Origin: an uncultured virus (IMG/VR IMGVR_UViG_3300030380_002827) | Lineage: Duplodnaviria; Heunggongvirae; Uroviricota; Caudoviricetes | Direction: 5' to 3' (one strand) | Length of the DNA: 64,000 bases | IMG/VR virus record: IMGVR_UViG_3300030380_002827 | Part shown: positions 1 to 64,000 of the stretch, piece by piece | Numbering within the stretch: position 1 is the first letter of the stretch | Layout: each line of letters begins with the position of its first letter | Notes under the pieces: generated by a model | What the model was told of the DNA's origin: nothing | What the model saw: only the letters and a program-made list of their open reading frames with translations | Database searches by the model: none | Made by a program: the position numbers and the translations under genes

Positions 1-308
1 AGACGGCCGTACTTGCCAACGCCACCGACAAGTTCAGTACGGATAATGAGATCATCATCACCAGCCACAGCCGTCTGGAGTTTCTCTTTGAGCCAATTCG
101 TCGCATCAATTCCAAGAGCTTTCTCCTCTTTGTCTCTAGTTCTTTTCTCAGGTGTGTCAACACCAGCGACCCTAACTCTTTCTTTCTTTGTCAGATCAAA
201 TCCAAGGTCAATAGTAACGTCAATAGTATCTCCATCAACTACTCTATTAATTTTCGTCACTCGGAAGTTGTAACAACTCTTCCGTGACGGTGGGGTCATT
301 GCTCCCAT
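1..308 (-). CDS. Thermonuclease (SNase-like) family protein, truncated at window edge
   Basis: Manual translation from ATG at 308: MGAMTPPSRKSCYNFRVTKINRVVDGDTIDVTIDLGFD...RVRVAGVDTPEKRT...GKYGRL. The VDGDT, GVDTPE and KYGR motifs are SNase hallmarks. Not in the ORF track because it runs off the window. Confidence 0.85.
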   Translation of the reverse strand, partial: MGAMTPPSRKSCYNFRVTKINRVVDGDTIDVTIDLGFDLTKKERVRVAGVDTPEKRTRDKEEKALGIDATNWLKEKLQTAVAGDDDLIIRTELVGGVGKYGR

Positions 309-498
309 AGTAAAACTCCATCAGTGCTTTATTTATGGAGTCTTCTGGGGAAGTTCTCCATCGTTTCCGCCTTTCATTTCTTGCGTCTTCAAACGCTTCA
401 TAAAGTTGATCGTATAGATCATTCTCCACTATCGGACCCGCCATGACTGGCATGGCTGTCATGAGAGTGAGCAAAATCATTCGGAACAAAATGGTCAT
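247..498 (-). CDS. Hypothetical protein
   Basis: 83-aa ORF in the minus-strand gene array; start uncertain; overlaps both neighbours. Confidence 0.5.
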   Translation of the reverse strand: MTILFRMILLTLMTAMPVMAGPIVENDLYDQLYEAFEDARNERRKRWRTSPEDSINKALMEFYYGSNDPTVTEELLQLPSDEN

Positions 499-577
499 AT
501 CTTATAATATAGTAGATTAAAATAGAAACTGCAACCAGCAGTATAACAATCATCCATATAATACTCCAGACTATCAT
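419..577 (-). CDS. Small membrane protein (52 aa)
   Basis: Manual translation MIVWSIIWMIVILLVAVSILIYYIIRYDHFVPNDFAHSHDSHASHGGSDSGE; ATGA overlap with the stop of 574..852. Confidence 0.55.
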   Translation of the reverse strand: MIVWSIIWMIVILLVAVSILIYYIIRYDHFVPNDFAHSHDSHASHGGSDSGE

Positions 578-852
578 AGTATTGATCTCAATATGAACTC
601 TTTAGTTAGTATAGGATGACCAAATAGATCTAACTGTAATCCATCTACATCCTCTTTTTTAATACCTTCGTTCTTTCTCGCATGTTCCCAGTAATATGTG
701 CCATCTTCTCTGCAATATAACCAGCTAGTGTCGTGTGAACTGGGTGTGAAGACTGCAATAACTCTTGGGTATCTTGGTTCTGGATTTCTTTCATAAACAA
801 CCCCTTGAGGGGAACGATAAAACTTAGGATCAATCTCTTTGTCGCCAGTCAT
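574..852 (-). CDS. Hypothetical protein
   Basis: 92-aa ORF tightly coupled to neighbours. Confidence 0.65.
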   Translation of the reverse strand: MTGDKEIDPKFYRSPQGVVYERNPEPRYPRVIAVFTPSSHDTSWLYCREDGTYYWEHARKNEGIKKEDVDGLQLDLFGHPILTKEFILRSIL

Positions 853-1129
853 CTGATCTCTCTTGATGGAACCAGTCTACGATCTCGTCTGGTGAACCGA
901 AACCCCTACGGTGGTTACTTGAATCGGGGTCTCCTATATTCAAGTTATTCAGAAAAGAATCATTTGGATTCTGTGTCATTCTTCTAGCCTGTTGTAACAT
1001 CCCTCTTGCTGAGGTGTTTGCTTTTGCTAATTTCTGAGCCCATATCATATCATCTATGCTGACTTCTGTTCCTGATGCAATGTCTTTGCATATTGCTTCC
1101 AAACGGAGACGATATTGAGTTGATAACAT
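830..1129 (-). CDS. Conserved cyanophage hypothetical protein
   Basis: MLSTQYRLRLEAICKDIA...DWRQRD resembles a family recurrent in cyanomyoviruses (from memory). Confidence 0.7.
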   Translation of the reverse strand: MLSTQYRLRLEAICKDIASGTEVSIDDMIWAQKLAKANTSARGMLQQARRMTQNPNDSFLNNLNIGDPDSSNHRRGFGSPDEIVDWFHQERSDDWRQRD

Positions 1130-1182
1130 TTACTAATAATAATGATAATTATATACTATCTATCAACTTTATATTTCTTTTA

Positions 1183-1686
1183 TTATCCTATTAGATTCAT
1201 TGCCTCCTTTAATTCTCTTGCATGTTCCAATTCATCTTGTGCGATCTCTTGTATCTTTTTATCTTCTGGGTGTACACTTAAGTATTTTGTGTAAGTTTCA
1301 AATGCGTGCTTCTCAATCTTCATGTTGATGTCGTAAGCGTCCACAGGATCAATGAGATAATACCCAACCATGATCCAATAATAAACCAAAACAAGATGCT
1401 TGGCAAAGAAACGGTCGATCCAATGTTTATTTCCCTCCCTACGTTCCATCTCTTCCAAATGCTCTGTTTCATTGAGTGCCTGATAGAAGTGTTCTTTCAT
1501 CAAGTATATATGATCATCACCCCTGAGTCCAAGGGATTCACGAAAATGTAACACACTGATAAATGCAAAATAGGGTGCTCTTGCTATGACTTCCAACACC
1601 CAGAATCTTTGAAAAGGTCTGTTGCGGTAAAGGAAGTCAAGGATTGATATGGTTACACTTAATACGATTGTATTAAATTGTTTCAT
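1183..1686 (-). CDS. ptox: Plastoquinol terminal oxidase (PTOX, alternative oxidase family)
   Basis: RFWVLEVIARAPYFAFISVLH, NETEHL, IEKHAFETY and DELEHA diiron motifs; 167 aa, typical of picocyanobacterial and phage PTOX. Confidence 0.93.
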   Translation of the reverse strand: MKQFNTIVLSVTISILDFLYRNRPFQRFWVLEVIARAPYFAFISVLHFRESLGLRGDDHIYLMKEHFYQALNETEHLEEMERREGNKHWIDRFFAKHLVLVYYWIMVGYYLIDPVDAYDINMKIEKHAFETYTKYLSVHPEDKKIQEIAQDELEHARELKEAMNLIG

Positions 1687-1775
1687 AATGCGTAGGCAAT
1701 TTGTGGTAAGTAAATAATAGCTACTGTAATTGTTCCTAATATGATTATAGTGGATGCTATCGGTAAACTTTTCAT
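1683..1775 (-). CDS. Micro membrane protein (30 aa)
   Basis: MKSLPIASTIIILGTITVAIIYLPQIAYAL; ATGA overlaps at both ends couple it to ptox and to the upstream ORF. Confidence 0.6.
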   Translation of the reverse strand: MKSLPIASTIIILGTITVAIIYLPQIAYAL

Positions 1776-1957
1776 TTTACCTCCTTAATAAAATCCAAAG
1801 AAAAAGGATGTTCCTGTAGATAGGGAACATCCTCTCTTGCGTTTCTTGCTGCTTCAAATGCGTCTGAAGCATATTCACCAATTTCATGGTGTTCGTTCTT
1901 TTGGTCGTGCCAACCTAGTGTGTAATGGGACATGATAGTTTCAACTCCATTCATCAC
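1772..1957 (-). CDS. Hypothetical protein (likely start at MSHYTLGW)
   Basis: ORF track; TATAAT and ATAAATA boxes just upstream. Confidence 0.65.
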   Translation of the reverse strand: MMNGVETIMSHYTLGWHDQKNEHHEIGEYASDAFEAARNAREDVPYLQEHPFSLDFIKEVK

Positions 1958-2015
1958 TATTTATTATACCACACTAAGTATAAACCACTAGTTATGTGTG
2001 GACTCACTGACTATA

Positions 2016-2276
2016 TCAGGATACGTTGAAAGCGATCTTTGTTACCTTTACATCACCACCATTTGCGGATGCACTAAGTTTATCTGTACCATCTTTATCT
2101 ACCTGTGCAGACTGATTAGAAGGCAAAGTGAAACTACCAATACCAACGTCATTGGCATCAGATCTTATGATTACAACTGCAGCACCATTAGTGTTCACAA
2201 TGTGAACCGCCTTTGCTAAACTCACATTAGTTGCAGACGCTAAGGTGGTCTGTGGTGCCATTGGTTTAATTAACAT
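2016..2276 (-). CDS. Hypothetical late protein
   Basis: 86-aa beta-rich ORF; CTAAATA late-promoter box at 2301-2307. Confidence 0.7.
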   Translation of the reverse strand: MLIKPMAPQTTLASATNVSLAKAVHIVNTNGAAVVIIRSDANDVGIGSFTLPSNQSAQVDKDGTDKLSASANGGDVKVTKIAFNVS

Positions 2277-2282
2277 GGTTCT

Positions 2283-4031
2283 TTAGTAACCTCTCTTATA
2301 TTTAGCGGATTCATCTTCTGGGTTGATGATGATTGTATTTTTACCACTCATAGGTTTGATTTCTTTTACCTTATCTGGATACTTCTTATCTATCTCCCAT
2401 AGAAATTCTTCACGCCAATCAGAGTATGACTCATTCTTTTGCTTAAGTTTGTTGATTGCTCTTTCTCTCGCTTCATCCTCCTTCATCTGTTTATAGGTTC
2501 TCATTTTTCTCCTACCCATTCTCTTTGCTTCCTGTTCTGCTTTGATGAAGTTAGTTGCCTCCTTGACTTCTGTTTTTTTAGGTCTTCCTTGTGTGGTTTT
2601 CTTAGTTTTGTTCTCAGGTTTTTGGGCATTATATGCAGCTTGTGCTTTCCTATATCCCGCTTCATCACCTTTGTAACTTCTTACGTTAGGTCTCTTAAGT
2701 TTCTGTTCTTTTGGTTTCTCTTCTTTTTTCTTGGGTACTGTTGTGGCCTTGACAGTGATTGCCTTACTTTGTGGAGTCGCATCATCTTTCTTTCCTTGTT
2801 TCCTCATTGCAGACATCAATCTATCTGCGCCTGCATCAGCCTTCTTCCTTCTCTTACTTTCTTTTTCGGCCGCTGAGATAGCTCCCTTCACTATAGGAGA
2901 ATCGGTCTCTCCACCTTTCTTATCAGTGGATGTAAGTTTAGGTTGATCGGGTTTAGAACCAGTAAGTTTTTTATTCTTCTTTGGAAATAGTTTATCGAAG
3001 TTTTTCTTCGCTTCATCCGATGCTGATCCTGTTGTTGCTACTTTTCCGCCTGGAGATCTTACAATACTACCACCCTTAATAGATTCTCCAGAGTCTTTCT
3101 CTACCTGTTTCCTAGCAGCATCGTCTTTTGATGCTACCTTCTCTTGTTTCTTGACTATTTTATTATCAGGCGATGTATTGAACTTCTTCAGCGCCGTAGA
3201 GTCTATACTCTGTTGTGGTGACTTGGATGTTACATTACTGGTTTGTTTCCTTGGTTTTTCTTTATACTGTCTATACTTATCCTCTGCCGTCTTTCTTGCA
3301 TCTTGTCTCCTTTTCTGACCTTCTCTATATCTTTTTTCTTGCTTAACCTCAGGCTTAACAGCATCACCTGTGATAGTCCTACCGCCTGTAGTTTTTACTG
3401 TTTTATCCTTAACTCCAAGTGCTTTCTTTCCTATTGATTTGACAGCTTTACCTAGTAAACTACTTACTCCAGTTGAACCAGTTTTACCAGTTTGTTGTCC
3501 TGATCCTGTAACTTTACTTCTCTTTGGTAAATCTTGTTGTTCTTGTTCTTTCTTTTTCCTTTTGTAAGCATCAATACCACCAGCCACGGTAGCTCTACCT
3601 CTACGAGCAAGAGCTCTCATGTTAGTTCCAAGTCCAGTTCCAGTGGTTGCATCCTCTGTATCTGGTCTGAATTTTGCAAATCCTGCTACAGTTCCGCCTG
3701 CTGCGGAAAGTTTTCTTTGTCCTGACTTAGATCCTGCAGCGGCAGCGGCTTTTGCCTTATTCCTATCCAAAGTTGCCTGTATTCCAGGCTTCTTTGATCC
3801 ATCAGATCTTCTATATCCAGGCCTCTGAGGCCTCTGAGGAATACTAGGAGCCTTCGATGGGGTGGCACCACCCTCCATGTTCCTTGGAGGTACAGGAGAT
3901 CTAGCTCCTTGAGTGGTGGAATTAGTAGTAACTTGAGTTTTATTCTTTTGGGCAAAACGTTTTGAGACATCCACCCCAACAATCTCAGTTATTGGAGACT
4001 GTTCATATTCAAATTGTTCAAAGCTTTTCAT
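2283..4031 (-). CDS. Lys-rich low-complexity protein, probable internal virion protein
   Basis: 582 aa, rich in K/G/S/A; N-terminus MKSFEQFEYE resembles the T4 capsid-targeting sequence. Confidence 0.7.
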   Translation of the reverse strand: MKSFEQFEYEQSPITEIVGVDVSKRFAQKNKTQVTTNSTTQGARSPVPPRNMEGGATPSKAPSIPQRPQRPGYRRSDGSKKPGIQATLDRNKAKAAAAAGSKSGQRKLSAAGGTVAGFAKFRPDTEDATTGTGLGTNMRALARRGRATVAGGIDAYKRKKKEQEQQDLPKRSKVTGSGQQTGKTGSTGVSSLLGKAVKSIGKKALGVKDKTVKTTGGRTITGDAVKPEVKQEKRYREGQKRRQDARKTAEDKYRQYKEKPRKQTSNVTSKSPQQSIDSTALKKFNTSPDNKIVKKQEKVASKDDAARKQVEKDSGESIKGGSIVRSPGGKVATTGSASDEAKKNFDKLFPKKNKKLTGSKPDQPKLTSTDKKGGETDSPIVKGAISAAEKESKRRKKADAGADRLMSAMRKQGKKDDATPQSKAITVKATTVPKKKEEKPKEQKLKRPNVRSYKGDEAGYRKAQAAYNAQKPENKTKKTTQGRPKKTEVKEATNFIKAEQEAKRMGRRKMRTYKQMKEDEARERAINKLKQKNESYSDWREEFLWEIDKKYPDKVKEIKPMSGKNTIIINPEDESAKYKRGY

Positions 4032-4038
4032 GTGTATC

Positions 4039-4875
4039 CTACTTTTGGATGGATTTGTGTGCCTTAAAAATGGAACTTGCGTGTTTTTCGATTACCTCTT
4101 CTGAGATAGTTTCTTCTACTTCTTCCTCTGGTTTTGAGAATACAACTGGACTCTTGACATTGAAACTCTCGTTCTTGGGACGGCAATCATTTACCAGTTT
4201 ACCACCTTTCATTTTCATACCCACCTTCTTATGGGTGTCCCAACAATCCTTTGCTTTACCCTCTTCAATCTCAACTTCTACCTCTTCTTTCTTCATCGCC
4301 TTTCCGATTGCCTTACGACGATTCTTAAGGTATGAATCAGAATCATCTACATCACCATCATTATCGACATCATCATCTTCTTTTCCGACTGGATCTAATT
4401 TCTTTTTCTTTTTCTTTCCTTCCTCTAAAGGAGATACTTTATACCTAGTACCAGACATCTCTCCAAGAGTAGTAAGGTTTGCTGCAACCTGATCCCAGAG
4501 TCTATCTACCAGTTTCTCATCTGGATTACCTAGTGGTTCTGGAGTAACAACATCAGTAATCTCATGAGTTAAATTACCATCTGCATCATGCAATTCAACA
4601 GATTCAGCGTTGTTTAATTGACCTTTCCCTCTGATCTTATCAGCGACATTACCGACTGTACTAGCAACATTAGCAACCTTCCCTACAGTACTGGCAACCT
4701 TTCCTACCTTACTAGCAACAGCCATTCCCTTAGCGAGCAAGGGGGCAACAGCTAGAGGTGCGAGCTCATCTATTTGTTCTTTATCATCATGCTCGATGAC
4801 TTTACCATCAGCATCTTTTTGATGATGTTCATACATTGACTTATAAGCGTCAACCAGTTTTGAGTCGTCAGTCAT
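4039..4875 (-). CDS. Modular probable internal virion protein
   Basis: 278 aa; short modules separated by Glu-rich linkers; ATAAATA box at 4911-4917. Confidence 0.7.
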   Translation of the reverse strand: MTDDSKLVDAYKSMYEHHQKDADGKVIEHDDKEQIDELAPLAVAPLLAKGMAVASKVGKVASTVGKVANVASTVGNVADKIRGKGQLNNAESVELHDADGNLTHEITDVVTPEPLGNPDEKLVDRLWDQVAANLTTLGEMSGTRYKVSPLEEGKKKKKKLDPVGKEDDDVDNDGDVDDSDSYLKNRRKAIGKAMKKEEVEVEIEEGKAKDCWDTHKKVGMKMKGGKLVNDCRPKNESFNVKSPVVFSKPEEEVEETISEEVIEKHASSIFKAHKSIQK

Positions 4876-4913
4876 GGTGGTAAATTAATTAGATAGTCCT
4901 TGTCTATCCTTAT

Positions 4914-6281
4914 TTATCCCTTTCCAACCTTATAAGGTATAGATGTATCATTATACTTTGTGCCAGGTCCACTAGCAGGGTCATTAGGATTCTTAACCTT
5001 CTTACCATCATAGTAAGACCCAGTGGTGATTGGTTTTATAATTGGATCATCATTCCACTTTTTATCACCTTGGCCTGGTGTCATTCTCTGCATGTATTGT
5101 CTATACTCATCCGTGCCTACATCATATGCCTCTGTCAAATCTTTCAACCATGCTTTGTACATAGTAGACTCTGGAGTTTGTACGATAACATGATTCGCAC
5201 CTCTCCTAGTAATTCTACCCCTGACTCCAGTGTTTACATTCTCTACTAATGATCCTACTTTGAAACATTGTTCTTTTAGATATGCAACTCTTAGTCCAAA
5301 AGGATCTAGTTTAGGTGCATACTGCCATGTCTCAGAGGATAATGATCCTCTAAGTTGATCATCAGTGGCTCCCATAGATTTTTGGATAAGGTTGAAGAGA
5401 TTCTTCTTCTCCATATTACCTAAGTTAGGGATACCCTTTGCAAACCCTTTGAAGTCATCCTTTGCTACTGCATCTCTCATCTTAGATGCAGACATACCCT
5501 CAATACCTTCGGAATCTGGGTCTCTTGCACCAGCAGATATGACTTGAAGATCCTCAAATTCGTACAAATCACCATTATATTTTTGTGCAAGACTCTGGAA
5601 TTCAGATAGTCTATCCTGTCCTACAACTATTGTTATTGCTTTGTATCCTAGATTGAAGGCACCTGTAAGAACATCAAATATAGTTCTTGCATTAGGATCA
5701 TCTTTGATATCCTCTTCATAATCTGGGAACATCTTCCTCATATATTCTATCTTCGCACCAGGCTGTAGAGGATTCTTCTTAGAATCTACACTACGACTTG
5801 GATATACCTTCAAGTCATATCCTAATCTACCAGCTTCTGCAGCTGCTTTGTCTAATAATTTTTGATGACCTACGGTTGGTGGGTTGAATCTACCAAATAC
5901 AACTACTGCACCTTCACTAGTAGGTGCTCCCATTACCTCTGCTGTCTGTTGATCAGATTCACCAGGCTCAGGTGATTTAGTTGCGGTAGCAGAAGGATCC
6001 TCCTTTGGTTTTGGTTTTGGAGCGGGTGCAACTGCAGCAGGTGCTTTCTTCTGAGCAGTGGGTTTTTCTGGTGTGGCCACCTTAGTAGATTTTGGATCCT
6101 CGGTCTCGGCCGCACCTCCTCCTCCTGTGTATTTAAGTTTACCGTTTACTGTCTTTGCTACAAAATTTCCTTTGGCATCATACCATCCTCCATGACCGTC
6201 GCCCTTTAATCCCTTGAGTTTAGCCTCAGTGGATGCAGCAGTCTTTACAGCTTCTGTTAAAAATTGACCGAAGGATTTCAC
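4914..6281 (-). CDS. HxGH-superfamily nucleotidyltransferase (cyanophage cytidyltransferase-like)
   Basis: VVVFGRFNPPTVGHQKL and GMSASKMR motifs; probable GTG start at 6281 (track gives TTG at 6290); ATAAATA box at 6307-6313. Confidence 0.85.
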   Translation of the reverse strand: MKSFGQFLTEAVKTAASTEAKLKGLKGDGHGGWYDAKGNFVAKTVNGKLKYTGGGGAAETEDPKSTKVATPEKPTAQKKAPAAVAPAPKPKPKEDPSATATKSPEPGESDQQTAEVMGAPTSEGAVVVFGRFNPPTVGHQKLLDKAAAEAGRLGYDLKVYPSRSVDSKKNPLQPGAKIEYMRKMFPDYEEDIKDDPNARTIFDVLTGAFNLGYKAITIVVGQDRLSEFQSLAQKYNGDLYEFEDLQVISAGARDPDSEGIEGMSASKMRDAVAKDDFKGFAKGIPNLGNMEKKNLFNLIQKSMGATDDQLRGSLSSETWQYAPKLDPFGLRVAYLKEQCFKVGSLVENVNTGVRGRITRRGANHVIVQTPESTMYKAWLKDLTEAYDVGTDEYRQYMQRMTPGQGDKKWNDDPIIKPITTGSYYDGKKVKNPNDPASGPGTKYNDTSIPYKVGKG

Positions 6282-6317
6282 AAAATTCAATAGACGAGTA
6301 CAGTTTTATTTATTCCA

Positions 6318-7577
6318 TTAAGAAATTTTGTTAAATTTGACAGCAAGGTTCTGGAATTGTCCCATCTTGTGCATTGCACCTACCTTGTTAGTCCTAGTGG
6401 TGAAAGCCATTGACATGACTGAACCATCACTCAATACAATATTGAAATCTTGTTTACCACTACCCGCTTGTGCCCTTACACTTGTCACCGCAGATAAGGC
6501 AGCAGATAATTTTTCATTAGTATTATCTAAACTCGCATCAGTTTCTGTAGCCTTTACTGTTATTGCTGGAGTCTTAAACCCTGAGTATGCAATCTTTTGA
6601 GTAATATATTTTTTTGCCATAGTAAAATTACTATTGAAAAGATTGATTATCTCTTGTCGTACAATACTTAAATTAGAATCATATAGTCTATTATACTCAG
6701 CCTCATTCTCCTGTTCAAATTGAAAAGTCTTTAGTGCCAATTTTGATGTTCCCCAGAAAGCATAGTCAGACTTATCAATACCCTCTATAGATTCATAGTT
6801 TGGCCATAGTTTATCTTTGATTGCATTGTAAGCAGTCTGTTCACCAAAGAAATCAAATATTGGTTTTACATATGTGTTCAACTTAGGTTCGGCAGATTTT
6901 GCGGTTCCAGCCTTCAAACTGATACCTAACATACCACCATTTCTATACTGAACAAAAATATCGCCTGGATGACTTCCCTCTACACCACTTGGTTTTGCTC
7001 TGTATCCCCAGTAACATTGTGCAATAGGATGTTTTGCACTATGAGATCTCAACCATTTTGTTATATTCTTTGCGTTTGTTACTTTTGTTTGAAATGATCC
7101 GTTCTCTGCCTGATCTATAAACTTCTTTCCAGCAGCTGCGTCCTGTGATGTCAGGTAGTATGCAGCACTAGGATTGTTTGCTTTTCTAATTGCTTGATAA
7201 AAATCCTTTACTGATAGATTAGGACTGATATTATTCATGAAAGCAATACATGGAAACAGTTCCGTCATGGAAGAGTTCAACGTTGTCATTGACATACCAC
7301 CCTTTCTGGGCTTGTATATAAACGTCAAAATAGTTCCGTCACTCATCCTTACACAGGATACAGGAACGGAACTAATAGATTTCTGTTCGTTATAAACTCT
7401 GCCTAGTCTTGATAGAAGTCCTTCTACATCTGATTTAGTTCTATCTCTGTCATCAGATTTCACAACATAAGTGACTTGTTTAGAAGTTGCACCTTTTACT
7501 TCAACATCCCTATCAGGAATATTAATCTCTTGTAAGATCTGATTTAGTTGTAATACTTCTTCAGCAGTTCTAGCCAT
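6318..7577 (-). CDS. Putative PD-(D/E)xK nuclease-fold protein
   Basis: 419 aa with HPGDIFVQY...GISLKAG; CTAAATA box at 7591-7597. Confidence 0.55.
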   Translation of the reverse strand: MARTAEEVLQLNQILQEINIPDRDVEVKGATSKQVTYVVKSDDRDRTKSDVEGLLSRLGRVYNEQKSISSVPVSCVRMSDGTILTFIYKPRKGGMSMTTLNSSMTELFPCIAFMNNISPNLSVKDFYQAIRKANNPSAAYYLTSQDAAAGKKFIDQAENGSFQTKVTNAKNITKWLRSHSAKHPIAQCYWGYRAKPSGVEGSHPGDIFVQYRNGGMLGISLKAGTAKSAEPKLNTYVKPIFDFFGEQTAYNAIKDKLWPNYESIEGIDKSDYAFWGTSKLALKTFQFEQENEAEYNRLYDSNLSIVRQEIINLFNSNFTMAKKYITQKIAYSGFKTPAITVKATETDASLDNTNEKLSAALSAVTSVRAQAGSGKQDFNIVLSDGSVMSMAFTTRTNKVGAMHKMGQFQNLAVKFNKIS

Positions 7578-7593
7578 GAGTTTTTGATACTAT

Positions 7594-7998
7594 TTAGAGG
7601 TCTCCCTCCTGTCTATTCTCAGAATAGAATACATCAAAACTACCGCCTGGGTATCTCTTTTCCAGTTTCTTAACATTGGTTGCAATTACATCATCAAATG
7701 AAATGTCCAAAGCCATACAAGCGTTTGCAACATACCACATGATATCACCTAGTTCTGTTACAAGATGATGTTTGTTTGCACCATTCCAAGGCTTTCCTTG
7801 AAACACCATCTTCTTTACAATCTCAGTGAACTCACCCGCTTCAGCAGACATACCTACTGCAGCAGTCAAAAGTCTTTCAATGTTCGCACCCTGTCCATCC
7901 AACTCAACCATACGGTCAGCGAGATTAACAAAGTCTTTGGAAGCGTCAGAGGTTACGGCATCTACGAATGTCTCGTACCTTTTAAAATCAATAGTCAT
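7594..7998 (-). CDS. mazG: MazG-like nucleotide pyrophosphohydrolase
   Basis: GMSAEAGEFTEIVKK...ELGDIMWYVA...NVKKLEKRYP. Confidence 0.92.
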   Translation of the reverse strand: MTIDFKRYETFVDAVTSDASKDFVNLADRMVELDGQGANIERLLTAAVGMSAEAGEFTEIVKKMVFQGKPWNGANKHHLVTELGDIMWYVANACMALDISFDDVIATNVKKLEKRYPGGSFDVFYSENRQEGDL

Positions 7999-9380
7999 TA
8001 GAATTTCAACGTTGCGAACTTGTCTTTAATCTTTTTAGATTCATCATTATTATACTCCTCATCCTGTCCACTGTCAACTATATCATCCTGAGCACTCTGG
8101 TCACAATCAAATAGTTTCATTTTTGAACGATCAATACCAATAACAAATCTCTTATTCATATTGATATCATTGTATCTATTCTTCAACTGTTTGACCATGA
8201 TTTGATTTACTTCCTCTAATTCCTCCGTAGAAATAAGAGCAAACATAAGGTCGGCAGTAGCGGGAAGACCGAATGACTCAGAGGTATCTGTAAGATCAAC
8301 GTCACTGTTACTATACCCACTACGAGTGGTTTGAGTTGCGGATACGATGGGAACATCTGTTTCGACTGCAAGGCCTCTAAGTTCTTCAGCGATTGCTTTG
8401 ATGTAGGAGTATGAGTTGACATTAGAACCAGCCCTATAACGTGATGATGCACATATATTTAAGTAATCAATGAAGATAATGTCAGGTTTGAAAGACTTTT
8501 TAAGTGCAAGTTCATTCAACAAACCTTTGAAATGTCCTGAGTGTGCAGCAGCGGTAGGATACTCTTTGATGATAAGATTACCTTGAGTCTTTTCTGACAA
8601 TTTAGTAACCTTAGTTTCAAACATCTGACGAGGAATCTCTGTCAACTGTTGTACAGGTATGTTTAAAAGATTAGCATCAATTCTTTCAGCAATCTTCTCC
8701 TCAGCCATCTCAAGCGTGATGTATAATACGTTCTTGCCTTGGAGTAACACACTGCTTGCGACATGACACATAAACAAAGACTTACCAACACCAGTGCCAG
8801 CGAGAGCAATATTGAGTGTTTTATTTGGAAGGCCACCCTTTGTAATCTTGTTGAAAAATTCGAGGTCAAACTCGATTCTATCTTCCTTCTTGTGGTAGAA
8901 GTCAAATCTCTCCTCATAATCTTCTAGGTAATCGTGTCCAACATGGTTATCAAACCCAACAGCAAGTGCATCTGATAGGATAGCAGGGATAGCATCAACA
9001 CCTTTCTTGATGTCATGACCATCTGCAATAGAGATACTCTCGACCAGTGCAAGATAGATTGCTCTTTCTTTACACCACTTCTCTGTAGTATCTATCAACC
9101 AATCATCTACTGCATCTTCTTTACTTGTCTGATTCAGGCAATCTAAAATTTCTTTGTAGGTATCATCATTGATATCTTTTCTCTTCTCACATTCAATGGA
9201 GAGGATCTCTACAGTAGGGCACTTGTCATAGTCTACAATAAACCTTGCACACTCTTCAAATATAATCTTGTCTGTTGTCTTATCAAAGTAATCAGGTTTC
9301 AGAAAAGGCAATACCTTCCTAGTATAATCCTCATTAAATATGAGATTCTTGATGATCGTATTTTCAATAGTTTCAATCAT
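7998..9380 (-). CDS. gp41: Replicative DNA helicase gp41
   Basis: Walker A AGTGVGKS, IFIDYLN, SATQTTR, TSESFGLPATAD; start MIETIEN at 9380 via ATGA overlap. Confidence 0.96.
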   Translation of the reverse strand: MIETIENTIIKNLIFNEDYTRKVLPFLKPDYFDKTTDKIIFEECARFIVDYDKCPTVEILSIECEKRKDINDDTYKEILDCLNQTSKEDAVDDWLIDTTEKWCKERAIYLALVESISIADGHDIKKGVDAIPAILSDALAVGFDNHVGHDYLEDYEERFDFYHKKEDRIEFDLEFFNKITKGGLPNKTLNIALAGTGVGKSLFMCHVASSVLLQGKNVLYITLEMAEEKIAERIDANLLNIPVQQLTEIPRQMFETKVTKLSEKTQGNLIIKEYPTAAAHSGHFKGLLNELALKKSFKPDIIFIDYLNICASSRYRAGSNVNSYSYIKAIAEELRGLAVETDVPIVSATQTTRSGYSNSDVDLTDTSESFGLPATADLMFALISTEELEEVNQIMVKQLKNRYNDINMNKRFVIGIDRSKMKLFDCDQSAQDDIVDSGQDEEYNNDESKKIKDKFATLKF

Positions 9381-9919
9381 TGATAATGAAGATATGTACT
9401 CATGATGTACTTTGGTGATCCGCCCTTGACAGGATATCCTCTGTGTGGATATTGCCATGTGGGTGGGAATACTAACACTTTACCAGTTTCAGGCGAAACT
9501 GTCAATTCATTGTAAGGAAAATCAGTCTCTCCTCCTACAAAATCGTCATTAAGATAAAAGAGAAAAGCAAGATATCTCTTTGCACTCATATGATCTTGAA
9601 CATCAGTATGTAATCCAAACTGGTCATCGCCTGGATCATACTTTTTGATTCTAAATTCTTCAAAGAAAAATCTATCAGGAAACCACTCCACATATTCTGG
9701 TAGATCTTTCTTATATTGTTTTATTACATCTACAGTTTTATAACACAATAGTTGTACAAACTTATCAAACTTACCAGCCGTGTTTAAATTTACCTGAGTA
9801 AAATCAGGCACTCCACCATTCTCTACTCTCTGTTTTTTCTCACAGTTTTCGTATATTTCTATGATAGATTTGCATAATGATTCATCAAAAACCTCATAGG
9901 TCTTGATGAATTTATCCAT
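9377..9919 (-). CDS. 2OG-Fe(II) oxygenase (prolyl-4-hydroxylase-like)
   Basis: FGLHTD, FYLNDDFVGGETDF, FPPTWQYPHRG, KYIMSTY; start MDKFIK at 9919. Confidence 0.88.
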   Translation of the reverse strand: MDKFIKTYEVFDESLCKSIIEIYENCEKKQRVENGGVPDFTQVNLNTAGKFDKFVQLLCYKTVDVIKQYKKDLPEYVEWFPDRFFFEEFRIKKYDPGDDQFGLHTDVQDHMSAKRYLAFLFYLNDDFVGGETDFPYNELTVSPETGKVLVFPPTWQYPHRGYPVKGGSPKYIMSTYLHYQ

Positions 9920-10913
9920 AGCTGAACGTCTCCCCTGCAATCTCCTCCAACTTTGCCATAACTTCGTCAGTAAAATATTCTTCGGGGGAAGCCAGTATTT
10001 TCTTTGCGTAGACTTTCTTGCCGTCGATTTCGTATCTTCCAGCAACATTTTTCCAGAGTCCGCCAAGTTCTCCTAGTTCGAGTAGTCCATAATATCTATC
10101 CAAACCACGTTCATCATAGTATAACCTTATGGATACTTCCTTGTTTTCTTTACTCAGACGCGACTTGTGTGTCTTAGCTTTAATAATATTTCCAACGACT
10201 TCCGTTCCTTCCTTTTCCTTAGCTTTTCTGAGATAAATGATTGTGCTTGCCGCATACTTGAGGCCGCTGCCTCCGCCCATCTCTTTGGTGGGAACGTATG
10301 ATCCGATAACATCATAGGTATGATTGGTAACGATTAGTGGAATGTTTGCTTGACCAAGTTTAAGAGTCAACATTCTAAATGCACCTTTGACAAGTTGAGA
10401 TTTAGTCATATCTCTTACTTGTTTATCATCTAACGCATCACGAATCTCTTTCTCAGTAGAAAGCATGCCTAGAGAATCCAATACAAACATACATGGTTTG
10501 CGATTCTCTTCATCTGTCTTAAGGTATATATCTACTGCTTTGAGTGCCTTTGATCTAAACTCTTCAATCGTTACCACATTGACAACAACGAGCCTTTGGA
10601 GATCAATTCCTCTAGACTCAAGTAGTCCCCTATTGACAGCAGCTTCAGTGTCAAAATATAAACAATACCCATCAGGGTTATTGTCAAGGAAATTTTTAAC
10701 GACAGCGAGGCTGAAGAAAGTTTTTCCAGTAGAAGACTCCCCAGCAATAGCAGTAATCTTGTTCCTAGATACACCACCAAATATACTACCTGATACGAGT
10801 CCGTTAAAAATGTACGAACCTGTGTCAATAAATTCTTCAGTCGATTCTGCCTCGGAGGCAAGTTGGGTGTACTCATCTCCAATCTCTTTTACAATTTCTT
10901 TTAAAAAATCCAT
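9912..10913 (-). CDS. uvsX: RecA-like recombinase UvsX
   Basis: AGESSTGKT, FDTEAA, VLDSLGML, MGGGSGLKYAAS. Confidence 0.96.
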   Translation of the reverse strand: MDFLKEIVKEIGDEYTQLASEAESTEEFIDTGSYIFNGLVSGSIFGGVSRNKITAIAGESSTGKTFFSLAVVKNFLDNNPDGYCLYFDTEAAVNRGLLESRGIDLQRLVVVNVVTIEEFRSKALKAVDIYLKTDEENRKPCMFVLDSLGMLSTEKEIRDALDDKQVRDMTKSQLVKGAFRMLTLKLGQANIPLIVTNHTYDVIGSYVPTKEMGGGSGLKYAASTIIYLRKAKEKEGTEVVGNIIKAKTHKSRLSKENKEVSIRLYYDERGLDRYYGLLELGELGGLWKNVAGRYEIDGKKVYAKKILASPEEYFTDEVMAKLEEIAGETFSYG

Positions 10914-10928
10914 AATGATTTACTTCTG

Positions 10929-11591
10929 TTATAATTCTACCACAGACCACAATAAATTACCAGCGATTGATATTCTTGGTTCATCTGTGTTATAAAATGG
11001 ATACACTTGATGATGTAGATTAGATGGGAATAACATCATAGCACCTTCCATTTCTGGACTCATGAAGATAGGAAACTCAATAGTGTTTCCTAGAACATCA
11101 GTATAGGTAAACTGAAAGTCTGATGCGGCTTTTGAATGAAATGGCAGATTGTGTTGTTCCACATAATCTGTTGGGATCTTCATCCAGATCACAAATGATG
11201 TGATGCCTGTATGACCGTGTTCGGGATTGAACTCAGTTTGATATTGATAGTTTACCCACCAATTTAATCTGAACTCTGTTGTAAGTTTGTGATCCAACTT
11301 TGGGTCAATATCTATGGGAGGAAAGTAATGCTTTGGGTCTTCATCTATCAACCTTTGTGTTAGAGGACCTACAACTTGATCTCTGAATTTGTTATCAGGG
11401 TCTTTCAATCCCAAACTGCCAGTTATATTACCAGCAAGTCTGTAACTGTAATCGTTACTATTATTGACATTATCTTTCTCCGCCTGTTTTACAACAGACC
11501 AAAGATAAGACATCCAATCTTCACTAAGTTTAGTTTTATATATCGGAAGGTTAGGTAATTGAAACGCTTCCCATGATACTTCACTTGTCAT
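10929..11591 (-). CDS. Putative 2OG-Fe(II) oxygenase
   Basis: WVNYQYQTEFNPEHGH...LFPSNLHHQVYPF...RISIAGN; start MTSEVSW at 11591. Confidence 0.8.
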   Translation of the reverse strand: MTSEVSWEAFQLPNLPIYKTKLSEDWMSYLWSVVKQAEKDNVNNSNDYSYRLAGNITGSLGLKDPDNKFRDQVVGPLTQRLIDEDPKHYFPPIDIDPKLDHKLTTEFRLNWWVNYQYQTEFNPEHGHTGITSFVIWMKIPTDYVEQHNLPFHSKAASDFQFTYTDVLGNTIEFPIFMSPEMEGAMMLFPSNLHHQVYPFYNTDEPRISIAGNLLWSVVEL

Positions 11592-11739
11592 GTTTGTTTG
11601 GATAAAACACTTGAACGAATGATTCACACTTAGGGCATGAAAGATTAGTCACTATAGAATACTCATCTTCACAATGGTAATCTTCAGCGTCAAAGTCTGA
11701 ACCCCATATTAGTTCAGTATTGCAATGCCAACAATTCAT
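11581..11739 (-). CDS. Small zinc-ribbon protein (52 aa)
   Basis: Manual translation MNCWHCNTELIWGSDFD...NLSCPKCESFVQVFYP; two CxxC motifs. Confidence 0.75.
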   Translation of the reverse strand: MNCWHCNTELIWGSDFDAEDYHCEDEYSIVTNLSCPKCESFVQVFYPNKHDK

Positions 11740-11819
11740 TTCTTAAAGACTCCAAATTTAGCAAGAAGATATACTGACAATATTGTCCAGAATACAACTT
11801 CTAATCCTATGTTGTTCAT
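11736..11819 (-). CDS. Micro membrane protein (27 aa)
   Basis: MNNIGLEVVFWTILSVYLLAKFGVFKK; start and stop overlap both neighbours. Confidence 0.6.
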   Translation of the reverse strand: MNNIGLEVVFWTILSVYLLAKFGVFKK

Positions 11820-12283
11820 TAGATCCCCACTATTTTTCTTTGTCTTTCAAAGTAGTTATGGAGCAACCATGAACTACTATTTTTCTTATCCGTTCCACCC
11901 ACACCAAACTCCATCTCTACTCTAGGATCATCACCAAACTTATCCATCTCTGGTGTATTACCTTTACCACGGTCACCTCCATTGGCAAAGACAACAGTTT
12001 GTGCGATCTCTAAACATCTTTCGATTGCATGACAGGCGGAACCATGTTCATCATCCTCTACTGTAATCACGGCATCAACTACATCCAAGTGACGAATGAT
12101 CTCTGCACGTTCTTTCCATGACATGAAGTATTGTCCTTTCTTCTTAGTCAACCATTCTTCCGTGTTCAACCCCACTACTAGGTAATTTGTAAGATCTTTT
12201 GCTTGCTCGAAGTAAGCAATGTGGCCACTATGAAGAGGATCAAAACCGCCTGTGACTAGAGTAAGTATTCTCTTCTTAGTCAT
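11819..12283 (-). CDS. Small cytidylyl/adenylyltransferase (TagD/RfaE-like)
   Basis: TGGFDPLHSGH, LVVGLN, FANGGDR, KKNSSSW. Confidence 0.88.
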   Translation of the reverse strand: MTKKRILTLVTGGFDPLHSGHIAYFEQAKDLTNYLVVGLNTEEWLTKKKGQYFMSWKERAEIIRHLDVVDAVITVEDDEHGSACHAIERCLEIAQTVVFANGGDRGKGNTPEMDKFGDDPRVEMEFGVGGTDKKNSSSWLLHNYFERQRKIVGI

Positions 12284-12440
12284 CAAACTCTCCTTTTCTA
12301 GCTAAGTATACTTTAACATCATTATACTGCTTTTGTATACTTTGTGCAAACCAATTTGCTGGATCTCTTGATTCAAAGACTTTCATCTGTCTATCAGAAA
12401 ATAGTCCATCATCAGACCAGCATACTATGTATTTTGTCAT
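12276..12440 (-). CDS. Hypothetical protein (54 aa)
   Basis: MTKYIVCWSDDGLFSDRQMKVFESRD...; ATGA overlap with the gp43 stop. Confidence 0.6.
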   Translation of the reverse strand: MTKYIVCWSDDGLFSDRQMKVFESRDPANWFAQSIQKQYNDVKVYLARKGEFDD

Positions 12441-14941
12441 GCGAAGAATGATTCAAGTGTGTTCTTGCGTTCGGTCTCCCAACCAATGCAATCAAGGATA
12501 ACCTTTACAGGTTCCATAAACGACTTATTGAACTGTAGTTCGTAGTCAATATGTTTATCTAGGTCAAGTTCCGTAGGGAAATCTTGAATGAAAGATATAA
12601 CATTTTCGTGCATCCAATTAGGTGTCTTTAGGTAGCAGAACTTGATCTTCTCACCGTTTTGAATAGCAGCGTATTTATTGGTCAACTCTTTCTTCTTTGT
12701 GTAGTGATTATATAAGATTGCACCACGAACATGAATAGGACATCCCTTATGATACATGTCTGTGGATGACTTCCATTTCTCCACATTAGATAGACTACGA
12801 GGAAATGCAACTTCCTCTGGCGATAATGATTTGAACTCCTCCCTACACTGTTCAATATAATCAATCACTTCATCTTCTGTACCAGACATCAAAAGTTTAA
12901 AGGCATCTTTCAAGAACTTACGACATGGTGCAGGGGTAGAAGTTTTGATTGCTTCAATACCCATGATCTTAAGTTTTGCCTGTTCATATCTTACACCCTC
13001 ACTATCCCATACGTTAAGAATATATCTTTTCTTTGCAGTCCAAATACCACGATCAGCGATATTCTCCCGCTTCATGATCATCTTTTGATCGTAGGCGTTG
13101 ACGTACTCTGCCAATTCTTCGTAAGAACTTTCAATATAAGGCTCAAGTTGTTTTTCACACACCTTGTTAAGGAACGACACAATGCTTTCAGTAGCCGCCT
13201 CTCTCCCTTCGTATACACGGTCAACCAAAGGACCCATGTGCAAGTAAATAGAATCAGTATCACTAGCAATAACATAATCGATATCTTTTGTTTTTAAAAT
13301 AGTATTCATCTTCTGGTTTATTTTATTCTCAATCCATCGGATTGATACCTGTCCAGATAAGGTGATGGCCTCCGCGTTCGCAAGTTTGTAATAGCGAAAA
13401 TATTGATTACCAATAGCACCATAAGCACTATTGAGGGCAATCTTCTTGGACATTTGGACGTTGTTGCATCTCGCAATCTCCTTTTCAAGTTCTTTAGTAG
13501 GGGTTTTTTCATAGGCTTTTTTTGCTTTGATCATCCTCTTTTTGAAGATGACACGTTCGTTATACATCTTCTCCATCAACTCAGGTAGAAAACCTTTCTT
13601 GTCCTTACTAAACATTGCACCATTGGCACAAACTGCATAGTCCTTGTACATCTCAAAAGTAATCTCTTGATTGAGAAGTTTATCCACCGTGGCACTAGGA
13701 TGTTTCTTTTCCTGTAGTGTTTCTGGGGAGATGTTGTATTGCATAATCAAATGCGGATACAGTGAGTTCAAGTCAAAAGATACCACCCAGTCATACTTAC
13801 CAGGCTTAGGTTCTTTCACATACGCACCAGCATACTTCTCATCTTTCTTGTTACGATCCTTCTGTGGGATCACAATGTTTTTCTTTTTGAGATAGTTGTA
13901 GATAATCGCATCCCATGTGCGAACTTGAAACGCAACATCAGTGAAGTTGATCTTTGCGTCATAGGCACGAGTGCAACATAGATCAATCAACTTGAGTTTA
14001 TCCTCAAGACGGTCAACCAGTTCCACGTCAACGATGTTGTAATCTACAAACTTCTGCCAGTTCTTTGTATAGAACTCACGGAATGTGTCAAACTCACTGT
14101 GATCCAACTTCTGTTGACCGAGTTCCATCATAGCAATATGATCCAATTTGAAACTCTCTTGGTTTGAAGTTGCAGGGGATTTTTTGTATAGATCCAAGTA
14201 ATCAATTACAGATATGCCTGCAAGATCAAATACAATGTTTGCCCGACCCATTATTGTGATTTCATTCTTTCTTACAATGCCCCAAGGAGAGAACTTCTTG
14301 GCCATCTTCTCACCCATAAGACGTTCTACCCTACCTACAAGGTAAGGGATATCATACAGTTCACAGTTCCACCCTGTAATGACCTCAGGCGTGTGTTTCT
14401 GCCACCACTCTAGGAATGTATAGATCAGACCTTCCTCGTTATGGCAGTCAATGTAAGAGTAGTTCTTTCTGTTTGGATTGGTCTTATATGGACGCGATCC
14501 AAAGGTAGTAATTCTTTTAGTATTGTAATCTTGTACCGTGATTAGAAGTAATTCTTCTGCACAATTAAAGACATCGGGGAATCCACTCTCTGCGGCAACC
14601 TCGATGTCAATAGTTACTAGATTAATTTTGCTCAGATCAAACTTGATCTCATTCTCTGGGTAATTATCAGAGATATATTGATGCACATACCTCTCATTAC
14701 CATATACATTGAAGTTTTTTACCTGTGAATACTTATCAATAAACTCCCTACAATCCTTGATTGTGCCAGGTTTGATTGGTTCTACAGGTTGACCGTCAAG
14801 AGTCTTCCACTTACTTCTTTTCTTTGTAGGCACATAAAAGGTAGGATGAAACTCCTCCCTGTCACTAAAATGCTTTCCATTGTCATATCCTCTAACCAGC
14901 ATACTGTTGCCGATCTGGAAAACATTAGTGTAGAATTTCAT
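12437..14941 (-). CDS. gp43: Family B DNA polymerase gp43
   Basis: Exo I DIEV, SFDLNSLYPH, KIALNSAYGAIG, ASDTDS; 834 aa, no intein. Confidence 0.98.
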   Translation of the reverse strand: MKFYTNVFQIGNSMLVRGYDNGKHFSDREEFHPTFYVPTKKRSKWKTLDGQPVEPIKPGTIKDCREFIDKYSQVKNFNVYGNERYVHQYISDNYPENEIKFDLSKINLVTIDIEVAAESGFPDVFNCAEELLLITVQDYNTKRITTFGSRPYKTNPNRKNYSYIDCHNEEGLIYTFLEWWQKHTPEVITGWNCELYDIPYLVGRVERLMGEKMAKKFSPWGIVRKNEITIMGRANIVFDLAGISVIDYLDLYKKSPATSNQESFKLDHIAMMELGQQKLDHSEFDTFREFYTKNWQKFVDYNIVDVELVDRLEDKLKLIDLCCTRAYDAKINFTDVAFQVRTWDAIIYNYLKKKNIVIPQKDRNKKDEKYAGAYVKEPKPGKYDWVVSFDLNSLYPHLIMQYNISPETLQEKKHPSATVDKLLNQEITFEMYKDYAVCANGAMFSKDKKGFLPELMEKMYNERVIFKKRMIKAKKAYEKTPTKELEKEIARCNNVQMSKKIALNSAYGAIGNQYFRYYKLANAEAITLSGQVSIRWIENKINQKMNTILKTKDIDYVIASDTDSIYLHMGPLVDRVYEGREAATESIVSFLNKVCEKQLEPYIESSYEELAEYVNAYDQKMIMKRENIADRGIWTAKKRYILNVWDSEGVRYEQAKLKIMGIEAIKTSTPAPCRKFLKDAFKLLMSGTEDEVIDYIEQCREEFKSLSPEEVAFPRSLSNVEKWKSSTDMYHKGCPIHVRGAILYNHYTKKKELTNKYAAIQNGEKIKFCYLKTPNWMHENVISFIQDFPTELDLDKHIDYELQFNKSFMEPVKVILDCIGWETERKNTLESFFA

Positions 14942-15198
14942 GCGGTTGCCAGTTTCAAGTAAGAATCAATGAGTTCTCGGTGTGGTTCCACCAATGTTAC
15001 TATTTTATCAGAACATATCATAATTTCAACGTCATCTGTCACTTTCTTTAACCAAGGTGACATATCATCACCATCAAGTGCATAAGGTGATACAAGTTTG
15101 CAGTTTGGATCTCCGATATCAACAGCGGCTACTTCCTCTATTCCTGAGATAAGAACGTCGCCATTAACTAGGATTAGTATCTTTACTTCCTGTTCCAT
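14938..15198 (-). CDS. Small Sm-like beta-barrel hypothetical protein
   Basis: VKILILVNGDVLISGIEE...PWL...SDKIVTLVEP; paralogous pattern to 15164..15499; fold inferred. Confidence 0.65.
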   Translation of the reverse strand: MEQEVKILILVNGDVLISGIEEVAAVDIGDPNCKLVSPYALDGDDMSPWLKKVTDDVEIMICSDKIVTLVEPHRELIDSYLKLATA

Positions 15199-15499
15199 AA
15201 ATTTTAGTCTCGTAGGATTGTTTTACCATAGGTTTTGGTTCTACTATCGCAACAACCCAGCTTGGGTCAATAGATATCTTTCTCTCATCAGATAAAGGCA
15301 TCCAAGGATAGTATTGTACACTATATTGTGTCTCTCCTTCCTCTTGTCCTTCTGTAAGTAACACAGGTGCTTCAACCAACTTACAACAGTAGGCATTTTC
15401 AAGAACGATGAAGATGGGTTTTTCATTCTCATCTACAAGTTCTTTTACATCTGCGATGACTTCTTCATTAGATTTTAGTAGAACTAGTTTGACGGTCAT
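15164..15499 (-). CDS. Small Sm-like beta-barrel hypothetical protein
   Basis: VKLVLLKSNEEVIADVKE...PWMPLS...WVVAIVEP; fold inferred. Confidence 0.7.
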   Translation of the reverse strand: MTVKLVLLKSNEEVIADVKELVDENEKPIFIVLENAYCCKLVEAPVLLTEGQEEGETQYSVQYYPWMPLSDERKISIDPSWVVAIVEPKPMVKQSYETKIYGTGSKDTNPS

Positions 15500-15521
15500 T
15501 GCACCAGTATATAGTTTGCAA

Positions 15522-15592
15522 AGCGGATGGATGGTATTGCACCACCGTCTACAAGTTGGAAACCTGTCGTAATACTTTTATACGACATCCGC
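15522..15592 (-). tRNA. tRNA-Gly(TCC), atypical D/T loops, CCA not encoded
   Basis: Cloverleaf: acceptor GCGGATG/CATCCGC plus U73, anticodon stem ACAGG/CTTGT with loop TTTCCAA, T stem GGTGG/CCATC with loop TGCAATA. Confidence 0.85.
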
Positions 15593-15646
15593 ATGAAAGA
15601 CCATCTGCCCCACTCAAGAGTTGCATCTTAGGTCTTGAAAAAAAGG

Positions 15647-15819
15647 GGGGAGGTTGGGTTCCTGTGTACCAACAAGAGGAGGGCATTTCTACAGTTTAGA
15701 ATTACTCCTCTGCATGAGACCTACTTGGTTTGTAGTTCTACTGTTCCCAGCAGCGGGCACCACCCCTGTCTCATCACCTTAACCAGCTATATGCCAGTAA
15801 GTTTATTCAGTCACTCCCA
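15647..15819 (-). ncRNA. manA RNA motif-like structured RNA
   Basis: GGGAGTGACTGAATAAACTTACTGGC...GGTTAAGGTGATGAGAC...GTCTC...TGTTGGTACACAGGAACCCAACCTCCC matches my recollection of the manA consensus; helices GGGAG/CTCCC, GAGAC/GTCTC, CTGCTG-GGAA-CAGTAG and AGAGGAG/CTCCTCT are visible. Confidence 0.8.
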
Positions 15820-15844
15820 GTAAGGTGATCAACCTTACAAAGTT

Positions 15845-15873
15845 ATTATAGTAGGATCTGTGTAAGGTGTCAA
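15845..15873 (-). promoter_or_regulatory. Consensus sigma70 promoter driving the manA RNA/tRNA unit
   Basis: TTGACA (15873-15868), 17-bp spacer, TATAAT (15850-15845). Confidence 0.85.
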
Positions 15874-16562
15874 CCCCCTTTCATAAATCCATTTTTTTGT
15901 AACCATTCCTTAGTCATAGGTGTGGGTGGGTAGACTTCCCACATGTTACCATTAGCACATGCTTTCAATGCTCTCATTGTCATACCCTCAGTTTTCCCTG
16001 CCCAAAATGCTTCTTTCTCCCAAGGAATTGCTTTTGGACTTGCAGCATAAGTTCTAGTGGCAATGTCTTGCCAGATCTGAGGAACCTTATCTTCATCCAT
16101 GATAATAGCAATCATACTATTATCGATAGTCCCTGCCATACAATCTTGTGCAGCGTGCCATCCTTCATGTCGCATCACACTCATGAGTGCAGAAGGGCGA
16201 CCCATATATGCTTTGTTCAAAAAGAAATTATTACCAACTGTGTGATATACTCCACGATTTCCTACAGGAAAATATTTTTCATCTCCCAGATAAACTTTTA
16301 CTCCGACATAATTAAGTGCCACCAACATCTCATGGAATTCCCTAGACACATGATCAAAATTCCTATTATAATTATCAGAAATATCTGCAATGGAGAATAC
16401 TTCTTGGACACCCTCAGTACATTCTCGTAGCATCATACATCCCATTGCATCATTAGTGTACCATCCTTTAGTGATTTTACTTTCGATGGGTTTGGGTAAT
16501 GAATGTGCTAGTACAGGGGCGCTCAATGCAAGACCAATACATGTAGCAATGAACTTTTTCAC
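15870..16562 (-). CDS. Secreted HExxH zinc-metallopeptidase-like protein
   Basis: Signal-peptide-like N-terminus MKKFIATCIGLALSAPVLA; RHEGWHAAQDC and downstream WEKEA. Confidence 0.7.
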   Translation of the reverse strand: MKKFIATCIGLALSAPVLAHSLPKPIESKITKGWYTNDAMGCMMLRECTEGVQEVFSIADISDNYNRNFDHVSREFHEMLVALNYVGVKVYLGDEKYFPVGNRGVYHTVGNNFFLNKAYMGRPSALMSVMRHEGWHAAQDCMAGTIDNSMIAIIMDEDKVPQIWQDIATRTYAASPKAIPWEKEAFWAGKTEGMTMRALKACANGNMWEVYPPTPMTKEWLQKNGFMKGG

Positions 16563-16596
16563 GGATTACTCCCAAAATATACTCATATTATAACAC

Positions 16597-16624
16597 AAAA
16601 AAAGACCCCTGCATGGCAGAGGCC
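16597..16624 (-). terminator. Rho-independent terminator after hsp20
   Basis: GGCCTCTGC-CAT-GCAGGGGTC followed by T7. Confidence 0.75.
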
Positions 16625-16650
16625 TCGATCCATCTCGAACTAAATTATAT

Positions 16651-17082
16651 TTATAGAAAGTCTTTTCGAGCATGATGCTCTGGTACTATTTTGCCCAGTT
16701 TAATTGTGAGAAGTCCATCTGCAAATTTTACATCCTTAACTGTAATGTCTTCTGACAATGCCCAGGCTCTCTGGAAAGATCTCTGAGCCAAACCTCTGTG
16801 TAGGTACTCAGATTCTTCTTCGGTTTTCTCTTTCTTACCCTCTACAATAATCTTTCCGTACTCTGTGTAGACTTTAACCTCATCCTTACTGAATCCAGCA
16901 AGTGCAATCTCTAGTCTAGAATCTACATTGTTAATCTGTACAAGATTATAAGGTGGGTAATTAGTAGTGGAATCAAAATCGAAGAACTGGTTGAAGTAAT
17001 CGTCCATACCAACGCTATTCTTCATGATCTTGTCAACTAGTGTTCCCAGATCCTGAGTATGATATCTTTGAATGTTTGTCAT
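16651..17082 (-). CDS. hsp20: Small heat shock protein Hsp20 (IbpA-like)
   Basis: NYPPYNL, LEIALAGF, YLHRGLAQRSF, DGLLTIKL; AAGGAG RBS. Confidence 0.95.
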   Translation of the reverse strand: MTNIQRYHTQDLGTLVDKIMKNSVGMDDYFNQFFDFDSTTNYPPYNLVQINNVDSRLEIALAGFSKDEVKVYTEYGKIIVEGKKEKTEEESEYLHRGLAQRSFQRAWALSEDITVKDVKFADGLLTIKLGKIVPEHHARKDFL

Positions 17083-17130
17083 GTTTCTCCTTTTAAAGCG
17101 AGTTTAGTTGTGTCCCTTACGGCGACATTA
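17083..17130 (-). promoter_or_regulatory. Structured 5' leader of hsp20 (ROSE-like thermometer candidate)
   Basis: GNRA hairpin followed by CUCGCUU-UAA-AAGGAG, which pairs over the SD with a bulged G. Confidence 0.55.
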
Positions 17131-17149
17131 CTAATTATACAACGAGCAT

Positions 17150-17175
17150 AAAAAAAGAGGGTCGTGTAAACCCTC
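17150..17175 (-). terminator. Rho-independent terminator after regA
   Basis: GAGGGT-loop-ACCCTC followed by T7. Confidence 0.7.
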
Positions 17176-17195
17176 AGAGATCATAGTGATAACCG

Positions 17196-17657
17196 TCAGT
17201 CTGCCTTGACGAACGTGCTTTGTGACGATTGTACTACCTTTTTCTTCTTACCTATATTGTACTTAGTCTCTAAAGTCCAGTCTCCTTTATCCTTATAAGA
17301 TAGAACTTTGATCTGATTCAGAGGAGCAACATCCACAATTTGTTCTGGTCTAAGAATAGTAATCAATCCCCAATCTGATAACAGAGTGATGATTCTATTC
17401 CTACGTTGCACATCATTCATAGAAAGATTAGCGGACTTTCCATCCAATGCAAACAGTTCTTTGAAATGTACAATATAATATCTACCTTGCTTGTGCAGAA
17501 TATGGCACGATTGATAAATCTTTTTTTCTTTGCGTGAAGCGACACCGATTCTCGTCAGAGTTTCTCTAACCTTCAAGAAATCATCTGGTTCGTTAAGTGT
17601 GACTTCGATCATCTGATCTTGTGACCAAGCAATCTCAGGTTCGGTAAACCCACTCAT
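17196..17657 (-). CDS. regA: Translational repressor RegA
   Basis: DDFLKVRETLTRIGVASRK...YQSCHILHKQGRYYIVHFKELFALDG. Confidence 0.97.
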   Translation of the reverse strand: MSGFTEPEIAWSQDQMIEVTLNEPDDFLKVRETLTRIGVASRKEKKIYQSCHILHKQGRYYIVHFKELFALDGKSANLSMNDVQRRNRIITLLSDWGLITILRPEQIVDVAPLNQIKVLSYKDKGDWTLETKYNIGKKKKVVQSSQSTFVKAD

Positions 17658-18037
17658 CCTGTACCTCCAACGTCAATGCGTTTTTTAATAAAATTCAACT
17701 GCTCTTTGGTTAAGACTTTCAATGCTTGGATTGCTTTATCATTACTATAACCATAGTATTGTTTCACAACGTCAAGATCTTTGATCTTATCTTTGCGGAG
17801 CCAAGGAGAGAATCTCTTCTTCTTCCTGAGACTATTTAGATAAAAGTGATATTGAAGATCCTTTGATATGTGGTGATTCATGTTCATTTCATTAGCAAAC
17901 ATGACACAATCAATGTGTGCGGACATACATTTGTTAACAATAAACGGTGGATACTTCTTGATCGCTTCGGGATCATCCTCCGTAAGATCCTCTTTGGTGA
18001 GGTTTATGGAGTTCAACCAGTCTTTGAGTTCTTTCAT
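17654..18037 (-). CDS. gp62: Clamp loader small subunit gp62
   Basis: YPPFIVNKCMS...ANEMN...RKKKRFSPW...YYGYS; lies between gp44 and regA. Confidence 0.93.
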   Translation of the reverse strand: MKELKDWLNSINLTKEDLTEDDPEAIKKYPPFIVNKCMSAHIDCVMFANEMNMNHHISKDLQYHFYLNSLRKKKRFSPWLRKDKIKDLDVVKQYYGYSNDKAIQALKVLTKEQLNFIKKRIDVGGTG

Positions 18038-19176
18038 CGTATAATATCAATATCGTCAGGGTTTTTGTTCCAAGTTTCCAACTTGGTTCTTAGTCTTCCG
18101 TCTTCTCTGAGCGCTTCGTAGCGACGAGAAGCTTTCTTTCTCCACCAAGAAACAATCTGATCAACAGAGAACCTATCATAGTTTTCAGCTTTAACCAAAG
18201 TATCTTGCTCTCCCAAGATAACTTCTCGAGCATTCTTGAAACCATAGGTAGACATATAGAAACGTTTCTGTTCAGTCAGATCCTTGGCAGATTTGATCGC
18301 AGTGTTGAATGATTCTAGTTTATCTCTATCCTGTAAGGACTTTTTGATAACAGAAATCATCTTTGTCTGGATCTTTAGTTTTCTACTAGAGGCATCTTCC
18401 TTCACTAAACATTTATTATTATTCCTTGCTGTAAACCATTTGTTTAAATCTTGGAAGATAGAGTCATGCAGTAGTGGAGTAAAGTCACTCACAGTTAGAC
18501 CCTTGTATCTCATGTATGGTTTAAGTCCATCATACTGTGATGAGGATTTAGTAGATCCATACAATGATGTAGTTTCAAACAAACAAATATCTGTATTGTA
18601 TTTTGCGTTAAGTTCTTCTCTTGCTTGATGTGAACAACACAACATCGCTAAGAGTTTACCACCGAGGTAGTTAAAACCAAAAGGTTGAGTAGGTACAATG
18701 ATGAAACCCATGATTGCATGGCGATTAAACCGACCCAAATCTGGTACATCACCCAACCAATCATTCCTTGGTTTGGAATTGATGGTAGGAGAACCGAACC
18801 TTATGAATCCAATAACCTTTCCTGTGTTCTCTTCTTTGACAATCCACTTGAGTGATTTGCCTGGAATAGAACTCTCAAAAGCATGAGACATTGTAATCTG
18901 CAATCTCTCATTGAAGAACTCATTGGTCAATCCACCATACTCTCCAGCACTGTAGATCTTAATCTTCATATCAGAAGGGTGCATATCAAACTTACTGAAG
19001 AGATCATCCTCAGTCGCACCACCACCACCATCAAAGAAAGCTGATAGATCAGAGGGTTGTTCTGATATTCTGTCTAGTTTTACATTACGAAGATATTCAT
19101 CGATCCTTCCTGTATTAGAAAAGTAATCAATGAATTTATCTGCTGCATATGCAGCTTCACTCTCAGTTAACATCAT
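18034..19176 (-). CDS. DUF4338 / Druantia DruA-like domain protein
   Basis: PTQPFGFNYLGGKLLAML...FETTSLYG..SSQYDG resembles DruA motifs (from memory). Confidence 0.65.
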   Translation of the reverse strand: MMLTESEAAYAADKFIDYFSNTGRIDEYLRNVKLDRISEQPSDLSAFFDGGGGATEDDLFSKFDMHPSDMKIKIYSAGEYGGLTNEFFNERLQITMSHAFESSIPGKSLKWIVKEENTGKVIGFIRFGSPTINSKPRNDWLGDVPDLGRFNRHAIMGFIIVPTQPFGFNYLGGKLLAMLCCSHQAREELNAKYNTDICLFETTSLYGSTKSSSQYDGLKPYMRYKGLTVSDFTPLLHDSIFQDLNKWFTARNNNKCLVKEDASSRKLKIQTKMISVIKKSLQDRDKLESFNTAIKSAKDLTEQKRFYMSTYGFKNAREVILGEQDTLVKAENYDRFSVDQIVSWWRKKASRRYEALREDGRLRTKLETWNKNPDDIDIIR

Positions 19177-19421
19177 TGTATAACCATTTCATCCTGATAG
19201 AATCGTGGGCCTGGCATTGGAATCAATAGTTCTGGAGGTAGGATGTCTGGTATCTCTATCATAAGAGGGGCATCAAGAACTGTTTGAAGAGTCTCTGCCA
19301 TTCTTCTAAATCCTGATCCCACATAGATCTGTCCTGCTACAACTGCTACAGTTGCAGTTCCCCAGAATATATAATAGAATCTAGACTTTACTTGTGCTCT
19401 AATTTTAGTTGTTTTGGTCAT
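19173..19421 (-). CDS. Hypothetical membrane protein
   Basis: 82 aa with one hydrophobic segment; ATGA-coupled. Confidence 0.65.
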   Translation of the reverse strand: MTKTTKIRAQVKSRFYYIFWGTATVAVVAGQIYVGSGFRRMAETLQTVLDAPLMIEIPDILPPELLIPMPGPRFYQDEMVIQ

Positions 19422-20365
19422 TTGAATTCACACTCCACCATAATTTCTGTTAGACATGCTAACAGGTTGATTTCTTGATCTGCTACGAAGGCAATTTGAT
19501 ACTGATACTTAGCAATAATGAGGACAGCAGCAGCAATGCTAGGACCTTCGAGGGAATCAAAAAGAGCATCGTAGATACGACGCAAAAGTACAGAAGGATC
19601 ATTATCCAAGTTATTGACAGCCCACTTACGAACCTCTTTAAAGTTCTTACCCTTAAGATTTTTGATAAGGTCATGTATGTTTACCTCAGAAAAATTAGCA
19701 AGAATAGATGAATCAATCTTACCACTTACAGAATGTCGTTGACACTCATTAAGAACTCTTCTCCAATCAGGAAAGTGTTTATTGATTAATTCAGCGACGA
19801 CTTTCTTGTCTGCTTCAATATGTTCTTTATCAAGGATCTCAACCAATCTTTTGAAGAACTGTGCTGCGATTGTTGCTTTATGTTTTCCTGAGATTCCAAA
19901 CTCGATGACTGAACATCTTGAATGGAGGGGTTCGATGATTCTGTTCTTGAAGTTACAGGTGAAGATGAATCGACAGTTCTTATAAAATGCCTCAATATTC
20001 GCCCGTAAGAGGAGTTGTACATCATGGGTTGTGTTGTCAGCCTCGTCAATAATGATGACTTTGTGCTGTGCGTCCATGCCTTGAAGTGATACGGTCGAAG
20101 CAAAGTTCTTTGCTTGATTCCGTACCGTGTCAAGAAATCGTCCTTCATCGGATCCATTGATGACATAATAATCAACTCCTAGTTCTGCACATAATGCTTT
20201 TGCAACTGTAGTCTTACCAATGCCAGGAGGTCCTGACAACAAAAGATTAGGGATCTCTCCCTTCTTGAGAAACTCTTTGAAAGTCTTCTTAGTAGTCTCT
20301 GGGAGTATACATTCATCAATAGTTTTTGGTCGATACTTCTCTACCCAAATGAATTCATCCCTCAT
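19418..20365 (-). CDS. gp44: Clamp loader AAA+ subunit gp44
   Basis: WVEKYRP, GPPGIGKTT, IIDEAD, PLHSRC. Confidence 0.97.
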   Translation of the reverse strand: MRDEFIWVEKYRPKTIDECILPETTKKTFKEFLKKGEIPNLLLSGPPGIGKTTVAKALCAELGVDYYVINGSDEGRFLDTVRNQAKNFASTVSLQGMDAQHKVIIIDEADNTTHDVQLLLRANIEAFYKNCRFIFTCNFKNRIIEPLHSRCSVIEFGISGKHKATIAAQFFKRLVEILDKEHIEADKKVVAELINKHFPDWRRVLNECQRHSVSGKIDSSILANFSEVNIHDLIKNLKGKNFKEVRKWAVNNLDNDPSVLLRRIYDALFDSLEGPSIAAAVLIIAKYQYQIAFVADQEINLLACLTEIMVECEFK

Positions 20366-20591
20366 TAGTTCTCCTCAAAAGCATTGCTGGTCTGACCAAC
20401 TCAAGACATTTTTCGGCCGTGTTTAGACCTTTCATTTGTGCTACATAATCTTCCCAAGTTGCAAGATCAGTCTCTCCACTTAGGTTAGCAAGTAAATTGA
20501 TCTCAGCAATCTTCCGAAGAGATTCCTCATCCATCAAACTGACGGTATATTTGACGAACTCAAGAGCGAGTTCTTCCTTTCTTTTAGTCAT
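20355..20591 (-). CDS. Hypothetical protein
   Basis: 78-aa ORF in operon. Confidence 0.65.
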   Translation of the reverse strand: MTKRKEELALEFVKYTVSLMDEESLRKIAEINLLANLSGETDLATWEDYVAQMKGLNTAEKCLELVRPAMLLRRTNEG

Positions 20592-20593
20592 AA

Positions 20594-20797
20594 TTAAATA
20601 AATCCTTTGGATTTTTTCTTTGGTTTGTCAATAACCTCAATAACTGGTGGGTCGAGAATCATATCTCTTTTGTTCCACCAGAATTCTTGGACTTCATCCC
20701 AAGATTCGACTACCTTGGAACGTCCATCCGTAAACACTATTCTATAGTGATGTCTGTCATATGGCAAGTCACTTGTTTGAGAAAAATGTTCTACCAC
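20594..20797 (-). CDS. Hypothetical protein
   Basis: 67-aa ORF ending in the KSKGF tail common in small cyanophage proteins. Confidence 0.65.
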   Translation of the reverse strand: MVEHFSQTSDLPYDRHHYRIVFTDGRSKVVESWDEVQEFWWNKRDMILDPPVIEVIDKPKKKSKGFI

Positions 20798-20925
20798 GTT
20801 TCCTCATGTGTATGAACCTTGCCTTCAATGTGATTGTGTTCGATCTCTTCGATATGAAGATGCTCTAAAGCGTTTGCGATTCTTTCAAGTGAATCTGCAA
20901 TTCTTTTGATGTCAATAGGATTCAT
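20791..20925 (-). CDS. Small His-rich protein (44 aa)
   Basis: MNPIDIKRIADSLERIANALEHLHIEEIEHNHIEGKVHTHEETW; fills the gap between neighbours. Confidence 0.6.
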   Translation of the reverse strand: MNPIDIKRIADSLERIANALEHLHIEEIEHNHIEGKVHTHEETW

Positions 20926-20932
20926 AATTTAG

Positions 20933-21466
20933 TCAAAGCCAATGCGGTTTTCTGGATGGGTCACGAAGATAATTAGATGCAACCCAAGGCTTGGATGCGA
21001 TATAACGTTTGTAAGCAGTGAGAGTGTCAATGCTTGTGTCATATTTAAACTCATCTGGTCCTGCAAATGCGTAATCTTGAACATAGTTGTAACATGTGAT
21101 TGCTTCCTTTGAGAAACGATGAAAGATTTTCTTCGCTTCAAACAAAGTCTTGCGACATCCATGTTCTTTACCGTAACGGTGAGTGTACTCTGTTGACAAT
21201 GCACACCCATGTTGAATCAACCATGCTGTGTTGACCAGACTTCTGCCTGCCCATTGTGTACATGGATGATTGCGGAAAGCACCTTTACTTGTTTTGTATG
21301 GAGTGCCATCTTTCTTGTGTAGGAGATCATCACCCCAATCAAAATACCAATGTGAGAACACAATGGAAAGCATTTGACATGTTTCCAATGGCATCTTGAC
21401 CACATGTTTGTCAGGTAATACCTGAGCAGACTTGCGTGGACAGTGATCAGTGACAAAGATGTTCAT
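20933..21466 (-). CDS. Pyrimidine-dimer DNA glycosylase/endonuclease V-like protein
   Basis: MNIF...SAQVLPDKHVVKMPLETCQMLS...NHPCTQW...EYTHRYGKEH. Confidence 0.82.
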   Translation of the reverse strand: MNIFVTDHCPRKSAQVLPDKHVVKMPLETCQMLSIVFSHWYFDWGDDLLHKKDGTPYKTSKGAFRNHPCTQWAGRSLVNTAWLIQHGCALSTEYTHRYGKEHGCRKTLFEAKKIFHRFSKEAITCYNYVQDYAFAGPDEFKYDTSIDTLTAYKRYIASKPWVASNYLRDPSRKPHWL

Positions 21467-21927
21467 TCTTCTAACCTCCAGCTCTTCCTCATTGTAACAT
21501 AAGTTTCGCTTTTGGCAACAATATCTCTTACCTTCTTGAATATTCTCGCTGACTCTGCATATTTACTTGTCATATGATCTTCTTCTTGTGGTAATATTTC
21601 TTTCGTTCCTTTCTTATACTTTCTACCTGAGTTATGATTTGCATAACGTCTTGCTCTAGTAAATCCCATCTCTAGGAATTTACGACACATATCCATGCCA
21701 ATAAAATCCTTACCATCCCTATAATCTAGGTACATGGCAAAGATTTTATTAGATGATCTTACTGCTTCATCAGGAGTTTTGAATCTCCAATGAGCACATA
21801 TATCGTTAGTATAAGGGCGTACCAGTAGTACTCCTTGTTCTCCCCTTCCAATGCGATATAGCTTCCGAGTCTTTGCATTTGAAAAATCAAGACTCTTGTA
21901 ATCGAGGTCATAATCAAATTCTTTCAT
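21463..21927 (-). CDS. DUF4385-like protein
   Basis: YRIGRGEQGVLLVRPY...HWRFKTP...GMDMCRKFLEMGFTRARRYANH. Confidence 0.8.
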   Translation of the reverse strand: MKEFDYDLDYKSLDFSNAKTRKLYRIGRGEQGVLLVRPYTNDICAHWRFKTPDEAVRSSNKIFAMYLDYRDGKDFIGMDMCRKFLEMGFTRARRYANHNSGRKYKKGTKEILPQEEDHMTSKYAESARIFKKVRDIVAKSETYVTMRKSWRLEE

Positions 21928-21945
21928 AATAAAATAGTAAGTTAA

Positions 21946-22113
21946 CTAAGCTCTTTTTCTTTTTTGCTTAATTGAAATTACGGATATAATTGCTGCGGTT
22001 GCAAAAACAACTGCTGCTGACGCAAGAAGATATGTGGGATCAAATACTACGTCGGGTTGTGGTTCCCATGTGCCTGGCAATGTGTAGACACTAGGGTGAG
22101 ATGCAAAAAACAT
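21946..22113 (-). CDS. Small membrane protein (55 aa)
   Basis: MFFASHPSVYTLPGTWEPQP...TM helix...KQKRKRA; TAATG overlap with the gp45 stop. Confidence 0.65.
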   Translation of the reverse strand: MFFASHPSVYTLPGTWEPQPDVVFDPTYLLASAAVVFATAAIISVISIKQKRKRA

Positions 22114-22788
22114 TAATCCTCCCAAGTTAGATCAGGTTCTAAAGCTATATAGTAAGTCAGATCGTATTCAGATGAGGTAAACTGTGACAAAAGTTTACGA
22201 GAGATCTTAACTTCATATGTGCCAGGCACAATCTTGATGTTTTCTACCTTGAAATGTAATCCAAAAGTCTTAGTAGTTTCTCCTACAACGATAGAGAAAT
22301 CATTAGATGTATCGTTCTTACGATCAGAAACAACCATCTTAATTTCATTACCATCACCCACAACAGAAAGATCTGTTAGATGGTAGACCGCTGCAGCCTT
22401 TAGAAGACGATCAAGTTGAGAACTCTTAAGTGTAAACTCAACATCAACTGATGGAAGAGTAATTGATTTCTCAGGAGGAGAAACAATCACACTAGGATCA
22501 GCAAAGAAATACTTAGACTTCTGTTTGCCTTCTTTAATGTTGACAAAACTTTGTCCTGTGAAGTTTAGTTCTGGATCTTGGAAAAGACCTAGAGAGTTCA
22601 AGAACTGACTAAGATCATAAACACCAAACTCTTGAGGAATATCTTCGTCAATGTTTGCCTCTGCAAGAATGTTCTTCATTACAGAAATAGTTCTCAAGGA
22701 CTTACCTTGCTTGAACAGGATAGACTGATTGATAGAAGCAAAGTTCTTCAACAGATTGATAGTTCTATCGGAAAGTTTCATAGGGATC

Positions 22789-22805
<17 letters not shown>
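22113..22805 (-). CDS. gp45: Sliding clamp gp45 (alternative start 22781)
   Basis: MKLSDRTINLLKNFASINQSILFKQG...FGVYDLSQFL...YYIALEPD. Confidence 0.96.
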
Positions 22806-25283
<2,478 letters not shown>

Positions 25284-25289
25284 TGTTTG

Positions 25290-25360
25290 TTCTTGTCTAT
25301 GTATACATTATAATGGAATGAGAGGTGGAATCAACCACCTCTGTGCCAGTTTGTCAACTG
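25290..25360 (-). promoter_or_regulatory. Promoter/operator element, copy 1
   Basis: CAGTTGACAAACTGGCACA, TATAAT and a leader shared with 27633-27703. Confidence 0.7.
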
Positions 25361-25362
25361 GT

Positions 25363-27627
25363 CTATGCGATGTAACTCATGAACTGACCTAGAACTTTCT
25401 TGTTCATTTTCTTTGCAGAAAGTGACTTCTTGAAAGCAGACTTGATCTGTGCTTTAGTTGCATCTTCTTTCACTTCAAAACTAGAATCAGAGTTAAGTGC
25501 GGATGAGGACAATCCGAAGTAAGCATGGTATCCACCACCATCAGTAATCATGAGAGATTTTGTTTTTCTCCACTGGTTCATGATGGATTGGTGTCTTTCA
25601 TAATCGAAATCAACGTAACGACGAACGAAACTGTTGCAGTCACGAGTATCAATAACTCTGATACCAAGGAAATTGACTTCTGGAAAACGACCCTTGAGTT
25701 GATTGAGTAGTGCAGCAGTCAAATCGTAGTATGCGTCTGCACAATGATAGGTCTTACCGTTTATGTCACGAATGAATACGTTACCATGTGCGGAACGTGT
25801 TCCCAAGTATGGTTCTTCACCTGATCTACCTTTGAACTCTTTATGAAACTTGAGAGGATGTGCTTCACCATCAGTAAGAGTGATGCACTGAATCTTCTGA
25901 ACACCTGTTTTCTTTTTGAACTCAGGAATCAGTTGATTCAAGGAGACAAGTGCTTCGTTCAAAGGAGTTCCAGATAGACCCAAACGATTTGGGCACTGGT
26001 AGATAAAATTGCAGTTCCAACGACCACGATTGTCAAGAGAGTTTGTGAGTCTCCAGATGTTCATCATCTGTTTCTCTAGATCTCCTTTCTTACAATCACT
26101 TGTTAGAAACTCAACCATTGCGAATTGTGCTTCGACATAAAGTTGACCATCTTTCTTTTCGTGATGATCTGGTGGATACTGCCAATTTTCGTAGTTACCA
26201 AACCTATCATAATTTCTCTCTCCACGATTCCACTCATTAGTGAAAGCAAATACTTGGAAAGGAATTTGAACTTTCTTACAGAACCAAATCAAATTGAACA
26301 ACTGTTTGATTGTATCCAAGAGAACATTACTCATAGATCCAGACCAATCAAGGACAAAGATGAGTCCATGATTTTTACCATCAGGTAGAGTAGTGATCTT
26401 TTTGAATAGATCTTCGTTGTACTTGTATGAGTGAAGCTTTGTGCAATCAAGAACACCTGTCTTTGATACTGTAGCACGAGAGTATGCGTCAGCAGACTTG
26501 CGGCACTCAAACTCTTTTACAAGATAGTTGACTTCTTTCTGTGCAGAACGACGGAAGAGTCTGTACTCATTGTCAACACTTCCATAAAGATCCATAGGAA
26601 GACGATAGTTGTCTGCTTGTTGAATCTCCTGATCATAATGTTGTTGTTGCTTGATCCATTCCTCATTGAGGTATTGATGAACCTCTGCATTTTTGGCAGT
26701 AATAGTTCCAAGATTTAGTGTTGGAATGGTGCAGTATTCTGTATCGTAAATACTTGAAGTTTGTTTCTCATTATTCAAGTTTACCAAGTTATCTGAGAGA
26801 GTCTTGTCAGTGATAGTATCAAAATCACAATGCTCTCCTCCGATAGGATTGTAATCTGGTTCGTTCTCATACTCAGTAGTATCTTCTCCCAAGTCAGGAC
26901 GGCCATCTTCAACATCACCATCAGATCCATCGAAAGGAATGGGATCACCTTCTCCTTCTCCTTCTTGATCACTCTTTTCTGAATCAATAAGATCTTCTAG
27001 AGTTAGATCTCCACCGCCTTGACCCATATCAAGACTGTCCAATGAAACATTTACTTTGACTGGTTCATCAAATGTAGACTTCATGTACTCATAAAGTTCT
27101 TGAGCAAGTTTCAGAACCTCATCAAAAGTATTAGTCTCAAGTGCAGCTTCACGGAAATATACTTCATCTTCATCCATAGGAACGTCAACAAACTTTCCAA
27201 TCTTGTGATGGATATTGAGACGGTCAGGAAGATTCATATCTTCTACGTCATTCTGATCCAACTCAAAGAAATCTTGATCCGCTAGTTCTTTGTATCCCAT
27301 GTAAAATGTCTTGACGATACCAGCGTACTTACGCTTCATCAACTTCTCAATACGAACATCCTCAAGGATGTTGACGAATGACATAGGAAGATCAGGATAC
27401 TTGATCTTGAAATTCTCGTTAGGTGTGTAGAGTGCGTGTCCAACCTCATGACCCACCAGAAGGTCGTATACGGTCGCAGAGGCCTTCTCCCACATTGGAA
27501 GGGTCAATACTCTACGATCTACATCAAAGGATGCTGTAGGGACTTTCTTGTTCTCGATGATCAAATCTTCGGTCGCAAGTAGTTTAGCGAGTTGACCTTT
27601 GACTTCGTAATTAACCTTTGTAAGCAT
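25363..27627 (-). CDS. CobT-like VWA protein with N-terminal HExxH domain
   Basis: GHEVGHALYT, NILEDVRIE, MIDAS motif LDWSGSM, GTPLNE, LTDGE. Confidence 0.85.
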   Translation of the reverse strand: MLTKVNYEVKGQLAKLLATEDLIIENKKVPTASFDVDRRVLTLPMWEKASATVYDLLVGHEVGHALYTPNENFKIKYPDLPMSFVNILEDVRIEKLMKRKYAGIVKTFYMGYKELADQDFFELDQNDVEDMNLPDRLNIHHKIGKFVDVPMDEDEVYFREAALETNTFDEVLKLAQELYEYMKSTFDEPVKVNVSLDSLDMGQGGGDLTLEDLIDSEKSDQEGEGEGDPIPFDGSDGDVEDGRPDLGEDTTEYENEPDYNPIGGEHCDFDTITDKTLSDNLVNLNNEKQTSSIYDTEYCTIPTLNLGTITAKNAEVHQYLNEEWIKQQQHYDQEIQQADNYRLPMDLYGSVDNEYRLFRRSAQKEVNYLVKEFECRKSADAYSRATVSKTGVLDCTKLHSYKYNEDLFKKITTLPDGKNHGLIFVLDWSGSMSNVLLDTIKQLFNLIWFCKKVQIPFQVFAFTNEWNRGERNYDRFGNYENWQYPPDHHEKKDGQLYVEAQFAMVEFLTSDCKKGDLEKQMMNIWRLTNSLDNRGRWNCNFIYQCPNRLGLSGTPLNEALVSLNQLIPEFKKKTGVQKIQCITLTDGEAHPLKFHKEFKGRSGEEPYLGTRSAHGNVFIRDINGKTYHCADAYYDLTAALLNQLKGRFPEVNFLGIRVIDTRDCNSFVRRYVDFDYERHQSIMNQWRKTKSLMITDGGGYHAYFGLSSSALNSDSSFEVKEDATKAQIKSAFKKSLSAKKMNKKVLGQFMSYIA

Positions 27628-27632
27628 TTGTT

Positions 27633-27703
27633 TTCTTGTCTATGTACACATGATAATCGACCCTGTGCCAATTTCAACCAACCATGTGCCAGTTTGTCAA
27701 CTG
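27633..27703 (-). promoter_or_regulatory. Promoter/operator element, copy 2
   Basis: Identical 19-mer at 27685-27703, partial copy at 27664-27678, TATCAT -10 and shared leader. Confidence 0.7.
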
Positions 27704-27704
27704 T

Positions 27705-27947
27705 CTACCCTGACCATCTCAACGCAGTATCTAAAGCTTTCTTTGCAGTATTTTGTAATTTTATAACTTTACTCTCATATGTAATCGTAAATCCCAGCAG
27801 ATCTCCTTCGGGATCATTTGGCATACCTACAGGTTGCACAAAAAATATTCCAGCATGTGCCACCGTTCTCCATTCCATGTCAATAAAACCTAAGTCCCTC
27901 AAGGCACATTCTAGTTTCAGTGAATGGCATCCATCTAATAGTATCAT
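27705..27947 (-). CDS. Hypothetical protein
   Basis: 80-aa ORF downstream of gp46. Confidence 0.7.
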   Translation of the reverse strand: MILLDGCHSLKLECALRDLGFIDMEWRTVAHAGIFFVQPVGMPNDPEGDLLGFTITYESKVIKLQNTAKKALDTALRWSG

Positions 27948-27968
27948 ACGGTTACAAGACCTATGCTA

Positions 27969-29693
27969 CTATGTAGAATACCTCACTTTTGAGAATCCAT
28001 TCATCTTTTCAAAGGTAATCATATTGTCCAATCTATCTGTCAACTCATCAACCTTATGAGAGATCATAAAGATGTAAGCATCCTTGATGACATATCTGAT
28101 AATCTTCACAAATTCATCTGTACCATTACTGTCCAGAGAACTGTCAAATATTTCGTCAAGAATGAGTATGTTTGTGGACGATGAGTTCTTCATCTTTGCA
28201 ATATCACGCCATGTAAACAAGATAGCAAGGTCAATTCGCATCTTCTCTCCCTCAGAGAAAGATTCGTAACTGAATTTCTCATGAATAGGCGACTTAATAC
28301 ACTCATTGAACTGTTCATCCAATGTAAAATTGATATAGAAGTCCATCATCTGAAGATACTTATTGATCTTCTGATTCATGATAGGCAAATACCTCTTCAT
28401 AATCTTTGCCTTGACACCAGAGTCTTTCATCATGGCGTTTGCAAAGTCTAAGTATTCAATTTCTTCGGTATGATCTGCTTTATTTGTTTCTACTAGTGTT
28501 AAATCATTTTTGAGGCCTCTAAGCGTGGCTCTTTCAGTATTTCTATTTGCAATTTGTTCGGTAATGTCTTGAACTTCTTGTTCATAAGTGCGGATTTGTC
28601 GTTGGTACTCAGAAATTTTAAAATTGTTGGTAGAAATGTCATGCGTTAGTGTTGAGATCTGCTTAGAAACATCTATAAACCTGGCCTCTTTCTTTTGTTC
28701 TTCGTTTATAGACTTTTGAAGTTCTTTGTAAGCGGAGTTAATCTCCTTTACCTTCCCTTCGATATCTCCAATCTTATTTAAGCGAAAGTCTTCCTCTATT
28801 TTCTGCTCACAGGTAGGGCATGATACGTTTTCCTTGAAGAACTGGTGTTCTTTAGTAATAATCTTTATCTTTTGTTCAAGTTTACCCTTGACATTATTGT
28901 ATTTCTTAAGAGAAGATGAAGCAGATGTCAGAGTATCTAATTCTGGTTCATACTTTTCTTTAATGTTCTTAGATGTCTGGTCATTTTCATACATCAAGGA
29001 TGAAGTATCCTTTAAAAGTGTGTCAATTTTACCTTGAATGTCTTTTATTTTCTTCTTGCCTGTCTTATCGAGGTCAGAAATGAAACTTTTTTGCATTTCA
29101 ATCTTTTCCTCAATCAATTCTTTCTTGATTGTGAGTTCTCGGATCTCCGTATTCGCTTTACTCATCTTCTCACGGAGAATTTTTGACATTCCAGAGAAAA
29201 TTTTGATGTCTAGAACGTCCTCTACGATCTCTCTACGGTGAGTTTGACTCAACTGCATGAAAGGAACGAACGTTGCAGCACCTAAAATGGTAGTTTGAGT
29301 AAAAGATTTGTAGTTTAGTCTTAAAATATTATCTTCTAAGTGTTGTTGCTGATCATTTGAACTAGCAAATTGATCTTGTTTCTTACCATCAATATAAATT
29401 TCAAACAAAGTCGGCTTCATACCTCTAACAATGGTATAAATTTTACCTTGAATCTCAAATTCTATATTAACTTCGCACTCTTTATCATTCACAGTGTTGA
29501 CTAACTGTGATTTTTTAATCTTTCTGAATGGTTTGTTGTACAAAACAAAAGTCAGAGCGTCCAATATCGTGGACTTCCCTGCACCATTAGCACCAACTAT
29601 CAAATTTGTAGGAGACTTTTGGAAACTAACAATTATAAACTGGTTACCAGTAGATAAAAAGTTACGCCACCGTATCGTCTTGAATGTTATCAT
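27969..29693 (-). CDS. gp46: Recombination endonuclease subunit gp46 (Rad50/SbcC-like)
   Basis: GANGAGKST, CPTC zinc hook, FSEGEK, ILDEIFD. Confidence 0.97.
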   Translation of the reverse strand: MITFKTIRWRNFLSTGNQFIIVSFQKSPTNLIVGANGAGKSTILDALTFVLYNKPFRKIKKSQLVNTVNDKECEVNIEFEIQGKIYTIVRGMKPTLFEIYIDGKKQDQFASSNDQQQHLEDNILRLNYKSFTQTTILGAATFVPFMQLSQTHRREIVEDVLDIKIFSGMSKILREKMSKANTEIRELTIKKELIEEKIEMQKSFISDLDKTGKKKIKDIQGKIDTLLKDTSSLMYENDQTSKNIKEKYEPELDTLTSASSSLKKYNNVKGKLEQKIKIITKEHQFFKENVSCPTCEQKIEEDFRLNKIGDIEGKVKEINSAYKELQKSINEEQKKEARFIDVSKQISTLTHDISTNNFKISEYQRQIRTYEQEVQDITEQIANRNTERATLRGLKNDLTLVETNKADHTEEIEYLDFANAMMKDSGVKAKIMKRYLPIMNQKINKYLQMMDFYINFTLDEQFNECIKSPIHEKFSYESFSEGEKMRIDLAILFTWRDIAKMKNSSSTNILILDEIFDSSLDSNGTDEFVKIIRYVIKDAYIFMISHKVDELTDRLDNMITFEKMNGFSKVRYST

Positions 29694-29949
29694 AATCTTT
29701 TGGCGGAATCACAATGTCATCGGGTGTGATAATAACGTATTTGTATTTGTGTTTTTTACAGGTTTCGACAGCTAGCATATCATCTATTTCTACAACTGTC
29801 AACACAGTGGATTCATCCGCTTCTAGAAGCCCTGCATATCTAGTAGCATCATCTTCTTGCTGAAAAAGATAGAGAGCCTTCTGACCGTCATCATTAGTAA
29901 CGGCATATGCCCCTTCTCCTTCGTGACCAGCAAGTGATAAGATGTACAT
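29662..29949 (-). CDS. Conserved hypothetical protein between gp47 and gp46
   Basis: MYILSL...EGAYAV...LYLFQQEDDATRYA...DDIVIPP; TAATG-coupled. Confidence 0.75.
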   Translation of the reverse strand: MYILSLAGHEGEGAYAVTNDDGQKALYLFQQEDDATRYAGLLEADESTVLTVVEIDDMLAVETCKKHKYKYVIITPDDIVIPPKDYDNIQDDTVA

Positions 29950-30992
29950 TAATCTGCTTCGCAAGCTTCTAAGTAGACTTCCTTGAGAAGTTTTTTGACT
30001 CTCTCTTTTTCCAATTCAAAGTCAGAGTCCTCGATGTACTTATTTAGAAGTGTGAGGGTATCCTCAATCTTTTCTCCATCAAGATCTACTTCCTTGTCAT
30101 TGATCTCGGTATTTTCCACTACCTTCAAATCTATTATACCAGCTTTCAGAAGTTTTTCAAGGAACTTGTCATATTCTAACTGACTCTTTCTGGATCTAAC
30201 AAATAATTTTACAATCTTATCTTTGTATAGATGTGCTTTGAATGTTGCAGCAGGGGTAGAATCGAAGTAGATCTTCTCATATATTGTATATGGATTCTGT
30301 ACAAACTCAATCTCTCCTGTTTCAGTATCTAAGATATTGAATCCTCTCTTGTCTCCACAATCATTCCAATACATTTCATAAGGATTGCCTAAGTAAAATA
30401 CCTGACCATCGTTACTTCTAGTATGATAGTGTCCTGAGAATACAGTATCAAACTTTGCAATAATCTCTTTGTCAATACCACCTTGCTGAGTCATGCCTGG
30501 ATAGAGTTCAAACCCATGCAACTCTAAATGTCCAAAAGCAATCTTAGCATCAGTCTTTTCAATCTCTGCACAAGTCTCTTTATAATTATCTTCACATATC
30601 CACGGTAACATCATTGCCTTAAATCCATTGATGTCATATGTGCCTGGCGTAGAGATAGGAATTAAGTTATCGTAGTGTTCCAGTAAGGAATCAATCGAGT
30701 TAATCTCATTCGTATTCTTGTAGTAGATGTCATGGTTTCCTACAAGTTGCCAAACTTTCACGCCCAGATTTTTGAACTTATCATACACATTCTCCCTCGC
30801 CCAATTAAGAGACCAGTAATCAATATTCTTACGATTGTCAAAAGCATCTCCCATGTGGATGCAATACTCGATTCCCCTTTTCTCTAACTCAGGGAAAAAG
30901 ATATCATCATAGAATTTTTTAAAGAAATCGTGAAATGTTTTGCTACCTCGTCTACCACCAAAGTGAGTGTCCGTAATGATTGCTATCTTCAT
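29949..30992 (-). CDS. gp47: Recombination endonuclease subunit gp47 (Mre11/SbcD-like)
   Basis: ITDTHFG, HMGDAFD, VGNHD, FSGHYH. Confidence 0.97.
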   Translation of the reverse strand: MKIAIITDTHFGGRRGSKTFHDFFKKFYDDIFFPELEKRGIEYCIHMGDAFDNRKNIDYWSLNWARENVYDKFKNLGVKVWQLVGNHDIYYKNTNEINSIDSLLEHYDNLIPISTPGTYDINGFKAMMLPWICEDNYKETCAEIEKTDAKIAFGHLELHGFELYPGMTQQGGIDKEIIAKFDTVFSGHYHTRSNDGQVFYLGNPYEMYWNDCGDKRGFNILDTETGEIEFVQNPYTIYEKIYFDSTPAATFKAHLYKDKIVKLFVRSRKSQLEYDKFLEKLLKAGIIDLKVVENTEINDKEVDLDGEKIEDTLTLLNKYIEDSDFELEKERVKKLLKEVYLEACEAD

Positions 30993-31183
30993 TTACCTTT
31001 TACATTCTGGATTGATGTGCTACTCCTAGTGACGTTCTTGATCACAATAAATTTATCACCAGCAAATGTCCCTGCCAGATTAACTTCGATCTCATCACCG
31101 TCTTGCCAATTCAAATCACCATTCTTTTTCGTATGGTTCATTGCTTCTTGGATCTGATCGATCACTTCATTCGTTAATTTCAT
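30989..31183 (-). CDS. Hypothetical protein
   Basis: MKLTNEVIDQIQEAMNHTKKNG...; ATG at 31183. Confidence 0.65.
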   Translation of the reverse strand: MKLTNEVIDQIQEAMNHTKKNGDLNWQDGDEIEVNLAGTFAGDKFIVIKNVTRSSTSIQNVKGK

Positions 31184-31337
31184 ACTCAATTTCAATAACT
31201 TTGGATGACCTACCAGTAGAGTTTGCTCTGGTTAGTCTTGTCATAGTGCCACCTAATGACCTAGCAATGTAATCTAATTCTTCTAAACATTTCTTTTCCA
31301 GATCCTCATAGGGATCATAATACCTATCAACCCTCAT
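31167..31337 (-). CDS. Hypothetical protein (56 aa)
   Basis: MRVDRYYDPYEDLEKKCLEEL...; ATGA overlap with the gp55 stop. Confidence 0.6.
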   Translation of the reverse strand: MRVDRYYDPYEDLEKKCLEELDYIARSLGGTMTRLTRANSTGRSSKVIEIEYEINE

Positions 31338-31816
31338 TGATTCATCTTCGTTTGTACTGCCTCTTTTATAGAGTTGTAGTCACTAGAATTACCGTAAGTA
31401 TCATCAACGTGCATAACCTCATCAAACCCCGACTTCTCAATGATCTTTTCACGGATCTCCATTTGCTTCTTCTCTTTCTGGATCCGACGTAGAAAAGCGT
31501 AATGTATAATTTGAGTAAAGTATGCAAAAGGGTTTGTGGACTTCTCTGGATTGAAGTTATGAATGTATTGGACGCAGTTTTCAATGCCATCAGATATCAT
31601 GTCCTCTCTGAACATATAGTTCACAAAGTTTGGTTTGTATGATAGGTGGGTTGCAATTTTTACGAAACATTCTCCAAGATAGTTTGTGATTCTAGGTTTT
31701 GGATCACCCGCTTCCTCCGCCGCTTTTACGTCTGCTTTGTATTGAACGATCGCATACAGGAATTCTTTGTTGTTTACATAGTGTTCGGATCGTTTTCTAG
31801 TACCTTTTGCGGGCAT
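31334..31816 (-). CDS. gp55: Late-transcription sigma factor gp55
   Basis: HYVNNKEF...YKPNFVNY...NPFAYFTQI..YAFLRRIQKEK. Confidence 0.97.
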   Translation of the reverse strand: MPAKGTRKRSEHYVNNKEFLYAIVQYKADVKAAEEAGDPKPRITNYLGECFVKIATHLSYKPNFVNYMFREDMISDGIENCVQYIHNFNPEKSTNPFAYFTQIIHYAFLRRIQKEKKQMEIREKIIEKSGFDEVMHVDDTYGNSSDYNSIKEAVQTKMNQ

Positions 31817-31841
31817 CTATATTACCTCTTGTGTTAGTTTT

Positions 31842-31892
31842 ATTATACCTCAAAACGAGATACTTGACAAGTCATATAAAAAGATGTACAAT
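31842..31892. promoter_or_regulatory. Overlapping divergent sigma70-type promoters
   Basis: Minus strand TTGTCA-17-TATAAT toward gp55; plus strand TTGACA(31864)-17-TACAAT(31887); shared palindrome ACTTGACAAGT. Confidence 0.7.
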
Positions 31893-31917
31893 AACTCTGT
31901 CAGAGTTCAAGGGAATG

Positions 31918-32325
31918 CTATGAAGCTTCGCCTTTCTTATAAAGCTTCTCAAGACTTTCTCTGGCCTTCTCGACTGAAATTACATATCCCATCTTCTTTG
32001 TTACCTTTATCTTCTCTCCAGATCCCCCATTGAGATTAGAGAAAATAAATTTTTGATAATATTTTACTACTTCTGAGTCCTCGCGTGCCTCAACAACAGT
32101 GATGACTCTATCCATAGGAATGATAATGATATTGTCCGTAGGCATACTTCTTAACCACGGCATCATTCTTAGACCTTCATGAGAACCATTCATACTCACC
32201 GTCTCGATTTCTACAGGATCACTGATAATCAAAACCGTGCGACCATTTTCATCTGACGGCATGACTTCACCGAAGATTTCCTCTCCTGATACTAATTTGA
32301 TTGAAGCGTAGAAATCTTCTTCCAT
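31918..32325 (-). CDS. Conserved Sm-like hypothetical protein
   Basis: FYASIKLVSGEEIFGEV...MPWL...RVITVVE; usual position between uvsW and gp55. Confidence 0.75.
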   Translation of the reverse strand: MEEDFYASIKLVSGEEIFGEVMPSDENGRTVLIISDPVEIETVSMNGSHEGLRMMPWLRSMPTDNIIIIPMDRVITVVEAREDSEVVKYYQKFIFSNLNGGSGEKIKVTKKMGYVISVEKARESLEKLYKKGEAS

Positions 32326-33912
32326 TTAGTCTTTCCCTATAATAGTGTTGTTTATAACCAAGTAGTCTATATTCATATTTAGAAAGGATTGAATAGCGTC
32401 CTCTGGAGTCTCTACTATGGGTTTACCATTATCATTGAATGAAGTATTCAACAATACAGGGACTCCACTGATTTTATAATACTCTTCTAGTAACTCAGAT
32501 AAGATGCCTTCACTGACTGTCTGAATCCTACATGTATTGTCAACATGTGTTATTGCTGGAATCTTATCTCTCTTGTCTTTCTTTACCGTTTGAGAATACA
32601 ACATGTATGGACTATCAATATCTTCCTCAAAATAATCCTTGAGATAGTCCTTAAGTATGACACCAGCAAAGGGTCTCCACTCTTCTCTATGTTTTACCTT
32701 CTCGTTTAATATATCCTTATTCTCTTTATATTTAGGTGACATCAAAATGGATCTATTCCCAAGTGCCCTAGGACCGAACTCAGATCTACCTTGATACCAT
32801 GCAATAATTTTTCCGTCCTCTAAGTATTGTGCAACTTTTTTAATATCCAAACTATCTTTATATTCTGATATATCAATTTGCTTTGGTGTAGAGTATGATT
32901 TACCTAAGAAGGCAAGATTTTTAGGAATCTGAACTTCATTCCACATTGATGCACCAAACGCCGCTGCTCCAAATGCCAAACCACAATCACTTACAAAAGG
33001 AGTGATGTGAAACTTTCTGTTCTTGAGAGTCTTTACTATTTTTGTGTTAGCATTGATGTTAAGAAACACTCCGCCAGTTAAACAAATTGTCCCATCTAAG
33101 TAATCTTCATTTAATCTTAACATTAATTCAGTAAGAGATTCCTCAAAATTGTATTGCAATAACTGAGCTTTGTCCGAAGAAGAAATTGGATAAGGTCTTG
33201 GATCCCTCATATCAAATAATACTTCTGGGAAGTGTGATCCAAAGTTATATAACTTTTGTATATGTTTACCAGATCCATATGCGGCAAGACCCATGATCTT
33301 TCCAGCAAAAGAACAATGATGTTTTGGGTCCATAAAATCTATTTCCTGTCCGATCTTCTTACAGAAAATATGATGTGACCAGTATTGATATAGTAATCCC
33401 CACTCACCATTGAAAGGGAAATACTTAAATTTATTTCTTCTCTTATCGAAGAGAACCATTGAGCATTTTTCTAATCCAAGAGAATTTCCATCAGTCCAGT
33501 TGTGAGAACCACCACCATCAATTACAATACACACTCCATCATTGGATGGTTGAGTGAATATAGATGAATAAGCATGTGCTTGATGATGAGAAATATATCC
33601 TATCTCCGCATTAGGGAAAATTTTCTGTAGATACTCTTGAGGTTCATTTTTTTCTAGACTCCTTACCCAATCCTGTAAACCAATATCTACAAACATGACT
33701 AGGTTGATGTCTTCTTTATTAAGACCTTCTATCACATAGTCTATGGATTTTTCTGGATATCTTCCATCATACTTTAAACCGCTAAGTCTTTCTTCCTGTA
33801 TGCTACAGATATGTTCACCGTCTACAAATAAGGTTGCACCAGCATCATGTATATAACTTTCTCTATCAGATCCATCAAAGAGGATAGATCCATATATTCC
33901 TAAGACTTTCAT
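32326..33912 (-). CDS. Carbamoyltransferase (NodU/CmcH/TobZ family)
   Basis: QEERLS, SHHQAHA, IDGGG, GKIMGLAAYG, EFGPRALGNRSI, RPFAG, LLNTSFN. Confidence 0.93.
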   Translation of the reverse strand: MKVLGIYGSILFDGSDRESYIHDAGATLFVDGEHICSIQEERLSGLKYDGRYPEKSIDYVIEGLNKEDINLVMFVDIGLQDWVRSLEKNEPQEYLQKIFPNAEIGYISHHQAHAYSSIFTQPSNDGVCIVIDGGGSHNWTDGNSLGLEKCSMVLFDKRRNKFKYFPFNGEWGLLYQYWSHHIFCKKIGQEIDFMDPKHHCSFAGKIMGLAAYGSGKHIQKLYNFGSHFPEVLFDMRDPRPYPISSSDKAQLLQYNFEESLTELMLRLNEDYLDGTICLTGGVFLNINANTKIVKTLKNRKFHITPFVSDCGLAFGAAAFGASMWNEVQIPKNLAFLGKSYSTPKQIDISEYKDSLDIKKVAQYLEDGKIIAWYQGRSEFGPRALGNRSILMSPKYKENKDILNEKVKHREEWRPFAGVILKDYLKDYFEEDIDSPYMLYSQTVKKDKRDKIPAITHVDNTCRIQTVSEGILSELLEEYYKISGVPVLLNTSFNDNGKPIVETPEDAIQSFLNMNIDYLVINNTIIGKD

Positions 33913-35363
33913 TTTAAGTAAACAGTTCTAATTTCATAATTAAAGTTCTCCTCATTGTATATTTTAACACGCTCTACCAAATGATTCAATGTGTAGTTCT
34001 TTTTACCCTTGACAGAGATGTCGTCTGCGATATCATATAACATTGCTTTGTTCTTACCCTTTCCCTTTCTAAGGACCCTACCAATACTTTGTAGATTTCT
34101 AATTCTAGATTTGCTAGGTGATGCAAAAATGACGTTATGTAAGTTTTTAATGTTAATTCCTGTAGAAAAAGTTCCATAAGACGCAACAATGATCGCATCT
34201 GCTTCTCTATCGACGATAGATCTAACCTCTTCCCTCTCTTCACTATCAACTCCACCATGAACATAAAAGACTTTTCTATCGTTATCACTGTTGATTAAAT
34301 TATATAGTGGTTCACCATGAGCCTCTACTCTACTGAATAGGACTAGGGTGTTACCCTTCAAACTTAAAGCAAGATTTCTGATGAATAAGTTTCTCTTCTC
34401 ATGTTCTATGATATAATTCATCTCTTCCCTGTAATCATCAAAGGGAATTGCTGGATGTTTTAACAATACAATTCTGATATCCAACTTAGCAAGTTGACCT
34501 TTCTTCTGTAGATCTGATGTTTGAGTTACCTTGTAAGAAGGACCAAACAATCCCTCCAACACCCACTTGTGTGTTTGCGATCCACTCAGAGTTCCAGTAA
34601 ATCCGTATCTATACTTAGTATCTCTCATCTTAGACATGATACCAATTAGAGATTTGGACTTGAATTGGTGTGCTTCGTCTCCTATAATCACATCAAACTT
34701 AGCAAAGAAGGTCTTATCCATAGTATAGATAGACTGCCATGTTGATATAGTTACACGTTGTTGTGTACTTTTTTTCCTACCTGCATAGACCTTATGACAA
34801 TATTTCTCGACATCCCATCCATAATCTATAAAGTCCTTATACATCTGTTCTACAAGAGAGGTAGTAGGGACGACTAATAATATTCTTCTCTTTCTTCCTA
34901 CATGATATCTCGCAACGGCATATATCATCAGCGATTTGCCTGACCCAGTTGGAGATATGATTAATCTTCTATTATATTTGAGTGCATCATACACACCCTC
35001 TATTTGATAATCTCTAGGTTTGAAACTAGAAATTGCAGTCATATAATCTTTCACACCTTCTAATGATATCTCCTCATTCTCTTCAAAAGGAGTACCATAT
35101 GTTTCGTTATTTTTAAACTCTACACTATAATTTGCTTTTCTTGCCCAAGCAATAACTTTGTCTAACAGTCCTACATACAACTCACCTGTTGCAGTAGAGA
35201 ACAGTCTGATCTTACCATCCCAATGCCTGTTCCTATACTGAGGCATATACTTGGCGCCTGGAACATCAAAGGTAAAGTAATCTGACAGTTCTTGTTGCAC
35301 ATGAGGTTGTGCATCTACAGTAAGATGGACTTCATTCTTCTTGACAATAATAAGATCACTCAT
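33909..35363 (-). CDS. uvsW: SF2 helicase UvsW
   Basis: SPTGSGKS, GDEAH, GFTGT, QSIGRVLR; start MSDLII at 35363. Confidence 0.96.
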   Translation of the reverse strand: MSDLIIVKKNEVHLTVDAQPHVQQELSDYFTFDVPGAKYMPQYRNRHWDGKIRLFSTATGELYVGLLDKVIAWARKANYSVEFKNNETYGTPFEENEEISLEGVKDYMTAISSFKPRDYQIEGVYDALKYNRRLIISPTGSGKSLMIYAVARYHVGRKRRILLVVPTTSLVEQMYKDFIDYGWDVEKYCHKVYAGRKKSTQQRVTISTWQSIYTMDKTFFAKFDVIIGDEAHQFKSKSLIGIMSKMRDTKYRYGFTGTLSGSQTHKWVLEGLFGPSYKVTQTSDLQKKGQLAKLDIRIVLLKHPAIPFDDYREEMNYIIEHEKRNLFIRNLALSLKGNTLVLFSRVEAHGEPLYNLINSDNDRKVFYVHGGVDSEEREEVRSIVDREADAIIVASYGTFSTGINIKNLHNVIFASPSKSRIRNLQSIGRVLRKGKGKNKAMLYDIADDISVKGKKNYTLNHLVERVKIYNEENFNYEIRTVYLK

Positions 35364-35785
35364 AATCCATTCGTAAATCGCTGCCACTCAATGGCATTTT
35401 TAATCTGATACGTTCGATTCTGTATAACCTTGAGAATACTATCCAAATAATCTAACATGATCTGATAGTATTCTATCTTTGCAGTACACCTGATAAGGTC
35501 TTGATCTGCATCAAAGTATTTGTCTAGGTCTGCTTTTAGAACTTTATAGTCAAAAGGTTTTTCTACATATACTTCTGGTGATGCCTTACCTGTGTAGTAT
35601 TGCCACTTCTCCTTCTTTAAAATTTTGTACTGAGTTTCCTGAGCTTTCTGTAAGGTCAGGATGTTGGTGTAAATTTTGTAGTATTTTGCGTGTAAAGCGG
35701 GTATTTTTGTTGACTCATTGTGTAGTAATTCATTATCAATTATGGAATCTTTATCCCACAAGTCTTGTATAAATTCAAGATTCAT
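35360..35785 (-). CDS. uvsY: Recombination mediator UvsY
   Basis: KIPALHAKY...YYTGKA...NRTYQIKNAIEW. Confidence 0.93.
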   Translation of the reverse strand: MNLEFIQDLWDKDSIIDNELLHNESTKIPALHAKYYKIYTNILTLQKAQETQYKILKKEKWQYYTGKASPEVYVEKPFDYKVLKADLDKYFDADQDLIRCTAKIEYYQIMLDYLDSILKVIQNRTYQIKNAIEWQRFTNGL

Positions 35786-36341
35786 CTCCTATTAGACTCT
35801 CCACATTAAAAATAGTATATTTAAAAGTAGCAGTCGCTACAATATAATTTATATCAGTTACATCAGCGCTAAATGGAACTGGTGTCAATGAAGTTGGGAA
35901 CATATCCTTGAAATCAACCTTAGCGATTGTATTGAAACTACTGTTGTAAACTAGTATTGTTCCATCAGATCTGGCAGCGTTTAACAGATCTGTTTGTTGA
36001 GGATCCAGACTGATTCCTTCTCTAAGAGACTCAGGAAATCCAAGTGCTCTCATCCACCTCTCAATCTGTAGGTAGTTCTCTAAGTTTTCATCTATAAAGA
36101 ATTCTACATCCAGATCACCATATTGCAACTTATCGCCAGGAACAGGAATGTCTCTGAGATATGTGCTTTGGATTGCAGCACCTAAAGTTATGTTAGGTAA
36201 AGATACTGACTTGGAAAAGAAATCCACCTTGGGTGCTTTCTGCAAGGTGAATTTGAATCCAGCTGGAGACAGAAAATTCCTATTTTTAATTTGTCTATCA
36301 AAGAGATTAGGTCCTTTGATATCAGTGTATTCTCTGCTCAT
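35775..36341 (-). CDS. gp3: Tail completion / tube terminator gp3
   Basis: NFLSPAGFKF...PGDKLQYGDL..FFIDENLENY; late box at 36354-36360. Confidence 0.88.
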   Translation of the reverse strand: MSREYTDIKGPNLFDRQIKNRNFLSPAGFKFTLQKAPKVDFFSKSVSLPNITLGAAIQSTYLRDIPVPGDKLQYGDLDVEFFIDENLENYLQIERWMRALGFPESLREGISLDPQQTDLLNAARSDGTILVYNSSFNTIAKVDFKDMFPTSLTPVPFSADVTDINYIVATATFKYTIFNVESLIGDES

Positions 36342-36356
36342 GAGTTTTATCTTTAT

Positions 36357-36983
36357 TTATTCAGCGAAGTCGGGGTCTTCACAGACATCTGCAAGTTCAG
36401 AAGCCATTTGACCACCTATTTCCGATCCTTGGTTCCCCCCAAACATTGCGACCCAACCAGCAGCAAGCCACCCAACAAAGGGAATATTGACAAAGGCAGG
36501 AGCAACAGCAGTCCCCACGCTAGTCCCAACAAGTCGCCCTGTCTGCTTTCCACCACCGACCGCCTCGATACACTCGACCTGTTGGGCAGTGAGCTTTCCC
36601 GACTGACTTCCTCCGTTAGTATTGTCTTGCCAGGATCTTGGGTTGGATACTGCTCCTCCTTGATGGTGAGCTCCGTCCATAGTGTACTCCTCAGTGACTC
36701 GGATTTTGTTGTTAGCCAATCCCAGAAAGCCACCTTTTATATTCTTATCCCTTTCCACACGCATCACTGTAGGGTCATTACCCTTATAGTCAATGCGATA
36801 TCCGTCTTCCCCTACTTCTGCTCTATAAGAGGTATAGTCACCCACAGGCAAGTTTATGTTTGGTAATTTCGATCCTCTTTGACTCAACATACCTATCATA
36901 CCGATATGTGATACGGCAAGGAGACTACCCACAGTGCCTATAGCGATCCACTTCCACTTACTTCCGTTTGGTTGTGTCATCAT
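36357..36983 (-). CDS. Conserved cyanophage membrane-associated hypothetical protein
   Basis: N-terminal TM segment and C-terminal Gly-zipper-like helices; start at MMTQPNG, downstream of the gp23 terminator. Confidence 0.7.
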   Translation of the reverse strand: MMTQPNGSKWKWIAIGTVGSLLAVSHIGMIGMLSQRGSKLPNINLPVGDYTSYRAEVGEDGYRIDYKGNDPTVMRVERDKNIKGGFLGLANNKIRVTEEYTMDGAHHQGGAVSNPRSWQDNTNGGSQSGKLTAQQVECIEAVGGGKQTGRLVGTSVGTAVAPAFVNIPFVGWLAAGWVAMFGGNQGSEIGGQMASELADVCEDPDFAE

Positions 36984-37015
36984 TTCACACAATATAGTGC
37001 TTACTATATAGGCAT

Positions 37016-37042
37016 AAAAAAAGAGACCCATTTGGGTCTCTT
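37016..37042 (-). terminator. Rho-independent terminator after gp23
   Basis: AAGAGACCCA-AA-TGGGTCTCTT followed by a T run. Confidence 0.85.
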
Positions 37043-37064
37043 AGTAAGATATGTAATATCCGAA

Positions 37065-38471
37065 TTACATAAGGTTTGCAACCTTAACTCTTCTGTAGTA
37101 GCGGTTAGCGTTGGAAAGAAGTCTTCCAAGTCCTTGGTTAGATACGTTACCTTCGGCAAATGGGTTTGCAACGATTCCGTAACGAGTCTTGAAGCCAATT
37201 TTTGGTTGGAAGGTGTCCTGACCCACTGCACGAACCATCTGTAGAGGAACGTAAGGGCAGTAGAACAATCCAGCGTCATAAGGGTTAGTACCCTTGTAAC
37301 CAACAACGTAGTACTGATTAGCGTCATTGTTTGCAGCGAAAGGATCGATGTAAACTTTGTACTTACCAGCAAGAGTACCAGCAAATGTATTACCAGTATC
37401 GTCAACGTTTAAGTTAGCGTTAAGTGCAGGGGTGTAATCAAGGATTCCAGCCATTGTAAGAGCTGAAGCAACGTCGGCAGAGCAGAGAACCACGTTGCCC
37501 TTTCCGCGACGAGTTCTTTGTGCGATTTGGTTCGCATCTCTTTCGATCTGGAATAGAAGTCCTTTGAACTTCTCAACTGACCAACGACCGTTTGAGTCGG
37601 TGTCTAAGTCGAACGTTCCAGCGGTTGCAGTGTTGATTGTTGCACCTTGTTCTGCGACCTTGTAGATAGTACGGATAACTTCGCGGTTGATCTCAGCAAG
37701 AATCTCAGTTGAGAGAATGTTTGCGAGTTCAGACTCAGCGTTTAATCCGTGAATTGCTTTAAGGTCTTGAGCCAATTCTAAACTGTACTCAGCTTTGAGT
37801 GCTCTGGACTTCGCAGTCACAGTAACTTTCTCGATGCTGAATGCCATTTCTTGGAAAGCGTTAGCAGCAGCGTCTCCTAATGCCTCAGACTCACCAGTAA
37901 CCATACCTTGACCAACAGAGTAGTCAGTAGTAGTTGCGGAACCAACAGGGTTAAGAACGCCTGGGTTAGTGCCGTTAGGTGAAGATGTAGTACCAAAACC
38001 AGCGGCAACGTCTGTCATGCCACCTGTAAGGTTCTGAGAGGAGTTCTGTCCAGAGAATGAAGTATCTGGTTCATCGAAGAGAGCCTCAGTTCCACTCTGA
38101 TTAGTGAATCTGGATCTCATTGCGAAGATAAGTCCTGTAGGACCAGACATTGGTTGAACACCAGCAAGGTCATATGCGACCAAGTTAGGCATTGCACGTC
38201 TGATAAGACTAATCAACACAGGGTCGAAACCAGCAACAGGGCCGCCTGCGGCAGATGAACCACTAAATCCACCAGTTCCAGCGGAGTTAGTAGGAGATGC
38301 CTCAGTCAATGACTGGAAAGCATTCTCTTCTCTGAGCATTTGCTCTTGGTTTTCGAGAAGAACCGCAGTAACGTTTCTTCTATGTGCGTCTTTAATTGGA
38401 TCTGACCCTTCGTGATCTAGAAGGGGAGCCCACTTTTCAGTGAGTTGTTGATAGTTGATGTTTTGTTGCAT
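37065..38471 (-). CDS. gp23: Major capsid protein gp23
   Basis: EKWAPLL, GVQPMSGPTGLIFAMRSR, KSRALKAEYSLELAQDLKAIHG, FQPKIGFKTRYG. Confidence 0.99.
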   Translation of the reverse strand: MQQNINYQQLTEKWAPLLDHEGSDPIKDAHRRNVTAVLLENQEQMLREENAFQSLTEASPTNSAGTGGFSGSSAAGGPVAGFDPVLISLIRRAMPNLVAYDLAGVQPMSGPTGLIFAMRSRFTNQSGTEALFDEPDTSFSGQNSSQNLTGGMTDVAAGFGTTSSPNGTNPGVLNPVGSATTTDYSVGQGMVTGESEALGDAAANAFQEMAFSIEKVTVTAKSRALKAEYSLELAQDLKAIHGLNAESELANILSTEILAEINREVIRTIYKVAEQGATINTATAGTFDLDTDSNGRWSVEKFKGLLFQIERDANQIAQRTRRGKGNVVLCSADVASALTMAGILDYTPALNANLNVDDTGNTFAGTLAGKYKVYIDPFAANNDANQYYVVGYKGTNPYDAGLFYCPYVPLQMVRAVGQDTFQPKIGFKTRYGIVANPFAEGNVSNQGLGRLLSNANRYYRRVKVANLM

Positions 38472-38511
38472 CGGTCTATAAGAGTTGTTTAGTTAAAAAT
38501 TAATCCAGTTC

Positions 38512-39594
38512 CTATTTCATACGTCCAAGTGCTTCAAGATATGCAGCCATAGTGCCAGTTGCTGGCTCTACATGTTCTGCTTCTTCCTTAAGTTCTTGAG
38601 GAGCGGACGCTGTGGATGTTGTTTTCTTCTGTCCGAAATAAGATTCTTTCAGAGTTTCAATTTTTCCACGATAGGATTCTTCACTTTCAAACTCAACACT
38701 TTCTGCAAGAGTTTGTAGTTTCTCTTTCTGAGATACTGCAAGTCCTTCTGCAACGTTGTTGAAGACAGTCTGAGCAGTTGACTCACCAAGTTTTTGGTTA
38801 AGTGCAACGTTTCTTTCTATCTGCTCATTGAGCTTGGTCTCCATTTCATCAAGTTTGTCCACCATGTTTTCTAGGACATCATATTTATCTTCAGGTAAGG
38901 TTACATAATGTTCTTCAAAAAGCTTTTTCATGCCTTCCATGAAGGATTCAGTCATTTCGGATTTAATGCCTTTCTCGATAGCGATAGCATTTTCCTCCAT
39001 CCATTCTTGGGCGACATATTCGAGGTATGCGTCTGTTCTCTCAGTGAGTTCGACTTTGATTTCCTCAACCTGTTCGTTGAGTGCTTTCTCATACTCTTCG
39101 TTTAACTGATTCTCGATATCTGTGATCTTAGCATTGATAGATGCCTCGAAAATCACCTTTGCCTTTTCTTTGAATTCCTCAGAAAGGTCTTCTCCAGAAA
39201 GAAGTGCGTTGACATCTTCTTCGATGGCAGCGTTTAGATCAACTGCTTCAGTTTCAGTTGACTCTTCTTCAGCGACAACCTCTTGGGTTTCGTCGGCTTC
39301 CGCCTCTTCGGCGTACTTGGGTGCAGTAGGCATTGGATCAGCTTTACCAGCGTTTTTAGTGATTACGTCTTTAACTTGCTTAATAGTCGCGGTTGGCGTT
39401 TTAAGCATGTTGCTGTTGTCGTCAGGCTTTGAGTTCTCAGGCGTAGGACCACCAAGATCTTCAACGGAACCTTGACCATCAGGAACGTAATTGGGAGTAG
39501 AGGGCATTGGATCGCCTTTTGCTGCTCCACTATTTACAGCGGTATTAGATTGCTGTGTCTTTACATCCATTTCTTGTAAATCTCCACGGGACAT
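38512..39594 (-). CDS. gp22: Prohead core scaffold gp22
   Basis: LSEEFKEKAKVIFEA...YLEYVAQEWM...LKESYF; Glu-rich coiled coil. Confidence 0.95.
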   Translation of the reverse strand: MSRGDLQEMDVKTQQSNTAVNSGAAKGDPMPSTPNYVPDGQGSVEDLGGPTPENSKPDDNSNMLKTPTATIKQVKDVITKNAGKADPMPTAPKYAEEAEADETQEVVAEEESTETEAVDLNAAIEEDVNALLSGEDLSEEFKEKAKVIFEASINAKITDIENQLNEEYEKALNEQVEEIKVELTERTDAYLEYVAQEWMEENAIAIEKGIKSEMTESFMEGMKKLFEEHYVTLPEDKYDVLENMVDKLDEMETKLNEQIERNVALNQKLGESTAQTVFNNVAEGLAVSQKEKLQTLAESVEFESEESYRGKIETLKESYFGQKKTTSTASAPQELKEEAEHVEPATGTMAAYLEALGRMK

Positions 39595-39654
39595 TTTGAA
39601 CTCTCCGTCGTAAAACGTGTTTAGATATCGTATAATCTATGTTTATTTATTAAA

Positions 39655-40389
39655 TCAAAGATTTGATAAGAAGTTTTGGAAGATTTCCAACTTCTTCTCG
39701 TCAAGTTGACCTTGATCTACTAATTTATTTATAGTTTTTTGGGTCTTCTCAATGACTTCCTCCACTGCCTTTTCAGGCTCAGCAACTGCAATCGCAGGGT
39801 GAGTCATAGTTTTTTCTTCTACAACTGCAATCTGTGATTGTTTTGCCTTTAGGATTCCTGCCTCCCAAACCCAATCAACTCCCTCCATGATACCATTCAC
39901 AAATGCGTCTGGTGCTGAAGGATCTGCCACTATATCAGCAGCAGTGGCAAGCATGAAATCTTCACCGACAACTTTATAGCCTTCGCTAGTGTCTTTGAGA
40001 CTTCCCATTCCTCTAGATGATACTCCAAGAGTAACGCCGTCATTCAATAATGACTGTGCGATTGTACCCATCGGTGTATTGAGGAGTTGTGCTTTACCTA
40101 CAAAGTTTGTTCCTTCCCTATGAAGGTCTACAATCTTGTGGGATACTCTGTCTAAGTTTACAGTAGGACCTTCGGGGTGACCTAACTCACCAAGAGCACG
40201 ACCTTTGCCAACAAACGCTTCATTATATCTGCCTACCTCTTTCTCAAGAGTTTCTACAGGATAAAAACGTCCGTTTCTGTTCTTAAGGTTTCCTTGTAAA
40301 AAGATACCCTCAATGAACATATTCTTCTTACCGTCTTTTTCTTCGATAAGAACCTTAGCGGTTTCGATCTCTTCAGTGATGAGTTTCAT
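39655..40389 (-). CDS. gp21: Prohead protease gp21
   Basis: NRNGRFYP, ALGELGHP, GVSSRGMGS, DIVADPSAPDA. Confidence 0.97.
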   Translation of the reverse strand: MKLITEEIETAKVLIEEKDGKKNMFIEGIFLQGNLKNRNGRFYPVETLEKEVGRYNEAFVGKGRALGELGHPEGPTVNLDRVSHKIVDLHREGTNFVGKAQLLNTPMGTIAQSLLNDGVTLGVSSRGMGSLKDTSEGYKVVGEDFMLATAADIVADPSAPDAFVNGIMEGVDWVWEAGILKAKQSQIAVVEEKTMTHPAIAVAEPEKAVEEVIEKTQKTINKLVDQGQLDEKKLEIFQNFLSNL

Positions 40390-40390
40390 G

Positions 40391-40693
40391 TTAAGCCTCA
40401 GGTTGTTCTTCTTCTACTGCATCATCAACTGGTTCTGCCTCTGCGACAGGTTCTTCAACTTCTGCTGTATCCTCAACAGAACTAGGTGTGCCAGGAGCTT
40501 CTTCCTCTTCTGGCTCTTCCTCATTGTTTAGATGAGGATTAGGTCCACCAAACATGTCAGCAGTAACTGCTGGTTTCACTATATCAATGTTCTCTGCAGC
40601 CTTATTGTATAAGATATCTTTTATCTTATCATGAATATCGGTTGCTGAACCTTCTTCGCCTGCAGCGATCATATCAAGTAAATCATTATCCAT
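40391..40693 (-). CDS. Small acidic prohead core protein (gp67/gp68 position)
   Basis: Very acidic 100-aa ORF between gp20 and gp21; TATAAATA at 40723-40730. Confidence 0.7.
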   Translation of the reverse strand: MDNDLLDMIAAGEEGSATDIHDKIKDILYNKAAENIDIVKPAVTADMFGGPNPHLNNEEEPEEEEAPGTPSSVEDTAEVEEPVAEAEPVDDAVEEEQPEA

Positions 40694-40722
40694 AAGTTGT
40701 TAATATAGAATTAGACTAGTAT

Positions 40723-40730
40723 TATTTATA
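40723..40730 (-). promoter_or_regulatory. T4-type late promoter TATAAATA
   Basis: Exact consensus; also at 42452-42459 and 16648-16655; A/CTAAATA variants at 39644, 43195, 45677, 49381 and 52521 before structural genes. Confidence 0.8.
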
Positions 40731-42426
40731 TTTCGCCGCCTTCGGGCATCTCTGGAGCTTCTGTGGCACTACCATCTATGCCAGGATCTTCTGGCATTTG
40801 ACCCATATTTGGATCAGGATTCATAGCACCGCCAGGCATTTGTTCTGGATGAACTCCAAGTTGTAGTTGTTGTACTTCCATAGGATCTGCAAGTTTACCT
40901 GACTTGATTTCCTTCTCCATTTGCTTATCGATCTCGATGATCTCTTCATCCTTCTGCTTAAGAATATTTCTACGAACATAGTCCAGTGAGAAATATTTAC
41001 CAACATAGGGATCAACAGCGGCGACAACACCGAGTCTTTCGTTGATTAGTTCAGTTTCTTTGAGTTCTGCAAAATGATTGTCATACACAAAGTCATACTG
41101 AATATGATCTCCGAGTGTATCCCAGTCTTCTGGGGTGACAATGTTTTTTAGAATCAACTGAGTCTTCAACATATCGTTGAATAGATGAGAAAATCTCTTT
41201 CTCATTCTGCCAACAAACTTTGTGAACTTGATCTCATCTCTTAAGATCTCAGATGATCTACCAAGATTAAACCCTTCACCTGATCCAGCAATACGAGATT
41301 CTGGAACTCCAAGTGATCTGTATAGTTTCTTTTGGAAGTATTCTATATCAGACAATTCACCTAGATTCTGTCCACCAGGCAATGTAGTGATTTCAGTTCC
41401 TCTTCCACCTTCACGTCTAGGAAGCCAGAAGTCTTCAAGCATACTCATATGCTTTCTGTCATCACGAATCTCACCTGTACTTGCATCATAAACAAGTTTG
41501 TTTCTATAACGGTTCATCACCTCTTTGAGGTATTGTTCCGCCTTCATCTTAGGTAAGTTACCTACATCAATATAGAAGATTCTTCTTTCTGGAGCACGAC
41601 TCAACCTGTAGATGACAAGAGAGTCCTCAATCATTCTAAGTTGATTGAGTGCTTTGATTGACTTATGTAAGTAAGAAAGAATAGTTTGTTTGTTCCTGTC
41701 AACTAAACCTGAGTGACAGAATGTGATAGCATCAGGTGCAATCTTCACTGGTCTCTGTTTAGTAGAGAAAGGAGTTTGACCTATAGCACCCAAGGCATTT
41801 TTACCTTGAGTTTGACTAGGATCATACTGGTAATATTCTTCTATCTCTGGACTCTCTAGATCAGCAGGGTTCTGTCCGTTTACCTGTTTGATTGCTCCTC
41901 TGAGTGTAGGATCTGTCTTGAGTTTTCTTACTAACTTGATTTTAAGTGGGTCAATATATCTAACTTCCTTAAGTCCTTCTTCTGGTTTCTTGATATCAAT
42001 TACCTTATGATAATAGATTCTACCATCAATATACCAGTTCCTTAGAATTTCATGGCACTTCTTATCGAAGTCCATTACTTCTTTAATAGTTTTGAACTCT
42101 TCTCTAATGAGATCTTTAAGCTTCGCAGATGCTGGAAGATTCTCCAAATCGATTTCGACAGGAGAATCATTCTGATCTGAAACTATTGCTTCATTTATAA
42201 TATCTTCAATGGCACTGTCCACTTCTGGATGAAGTGCCATTTCTCTATACCTTTTTATTAACTCGTACTCTGACTTAAATACACCGTCAATATCAACGTA
42301 CTGCCCATAGAATCCGCTAGACACATAATAGTCTGACGAATCCTCGTTCGATTGGGGTACAGGAGAAACGACGTTCTTATTTTGTTCGTCGTCCTTCTGG
42401 ATTTTAAATCCAAATAATTTAGCCAT
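40726..42426 (-). CDS. gp20: Portal protein gp20
   Basis: YRLSRAPERRIFYIDVGNLPK, EDFWLPRREGGRGTEITTLPGGQNLG. Confidence 0.99.
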   Translation of the reverse strand: MAKLFGFKIQKDDEQNKNVVSPVPQSNEDSSDYYVSSGFYGQYVDIDGVFKSEYELIKRYREMALHPEVDSAIEDIINEAIVSDQNDSPVEIDLENLPASAKLKDLIREEFKTIKEVMDFDKKCHEILRNWYIDGRIYYHKVIDIKKPEEGLKEVRYIDPLKIKLVRKLKTDPTLRGAIKQVNGQNPADLESPEIEEYYQYDPSQTQGKNALGAIGQTPFSTKQRPVKIAPDAITFCHSGLVDRNKQTILSYLHKSIKALNQLRMIEDSLVIYRLSRAPERRIFYIDVGNLPKMKAEQYLKEVMNRYRNKLVYDASTGEIRDDRKHMSMLEDFWLPRREGGRGTEITTLPGGQNLGELSDIEYFQKKLYRSLGVPESRIAGSGEGFNLGRSSEILRDEIKFTKFVGRMRKRFSHLFNDMLKTQLILKNIVTPEDWDTLGDHIQYDFVYDNHFAELKETELINERLGVVAAVDPYVGKYFSLDYVRRNILKQKDEEIIEIDKQMEKEIKSGKLADPMEVQQLQLGVHPEQMPGGAMNPDPNMGQMPEDPGIDGSATEAPEMPEGGEI

Positions 42427-42474
42427 TAATCACTACTGGGCTGTTCCCAGTTATTTATAAGTCTTTCTTAAGGA

Positions 42475-43170
42475 CTATTCAGACTGACTGGATACTAAGT
42501 CGGAAAGACTGGAAGCACCACTACCTTCACTCTTGTTATCCTTAGTGCCGAAAACGTTTTGTCCTTTACCATTGAATACATCCCACCACTGGACTTGTAG
42601 GTCCACTGTGAACTCTTCAATAGAATCTGTTTGATCGTATGAAAGTTCAATAGCACTAATGTTAGTTGGGAATACTCCGTGGAACTTGTACTTTCTGAGA
42701 ACTGGTAATGGAGCATCAGCAGGCTTAAGTTTGAAACCTTCTACCTCTTGAGCTCTACCTATTTGATTAACAAACATATCCTGTTGATACTCAGATGGTG
42801 TTACTTCACCAGTTGCGTTATCATGTTTGTTGATTGCGTTCATCCATCTCTCGAAAGCATCTCTGATTTTGAAATCAGTATCGTTGATGATTGTGATTGT
42901 CCAGACATCGAATGTTCTGTCTCCAGCAATCTTCAAATTTCTTCCTCTAAAAGGAACGTCAATTACGTTGATGTTAGATGCAGGGAGGTTTGCAGCTTTT
43001 ACTAGAAATTTAGCTAACTCTTTAGCACCGCCTGAACTATTCTCCCCAAGAGCGCCTGGGAAGTTAAGTTCAACCTCAAACAAATTGGGTCTAGCACCAC
43101 CACCGACGAGCTTCGATTTAAAGTCGTCGAGGGTTCTAGTTTCTAGTTTAGGTGTATTGGGATTTGCCAT
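42475..43170 (-). CDS. gp19: Tail tube protein gp19
   Basis: GGARPNLFEV, PFRGRNLKIAGDRTFDVW, IEEFTVDLQVQWW. Confidence 0.97.
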   Translation of the reverse strand: MANPNTPKLETRTLDDFKSKLVGGGARPNLFEVELNFPGALGENSSGGAKELAKFLVKAANLPASNINVIDVPFRGRNLKIAGDRTFDVWTITIINDTDFKIRDAFERWMNAINKHDNATGEVTPSEYQQDMFVNQIGRAQEVEGFKLKPADAPLPVLRKYKFHGVFPTNISAIELSYDQTDSIEEFTVDLQVQWWDVFNGKGQNVFGTKDNKSEGSGASSLSDLVSSQSE

Positions 43171-43216
43171 GATCTTTTGAGACCTCTTCTTGTGTATTTA
43201 GTAAATGGTTAGTGAG

Positions 43217-45637
43217 TTAGGCGGAACCAACTACTTCATCGAAACTGATGCCAGTTCTAGTTGCAACAAAGGTTAGACCAATGAAGTTGATAGAACGTGC
43301 AGGCTTCACGAAGATGTCTGCCTTAAATGTATTCGAGTCGATAACATCGGGAGTGTTATTACTTTCGTCGCAAATTACAACGAAGTCAGTAATACCTCTC
43401 TTTGCCTTGACATCACGGAGATATGGTTCAACGATGTTCAAGAAGTTAGTTCTTGTTAGATCGTCATTGAACTCAAACAACTGTGATCTTGCAGCTCTTT
43501 CGATAACACCTTCGATTGTTAAGAACAAACGACGAACGTTGATTCTATCAAAAGCAGATGCTTCTTTCTGTGCAGTCTTGTCCCCGAACAGAACAATACC
43601 AGAGCCAGGAGAGAATACCACAGGGTTAATTCTCTTAGGATAAAGAGCGTCTCTTTGTGCTTGAGATGGGTTGTATGCAAGTTTAATTGCATTGTTGATA
43701 GTTCCTCTAGTTGCACCAGCGGGTGAGAACCAAGGGAATGAGTTGATGGAAGTTCTCGCCATCAATCCAGCAATGTCACCATTCAGAGGAATGTATCTGA
43801 ATGTATTGTTGAATCTATCAAATGTATATTTGTAACCAGAGTCAAATACACCGTAAGATGTTGAAGTTAAACTATCGTAGAACTGTATGATGCTTGCAGT
43901 TTGGTTATCAGTGTCAGTTTTACCAACAACACCGTCTCTGTAAGGTGAGATACATGCAACGCAATCTTTTCTAGTAGATGCGATAGATAACAATTTGTTT
44001 GCTTTAGCTTGTGCTTCGTAAATGGATACACCACTTGAAGGACCTTGAATGATGAAGTTAACTGAGTATTCAGCAGGGTTGTCAAGAACCTGATAAGAAC
44101 TAACAACTTCACCTAATGTGCAAGCGAATCTTTCAAGTCCACCGTAATCCATTCCATCTTTTAGGGAGAATGTATTAGGACCTGCACCGTTAAAGGTAAT
44201 TCCTTGACTTGGTTGTCCCCAAACACCAGTTGAATCTACTGTGTATCCACCCAGTGATGTATGCTTCAGACCAAGACCTGGCTGAGCAACACCAGCAAAG
44301 ATTTGATTGGAGAACTGTGCAATGTAATCTTTGTAGTAGATGTTTGTAGAAGGAGAAATCTGAGCATCAGTAGCCTTGGATAATCCAGTCCACTTCTCTA
44401 CAATATTACCAGAAGTACCAGTTACTTTACCTGTGTCATCAACAACGACAACATGCACTTCGTCATTCTTAGAACTTCTTTCCTTAGCGTATTCAGAAGT
44501 TGAAGGTCTAGAAGCAATCTGACTCCAACGAATAGTTTGGTTTGTAAGTCCAAGAGTTTGTTGATTGTACCAGTCAACAACAGTGTTACCTTCTCTGAGG
44601 TAGATACCACTATCAATACCAGACATTACTTGGAATGATGTGTTAGCAAATGCAACAGTTGCCGCAGTGTCCATGATGATAACTGGAAGACCACCAGTTG
44701 TTGCATAGGAAACAATAGTACCAGAGTAACTTCCGTTAAGAGATCTGATTGTGTCGCCAGGTGCAGTCTTAAGTGTGTTTAGATCTGATCCAAATGAAAT
44801 CTCTGTAGAACCAACACCAACTGCAGCGTTGAACTGAGTTCTTTCGATTTGAACAGATTGTCCAGAACTATTAAAGATCTTTAATTTATTTGGATGGTTT
44901 ACTTGGTAAGCTGCATTTTCAAATTGTGTATAGATTGACTGAGAATAACCTTGGAAAGCATTAATTTCAGATCCTTCCTCGTAATCTACGGCAGTCCAAG
45001 TATCTGTAGTAACGTTATGTTTGGAAACAACCTTAACATCAACGAAACCATTACCGATTCCAGTAAGGATACCCTTTAAGTAACCTGTTTGAACACCAAC
45101 TGTTCCATCTGTGTTTGCAACTTGAGATGAGAACGCAGCGGTAATACCGAATCCAACTGATAATCCTTCTGTACCGATTGCGACTCTTTGGTCAGCCTGT
45201 GCGTCAATAGTGCAGATCTTAAGATCGTTTGCCCAAGAGCCAGGTGATCTTGCAGCGTAGTGCCAAGTTGTAGGTGACGTATGATTGTTATAATAGTCTT
45301 CCTGTGAATTGACTTGTAAGTCGGTAACTGCAGCACCAACAGGCACGTTAGCGTTAGAAAGTTCTGTGTTGCTGCTTCTTAGTACTCTAAGAACTCCACC
45401 GTATGAAAGGTAGGAGGATGCAGTCATCCAGTACTCGTATTGTGCATCGGCAGTATAGGGTTTACCAAACGTTGCAAGTAAGTCAGCTTCGGTCTCGATC
45501 AATACTGGTGTATTAACAGGTCCTTTTGCGAAAGGTCCCGCGATAGCACCTACCTGATCAGCAATGCCGTCAATTCTTCCTACGGTTAGGTCAACCTCTC
45601 TTACCTTAACGCCTGGAGATACTAGATTAAGCGCCAT
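43217..45637 (-). CDS. gp18: Tail sheath protein gp18
   Basis: SPGVKVREVDLT, WFSPAG, FDRINVRRLF, KPARSINFI. Confidence 0.98.
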   Translation of the reverse strand: MALNLVSPGVKVREVDLTVGRIDGIADQVGAIAGPFAKGPVNTPVLIETEADLLATFGKPYTADAQYEYWMTASSYLSYGGVLRVLRSSNTELSNANVPVGAAVTDLQVNSQEDYYNNHTSPTTWHYAARSPGSWANDLKICTIDAQADQRVAIGTEGLSVGFGITAAFSSQVANTDGTVGVQTGYLKGILTGIGNGFVDVKVVSKHNVTTDTWTAVDYEEGSEINAFQGYSQSIYTQFENAAYQVNHPNKLKIFNSSGQSVQIERTQFNAAVGVGSTEISFGSDLNTLKTAPGDTIRSLNGSYSGTIVSYATTGGLPVIIMDTAATVAFANTSFQVMSGIDSGIYLREGNTVVDWYNQQTLGLTNQTIRWSQIASRPSTSEYAKERSSKNDEVHVVVVDDTGKVTGTSGNIVEKWTGLSKATDAQISPSTNIYYKDYIAQFSNQIFAGVAQPGLGLKHTSLGGYTVDSTGVWGQPSQGITFNGAGPNTFSLKDGMDYGGLERFACTLGEVVSSYQVLDNPAEYSVNFIIQGPSSGVSIYEAQAKANKLLSIASTRKDCVACISPYRDGVVGKTDTDNQTASIIQFYDSLTSTSYGVFDSGYKYTFDRFNNTFRYIPLNGDIAGLMARTSINSFPWFSPAGATRGTINNAIKLAYNPSQAQRDALYPKRINPVVFSPGSGIVLFGDKTAQKEASAFDRINVRRLFLTIEGVIERAARSQLFEFNDDLTRTNFLNIVEPYLRDVKAKRGITDFVVICDESNNTPDVIDSNTFKADIFVKPARSINFIGLTFVATRTGISFDEVVGSA

Positions 45638-45723
45638 GTTCGTGTTCCTCTTGGATCTCAGTTGTTTATCTGTTATTATTTAGAAAAATGACCTTTTCTG
45701 TGGGGAAATCGTACATGAACCCT

Positions 45724-45933
45724 CTACCAGTCAGGATAAACGTCTGGTTTTTCTCTCTTTCTTTTCTTCTTTACCCTATCAATAGTACAGGATTTGCACT
45801 CGTATGAATATGATGATGGCAATACTCCTCTACTCTTTCTGGTTAGATAAAACCCTTCTGTAAGTGGGTATGTCCTATTACAGACTCTACACTTTCTCTC
45901 ATGCAAGAATAAAATAGGATCGTCTAAGTCCAT
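45724..45933 (-). CDS. Small zinc-finger protein
   Basis: RKCRVC...SYSYECKSC; usual position between gp17 and gp18. Confidence 0.75.
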   Translation of the reverse strand: MDLDDPILFLHERKCRVCNRTYPLTEGFYLTRKSRGVLPSSYSYECKSCTIDRVKKKRKREKPDVYPDW

Positions 45934-47591
45934 CAGAGGTAATCCCACATGTATGATCTATCGCCATATTCATCTACATTCCATCTAGTTCCTTCGTTAT
46001 CTACAAATGATTGTTCTTCTTCCAATCCATCAGCTATGAATCCAAATGGTGCCATGTCTGCCTCTATCTGATCTCTTTGATCATCATAGACTCTCTTTCT
46101 TATATCATCGTCAGTCATCTCTTTGAAATAATCTTGCATCACCAACCATGCAAATATGACCAAACACATGGCAAGGTCATCATTACAACCTTCCTCTGCC
46201 TCGAACGAGTTTGCTTTTTCGATAAAGGTAGTGAGTTCTGCAATAATATTGTAATCATTGATAAGTAACTTATCAGATTCAATGAGTGTCTTAAGGTTCA
46301 AAGCGCCAATTTTCTTCACAGTCTTAGACATCTTGACTCCTAGTTGCACCTTACTACCAGAGAATCCTTGTCCTAATACTTGTCCAGCTCTACCTCTTAC
46401 AGCAGTCATCAAAACGTTTTCGTATTCTAAATCATAAAAAAGTATCGATGCAATCTGATCTCCTATGTCATTTACCTCACATAGAATAAAAGCATTATTA
46501 TATGCCTTAGCAAATTCTTGAATGACTGTAGGAAATAACATTGGTTTTATAGTGTTATTTCTATACTTAGCAACTACCCTGTAAGGAAATGTAGTGGTGT
46601 CAAAGACAATGAAAGCAGAGTAATCTTTCTCCACACCTCTTGCAACGTCTACCGTAATTGAATAATTGTGTTTATCTATTGGGTTTTCATATATCTCACC
46701 GCCTCTCTTTCCAGTATTGATTGGTTCATCATATACCATAGACTTCAACTTAGATGGTGAAATCAGTGTATCAACAGATCCTAAGAACTCACACTCAAAC
46801 TCAACACGGAACTGTGCTTCTGATGTGTTCTTGATTGTCTGTTCTTTCCACGCTTCATCTCTGCCTGGCACTTCCGACCAGTGAACGTCTGTGGTGACGT
46901 ATTCATTTCTACCTAGTTCTGCATCATGCCACAGTCGGTAAAAGTGATTCATACCACGAGGGGTAGAAACAATAATTACCTTAGTAGACTTACCAGAACT
47001 AATAGTAGGATATACACTACTAAAGAAATCATCTGCTAAATGGTTGGCAACGAACGCAAATTCGTCCAAGAATATAATATTGAATGACATACCTCGAACA
47101 GCTGATGCAGAGGTAGATGCCGCAATGATCTTGGATTTGTTTTCCAATTCCATAGATCCTTTGTTCCATGCAATGATACCCTGTTGCATCCACTTGGGCA
47201 AGTTCTCATATGCAATTTGTAATCTACCTAGTAGATCTCTGGCAGTCTGAGCTTTGTTTGCAAGAATACCTATAGTTACACTATCATTGAAGATGGCATA
47301 GTGCAACAGATAAGATACCACAGTCGTTGACTTACCTGACTGTCGAGGCATCTTACATATATTAAATCTGTTATTATGGAAATTATTAACTAACTTCTCT
47401 TGGAAGTCATACATCTTGAATGGTACTAGACCTTCATCCAAGTTGATGATCTGTACATACGTCTGTGCAAAATACACAGGATCTTGAGCGCACTTTAAAA
47501 ACTCAGCAACTTGTTTCTTTGTAAAGTTCTGAGCAACGTTTGCTTTTTTTAGATTAGGGTTTCCAAGGTATTGTACATTATTATCAGGCAT
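45933..47591 (-). CDS. gp17: Terminase large subunit gp17
   Basis: PRQSGKST, IFLDEFAF, VDVARG, NDDLAMCL. Confidence 0.98.
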   Translation of the reverse strand: MPDNNVQYLGNPNLKKANVAQNFTKKQVAEFLKCAQDPVYFAQTYVQIINLDEGLVPFKMYDFQEKLVNNFHNNRFNICKMPRQSGKSTTVVSYLLHYAIFNDSVTIGILANKAQTARDLLGRLQIAYENLPKWMQQGIIAWNKGSMELENKSKIIAASTSASAVRGMSFNIIFLDEFAFVANHLADDFFSSVYPTISSGKSTKVIIVSTPRGMNHFYRLWHDAELGRNEYVTTDVHWSEVPGRDEAWKEQTIKNTSEAQFRVEFECEFLGSVDTLISPSKLKSMVYDEPINTGKRGGEIYENPIDKHNYSITVDVARGVEKDYSAFIVFDTTTFPYRVVAKYRNNTIKPMLFPTVIQEFAKAYNNAFILCEVNDIGDQIASILFYDLEYENVLMTAVRGRAGQVLGQGFSGSKVQLGVKMSKTVKKIGALNLKTLIESDKLLINDYNIIAELTTFIEKANSFEAEEGCNDDLAMCLVIFAWLVMQDYFKEMTDDDIRKRVYDDQRDQIEADMAPFGFIADGLEEEQSFVDNEGTRWNVDEYGDRSYMWDYL

Positions 47592-47594
47592 GAT

Positions 47595-47846
47595 TTATGC
47601 GTCAATTACTAATAGGGGTTTCGTAGGGTCTTTGTCACTGGCATCAAAGTATAAGACTTTACTGCCTGGATATACTTTGTTCAATTCATACTGAACATTC
47701 TTTTTTAAGGGTCGTGCTCTTTGAGGAAAAAACATCTGAATGAACTTAGTCTGTCCTCTAAATTGAAAAGTAATAGTATAGGTTGCACCATACTTATTCA
47801 ATCTCTGCCAGTTACCTTCTTCGTTGATTGATTTGAAACTTTTCAT
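47595..47846 (-). CDS. Hypothetical protein, possibly virion-internal
   Basis: 83 aa starting MKSFKSINEE. Confidence 0.7.
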   Translation of the reverse strand: MKSFKSINEEGNWQRLNKYGATYTITFQFRGQTKFIQMFFPQRARPLKKNVQYELNKVYPGSKVLYFDASDKDPTKPLLVIDA

Positions 47847-48280
47847 TTGGTGTCCTTTTTCATTTGTTTTAACATCTTTTGTAAGTCAGCAGTGCTTCCT
47901 ACAAACAAAGAGTTATTAGTAACATTGGTAGTATTCTTTTCTTTGACCTCATCAATGTCCTTCATTTTTTTCTGGAGATCAATTAGTTTATCTGCTGTAT
48001 CTGCAACGTGTTTGATAAGTTGACCAGCAACCTCATACGCCCTTGCAGAGTCAGACTGTTGTGCAACATCTAATGCACCGTCCACTGCCTCTTGACCTTT
48101 CTCTACTAAAGAATACAACTGAGCTCTACTATATTTGTAGTCCTTCTCTACGTCTTCTTCATCAGACTTGAGGTGTTTAGGACTAGTTCTTGTAGGTTTG
48201 GCAACAGGTTCTTTCTGTATTATTTCAGAAGAAACCTCTAGTGCCTCATCTATAGAGTCGAAGTTCTCATCTTCAATCAT
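47843..48280 (-). CDS. gp16: Terminase small subunit gp16
   Basis: DYKYSRAQLY...RAYEVAGQLIK...FVGSTADLQKML. Confidence 0.93.
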   Translation of the reverse strand: MIEDENFDSIDEALEVSSEIIQKEPVAKPTRTSPKHLKSDEEDVEKDYKYSRAQLYSLVEKGQEAVDGALDVAQQSDSARAYEVAGQLIKHVADTADKLIDLQKKMKDIDEVKEKNTTNVTNNSLFVGSTADLQKMLKQMKKDTK

Positions 48281-49359
48281 TTTTCAACGTCCCTACTTTG
48301 GCTCTCAGAGTAGATAGTTCCATCTGATTTGTAATCTGTGACAGTTTCACCGAATCCAAAATCATCACCAAACTCAACTACCCTTTCGATGATTTGAGTA
48401 TCATCTTGAGCATTGATAACATTTATAGGAATATTTATGTCATGTGCTACAATTTCACTAGTAAACTCACCTCTCTTAACTGTTAGTCTATTTCCAGATA
48501 CACCTCTAATCAACATCTTCTCATCATCAATTTGTATGTAATCACCTTTATTGAATGGAGTTGCACTGTTGACATTAAATTCCGTTACTGTGGTATCAAT
48601 AACCTCATTTGTTCTAGCGGTGTCATCTGTATTGTAATCTTGGACTGCAATAGGAACAGCAGTATATCTTTGTTGCCTTGTTGCGATCTTGATGTTTTGT
48701 GTCTCTGAATAGTAATCTGTCTGTACTTTCTTGATAAGTCCGTCACTACTGTTGTTAACAGGTCCGAATAGGTATGTCTTACAAACAAACGATAACGTAT
48801 ATACTAATGCTCTTCTGGTGAGGAAGTCATCCTCATAGTTATCTTCCATCTGGATCCCCTCCAGAGTGATAGGCATATCTCTTTTCTCTCCAATGATATC
48901 TACCAAATCAATAGTAAGATTAAATGCTGGTTGGAAGTAAGGAAGTATCTGTTCTAAAATCTGTATCGCATCCTCATTCAATTTTGCAAGGATACTCAGT
49001 TGCATATTGATGTTATATGGAACTGGCATGAATGTCTTAACAAGATTTTTAGTCTTCTTATTGACCGACTTGAAAGATTGCATAGTTGATACCTTTCTTG
49101 TCGAATCATAATTCATCCCAACCACTTCAAAAGACATCCTTGGTAGAGTAAGTGTTGTACCAACACCATCTTGATAATCTCTACCTTGAGTCACTCTAGC
49201 TAAAAATTTCTGCTGAGGTCCATACGACACTGGCACCTTTATAACACTGACTGTCTTTCCTGACTTGTCAGTATGTTGTATTTCTATATTATTAAAGAGT
49301 GTTCCAAAAGACACGATTGTCTTCCGAATAATCTCATGATAGAAGTGATTCGTTAACAT
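48277..49359 (-). CDS. gp15: Tail sheath stabiliser gp15
   Basis: FYHEIIRKTIVSFGTLFN, LPRMSFE, EQILPYFQP. Confidence 0.95.
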   Translation of the reverse strand: MLTNHFYHEIIRKTIVSFGTLFNNIEIQHTDKSGKTVSVIKVPVSYGPQQKFLARVTQGRDYQDGVGTTLTLPRMSFEVVGMNYDSTRKVSTMQSFKSVNKKTKNLVKTFMPVPYNINMQLSILAKLNEDAIQILEQILPYFQPAFNLTIDLVDIIGEKRDMPITLEGIQMEDNYEDDFLTRRALVYTLSFVCKTYLFGPVNNSSDGLIKKVQTDYYSETQNIKIATRQQRYTAVPIAVQDYNTDDTARTNEVIDTTVTEFNVNSATPFNKGDYIQIDDEKMLIRGVSGNRLTVKRGEFTSEIVAHDINIPINVINAQDDTQIIERVVEFGDDFGFGETVTDYKSDGTIYSESQSRDVEK

Positions 49360-49383
49360 AATATTAGCACTTTATGAAACTAT

Positions 49384-51675
49384 TTAGAATTCCCCAAAAG
49401 GATTTCTTTCTGTGAAGTCTAAAATTTGATCTGCCTCTGTTTCTATTTCGTCATTTGCAGCGAAAGGAACGTCATTAAATTCCTCATCAGTAGAGAGGAT
49501 TCTGTAACTTGCAGCAGCACCAACGATTGTTTGTCCTACTATAAAGTCACCACTTGCCGCAACAACTTTGAGGATGTTGTTTGCAGTATCCCAGTTAGCA
49601 ACGTATGCACTTGTGCCTGAAGATACTTGTGTTACTATCTCATCAATTTCAAACTCTCCGAAGAAATCACTTGTTACTGATTGGATACCAACATATGCGG
49701 TTGTATTAGTATAACCAGCACCAGCATTACTATATCTAATCTCTGTAACTGTACCAGCAGTGCTAATGATTGCCTCTGCCTGTGCGTTCTGTAAGAGAGG
49801 TATTGTCTCGTTAGACTGTTGTATATACACAGAAGTAATACCAACTGTAGGTGTAAACGTATATCCTCTACCNNNNNNNNNNGTAATTCCTATAGGTCCT
49901 AAAACTGCATCAGAAACTATAGCAGTGGCAGCCGCTCCAGATATAGGACTACCCCCACTGAATACAACTAGAGGTGGTGTTGTATATCCTGTGCCTGGAT
50001 TTGTTAGTAAGATTCTATCAATAGCTTGATTTGAAATACCATCTCTAGTTGTCATAATTGCAACAGCAGTTGCTTGAGTTCCTATATCTGGTTGTTCGAT
50101 AGTCATGATAGGAATTGAAGTATATCCCCATCCCTCGTATTCTATTGTCAATGCAGAAACAACTCTATTTGCATCAGTTGTAGCTCTGACTATAGGAAGT
50201 TCATTATCTAATTTACGAATGAACTGTGCAGTGGTTCCTGTTTGTGCATCTGTATTCTGAGATGTTTCAGTGCCTGGCACTTGCGATGCAGTAGAACCTC
50301 TAAGTGCATTATCACCAGTCAAGTTAATAGTGATGTGGTCTAAGTAACCCTCCCATGATGCAGTTTGTGAAGGAATGAAACCTTGTCCTGAAGCATCAGC
50401 ACCTAAATTCAGGAGATCGCCTGCAAAGAACATGATTGGGTTTGCAGTATTGAGACTGTTACTTACAGTTCCATTTACAGATATAGTTGCATCAGTATTG
50501 TACTGTTCTACTCTGATAAAGTTCCAAGCATTTAGATTCAGTTGTGTAGTATTTTCAATAGATCCAGAACCAGAAGCAAAGATAATATTACCTGTTTCTC
50601 TATAGTATATCTTAAATCTATCAGTCCACATGATAGTTCCACCATTCACTGCTGGATCAAACTTAGTTGGATATAACCAGAAACTTAATGATAATCTACC
50701 ATCACCAGTATCTCTAGCATCTACGTTATTTGTAAACTTAAAGTTAGCACCAATTACATCTGTTATAGATGTATGATGGAGTGAGTTGTTACCAAACTGT
50801 ATCTGAGCAGATGTAGTTTTGTTTGGAGGTGTAAATGAAATACTAGGAACACTGAGATAATTAGATCCAGCATCAGTAAGAGATACAGTATCAATACCAC
50901 CTTCAGCGATAGTTACTGTACCAGTTGCTTGGTTTCCTCTGGTTGGTTTGAAGATCTGTACAGAGGGAGTTCCTTTGTAATTACCATCATCTACTAGTTG
51001 TATGCGTTGAATTGATTTCACGCCTGGAACTGTAGATGCCAGAGACACATATGCTAAAGCGTTCTCGTTATCATCTCTCTCTAACCTAAGAGTAATCATA
51101 TTGCCGCGAGTGATGATACCATCATCCACATCTTCACCATTCTTATCAGTAAGTCCATCAGGTAGATCGATAACTTCATCTTCTGGTTCAAAGATCTCAC
51201 ATCTAAACTCATACATGAAGAGTTCATTTAACTGGTAGAAAGGAACTTTTCTTTCAATATATTTGATTTCAAATAGAGCGTTGTCAAGAGGTAGATATAT
51301 CAAATCTCCTTCATTTGGATGAGCCGCATTTGCCCTTTCCCCTTCTGGGAACTGCTTTATGAATGGAGTAATAAAATCATCATACCTTTCTTTAGATACT
51401 ACAAGAGTAATCTCATCCTGATCTCTAACACCAAACTTAGTCAGAACATCAGAAGGAGTTCCAAATCCATCTACATTAGTAAGGTATGCTTCCAATCTAA
51501 AACTATCGTCAAACTTAGACGCAGTAATCTCTCTGATCACTGTGTTCTGATTGATGATTCTTCTAGGAAGATACAATACATCCTGTCCGAACAACTTTAA
51601 GTGTTCGTTCACCAAGTCTTGAACTAGTCTTTGTTCACTTGGAGATCCATGTAAAAAGAAAGGTGATAGAGGCAT
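49384..51675 (-). CDS. gp14: Neck protein gp14 with large insertion (contains a 10-N gap)
   Basis: N-terminal EQRLVQDL...GQDVLYLPR...LTKFGV...PNEGDLIYLP; C-terminal DFTERNPFG. Confidence 0.9.
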   Translation of the reverse strand: MPLSPFFLHGSPSEQRLVQDLVNEHLKLFGQDVLYLPRRIINQNTVIREITASKFDDSFRLEAYLTNVDGFGTPSDVLTKFGVRDQDEITLVVSKERYDDFITPFIKQFPEGERANAAHPNEGDLIYLPLDNALFEIKYIERKVPFYQLNELFMYEFRCEIFEPEDEVIDLPDGLTDKNGEDVDDGIITRGNMITLRLERDDNENALAYVSLASTVPGVKSIQRIQLVDDGNYKGTPSVQIFKPTRGNQATGTVTIAEGGIDTVSLTDAGSNYLSVPSISFTPPNKTTSAQIQFGNNSLHHTSITDVIGANFKFTNNVDARDTGDGRLSLSFWLYPTKFDPAVNGGTIMWTDRFKIYYRETGNIIFASGSGSIENTTQLNLNAWNFIRVEQYNTDATISVNGTVSNSLNTANPIMFFAGDLLNLGADASGQGFIPSQTASWEGYLDHITINLTGDNALRGSTASQVPGTETSQNTDAQTGTTAQFIRKLDNELPIVRATTDANRVVSALTIEYEGWGYTSIPIMTIEQPDIGTQATAVAIMTTRDGISNQAIDRILLTNPGTGYTTPPLVVFSGGSPISGAAATAIVSDAVLGPIGIXXXXGRGYTFTPTVGITSVYIQQSNETIPLLQNAQAEAIISTAGTVTEIRYSNAGAGYTNTTAYVGIQSVTSDFFGEFEIDEIVTQVSSGTSAYVANWDTANNILKVVAASGDFIVGQTIVGAAASYRILSTDEEFNDVPFAANDEIETEADQILDFTERNPFGEF

Positions 51676-52494
51676 TTATCCAACAAAGTCTAGGGGTGGC
51701 ATTGCATACTCTTGCATTAACTTCTCATCGAGTTTTTCTAACTCTCCTACTGCATCGTCATATATCTGTCTACCATTCAGTTCTAATCCGCCAGGTAACT
51801 TAACACCAGTGAACTTAATGAGATTCTGACCCCATTGACGTTTGATGAGTGACGTTACATACATCTTCAACCAGTGATCATTGTAAACATTGCTTTCACT
51901 TTCTGGGTCTACAACTCTAAAACAGTCTATAATTAAGAAATTATTATCAGTTAGTTCTTTTACATTCAGATCCATGTATAATCTACTGTTCTTCTTATTA
52001 AATCTTACTTGAACATCGGGATTCAACATGTAATCTAGAGTTTCTAGATATGATTTTGTCATGGCATAGTTCAATAAATCGATCGCTCCGTAGTAGTATA
52101 AATCATTAAGGAAGATCTGATATTTGATATTGAACATACCCGCCGAGATGGTGGATGAGTCCATTTTAAATACCTTATTGACTGCAATAACAGTATCAGG
52201 TAGTGGAAGGTAGTTTGCACCCTCTGTATAGTCGATAGAAGCAATGCCGCCAGCAGTGCTGGTTGCAGTTGTAGTAGAAGCAACACCAATCATGGTTTGT
52301 TTCTCTTGTTCAGTAATCTTATGCTTTAAGAATACTCTATCAATACCTTCACCATGTCTTTCATGAAACAACTGGATGGCATCGTCGATTAGATCATCTA
52401 TCTGATCATCGTCAACATTGATCTCAAGAACAGGCTTTCCAAGTTTCCTAAGAGCATATTCTTTCAATCCGTCTTTACTATTGGGTTTTGCCAT
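51676..52494 (-). CDS. gp13: Neck protein gp13
   Basis: YALRKLGKPVLEINVDDDQ...KRQWGQNLIKF.GVKLPGG. Confidence 0.96.
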   Translation of the reverse strand: MAKPNSKDGLKEYALRKLGKPVLEINVDDDQIDDLIDDAIQLFHERHGEGIDRVFLKHKITEQEKQTMIGVASTTTATSTAGGIASIDYTEGANYLPLPDTVIAVNKVFKMDSSTISAGMFNIKYQIFLNDLYYYGAIDLLNYAMTKSYLETLDYMLNPDVQVRFNKKNSRLYMDLNVKELTDNNFLIIDCFRVVDPESESNVYNDHWLKMYVTSLIKRQWGQNLIKFTGVKLPGGLELNGRQIYDDAVGELEKLDEKLMQEYAMPPLDFVG

Positions 52495-52531
52495 TCCCTC
52501 TATTCATAAGTTCTCCGAAGTATTTAGTTAA

Positions 52532-53218
52532 GTGAAAAAGTATTTTATCGATGAAGCGGAAACCTTCGCTATCAACACCCCTGTAGACGCAACTGTAGAA
52601 CTCATGGGATGGGAGGAGTTCCCTGTAGTTTACATTGATAACTTCTACAAGAATCCAGACAAGGTAAGGAATCTGGCATTAAGAACACCAGGCACCAAAT
52701 GTCCCAGAATACTGGGTGGAGTTCCTGGCGAGAGAGTAGATATGAATATGAATCTTGATCATATGCACGAAATATGGCTTGAAATAGCAGAGAACGTGTA
52801 TGGATTAGAACAGAAAGATAGAAAGGCATTTGAAATGTCATGTATGAACGTCTCCTTTTCAGTCAATGTTACTCAGTCTCATTATAGAAGAAAAAAACCA
52901 CATATAGATTTATCAGATGTATCGGACAGGGGATGGGCTGGTGTCGTGTATCTCAACAAACCCAAAGAATGTAAGGGTGGCACTGGGTTTTATACATATA
53001 AAGGACAACAAGTTAATCCTAGACAAGATGGAATATGGCAAGAGGAACATGTTTCAGATAGTGTAGGTCCATGGGATCTGATACACCTTGCTGAGATGAA
53101 ATATAACAGAATGGTAATGTATCCATCAAATGTTCTTCATGCCCCTTATGATAAGGAAGGATTCTTTACTGACGACATATACAGATTAACTCAAGTATTT
53201 TTTATACCACTAACATAA
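52532..53218 (+). CDS. DUF6445-like / 2OG-Fe(II) oxygenase-fold protein
   Basis: IDNFYKNPDKVR, PHID, WAGVVYLN, GGTGFY, KYNRMVMY, RLTQVFF. Confidence 0.75.
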   Translation: MKKYFIDEAETFAINTPVDATVELMGWEEFPVVYIDNFYKNPDKVRNLALRTPGTKCPRILGGVPGERVDMNMNLDHMHEIWLEIAENVYGLEQKDRKAFEMSCMNVSFSVNVTQSHYRRKKPHIDLSDVSDRGWAGVVYLNKPKECKGGTGFYTYKGQQVNPRQDGIWQEEHVSDSVGPWDLIHLAEMKYNRMVMYPSNVLHAPYDKEGFFTDDIYRLTQVFFIPLT

Positions 53219-54087
53219 TGCACAATATTATTCTTACAGGATCAAATGGGTTTATAGGTAAAGCATTTGCAAAAAGAATTGGAGGTGAAAATTTATATCA
53301 AGTAGAACAATCACATGCTTTTGAGTTCTTGAATCAGTATGATAAGTGGGATGAGGTAGATTACATCCTTCATCAAGGAGCAATATCAAGTACAACTGAG
53401 ACAGACGTAAGTAAGATTCACAAATACAACGTAGAGTTTTCAATCAAACTATTTGAAAAAGCAATAGAACACTCTATTCCAGTCAAATATGCCTCAAGTG
53501 CATCTGTCTATGGTAAGATACATGCTGACTTTGGATACTTAAAAGGAACTATCAATCCCTTAAATTTCTATGCACTGAGCAAAGCAACTGTAGATTATTG
53601 GGTTCTAGATCACATAGATGAGTTTGAATTGATACAAGGATTTAGATACTTCAACGTGTATGGAGAAGGTGAAGAACATAAAGGAGATCAAGCAAGTCCT
53701 ATAAGTAAGTTTACCAAACAAGCAAAAGAGGATGATATAATCAAACTCTTTGAAGACTCAGAATATGCCTTTAGAGATTTTGTATGTGTAGATGATGTGG
53801 TAGATGTTGTCCTAGATAATACGGCAGGGAGCGGCATCTATGATGTTGGGACTGGCAATCCTATCTCTTTCCAAGAGGTTGCAGAATTGATTGCCAAAAA
53901 AGAAGGGGCGGAGATTGAAGTAATCCCCTTCCCCAAACATCTAGAAGGTAAGTATCAAGAATATACATGTGCAGATACCTCATGGTATCAACATGATTAT
54001 AAATCAGTATCCGAATATCTTAAATTACCAGCAACAACTACTCTACCATCACATTCATTTTCTGGCACAGAATGTAGTTCATCTTGA
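53218..54087 (+). CDS. hldD: ADP-L-glycero-D-manno-heptose 6-epimerase-like SDR (HldD/RfaD)
   Basis: TGSNGFIG, HQGAISSTTE, YASSASVYG, YALSK, RYFNVYG.GEEHKG, KYQEYTCAD. Confidence 0.88.
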   Translation: MHNIILTGSNGFIGKAFAKRIGGENLYQVEQSHAFEFLNQYDKWDEVDYILHQGAISSTTETDVSKIHKYNVEFSIKLFEKAIEHSIPVKYASSASVYGKIHADFGYLKGTINPLNFYALSKATVDYWVLDHIDEFELIQGFRYFNVYGEGEEHKGDQASPISKFTKQAKEDDIIKLFEDSEYAFRDFVCVDDVVDVVLDNTAGSGIYDVGTGNPISFQEVAELIAKKEGAEIEVIPFPKHLEGKYQEYTCADTSWYQHDYKSVSEYLKLPATTTLPSHSFSGTECSSS

Positions 54088-54455
54088 AAAATGACACACA
54101 TTCCTTCATGTGGTTGAATAATATATCCATCAAAGTTTAAAGGAGAACTGCCTGGCGGAGTAGAAACATAGTAAACAAATGAATACTCACTTTTGCCATG
54201 TCTATGTTCGTAAGCAAAATCACCGTAATTATATACAGCACCCCATAATTGATATTCTATTTTATCTGAATCTAATTCTAATTTTTCTACAACCCAATCT
54301 TTTAACTTAATAAAAGGTTTAGGGTATGTATTGTATCCTGTATGTTTTTCTACTGCAAGATTAGTAAATTCATCTGTGTCATTAGGCAAAAAATCTATCC
54401 ATGATCTCAGTTCTTTGTTCAGAGATAAATCAGGATAATCTACAATATCAATCAT
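53997..54455 (-). CDS. Putative 2OG-Fe(II) oxygenase
   Basis: WGAVY...EHRH...SFVYYV...LHSVP...RVVVAGN. Confidence 0.75.
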   Translation of the reverse strand: MIDIVDYPDLSLNKELRSWIDFLPNDTDEFTNLAVEKHTGYNTYPKPFIKLKDWVVEKLELDSDKIEYQLWGAVYNYGDFAYEHRHGKSEYSFVYYVSTPPGSSPLNFDGYIIQPHEGMCVIFQDELHSVPENECDGRVVVAGNLRYSDTDL

Positions 54456-55053
54456 TGTACATGGGCATATCGTAGTTTAGATTTATAAAAGCAGTTAGTA
54501 TATACTTGTCGTGAGATATATTAATATTAGATCCGTGTGGGAACATCCAGTTACAGGGGAATATAAGTATTTTGCCTCTTTCACATCTACATCCAATATT
54601 CCAATCAGGAAAGAATGTTTCTCCTCCCTCATCCACATCATTTAGATATATGATGCAGGCAAATAATCTAGATATAGTTCCTCCATCTAGTTGATCTACA
54701 TGAGTTTTAAATATACCTTCTCCCTTTGGATACACTCTGATTGTATAATCTAATATTGCAAGATCTGATGCTGGTAATACTGGTAGTTCGCATCTATAGT
54801 TCATGTATGCGTCTTGAATAACTTGTGTCATCAAGTTTGCATACTTATGGTTAGGTTCAAACTGAAATTGAGTACAATTTTTATGATCCTTGTTTACTAA
54901 CTTACCTTTATATTCACCATCAATAAAATGTTCTACTTTGCCATCATCATGTAACTGTGTGTTGTCCCAAAAATATTTTATTAATTCATCACACTGATCT
55001 TGAGATAGAACATCTCTTTCAACATATATCATGTCGGTAATGTTCTCTATCAT
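54448..55053 (-). CDS. 2OG-Fe(II) oxygenase (P4H-like)
   Basis: FKTHVD, IYLNDVDEGGETFF, FPCNWMFPHG, KYILTAF. Confidence 0.88.
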   Translation of the reverse strand: MIENITDMIYVERDVLSQDQCDELIKYFWDNTQLHDDGKVEHFIDGEYKGKLVNKDHKNCTQFQFEPNHKYANLMTQVIQDAYMNYRCELPVLPASDLAILDYTIRVYPKGEGIFKTHVDQLDGGTISRLFACIIYLNDVDEGGETFFPDWNIGCRCERGKILIFPCNWMFPHGSNINISHDKYILTAFINLNYDMPMYND

Positions 55054-55451
55054 ATAAGATCGCCAGCTAAAATTCTATGTGAATCAGAATCCATATGTTC
55101 TGTACTGAACTCAAATAGTTCCGTATCTTCCAAAGCATACATTCTATGTTTTAGTCCAATAGGTACATGAAATTTATCACCTCTTCTGAGGATCATAGTT
55201 TCTGCTTTCTCGATATCATCATCCCATCCGTAATATATTTTTATCTTTCCACTCTGAACAAAAAATACTTCGTCTTTTAATTTATGATAGTGCCATGAAC
55301 ATTGTTTTCCTTTTACAATGTACAATAATTTGCCACAATACTTTTCACAGTTGGCGATCCATTTTTCAAATCCCCAACCTTTTGCGACATATTTTACTGG
55401 TTCTGCTGCACGGGCATTACGAGGTCTTCTACTTGGTCCCAAAGAACTCAT
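55050..55451 (-). CDS. Cupin sugar-isomerase-like protein
   Basis: KGWGFEKW...CSWHYHKLKDEVF...HRM..LED.ELFEFST. Confidence 0.8.
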   Translation of the reverse strand: MSSLGPSRRPRNARAAEPVKYVAKGWGFEKWIANCEKYCGKLLYIVKGKQCSWHYHKLKDEVFFVQSGKIKIYYGWDDDIEKAETMILRRGDKFHVPIGLKHRMYALEDTELFEFSTEHMDSDSHRILAGDLI

Positions 55452-55764
55452 TTGCGTTCACCCCCTTGTCATCTATAAAATAATCTGCATGTGGTTTACC
55501 TAGAATCAGAGAGTGATATCTACATCCCCAACTCTTAAGTTGTTGTTCTGTGAGGTCAAACAATAAAGCAGATGCTTTTACACTTGCATCTGGATCATCA
55601 CCAAATCTACCCATACCACGGGCACTGAAATAAGTGATATGATTACCCTCATCATATAATTTATTTATGACGGCAATACGAGCTGGCCATGATTGTGCTT
55701 TGGAGTAATCCCTACCCAATGTGGGTGTGCAGATAGTATTATCAATATCAAAGCAGTACCTCAT
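55429..55764 (-). CDS. HAD-family phosphatase (capsule-biosynthesis type)
   Basis: FDIDNTIC, FSARG, GKPHADYFIDDK. Confidence 0.85.
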   Translation of the reverse strand: MRYCFDIDNTICTPTLGRDYSKAQSWPARIAVINKLYDEGNHITYFSARGMGRFGDDPDASVKASALLFDLTEQQLKSWGCRYHSLILGKPHADYFIDDKGVNANEFFGTK

Positions 55765-56468
55765 TTCTTGACCTCCATGTAATAAATGTCATCATACTGA
55801 ACACTATTGAAGGTTGCAGTAATTCTCAAGCCAGCTTCCTCAACCATTGATCTAAATGTATCAGCACTAGATCCACCTGAGTGAAGTTGTAAACATATTG
55901 TACCATTATCTGAGAGTCTTGTCGATAGTTCATTAAACATATCTCTATGAGCATCCCAATTTGCATCTAACAAAATTTCTGACAGGTGATTATCAAACAG
56001 GGGTGTCCCACCTAACTTACTCAAAGCTTTTATTGCATCTTCTTTACACTCAAAATGGGGAGGATTGCCTACAACTAGATCTATTTTGTGATCAGATAAC
56101 ACCGAACAAGTATCAGAATGATATATTGTTGTACGAGGAAAGACTCTTCTGTGATATACAGTTTCTACATCTATAAGATCTAATCCATGTTTTATAAATG
56201 AATTCTCAGCAGTCTTCTTTGCTATCTCTACTGCTGGTTCAAATTTATCTAACAGAGTTAGTTGATCGCAAACATTAGCTGCCATCATTCCATAACCTAT
56301 AAATCCAGGTCCACTACACCATTCCATGAGATGATGAACTCTGCCATAGTTTTCTAGAACTAAGTTTAGATATTCTGGAAAGAAGTAATCTCCACCACCA
56401 TTTGTTTCTGGCGTGTAGAAGATATCAGATCCATCTACTCTAAAAATATATTCAATCTTCGTCTTCAT
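55761..56468 (-). CDS. Class I SAM-dependent methyltransferase
   Basis: EWCSGPGFIG SAM motif and VGNPPHF (N-methyltransferase-type motif IV). Confidence 0.82.
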   Translation of the reverse strand: MKTKIEYIFRVDGSDIFYTPETNGGGDYFFPEYLNLVLENYGRVHHLMEWCSGPGFIGYGMMAANVCDQLTLLDKFEPAVEIAKKTAENSFIKHGLDLIDVETVYHRRVFPRTTIYHSDTCSVLSDHKIDLVVGNPPHFECKEDAIKALSKLGGTPLFDNHLSEILLDANWDAHRDMFNELSTRLSDNGTICLQLHSGGSSADTFRSMVEEAGLRITATFNSVQYDDIYYMEVKK

Positions 56469-56664
56469 CTATGACTTCCATTTCTAATTCATGAACTTGA
56501 TCATGAAATACTTTATGCTCTCCGATACGATAGAGGTGTTTCAACTCTCCATCCTTATCTTCTTCTTCTCCCAAGTATTCAATATCAGGACAACTATGTT
56601 CACGCAACCACGCTTGCAGTCTGTGGTGCATTAGATCCGCTTTGCCTATCGACAGTTTTTCCAT
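56452..56664 (-). CDS. Hypothetical protein
   Basis: MEKLSIGKADLMHHRLQAWLRE...; GGAG RBS upstream of 56664. Confidence 0.65.
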   Translation of the reverse strand: MEKLSIGKADLMHHRLQAWLREHSCPDIEYLGEEEDKDGELKHLYRIGEHKVFHDQVHELEMEVIDEDED

Positions 56665-57439
56665 TTTCTTCTCCATATAGTGAGATAATATCACTCCTAG
56701 TCAGATAGTAAGCGCCAGGGTGAGTTACTGTAATTGCAGCGGCTTTATTTGCCAGTTCAATGGCCTTCCGCATATTTTTTGTTCTTAAAAATTCATAGAC
56801 TAACGCTGATAGAAATGTATCTCCAGCACCACATACGTCAAAAACTTTTACAGGGTCGGGTTTAAATATGGTATTATTCCACATTGCGCCATCAGACCCA
56901 AGAGTAACGATAAGGTTACTGCTGTCAGGTACACTTTCTGGTACAAGGTCATCGTATTCTTTCTTGTTTATTTTCCAGAATACATTATCTTTGTTGAAAA
57001 GTCTACGCTTCTTTGTATCCACGAACACAGGTCTGTTAAAATTGTGACATAGATGCCACAAATCTTCATCGTTAATGTATCCTTTGTCATAATCTGATAT
57101 AACAATCGCATCAGGGTTCATGTGCATCAACGCCATTTTCAATTCTGCATTTGCAATTCTACTCACCTTTGGAGTTTCATCTAAACGCAATAACTGATAG
57201 CCACTGTTAGTATCTACAAATCTTGTTTTGGTTATAGGTTCTCTCTGTGAAAGCAGAACAGTATTGATTCCAAATGCTTTGAGATTTAACTCAGTATTCC
57301 CTGCCATTCCAGGCTTTTCTTCAACCTTAGATTTGTCCAACACAGGTACAGGTTGTTCTGGACTCAACCTACTACATTCACCATAGATGTACTTGTCAGT
57401 ACACTTATCACCTATAACAATTACGTTAAACTGTTGCAC
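56600..57439 (-). CDS. PfkB-family heptose-7-phosphate kinase (HldE domain I-like)
   Basis: IGD..D.YIYG...RLSPEQPVPV, GMAGN, ISDYDKG, VFDVCGAGDTF. Confidence 0.9.
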   Translation of the reverse strand: MQQFNVIVIGDKCTDKYIYGECSRLSPEQPVPVLDKSKVEEKPGMAGNTELNLKAFGINTVLLSQREPITKTRFVDTNSGYQLLRLDETPKVSRIANAELKMALMHMNPDAIVISDYDKGYINDEDLWHLCHNFNRPVFVDTKKRRLFNKDNVFWKINKKEYDDLVPESVPDSSNLIVTLGSDGAMWNNTIFKPDPVKVFDVCGAGDTFLSALVYEFLRTKNMRKAIELANKAAAITVTHPGAYYLTRSDIISLYGEENGKTVDRQSGSNAPQTASVVA

Positions 57440-57828
57440 CTTACTTTTCTGATAATTTCGGTTGTTGAATAATTTAGGCGAGGTAGATACCTTATCTCTT
57501 TGGCAAATTGTCTGCCAACTACATCTCCACCTTTCCAGTCATCTCCTAACAATAGTATATCAGGAGAGTATAATTCTATCAACCCCTCCAATTCTGATCT
57601 ATCGTTGAAGTAAAAAACTTCATCAATATATTTTATCGCTTGTAACATCGAAATTCTGTCACAAAGGTTATTGATGGGCTTAGTTTCACCCTTATCTTGA
57701 CGTATCTTCTCATCCGTATCTGTTGCTACAATAAGTTTGTCTCCCAAAGATTTGCCTACTTTAAATAATTCAATGTGGCCTGGATGCAAGATGTCGAAGG
57801 TTCCATTGCACCATACTATTTTATTCAT
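57421..57828 (-). CDS. Heptose-1-phosphate nucleotidyltransferase (HldE domain II-like)
   Basis: NGTFDILHPGH, KG..KPIN, GDDW, YSTT. Confidence 0.88.
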   Translation of the reverse strand: MNKIVWCNGTFDILHPGHIELFKVGKSLGDKLIVATDTDEKIRQDKGETKPINNLCDRISMLQAIKYIDEVFYFNDRSELEGLIELYSPDILLLGDDWKGGDVVGRQFAKEIRYLPRLNYSTTEIIRKVRCNSLT

Positions 57829-59312
57829 TCTAATGTATCTAAATGTGTGATATATTGACTCTGAATAACAGAGTTTGCTTGATTCTCACGCAAATCGTTA
57901 TTTACAAAATTGAGAAATCTTGGGACTACGGTTAGGTCTTTTTTCCAATACTCTTTGGAGTTAATCTTATCTGTCATTAACTGTAACAACCATACATGCC
58001 AGTTAGTGCCATCAAAGAATGATCCTACCTTTCCTGTTTGAGGAGTTCTTATATTGGGATCTTGAATATACTCCTCCATCAATTCTTGCATTGATGATTT
58101 CTTATATTTAGATCTAACATAATCCCAGAATTTACCTGTTCTACGGCAGTAAGAATAGTGCATATTGACATAATCTACTGCACTTTCATAACTACATTTC
58201 ATCTTAGAATCATAGAAAGGTGCCTCTACTTTAGAATCAAAGTATCCACCAAAAAGACTTTCTTCGAGATACTCCACACCTCTAATCATCAGTGCGAGTC
58301 CTGTACTTTCCAATGGTTCAATGAATCCAGCAGATAATCCAATAGGAATTACATTACCAACCCAAAAATTCTTGGCATATTGTGGTTTCCAATCAAGTAA
58401 TCTCATTTCATCTGGTTTGATTCTACCATCCCAATGATCAGAGAACGCTTGTCTTACTTCATCTGGATCATTGATATCTCTATTGAAACAGTATCCTGTT
58501 CCTATTCTGGATCTTGTAGGAATCTTCCAAATCCAACCATGTTCTTGTGCAGGGCAAGCAGTATATGGATGTTGTTCTTTTCTATAATCTTCATACTTTA
58601 CTCTACCAGCAAGAGCTGCATTGATATACAATCTGTCACTTAGATCGACATTATGTTGACCAATAAGAAGTTGTTTCCAACCAGTGCAATCTATGAATAT
58701 ATCTCCAGTAATTTTTGATCCATCATCTAACACCAGTTCTTTTATATTTGACCTTGTTATATCATCAGCATTGCCATCTCTGTAGATATCTACCACATCA
58801 GATTGGATATATTTGCAATAAGGTGTAGTATGTCTCATTAAAAATTGTACTAACTTTCCACAGTCAATTTGAAAGGCATAGGAATCATGTACATAATTGG
58901 TCTCAATCTTATTCTTCAAAGAAGAATTATACATTGGTGAGATATCTTTCAGATCATATTTTTCTTGAAATGACTGCCATATATCATACAAAGGTGTTTT
59001 TGATTCACCTACGCTTGTGAACGAAAATGGATGCCAAATTTCTGCATCTTCATGTCCCCAGCCAGGAAATAGAATACCAGACTTAAATGTTGCATCTACT
59101 TCTTTCAACCAATCTGTAGGTTTGTATCCCATCATCTTCATGACATTTGGGAAACTAAGAAGAGTTGCTTCCCCCACACCAATTCTTTCTGGTTCGGACT
59201 TATCAATAATTACAACCTCAAAATGATTTGCCCATCTACGAGCAAACCAAGATGCAGTAATCCATCCAGCAGTTCCGCCGCCAACAATAACTAATCTTTT
59301 AATTCTTTTCAT
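57825..59312 (-). CDS. Flavin-dependent halogenase (tryptophan halogenase family)
   Basis: GGGTAG, IGVGEAT, ATFK (PrnA K79 equivalent), WIWKIP, FIEPLESTG. Confidence 0.92.
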   Translation of the reverse strand: MKRIKRLVIVGGGTAGWITASWFARRWANHFEVVIIDKSEPERIGVGEATLLSFPNVMKMMGYKPTDWLKEVDATFKSGILFPGWGHEDAEIWHPFSFTSVGESKTPLYDIWQSFQEKYDLKDISPMYNSSLKNKIETNYVHDSYAFQIDCGKLVQFLMRHTTPYCKYIQSDVVDIYRDGNADDITRSNIKELVLDDGSKITGDIFIDCTGWKQLLIGQHNVDLSDRLYINAALAGRVKYEDYRKEQHPYTACPAQEHGWIWKIPTRSRIGTGYCFNRDINDPDEVRQAFSDHWDGRIKPDEMRLLDWKPQYAKNFWVGNVIPIGLSAGFIEPLESTGLALMIRGVEYLEESLFGGYFDSKVEAPFYDSKMKCSYESAVDYVNMHYSYCRRTGKFWDYVRSKYKKSSMQELMEEYIQDPNIRTPQTGKVGSFFDGTNWHVWLLQLMTDKINSKEYWKKDLTVVPRFLNFVNNDLRENQANSVIQSQYITHLDTLE

Positions 59313-59776
59313 ATTAAGTTACCTGATAATACGCATCTACCATTATGATTACTAGGAGGGACGCAATGTGGGAGATCGTTATCCCATATCATACAAATAC
59401 CTTGGTTAGGATACATTGTAGTCTGTTTACCTTTCATTGGATCTTCAGCAAAAATTATTGATGAACTATTTTCTGGCACCTGTATGTAATAAACAAATGA
59501 GTATCTAAAATCTCCCCCATGTGAGTGCCATTTTATACCACCACCATCATAATACCAAACTCCCCATATGTCTTCTAATATAGTATCTGTTGTCTCTTCT
59601 ATCCACTTTATAAATCTTTGAACTGCTAGTGAACTTTCGATTCCTTTTACTATGTGACAATTCTCAGATCTTTCTGCATAACTCTCTGCTACAGGAGAAG
59701 TAACATTAAGAATCGCCCCCATTAATTCAGTGTTATCTTCTTGATATGGGTATGCGTATTCTTTTATTTCCCTCAT
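59309..59776 (-). CDS. Putative 2OG-Fe(II) oxygenase
   Basis: WGVWY...WHSH...SFVYYI...LPHCVP...RCVLSGN. Confidence 0.72.
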   Translation of the reverse strand: MREIKEYAYPYQEDNTELMGAILNVTSPVAESYAERSENCHIVKGIESSLAVQRFIKWIEETTDTILEDIWGVWYYDGGGIKWHSHGGDFRYSFVYYIQVPENSSSIIFAEDPMKGKQTTMYPNQGICMIWDNDLPHCVPPSNHNGRCVLSGNLI

Positions 59777-61578
59777 CAGTTCTTTACTTCGATCATGAGA
59801 CCATATTCAGGCAGATAGAGGTATTCTATCAAACTGTTTGCAAGAGTCCTTAGAGCGTCGTCTAGGGTCTCCACAAGAGGTTCTCCGCCTAGGTTGAACG
59901 ATGTGTTGAAGATAATAGGGCATCCTGTCTTCTCGTAGAAGGTATTGATTACATTATAGTAATTTGGATTTACTTCTTTGGTAACAGTCTGTATTCTACA
60001 TGTATCATCAACATGAATAATTGCTGGAATCTTTTCTTTGATTCCGTCCTGACATTTAACTGCATACATCATGAATGGAGTTTCATCCATACCACGAAGA
60101 TCGAACCATTCATGAACATGTTCTTTGAGAATAGAACCAGCAAAAGGTCTGAAGTATTCACGACGTTTGATAGTATTGACATGATCTTTACCATCTGGAT
60201 CTCTAGGATCATACATGATTGATCTATTACCCAATGCACGAGGACCTGCTTCTGACTTACCTTGGAACATTGCAACAATATTTTTCTTCATAATCAAATC
60301 AACTACGTCTTCATCCGTTGCCTCAAAGATTCTAGTTGCATCATAATAGTTAGCAAGATCTGTAATATATTCTGTATCGTATTCATACTTAGGTCCATAA
60401 TATAGATCGGTAATGATGGGTTTTACCTCCTTATCTTGTGTCACTTTATGATAGTGCCAGTATGCAGCACCGATTGCAGTTCCAGCATCATTACTTACTG
60501 GTTCCACAAATAGATTAATACCTTCACCTTTTAATTGTTCAAGATACCAATAGTTTGCAACACAGTTCAATCCATATCCACCAGAGAGAACAACATTCTT
60601 TTCACCACTCATCTTAACTGCCTTACGAATCAAATCCAGAACCATCTGTTCTGATTCTACTTGAATCGCATAAGCCATATCTCTACGATTATCTAACTTC
60701 GTAATATCTTTTACTGTGCTTGGATCTTGAGGTTCTCTCAATTCTGTAAATCTACCTTTGTTTACTATTGCTCCATTAGGATAGGTGGGTACAATAAGAT
60801 CTCTATTGGTAGTAGTCCAATCACTCATACCATCGTAGTCGGTGTAGATATCTGGTATCTTTAAATTCTGTTGACCATATGGGAATAGTCCCATAGTTTT
60901 TCCAGCTTCAATCGGAGCCCATCCACAGTATTGTGTTACTGCTTCGTATGCCTTAACAATTCCAGCAGAGTCATCTATAATTAATTCATGAGTGCCTTCT
61001 TCATCTTCTCTTTCAGATGGGAAATTAGGTATTTTTGCAGCACCCCAAGGACCTCTACCTCCCTGATGTTTGTATAGAGTTTTGAATTTATCGGGATAGG
61101 CACAATTAATAATAGTTTCCAACTCCCATGTCATTTCCTGTTCACCATCAATCTGCATAGGAATGAATGTCCCTGCACCGTCTACTATAACGGATACTGC
61201 ACTCTTAAATCCAGATCTATAGAAAGCACAAGAAGCGTGAAGTTTGTGGTGAATATGACTGTAATCTACAACTTGAGGATGTTTGTAAACATCTGCATTA
61301 CGATCAATGAGACCTAGTTTTCTTGCAAGAGCAACGTAGACAGGTTCTCCTGTAAAGTCATTTCTCCCAGCTTCATCTAAAGGTTGCGTGTGTGCAACTA
61401 CAAGATAATCAAGTGTATCGGTATAATCCAATATCTTAATCATGGAGGCAAAAGGACCTCCATCATATTTCTTTCTTGATAATCTCTCTTCTTCAATAGA
61501 GAAAACTAATTGTCCATCTTTCAGTAGGCATACACCAGAGTTGTGACCTCTAGCGATTGCAGCAATCCATTGTGTCAT
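59776..61578 (-). CDS. Carbamoyltransferase (NodU/CmcH/TobZ family), second copy
   Basis: EEERLSR, HHKLHA, VDGAG, GKTMGL.PYG, EAGPRALGNRSI, RPFAG, FNTSFN. Confidence 0.93.
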   Translation of the reverse strand: MTQWIAAIARGHNSGVCLLKDGQLVFSIEEERLSRKKYDGGPFASMIKILDYTDTLDYLVVAHTQPLDEAGRNDFTGEPVYVALARKLGLIDRNADVYKHPQVVDYSHIHHKLHASCAFYRSGFKSAVSVIVDGAGTFIPMQIDGEQEMTWELETIINCAYPDKFKTLYKHQGGRGPWGAAKIPNFPSEREDEEGTHELIIDDSAGIVKAYEAVTQYCGWAPIEAGKTMGLFPYGQQNLKIPDIYTDYDGMSDWTTTNRDLIVPTYPNGAIVNKGRFTELREPQDPSTVKDITKLDNRRDMAYAIQVESEQMVLDLIRKAVKMSGEKNVVLSGGYGLNCVANYWYLEQLKGEGINLFVEPVSNDAGTAIGAAYWHYHKVTQDKEVKPIITDLYYGPKYEYDTEYITDLANYYDATRIFEATDEDVVDLIMKKNIVAMFQGKSEAGPRALGNRSIMYDPRDPDGKDHVNTIKRREYFRPFAGSILKEHVHEWFDLRGMDETPFMMYAVKCQDGIKEKIPAIIHVDDTCRIQTVTKEVNPNYYNVINTFYEKTGCPIIFNTSFNLGGEPLVETLDDALRTLANSLIEYLYLPEYGLMIEVKN

Positions 61579-61582
61579 AATC

Positions 61583-62869
61583 TCAATCTTTCTTTTCTAT
61601 AGTAATTGCGTTATCTTTATCGGATTTTAACAGATTTTTAATTTCAGATTGGAAACCTTTCTTATTCTTTGGTTTTTTTGGTTTTTGTGGTTCCATAGTA
61701 AAGGTAGGTTTAGGAGCACCACTCATCAAAGGATTAGTTGTTTGTGTTGCAGAAGGATTCCAATTTGGAGGTGAACAAGATTGTCCCTGATTTGGAATTA
61801 AGTTATTTAAACCTGATTGCATTGGTGATGCAATTCCTTGTCCCATCTGTGGTTGCGTTGGTGCTTGTTGTTGAGGTGAACAAGATTGTCCCTGCTGTTG
61901 TGGGGGAACGTAAGTACCAGTATATGATTTTGGTTTACCTAATCTCTTCTTACAAGATGCAATGATTTCATCAATCTGTTTCTTACTTAGTTCCATCGCT
62001 TCATCATTGAAACGATCTACTCTCTCATCCATTGCAATTCTGATAGGAGCATACTCTCTACGACCATCTCCCACATCAATAATATCAAAGTCCTTGTGGC
62101 CTGGATAACTAATGTTCTCTGGGTATGTTGAACCAATCACAACAGTTGCAGTCTTATCAAATGCTCTTGCAATGTGTTGACCCATACTGTCACATCCTAA
62201 GAAGTGATCAGCAATCTCAATCACACCAGCCCAAACTCTCATATCTGAAATTTGAGGTCTAGCAATAGGATATTTGTCTTCATTTTCCTCGGTTGGGAAA
62301 TGAATCTCACTCATCACAATCACTCCATAGTCTTTCTTAAGAGCGTTGATGATATCTACAACTCCTGTAAGAGCCATACTTCTGGAAGTTGGATCTGCAA
62401 TAAACTCTCCCATCTGTTCAACAGATCTACCAAAAGGTTGAACAACAATTACTTTGTCTTTTTTAGTAACAGATTTGATTTCTTCAACGATATTATAGGC
62501 AGCAATACTCTCTGTTTTATTGAGATGAATTGTAGGTTTAGGAAGTTCTCTGGGTTCTTCTAACCCATTGATTTCCATATCATATGCTTGTGCTAGATTG
62601 CACTTCTGATTGTAATAGTGCCATACTCTGTATGGTTCTGGACTCTCGCAATCCCTTTGTTTAACGTGTTCTTGGAATACTCCTTTATGCCAGTGGTCGT
62701 AAACCCTACTATCTAATGTAGGATGCCCTTTGAAGAAATCAGTACCACCTTCACAAATGATGACAAAATCATCATGAGTTTCTGCATATTTTTCAAATGC
62801 TGGTATTGAACTTATTACTCTCCCTGCCCCACCATTGACGAAGAATGCTTTTGATCTCATAGTTCTCAT
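61583..62869 (-). CDS. GT9-like (heptosyltransferase-like) glycosyltransferase with Q/P-rich tail
   Basis: GGAGRVISSIP at the N-terminus; ADHFLGCDSMGQHIARAF...VVIGST resembles the GT9 DS..H.A motif. Confidence 0.68.
   Translation of the reverse strand: MRTMRSKAFFVNGGAGRVISSIPAFEKYAETHDDFVIICEGGTDFFKGHPTLDSRVYDHWHKGVFQEHVKQRDCESPEPYRVWHYYNQKCNLAQAYDMEINGLEEPRELPKPTIHLNKTESIAAYNIVEEIKSVTKKDKVIVVQPFGRSVEQMGEFIADPTSRSMALTGVVDIINALKKDYGVIVMSEIHFPTEENEDKYPIARPQISDMRVWAGVIEIADHFLGCDSMGQHIARAFDKTATVVIGSTYPENISYPGHKDFDIIDVGDGRREYAPIRIAMDERVDRFNDEAMELSKKQIDEIIASCKKRLGKPKSYTGTYVPPQQQGQSCSPQQQAPTQPQMGQGIASPMQSGLNNLIPNQGQSCSPPNWNPSATQTTNPLMSGAPKPTFTMEPQKPKKPKNKKGFQSEIKNLLKSDKDNAITIEKKD
61768..61894 (+). 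repeat. 22-bp direct repeat (two copies) encoding QGQSCSP
   Basis: GAGGTGAACAAGATTGTCCCTG at 61768-61789 and 61873-61894. Confidence 0.85.
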
Positions 62870-62887
62870 AATTCCTATAGTATATAG

Positions 62888-63547
62888 TCACATAAAAAAT
62901 ACCTGTGCCAGACGAGGATATTCCTTGAACATCTTTCGATTTATGTCTGCTCCGTGGGTACATTCAGCTTCATACATTACCATTCTATTATATTTCATTG
63001 GACATGTAAATGTTATATCATTTCTTATGTTGTAATCCCCATAAGCATGATCTTCCATATATTTGTAAAAATCTGTTCCTCCCTCAGATTCCTCATCCTT
63101 GTTCAGATAAACTAGAGCAGCCCAACTGGAATCTGCATCTTTATGGTGAGTAAAACAATAAACTGTTTTATTGAATCTTTCGTTTATATCTTCATTAGTT
63201 GTATGATTGACCCAGAACTTTTGACTGTCCCATCTATAATCAAACATTCCCTCACTAAATTGCAGATTTGTCCACTCTGGATGTTGGCAGAGTTCTTTGA
63301 AAACTGGTTTCAGATTCTCAACCATGTCTGGCCTATCTTCAACAACTCTCGTTCCTATAAGACCGCCACAATGTTCTTTGTCACTTTTTCTATCACACGA
63401 TAACGCATAATCCCTGACTTCATCAGGATTTTTGTAGAAATCATCTACTACAAATACCTTTCTCCACTTGTAACCAGAGTCATTATATCTGTCGTAGTCG
63501 TAGCATCTTTTTATTTCAGTAATTGTGACTGGATTTACTTCAAACAT
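62888..63547 (-). CDS. DUF6445-like / 2OG-Fe(II) oxygenase-fold protein
   Basis: VDDFYKNPDEVR, HHKD, WAALVYLN, GGTDFY, KYNRMVMY, RLAQVFF; paralog of 52532..53218. Confidence 0.75.
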   Translation of the reverse strand: MFEVNPVTITEIKRCYDYDRYNDSGYKWRKVFVVDDFYKNPDEVRDYALSCDRKSDKEHCGGLIGTRVVEDRPDMVENLKPVFKELCQHPEWTNLQFSEGMFDYRWDSQKFWVNHTTNEDINERFNKTVYCFTHHKDADSSWAALVYLNKDEESEGGTDFYKYMEDHAYGDYNIRNDITFTCPMKYNRMVMYEAECTHGADINRKMFKEYPRLAQVFFM

Positions 63548-63552
63548 GTAAT

Positions 63553-63581
63553 AAAAAAGATCCCCTTATTAGGAGGATCTT
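63553..63581 (-). terminator. Terminator-like hairpin
   Basis: AGATCCTCCT-AATA-AGGGGATCT followed by a T run. Confidence 0.65.
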
Positions 63582-63609
63582 AGTGATGTAATTTATATAT
63601 AAAACTAAT

Positions 63610-64000
63610 TTAGATAGAATTAGGTGGTTCCCATGCTTGTCCAGTTTCTGAATCAGGGTCTCCTTGGTGAGGAGGATTTTGGAATCCAGGCTCAATGGGG
63701 AACATCAAGTCAGCGAAGTTAGGATGAACGCCAGCAGCAATCATTTTGTTAGGAAGATCTCTCAATGACTGACGGTATGCTTTCCACTGATCTTTAAGTG
63801 CATCGGGCATATCTTCTGCAATCTGGCCGTCACTATTAGAAAGAACACTGTCTCTATGCTTTCTGACATGTTCCCATGTCTTGTCCTCATCAGTACCGTT
63901 TAACTTCTCTCTAGGAGTGAATTGACCGATAGTAATGTCATCAGGTCCAGCACTGCCAGGATTTGCAACTCTGATAGTATCCCAGTTGTAGATGTCATCA
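63610..64000 (-). CDS. Tail fibre assembly chaperone-like protein, 5' end outside window
   Basis: Open to the window edge: ...WEHVRKHRDSVLSNSDGQIAEDMPDALKDQWKAYRQSLRDLP. Confidence 0.75.
   Translation of the reverse strand, partial: DDIYNWDTIRVANPGSAGPDDITIGQFTPREKLNGTDEDKTWEHVRKHRDSVLSNSDGQIAEDMPDALKDQWKAYRQSLRDLPNKMIAAGVHPNFADLMFPIEPGFQNPPHQGDPDSETGQAWEPPNSI

Follow-up and report, generated by a model that had tools for sequence, protein, structure and literature searches.

A manA RNA between a promoter and a tRNA in a T4-like cyanophage: a candidate discrete RNA product

The manA–gp43 locus

The window, a 64,000-nt stretch of DNA from an uncultured Caudoviricetes virus (IMG/VR record IMGVR_UViG_3300030380_002827), carries on its minus strand every sequence feature that an earlier note had listed for this locus (Table 1). 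Direct observation covers the features as well as how far they are conserved and how they are distributed among genomes. The transcript would run in the order manA, a hairpin (H), tRNA-Gly and then DUF6561–DUF6561–gp43, and the locus probably forms a single early transcription unit in a T4-like cyanophage belonging to the S-SSM7 lineage. ORF A and ORF B overlap by 35 nt, and the stop of ORF B overlaps the start of gp43 through ATGA, bearing out the earlier description of two small ORFs coupled to gp43.

Table 1. Features of the manA–gp43 unit in the window
Feature	Position	Strand	Basis
Sigma-70 promoter, TTGACA-17-TATAAT	15845..15873	-	12/12 consensus positions
manA RNA, RF01745, full length	15643..15838	-	covariance model, 170.2 bits
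Hairpin H, 40 nt	15597..15636	-	conserved in relatives; no Rfam match
Atypical tRNA-Gly, anticodon UCC	15522..15592	-	Rfam tRNA, 53.1 bits; ARAGORN -ps95
ORF A, 111 aa, DUF6561, T4-like gene cluster 176	15164..15499	-	Pfam; predicted Sm-like fold of 3BY7 type
ORF B, 86 aa, DUF6561, T4-like gene cluster 177, acidic paralogue	14938..15198	-	Pfam
gp43 family-B DNA polymerase, downstream end of unit	12437..14941	-	

The promoter, rightly called perfect in the earlier note, is the top-scoring of 13 promoter-like sites in 14000–17000 (shuffles, mean 8.3). Its −10 element ends 6 nt ahead of manA position 1, and host sigma-70 RNA polymerase would initiate at the first base of manA. This arrangement recurs: of 112 related phage loci, most appear to have manA starting at promoter +1, and a promoter-like site stands at the equivalent place in 92 of the 112, against 1–2 of 64–71 control windows.

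The manA fold and its loop pairs

The covariance-model check confirmed a manA-type RNA, matching RF01745 over model positions 1–192 of 192 with an E value of 1.4e-45 and a score that far exceeds the gathering threshold (55.2 bits). The earlier estimate of about 170 nt is slightly short, the Rfam match covering 196 nt and the sequence up to the tRNA 246 nt. A minimum-free-energy fold of these 246 nt recovers the end-paired, multi-helix layout that had been described; because its z-score is only −0.98, we base the manA assignment on the covariance model and not on thermodynamics.

Both loop complementarities that had been proposed as possible pseudoknots exist, and the manA of the window retains them: UGGU at 15762–15759 with ACCA at 15729–15726 (L5/L7), and CUGU at 15694–15691 with ACAG at 15665–15662 (L8/L9). 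Among 98 distinct manA sequences, the L5/L7 pair is essentially invariant and therefore yields no covariation signal; the L8/L9 pair has one covarying position, C–G in 87 sequences, A–U in 10 and unpaired in 1 (an alignment quirk). By our own mapping from helix order, the two complementarities would correspond to the L5–L7′ and L8–L9′ kissing loops that the accessible part of a cryo-EM preprint gives as the contacts of manA multimers (bioRxiv 10.64898/2026.07.01.735769). According to that part of the preprint, other manA RNAs of the family self-assemble in vitro, when RNA and Mg are concentrated, into pentamer-based decamers or a 60-mer.

A hairpin restricted to manA

The hairpin that the earlier note had placed behind manA is present, and its pairing is conserved in relatives (97% of cells paired; 4 of 12 pairs changed on both sides). 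H is an irregular hairpin of three segments, AAGACC-UAAGA-UGC-A-ACUC-loop-GAGU-GGG-GCA-GAU-GGUCUU. It lies outside the Rfam manA model (RF01745), and a lenient Rfam scan of 15480–15900 returned only chance matches for it. The 14-mer ACCTAAGATGCAAC retrieved 120 IMG/VR loci. The upstream sequence sufficed for a judgement in 108, and of these 47 were chance matches in coding sequence, lacked the 3′ half of H and were dropped. All 101 of 101 true copies of H stand directly behind the 3′ end of manA. Across these sequences, H thus appears as a conserved appendage of manA only, new here.

Folded alone, H is not unusually stable (z 0.13), and the fold of the 246 nt places it as an independent hairpin. 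A k-turn was considered for its UAAGA/GAU internal loop, in which the non-bulged strand carries an extra U. Sixty distinct forms of H plus tail continue into a T-run (35), a tRNA-Gly (7) or other sequence (18); the H of the window lacks a T-run and runs straight into the tRNA. Behind T-run-bearing copies the next ORF lies on the same strand and mostly starts 61–77 nt past the end of manA, just after the T-run. This leaves no room for another promoter, so manA–H also serves as a leader in those loci, where its termination may be regulated.

Genomic contexts of manA

Among riboswitch candidates located in 5′ UTRs, manA has remained an orphan since 2010 (Weinberg et al. 2010, PMC2864571, as described in the accessible part of that paper). 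It could accordingly be a metabolite-sensing, cis-acting riboswitch or attenuator that controls whether polymerase reads through H or whether the next gene is translated, in which case its target at this locus would be the tRNA–DUF6561–gp43 operon. That rating, a complex and conserved fold, the T-run-bearing copies of H immediately before same-strand ORFs, and the many loci (about half) in which an ORF begins 10–50 nt after manA, as expected for a 5′ UTR element, all speak for such a role. In close relatives, manA stands directly before ORF A with no intervening tRNA in 8 of 22 loci.

Copy number and neighbourhood point the other way. Each of six complete phage genomes (6/6) holds exactly one manA match, and the six neighbourhoods all differ: manA stands at tRNA-Gly/DUF6561, after gp23, before gp32, between regA and purL–hsp20, before talC and before a carbamoyltransferase gene. 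The first downstream ORF in 82 manA loci is equally varied, namely gp32 (16), transaldolase (12), DUF6561 (6), PMM (5), 2OG oxygenase (5), Hsp20 (4), four families found once each, and ORFs of no family (30). As judged from these genomes, a manA that occurs once per genome and in ever different company looks more like an RNA gene than like the leader of a regulon.

At the present locus, too, the context is not that of a leader before a protein-coding gene: a tRNA-Gly begins 50 nt downstream of manA and the first CDS 143 nt after it. The tRNA is atypical, as had been claimed. Rfam RF00005 recognizes it well above the cut-off of 29 bits; default ARAGORN found no tRNA at the locus, and ARAGORN -ps95 calls a tRNA-Gly(tcc). 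Its discriminator is U, CCA is not encoded, and by eye the D-loop (AAAAGUA, no GG) and T-loop (UGCAAUA, no TTC) lack the canonical elbow. A tRNA-Gly is annotated in S-SSM7, conserved copies occur in other loci as well, and a canonical tRNA-Gly(UCC) form is present in other loci.

Adjacency to tRNAs recurs. In 14 of 120 manA loci a tRNA on the same strand, for Asn, Gly or Asp, begins 4–55 nt after manA, and in two loci (L035 and L115) the gap is 4–5 nt, with no room for an expression platform. A 16-mer scan of genome contigs gave 120 loci, a single one of which (L357) passed the manA regex filter, so that bacterial carriers of manA are under-sampled. A bacterial manA match (46.9 bits, under the Rfam gathering score; E 7e-11) sits between tRNA-Lys and tRNA-Arg in an array of 11 same-strand tRNAs plus tmRNA. 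RNAs that lie between tRNAs, or between a promoter and a tRNA, would be freed by RNase P together with other tRNA-trimming enzymes. Since manA adjoins a tRNA and not a CDS, RNase P should release it; the earlier note was right about the tRNA, and its proposal of release by tRNA processing draws on what is known of RNase P.

Copies that abut tRNAs without a platform, or that lie between two tRNAs as in the bacterium, speak against a riboswitch, as do a single copy per genome and unrelated downstream genes. Further, inspection showed no conserved competing helix of manA with H, which folds independently; there is no known ligand; and the ordered self-assembly in vitro described in the accessible part of the preprint would be unusual for an aptamer. 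We therefore consider a riboswitch or attenuator unlikely.

That manA sits strictly at the +1 of strong promoters, and that a terminator-like H stands right before genes whose transcription must pass through it, would also suit a structural 5′ cap that shields early transcripts from host 5′-end-dependent RNases or makes RNA polymerase antiterminate. The put RNA of phage HK022 and the Bacillus EAR element modify RNA polymerase to read through terminators. However, only one transcript per genome would benefit, manA does not form a 5′ end where it lies within a tRNA array, and an Rfam scan gave no similarity to put or EAR, which together make a cap improbable.

The DUF6561 proteins and a possible RNP

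Both small ORFs match Pfam DUF6561 (PF20198, cut-off 27 bits) and are therefore paralogous, in agreement with the earlier note: ORF B with 112.5 bits (E 9.6e-33) and ORF A marginally with 28.2 bits (E 2e-6), relatives of ORF A also carrying PF20198 in a precomputed table. In NCBIfam neither of the two ORFs has a family, nor does the ORF upstream. The proposal of an Sm-like fold held up for the predicted structure of ORF A (pLDDT 81.9), which superposes on PDB 3BY7 with a TM-score of 0.83–0.91 (rmsd 1.5–3.9 Å), and both family profiles match 3BY7 (ORF A family, E 4.6e-7; ORF B family, E 3.3e-4). The AF2 model of ORF B is unusable (pLDDT 45.9), and the predicted ORF A–ORF B complex, with a score of 0.10, is evidence neither way. 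PDB 3BY7 comes from structural genomics, bears the title 'structurally similar to Sm/LSm-like RNA-binding proteins' and was reused as the ring unit of the TIP60 designed cages (7EQ9).

The earlier note had proposed these Sm/Hfq-like proteins as candidate partners of manA. In such an RNP unit, released manA would be bound by the co-transcribed DUF6561 proteins, possibly pentamer to pentamer. The predicted fold of ORF A and the two profile matches are compatible with it; 3BY7 was deposited with five chains, and manA assemblies are pentamer-built in the accessible part of the preprint. In addition, DUF6561 is found in every manA-bearing phage checked (5/5 plus S-SSM7), and manA would be co-transcribed with the pair here and, by its position directly upstream of DUF6561, in 22 of the 25 informative loci from this ORF A clade (ORF A identity at least 60%).

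Chemistry and genome distribution weigh against this unit. The pair is strongly acidic (net charge −8 and −10, pI 4.5 and 4.2), as are all aligned relatives (median pI 4.5 and 4.3; none above net charge −3). Neither ORF matches Pfam LSM or Hfq; against Sm_like PF16243, ORF A reaches 13.3 bits, below the cut-off of 29.4 (E 0.094), and ORF B gives nothing. The pair precedes gp43 in all 5 of the Synechococcus phages examined, and 4 of these gave no manA match. In 5/5 other manA-bearing phages, record coordinates put 5 to about 130 kb between the pair and manA. By Pfam, manA stands before DUF6561 in 6 of 82 loci, plus 2 with partial ORFs by eye. Linkage across genomes, one of the earlier predictions, thus holds among close relatives and fails beyond them: none of 52 loci with an ORF A identity of at most 52% has manA directly upstream. 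The one bacterial manA genome examined, of unknown completeness, gave no DUF6561 match. An RNP unit is accordingly very improbable, and the tempting link to the neighbouring Sm-like proteins is best removed as unsupported; the manA RNA, the adjoining tRNA and the Sm-like fold remain from the earlier interpretation.

Rather, the DUF6561 pair most likely represents acidic, ring-type proteins with an Sm-like fold that belong to a conserved hsp20–DUF6561×2–gp43 replication module, and adjoins manA because manA landed upstream of this module in the present lineage. The pair is near-universal before the cyanophage DNA polymerase gene and is itself uncharacterised.

manA(+H) as a discrete RNA

Several lines of evidence, namely the promoter +1 start, the single copy, the changing contexts, the manA-only hairpin and the recurrent tRNA adjacency, lead us to propose that manA(+H) is most likely a discrete, stable RNA product in its own right, of about 246 nt. 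To this explanation as a whole, including the early transcription unit and the replication module, we assign a probability of a little under 0.6. The predicted ends are now exact: transcription would start at 15838, which sets the 5′ end, and the 3′ end would arise by an RNase P cut at the 5′ end of the tRNA, at 15593. In relatives without the tRNA, H and its T-run would end the RNA as an intrinsic terminator, with partial read-through feeding the next gene.

Accumulation of the RNA would be expected, and metatranscriptomes give a weak hint at its abundance. In three of them, contig depth summed over manA bins is 24–73, 2280–2763 and 6–40, against 4–13, 0–8 and 0–2 in non-manA bins; these are Logan contig sums over many related phages at 90% likeness, in runs chosen using the window, and such cover carries no starts, ends or strands, uncovered parts meaning nothing. 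In run X6 two contig ends near 15813–15819 are adapter-joined and uninterpretable.

Once freed, manA would probably act in trans as a multimer through the L5–L7 and L8–L9 pairs. A free multimeric particle of manA RNA in vivo, without protein, is possible but doubtful. Far more speculative is a scheme in which manA(+H), made in bulk from the consensus early promoter and freed at the tRNA, forms five-fold particles in the infected cell on which the acidic, pentameric, 3BY7-type DUF6561 proteins dock, as a symmetric RNA–protein shell or scaffold tied to the replication module; we consider it highly improbable. The comparative picture points from a riboswitch candidate towards a free, trans-acting RNA gene, and the 2026 preprint, in its accessible part, describes RNA-only manA cages in vitro and is silent on manA biology.

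Comparison with known systems

Hfq, Sm and LSm proteins share the small β-barrel fold with the DUF6561 pair, and Foldseek finds spliceosomal Sm and LSm proteins (E 7e-4 to 7e-3), but true Sm/LSm chains reach TM-scores of only about 0.37–0.54 against the ORF A model. They carry basic RNA-binding faces, whereas the DUF6561 pair is acidic and fixed before the DNA polymerase gene. The closer match, 3BY7, has 23–24% identity and no known function or RNA binding; ORF A differs from it by an extra, poorly modelled acidic loop at about residues 45–57.

The corresponding locus of S-SSM7 and S-SSM6a (NC_015287, SSSM7_179 to gp43) shares 85.6% DNA identity over 80% of the window. S-SSM7 has the same order of a hypothetical gene, manA (123.6 bits), tRNA-Gly, T4-like gene clusters 176 and 177 and gp43, except that in its record manA is unannotated and a 43-aa 'hypothetical protein' is called across the stretch of the hairpin and the tRNA. 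No manA match came from G001, the nearest record, which is 39% complete. S-SSM7 on Synechococcus WH8109 offers a culturable phage–host pair for the question.

The manA of the window agrees with its family in its helices, in the L5/L7 and L8/L9 complementarities and in a T4-like cyanophage host range. In published descriptions the family is a putative cis-regulatory element of 5′ UTRs, whereas here manA precedes a hairpin and a tRNA instead of a CDS; promoter anchoring and a single copy per genome are not found in the accessible parts of the published manA accounts. manA resembles the non-coding RNAs processed from tRNA operons, and RNAs that end at intrinsic terminators: lying between a promoter and a tRNA, it would be freed by RNase P.

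Architecture of the manA locus

Weighed against a ribonucleoprotein (RNP) unit, a riboswitch or attenuator and a 5′ cap for early transcripts, the best explanation of the manA unit is that the manA RNA, with or without H, the 40-nt hairpin directly 3′ of it, is probably a discrete RNA product. All of the features listed in the earlier note (promoter, manA RNA, hairpin, tRNA, two ORFs and gp43) were recovered, all on the minus strand, and the Rfam covariance model for manA matched over its full length (see table). The manA RNA starts 6 bases after the promoter −10 element and is joined to H by a C6U7 linker; 4 bases separate H from the tRNA and 22 bases the tRNA from the ORF A start. ORF A (111 aa) and ORF B (86 aa) overlap by 35 nt, and the ORF B stop overlaps the gp43 start. 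The source of the window is a T4-like cyanophage; Synechococcus phage S-SSM7 has 85.6% identity to the stretch and an identical gene order, and its record annotates the tRNA-Gly and leaves manA without annotation.

Features of the manA unit and its upstream flank in the window
Feature	Position	Strand	Detail
Hairpin resembling an intrinsic terminator	16602-16626	−	11 pairs + T-run
230-aa ORF	15870-16562	−	phrog_591
Sigma-70 promoter TTGACA-17-TATAAT	15873..15845	−	perfect, 12/12
manA RNA (RF01745)	15838..15643	−	170.2 bits (gathering score 55.2), model 1-192 of 192
H, irregular 40-nt hairpin	15636..15597	−	
tRNA, anticodon UCC, 71 nt	15592..15522	−	Rfam 53.1 bits
ORF A (DUF6561)	15164..15499	−	
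ORF B (DUF6561)	14938..15198	−	

The 230-aa ORF lies immediately 5′ of the promoter. Its product starts like a signal peptide and contains an HEGWH motif of the HExxH type; phrog_591, of unknown function, is the sole match of the ORF, with no Pfam or NCBIfam family, and the product may be a secreted phage protein resembling metalloproteases. The stop codon of the ORF overlaps the −35 element, and the terminator-like hairpin lies between the ORF and hsp20. Small ‘hypothetical proteins’ are called over manA, H or the tRNA in NC_015287 (151441-151572; locus L001 3160-3291) and P-HM2 (PHM2_011/012; locus L244 1559-1733); these calls, T4-like gene clusters 1355, 569 and 570, are probably not genes.

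manA at the probable start of transcripts

The window promoter is the sole 12/12 site among 13 promoter-like sites in a scan of 14000-17000. Across 120 IMG/VR loci sharing an 18-nt manA core, a sigma-70-like site stands directly upstream of manA in 92 of the 112 loci whose sequence extends far enough to tell (78 when a strict pattern is applied), compared with 1–2 of 64–71 control windows from the same loci. Because of this site, and because its −10 element ends 18–32 nt from the GGGAG core, just ahead of the first manA hairpin, manA appears to form the 5′ end of a transcript. The promoterless loci include some in which a tRNA precedes manA. Within the 70 nt upstream of manA, the −35 TTGACA often lies in the loop of a G/C-rich hairpin with a T-run (GAGGG-TTGACA-CCCTC-TTTTTTT; L007, L010, L011, L033, L061 and many other loci; weaker in the window, 15873-15885), and the upstream terminator and the manA promoter therefore use the same bases.

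A conserved hairpin follows manA

The hairpin reported in the earlier note proved to be a conserved element. A 14-mer from the window H retrieved 120 IMG/VR loci and, in both locus sets together, all 101 H copies with a 3′ half lie 5–20 nt 3′ of the manA end; the remaining 14-mer matches, without the 3′ half, were discarded as chance matches to coding sequence. Pairing holds in 97% of cells across 44 distinct copies (slid controls, at most 40%), with both-sided changes in 4 of 12 pairs, a count limited by the search word, which fixed part of the 5′ strand. The internal loops (UAAGA/GAU; A/GGG or A/CGG) are almost invariant, and an Rfam scan placed H in no family. Among 60 distinct forms of H plus tail, 35 continue into a T-run, 7 into tRNA-Gly and 18 into something else, for the most part the leader of gp32. 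Behind an H that carries a T-run, the next ORF shares the strand and starts mostly 61–77 nt past the manA end, just 3′ of the T-run, so H could act only as a partial terminator. A reading of manA as a riboswitch or attenuator stays a serious rival, because H with its T-run stands directly ahead of genes.

For manA as a discrete RNA product, the earlier proposal that it is released as free RNA gained support of a comparative kind. Assembled metatranscriptome contigs, from runs chosen by a search with the same stretch and with depths summed to include related phages at 90% likeness, give a weak hint of manA accumulation: the three manA bins reach 24–73 in run X1, 2280–2763 in X3 and 6–40 in X6, compared with 4–13, 0–8 and 0–2, respectively, in other bins; manA was uncovered in run X2. 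In one X1 contig H is missing and the manA end runs directly into the tRNA start; this agrees with natural H-less variants (loci L035 and L115) and was rejected as a processing product.

Copy number and genomic neighbours

Each of six complete phage genomes (6/6) has exactly one manA match, at a different position in each. Across 82 loci, the first downstream ORF encodes gp32 (16), transaldolase (12), DUF6561 (6, plus 2 partial by eye), a phosphomannomutase-like protein (5), 2OG oxygenase (5), Hsp20 (4) or, once each, mannose-6-P isomerase, PurS, DUF7294 and DUF2997; the other 30 are without any family. The manA 3′ tail (…AACCUCCCCCCUUUU; window 15643-15660, minus strand) pairs with GGGAG near the manA 5′ end and by eye is anti-Shine-Dalgarno-like, possibly by coincidence.

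A same-strand tRNA starts 4–55 nt 3′ of manA in 14 of the 120 loci with the 18-nt manA core (Asn-GTT 7, Gly-TCC 6, Asp-GTC 1). The label ‘atypical’ for the window tRNA is fair: default ARAGORN misses it, a run with the threshold lowered to 95% calls tRNA-Gly(tcc), and by eye its D-loop is without GG and its T-loop without TTC. The tRNA-Gly(UCC) 3′ of manA occurs in two forms, a canonical one (GG D-loop, TTCGATT T-loop; L210, L392 and other loci) and the window form, in which both elbow loops are altered; acceptor stem and anticodon loop are common to both. In some close relatives of the window phage, manA upstream of ORF A has a tRNA on either side or two tRNAs behind it (L383, 289-356, 358-556 and 555-625; L392).

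A bacterial search with a 16-nt motif from a published bacterial seed sequence yielded one real manA copy among the 120 matches taken (46.9 bits, E 7e-11, below the gathering score), the rest being chance. This copy (locus L373, G002:C4:2499-5676) is placed between tRNA-Lys and tRNA-Arg within an array of tmRNA and 11 tRNAs on one strand, ordered tmRNA, Tyr, Pro, Gly, Lys, manA, Arg, Trp, three Leu and two Ser.

Proposed partnership with the DUF6561 proteins

The earlier note regarded free manA RNA and two Sm-like proteins as a candidate RNP unit. ORF A and ORF B match DUF6561 and PHROGs of unknown function. Because their family profiles match PDB 3BY7 (E 4.6e-7 for ORF A, 3.3e-4 for ORF B) and the ORF A model (pLDDT 81.9) superposes on all five 3BY7 chains (TM 0.83–0.91), the Sm-like fold is confirmed to the level of 3BY7, a protein from structural genomics with no known function; a passage in PMC2530865 noted a 3BY7 homologue in 2008 on T4-like marine phage contigs. 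By contrast, true Sm/LSm chains reach TM values of merely about 0.37–0.54 against the ORF A model. The ORF B model was poor.

The RNP idea itself is not supported. In favour of a link, a set of 80 loci retrieved through the ORF A family has manA directly upstream of ORF A in 22 of the 25 informative ones with ≥60% identity, with a tRNA in between in 14 of the 22 and absent in 8, and in 0 of 52 at ≤52% identity; the arrangement is stable within one lineage, as an inherited local insertion would give, and is no independent co-occurrence. Against a partnership, strong acidity is common to ORF A, ORF B and every relative in the alignment. The order hsp20, DUF6561, DUF6561, gp43 is kept in S-PM2, S-CAM1, ACG-2014f, Bellamy and S-SKS1, four of which have no manA match and the fifth manA 7.6 kb away, and record coordinates separate the pair from manA by 5 to about 130 kb in P-RSM4, P-HM2, P-SSM2, P-TIM68 and P-SSM7. 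The genome with the bacterial manA copy, of unknown completeness, is without a DUF6561 match. The RNP unit is improbable rather than refuted: 3BY7 and the manA pentamer share a five-fold arrangement, which is a curiosity.

Loop pairs and known manA assemblies

The window manA does contain both complementarities that had been noticed as possible pseudoknots, UGGU/ACCA and CUGU/ACAG. The first pair does not vary among 98 distinct manA sequences; in the second, one position covaries (C-G in 87, A-U in 10, with one alignment quirk). Added by the present analysis are H, statistics for the promoter, the count of one copy per genome, the copy in a bacterial tRNA array and a test of the link to DUF6561. 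A preprint of July 2026 (bioRxiv 10.64898/2026.07.01.735769), from which the words ‘tRNA’ and ‘in vivo’ are absent, calls manA a putative cis-regulatory element and describes manA RNAs forming pentamer-based decamers or a 60-subunit cage in vitro through intermolecular L5–L7′ and L8–L9′ kissing loops. By our own mapping from Rfam helix order, with L6 as the GNRA loop, the two pairs in the window would be these same L5–L7′ and L8–L9′ contacts.
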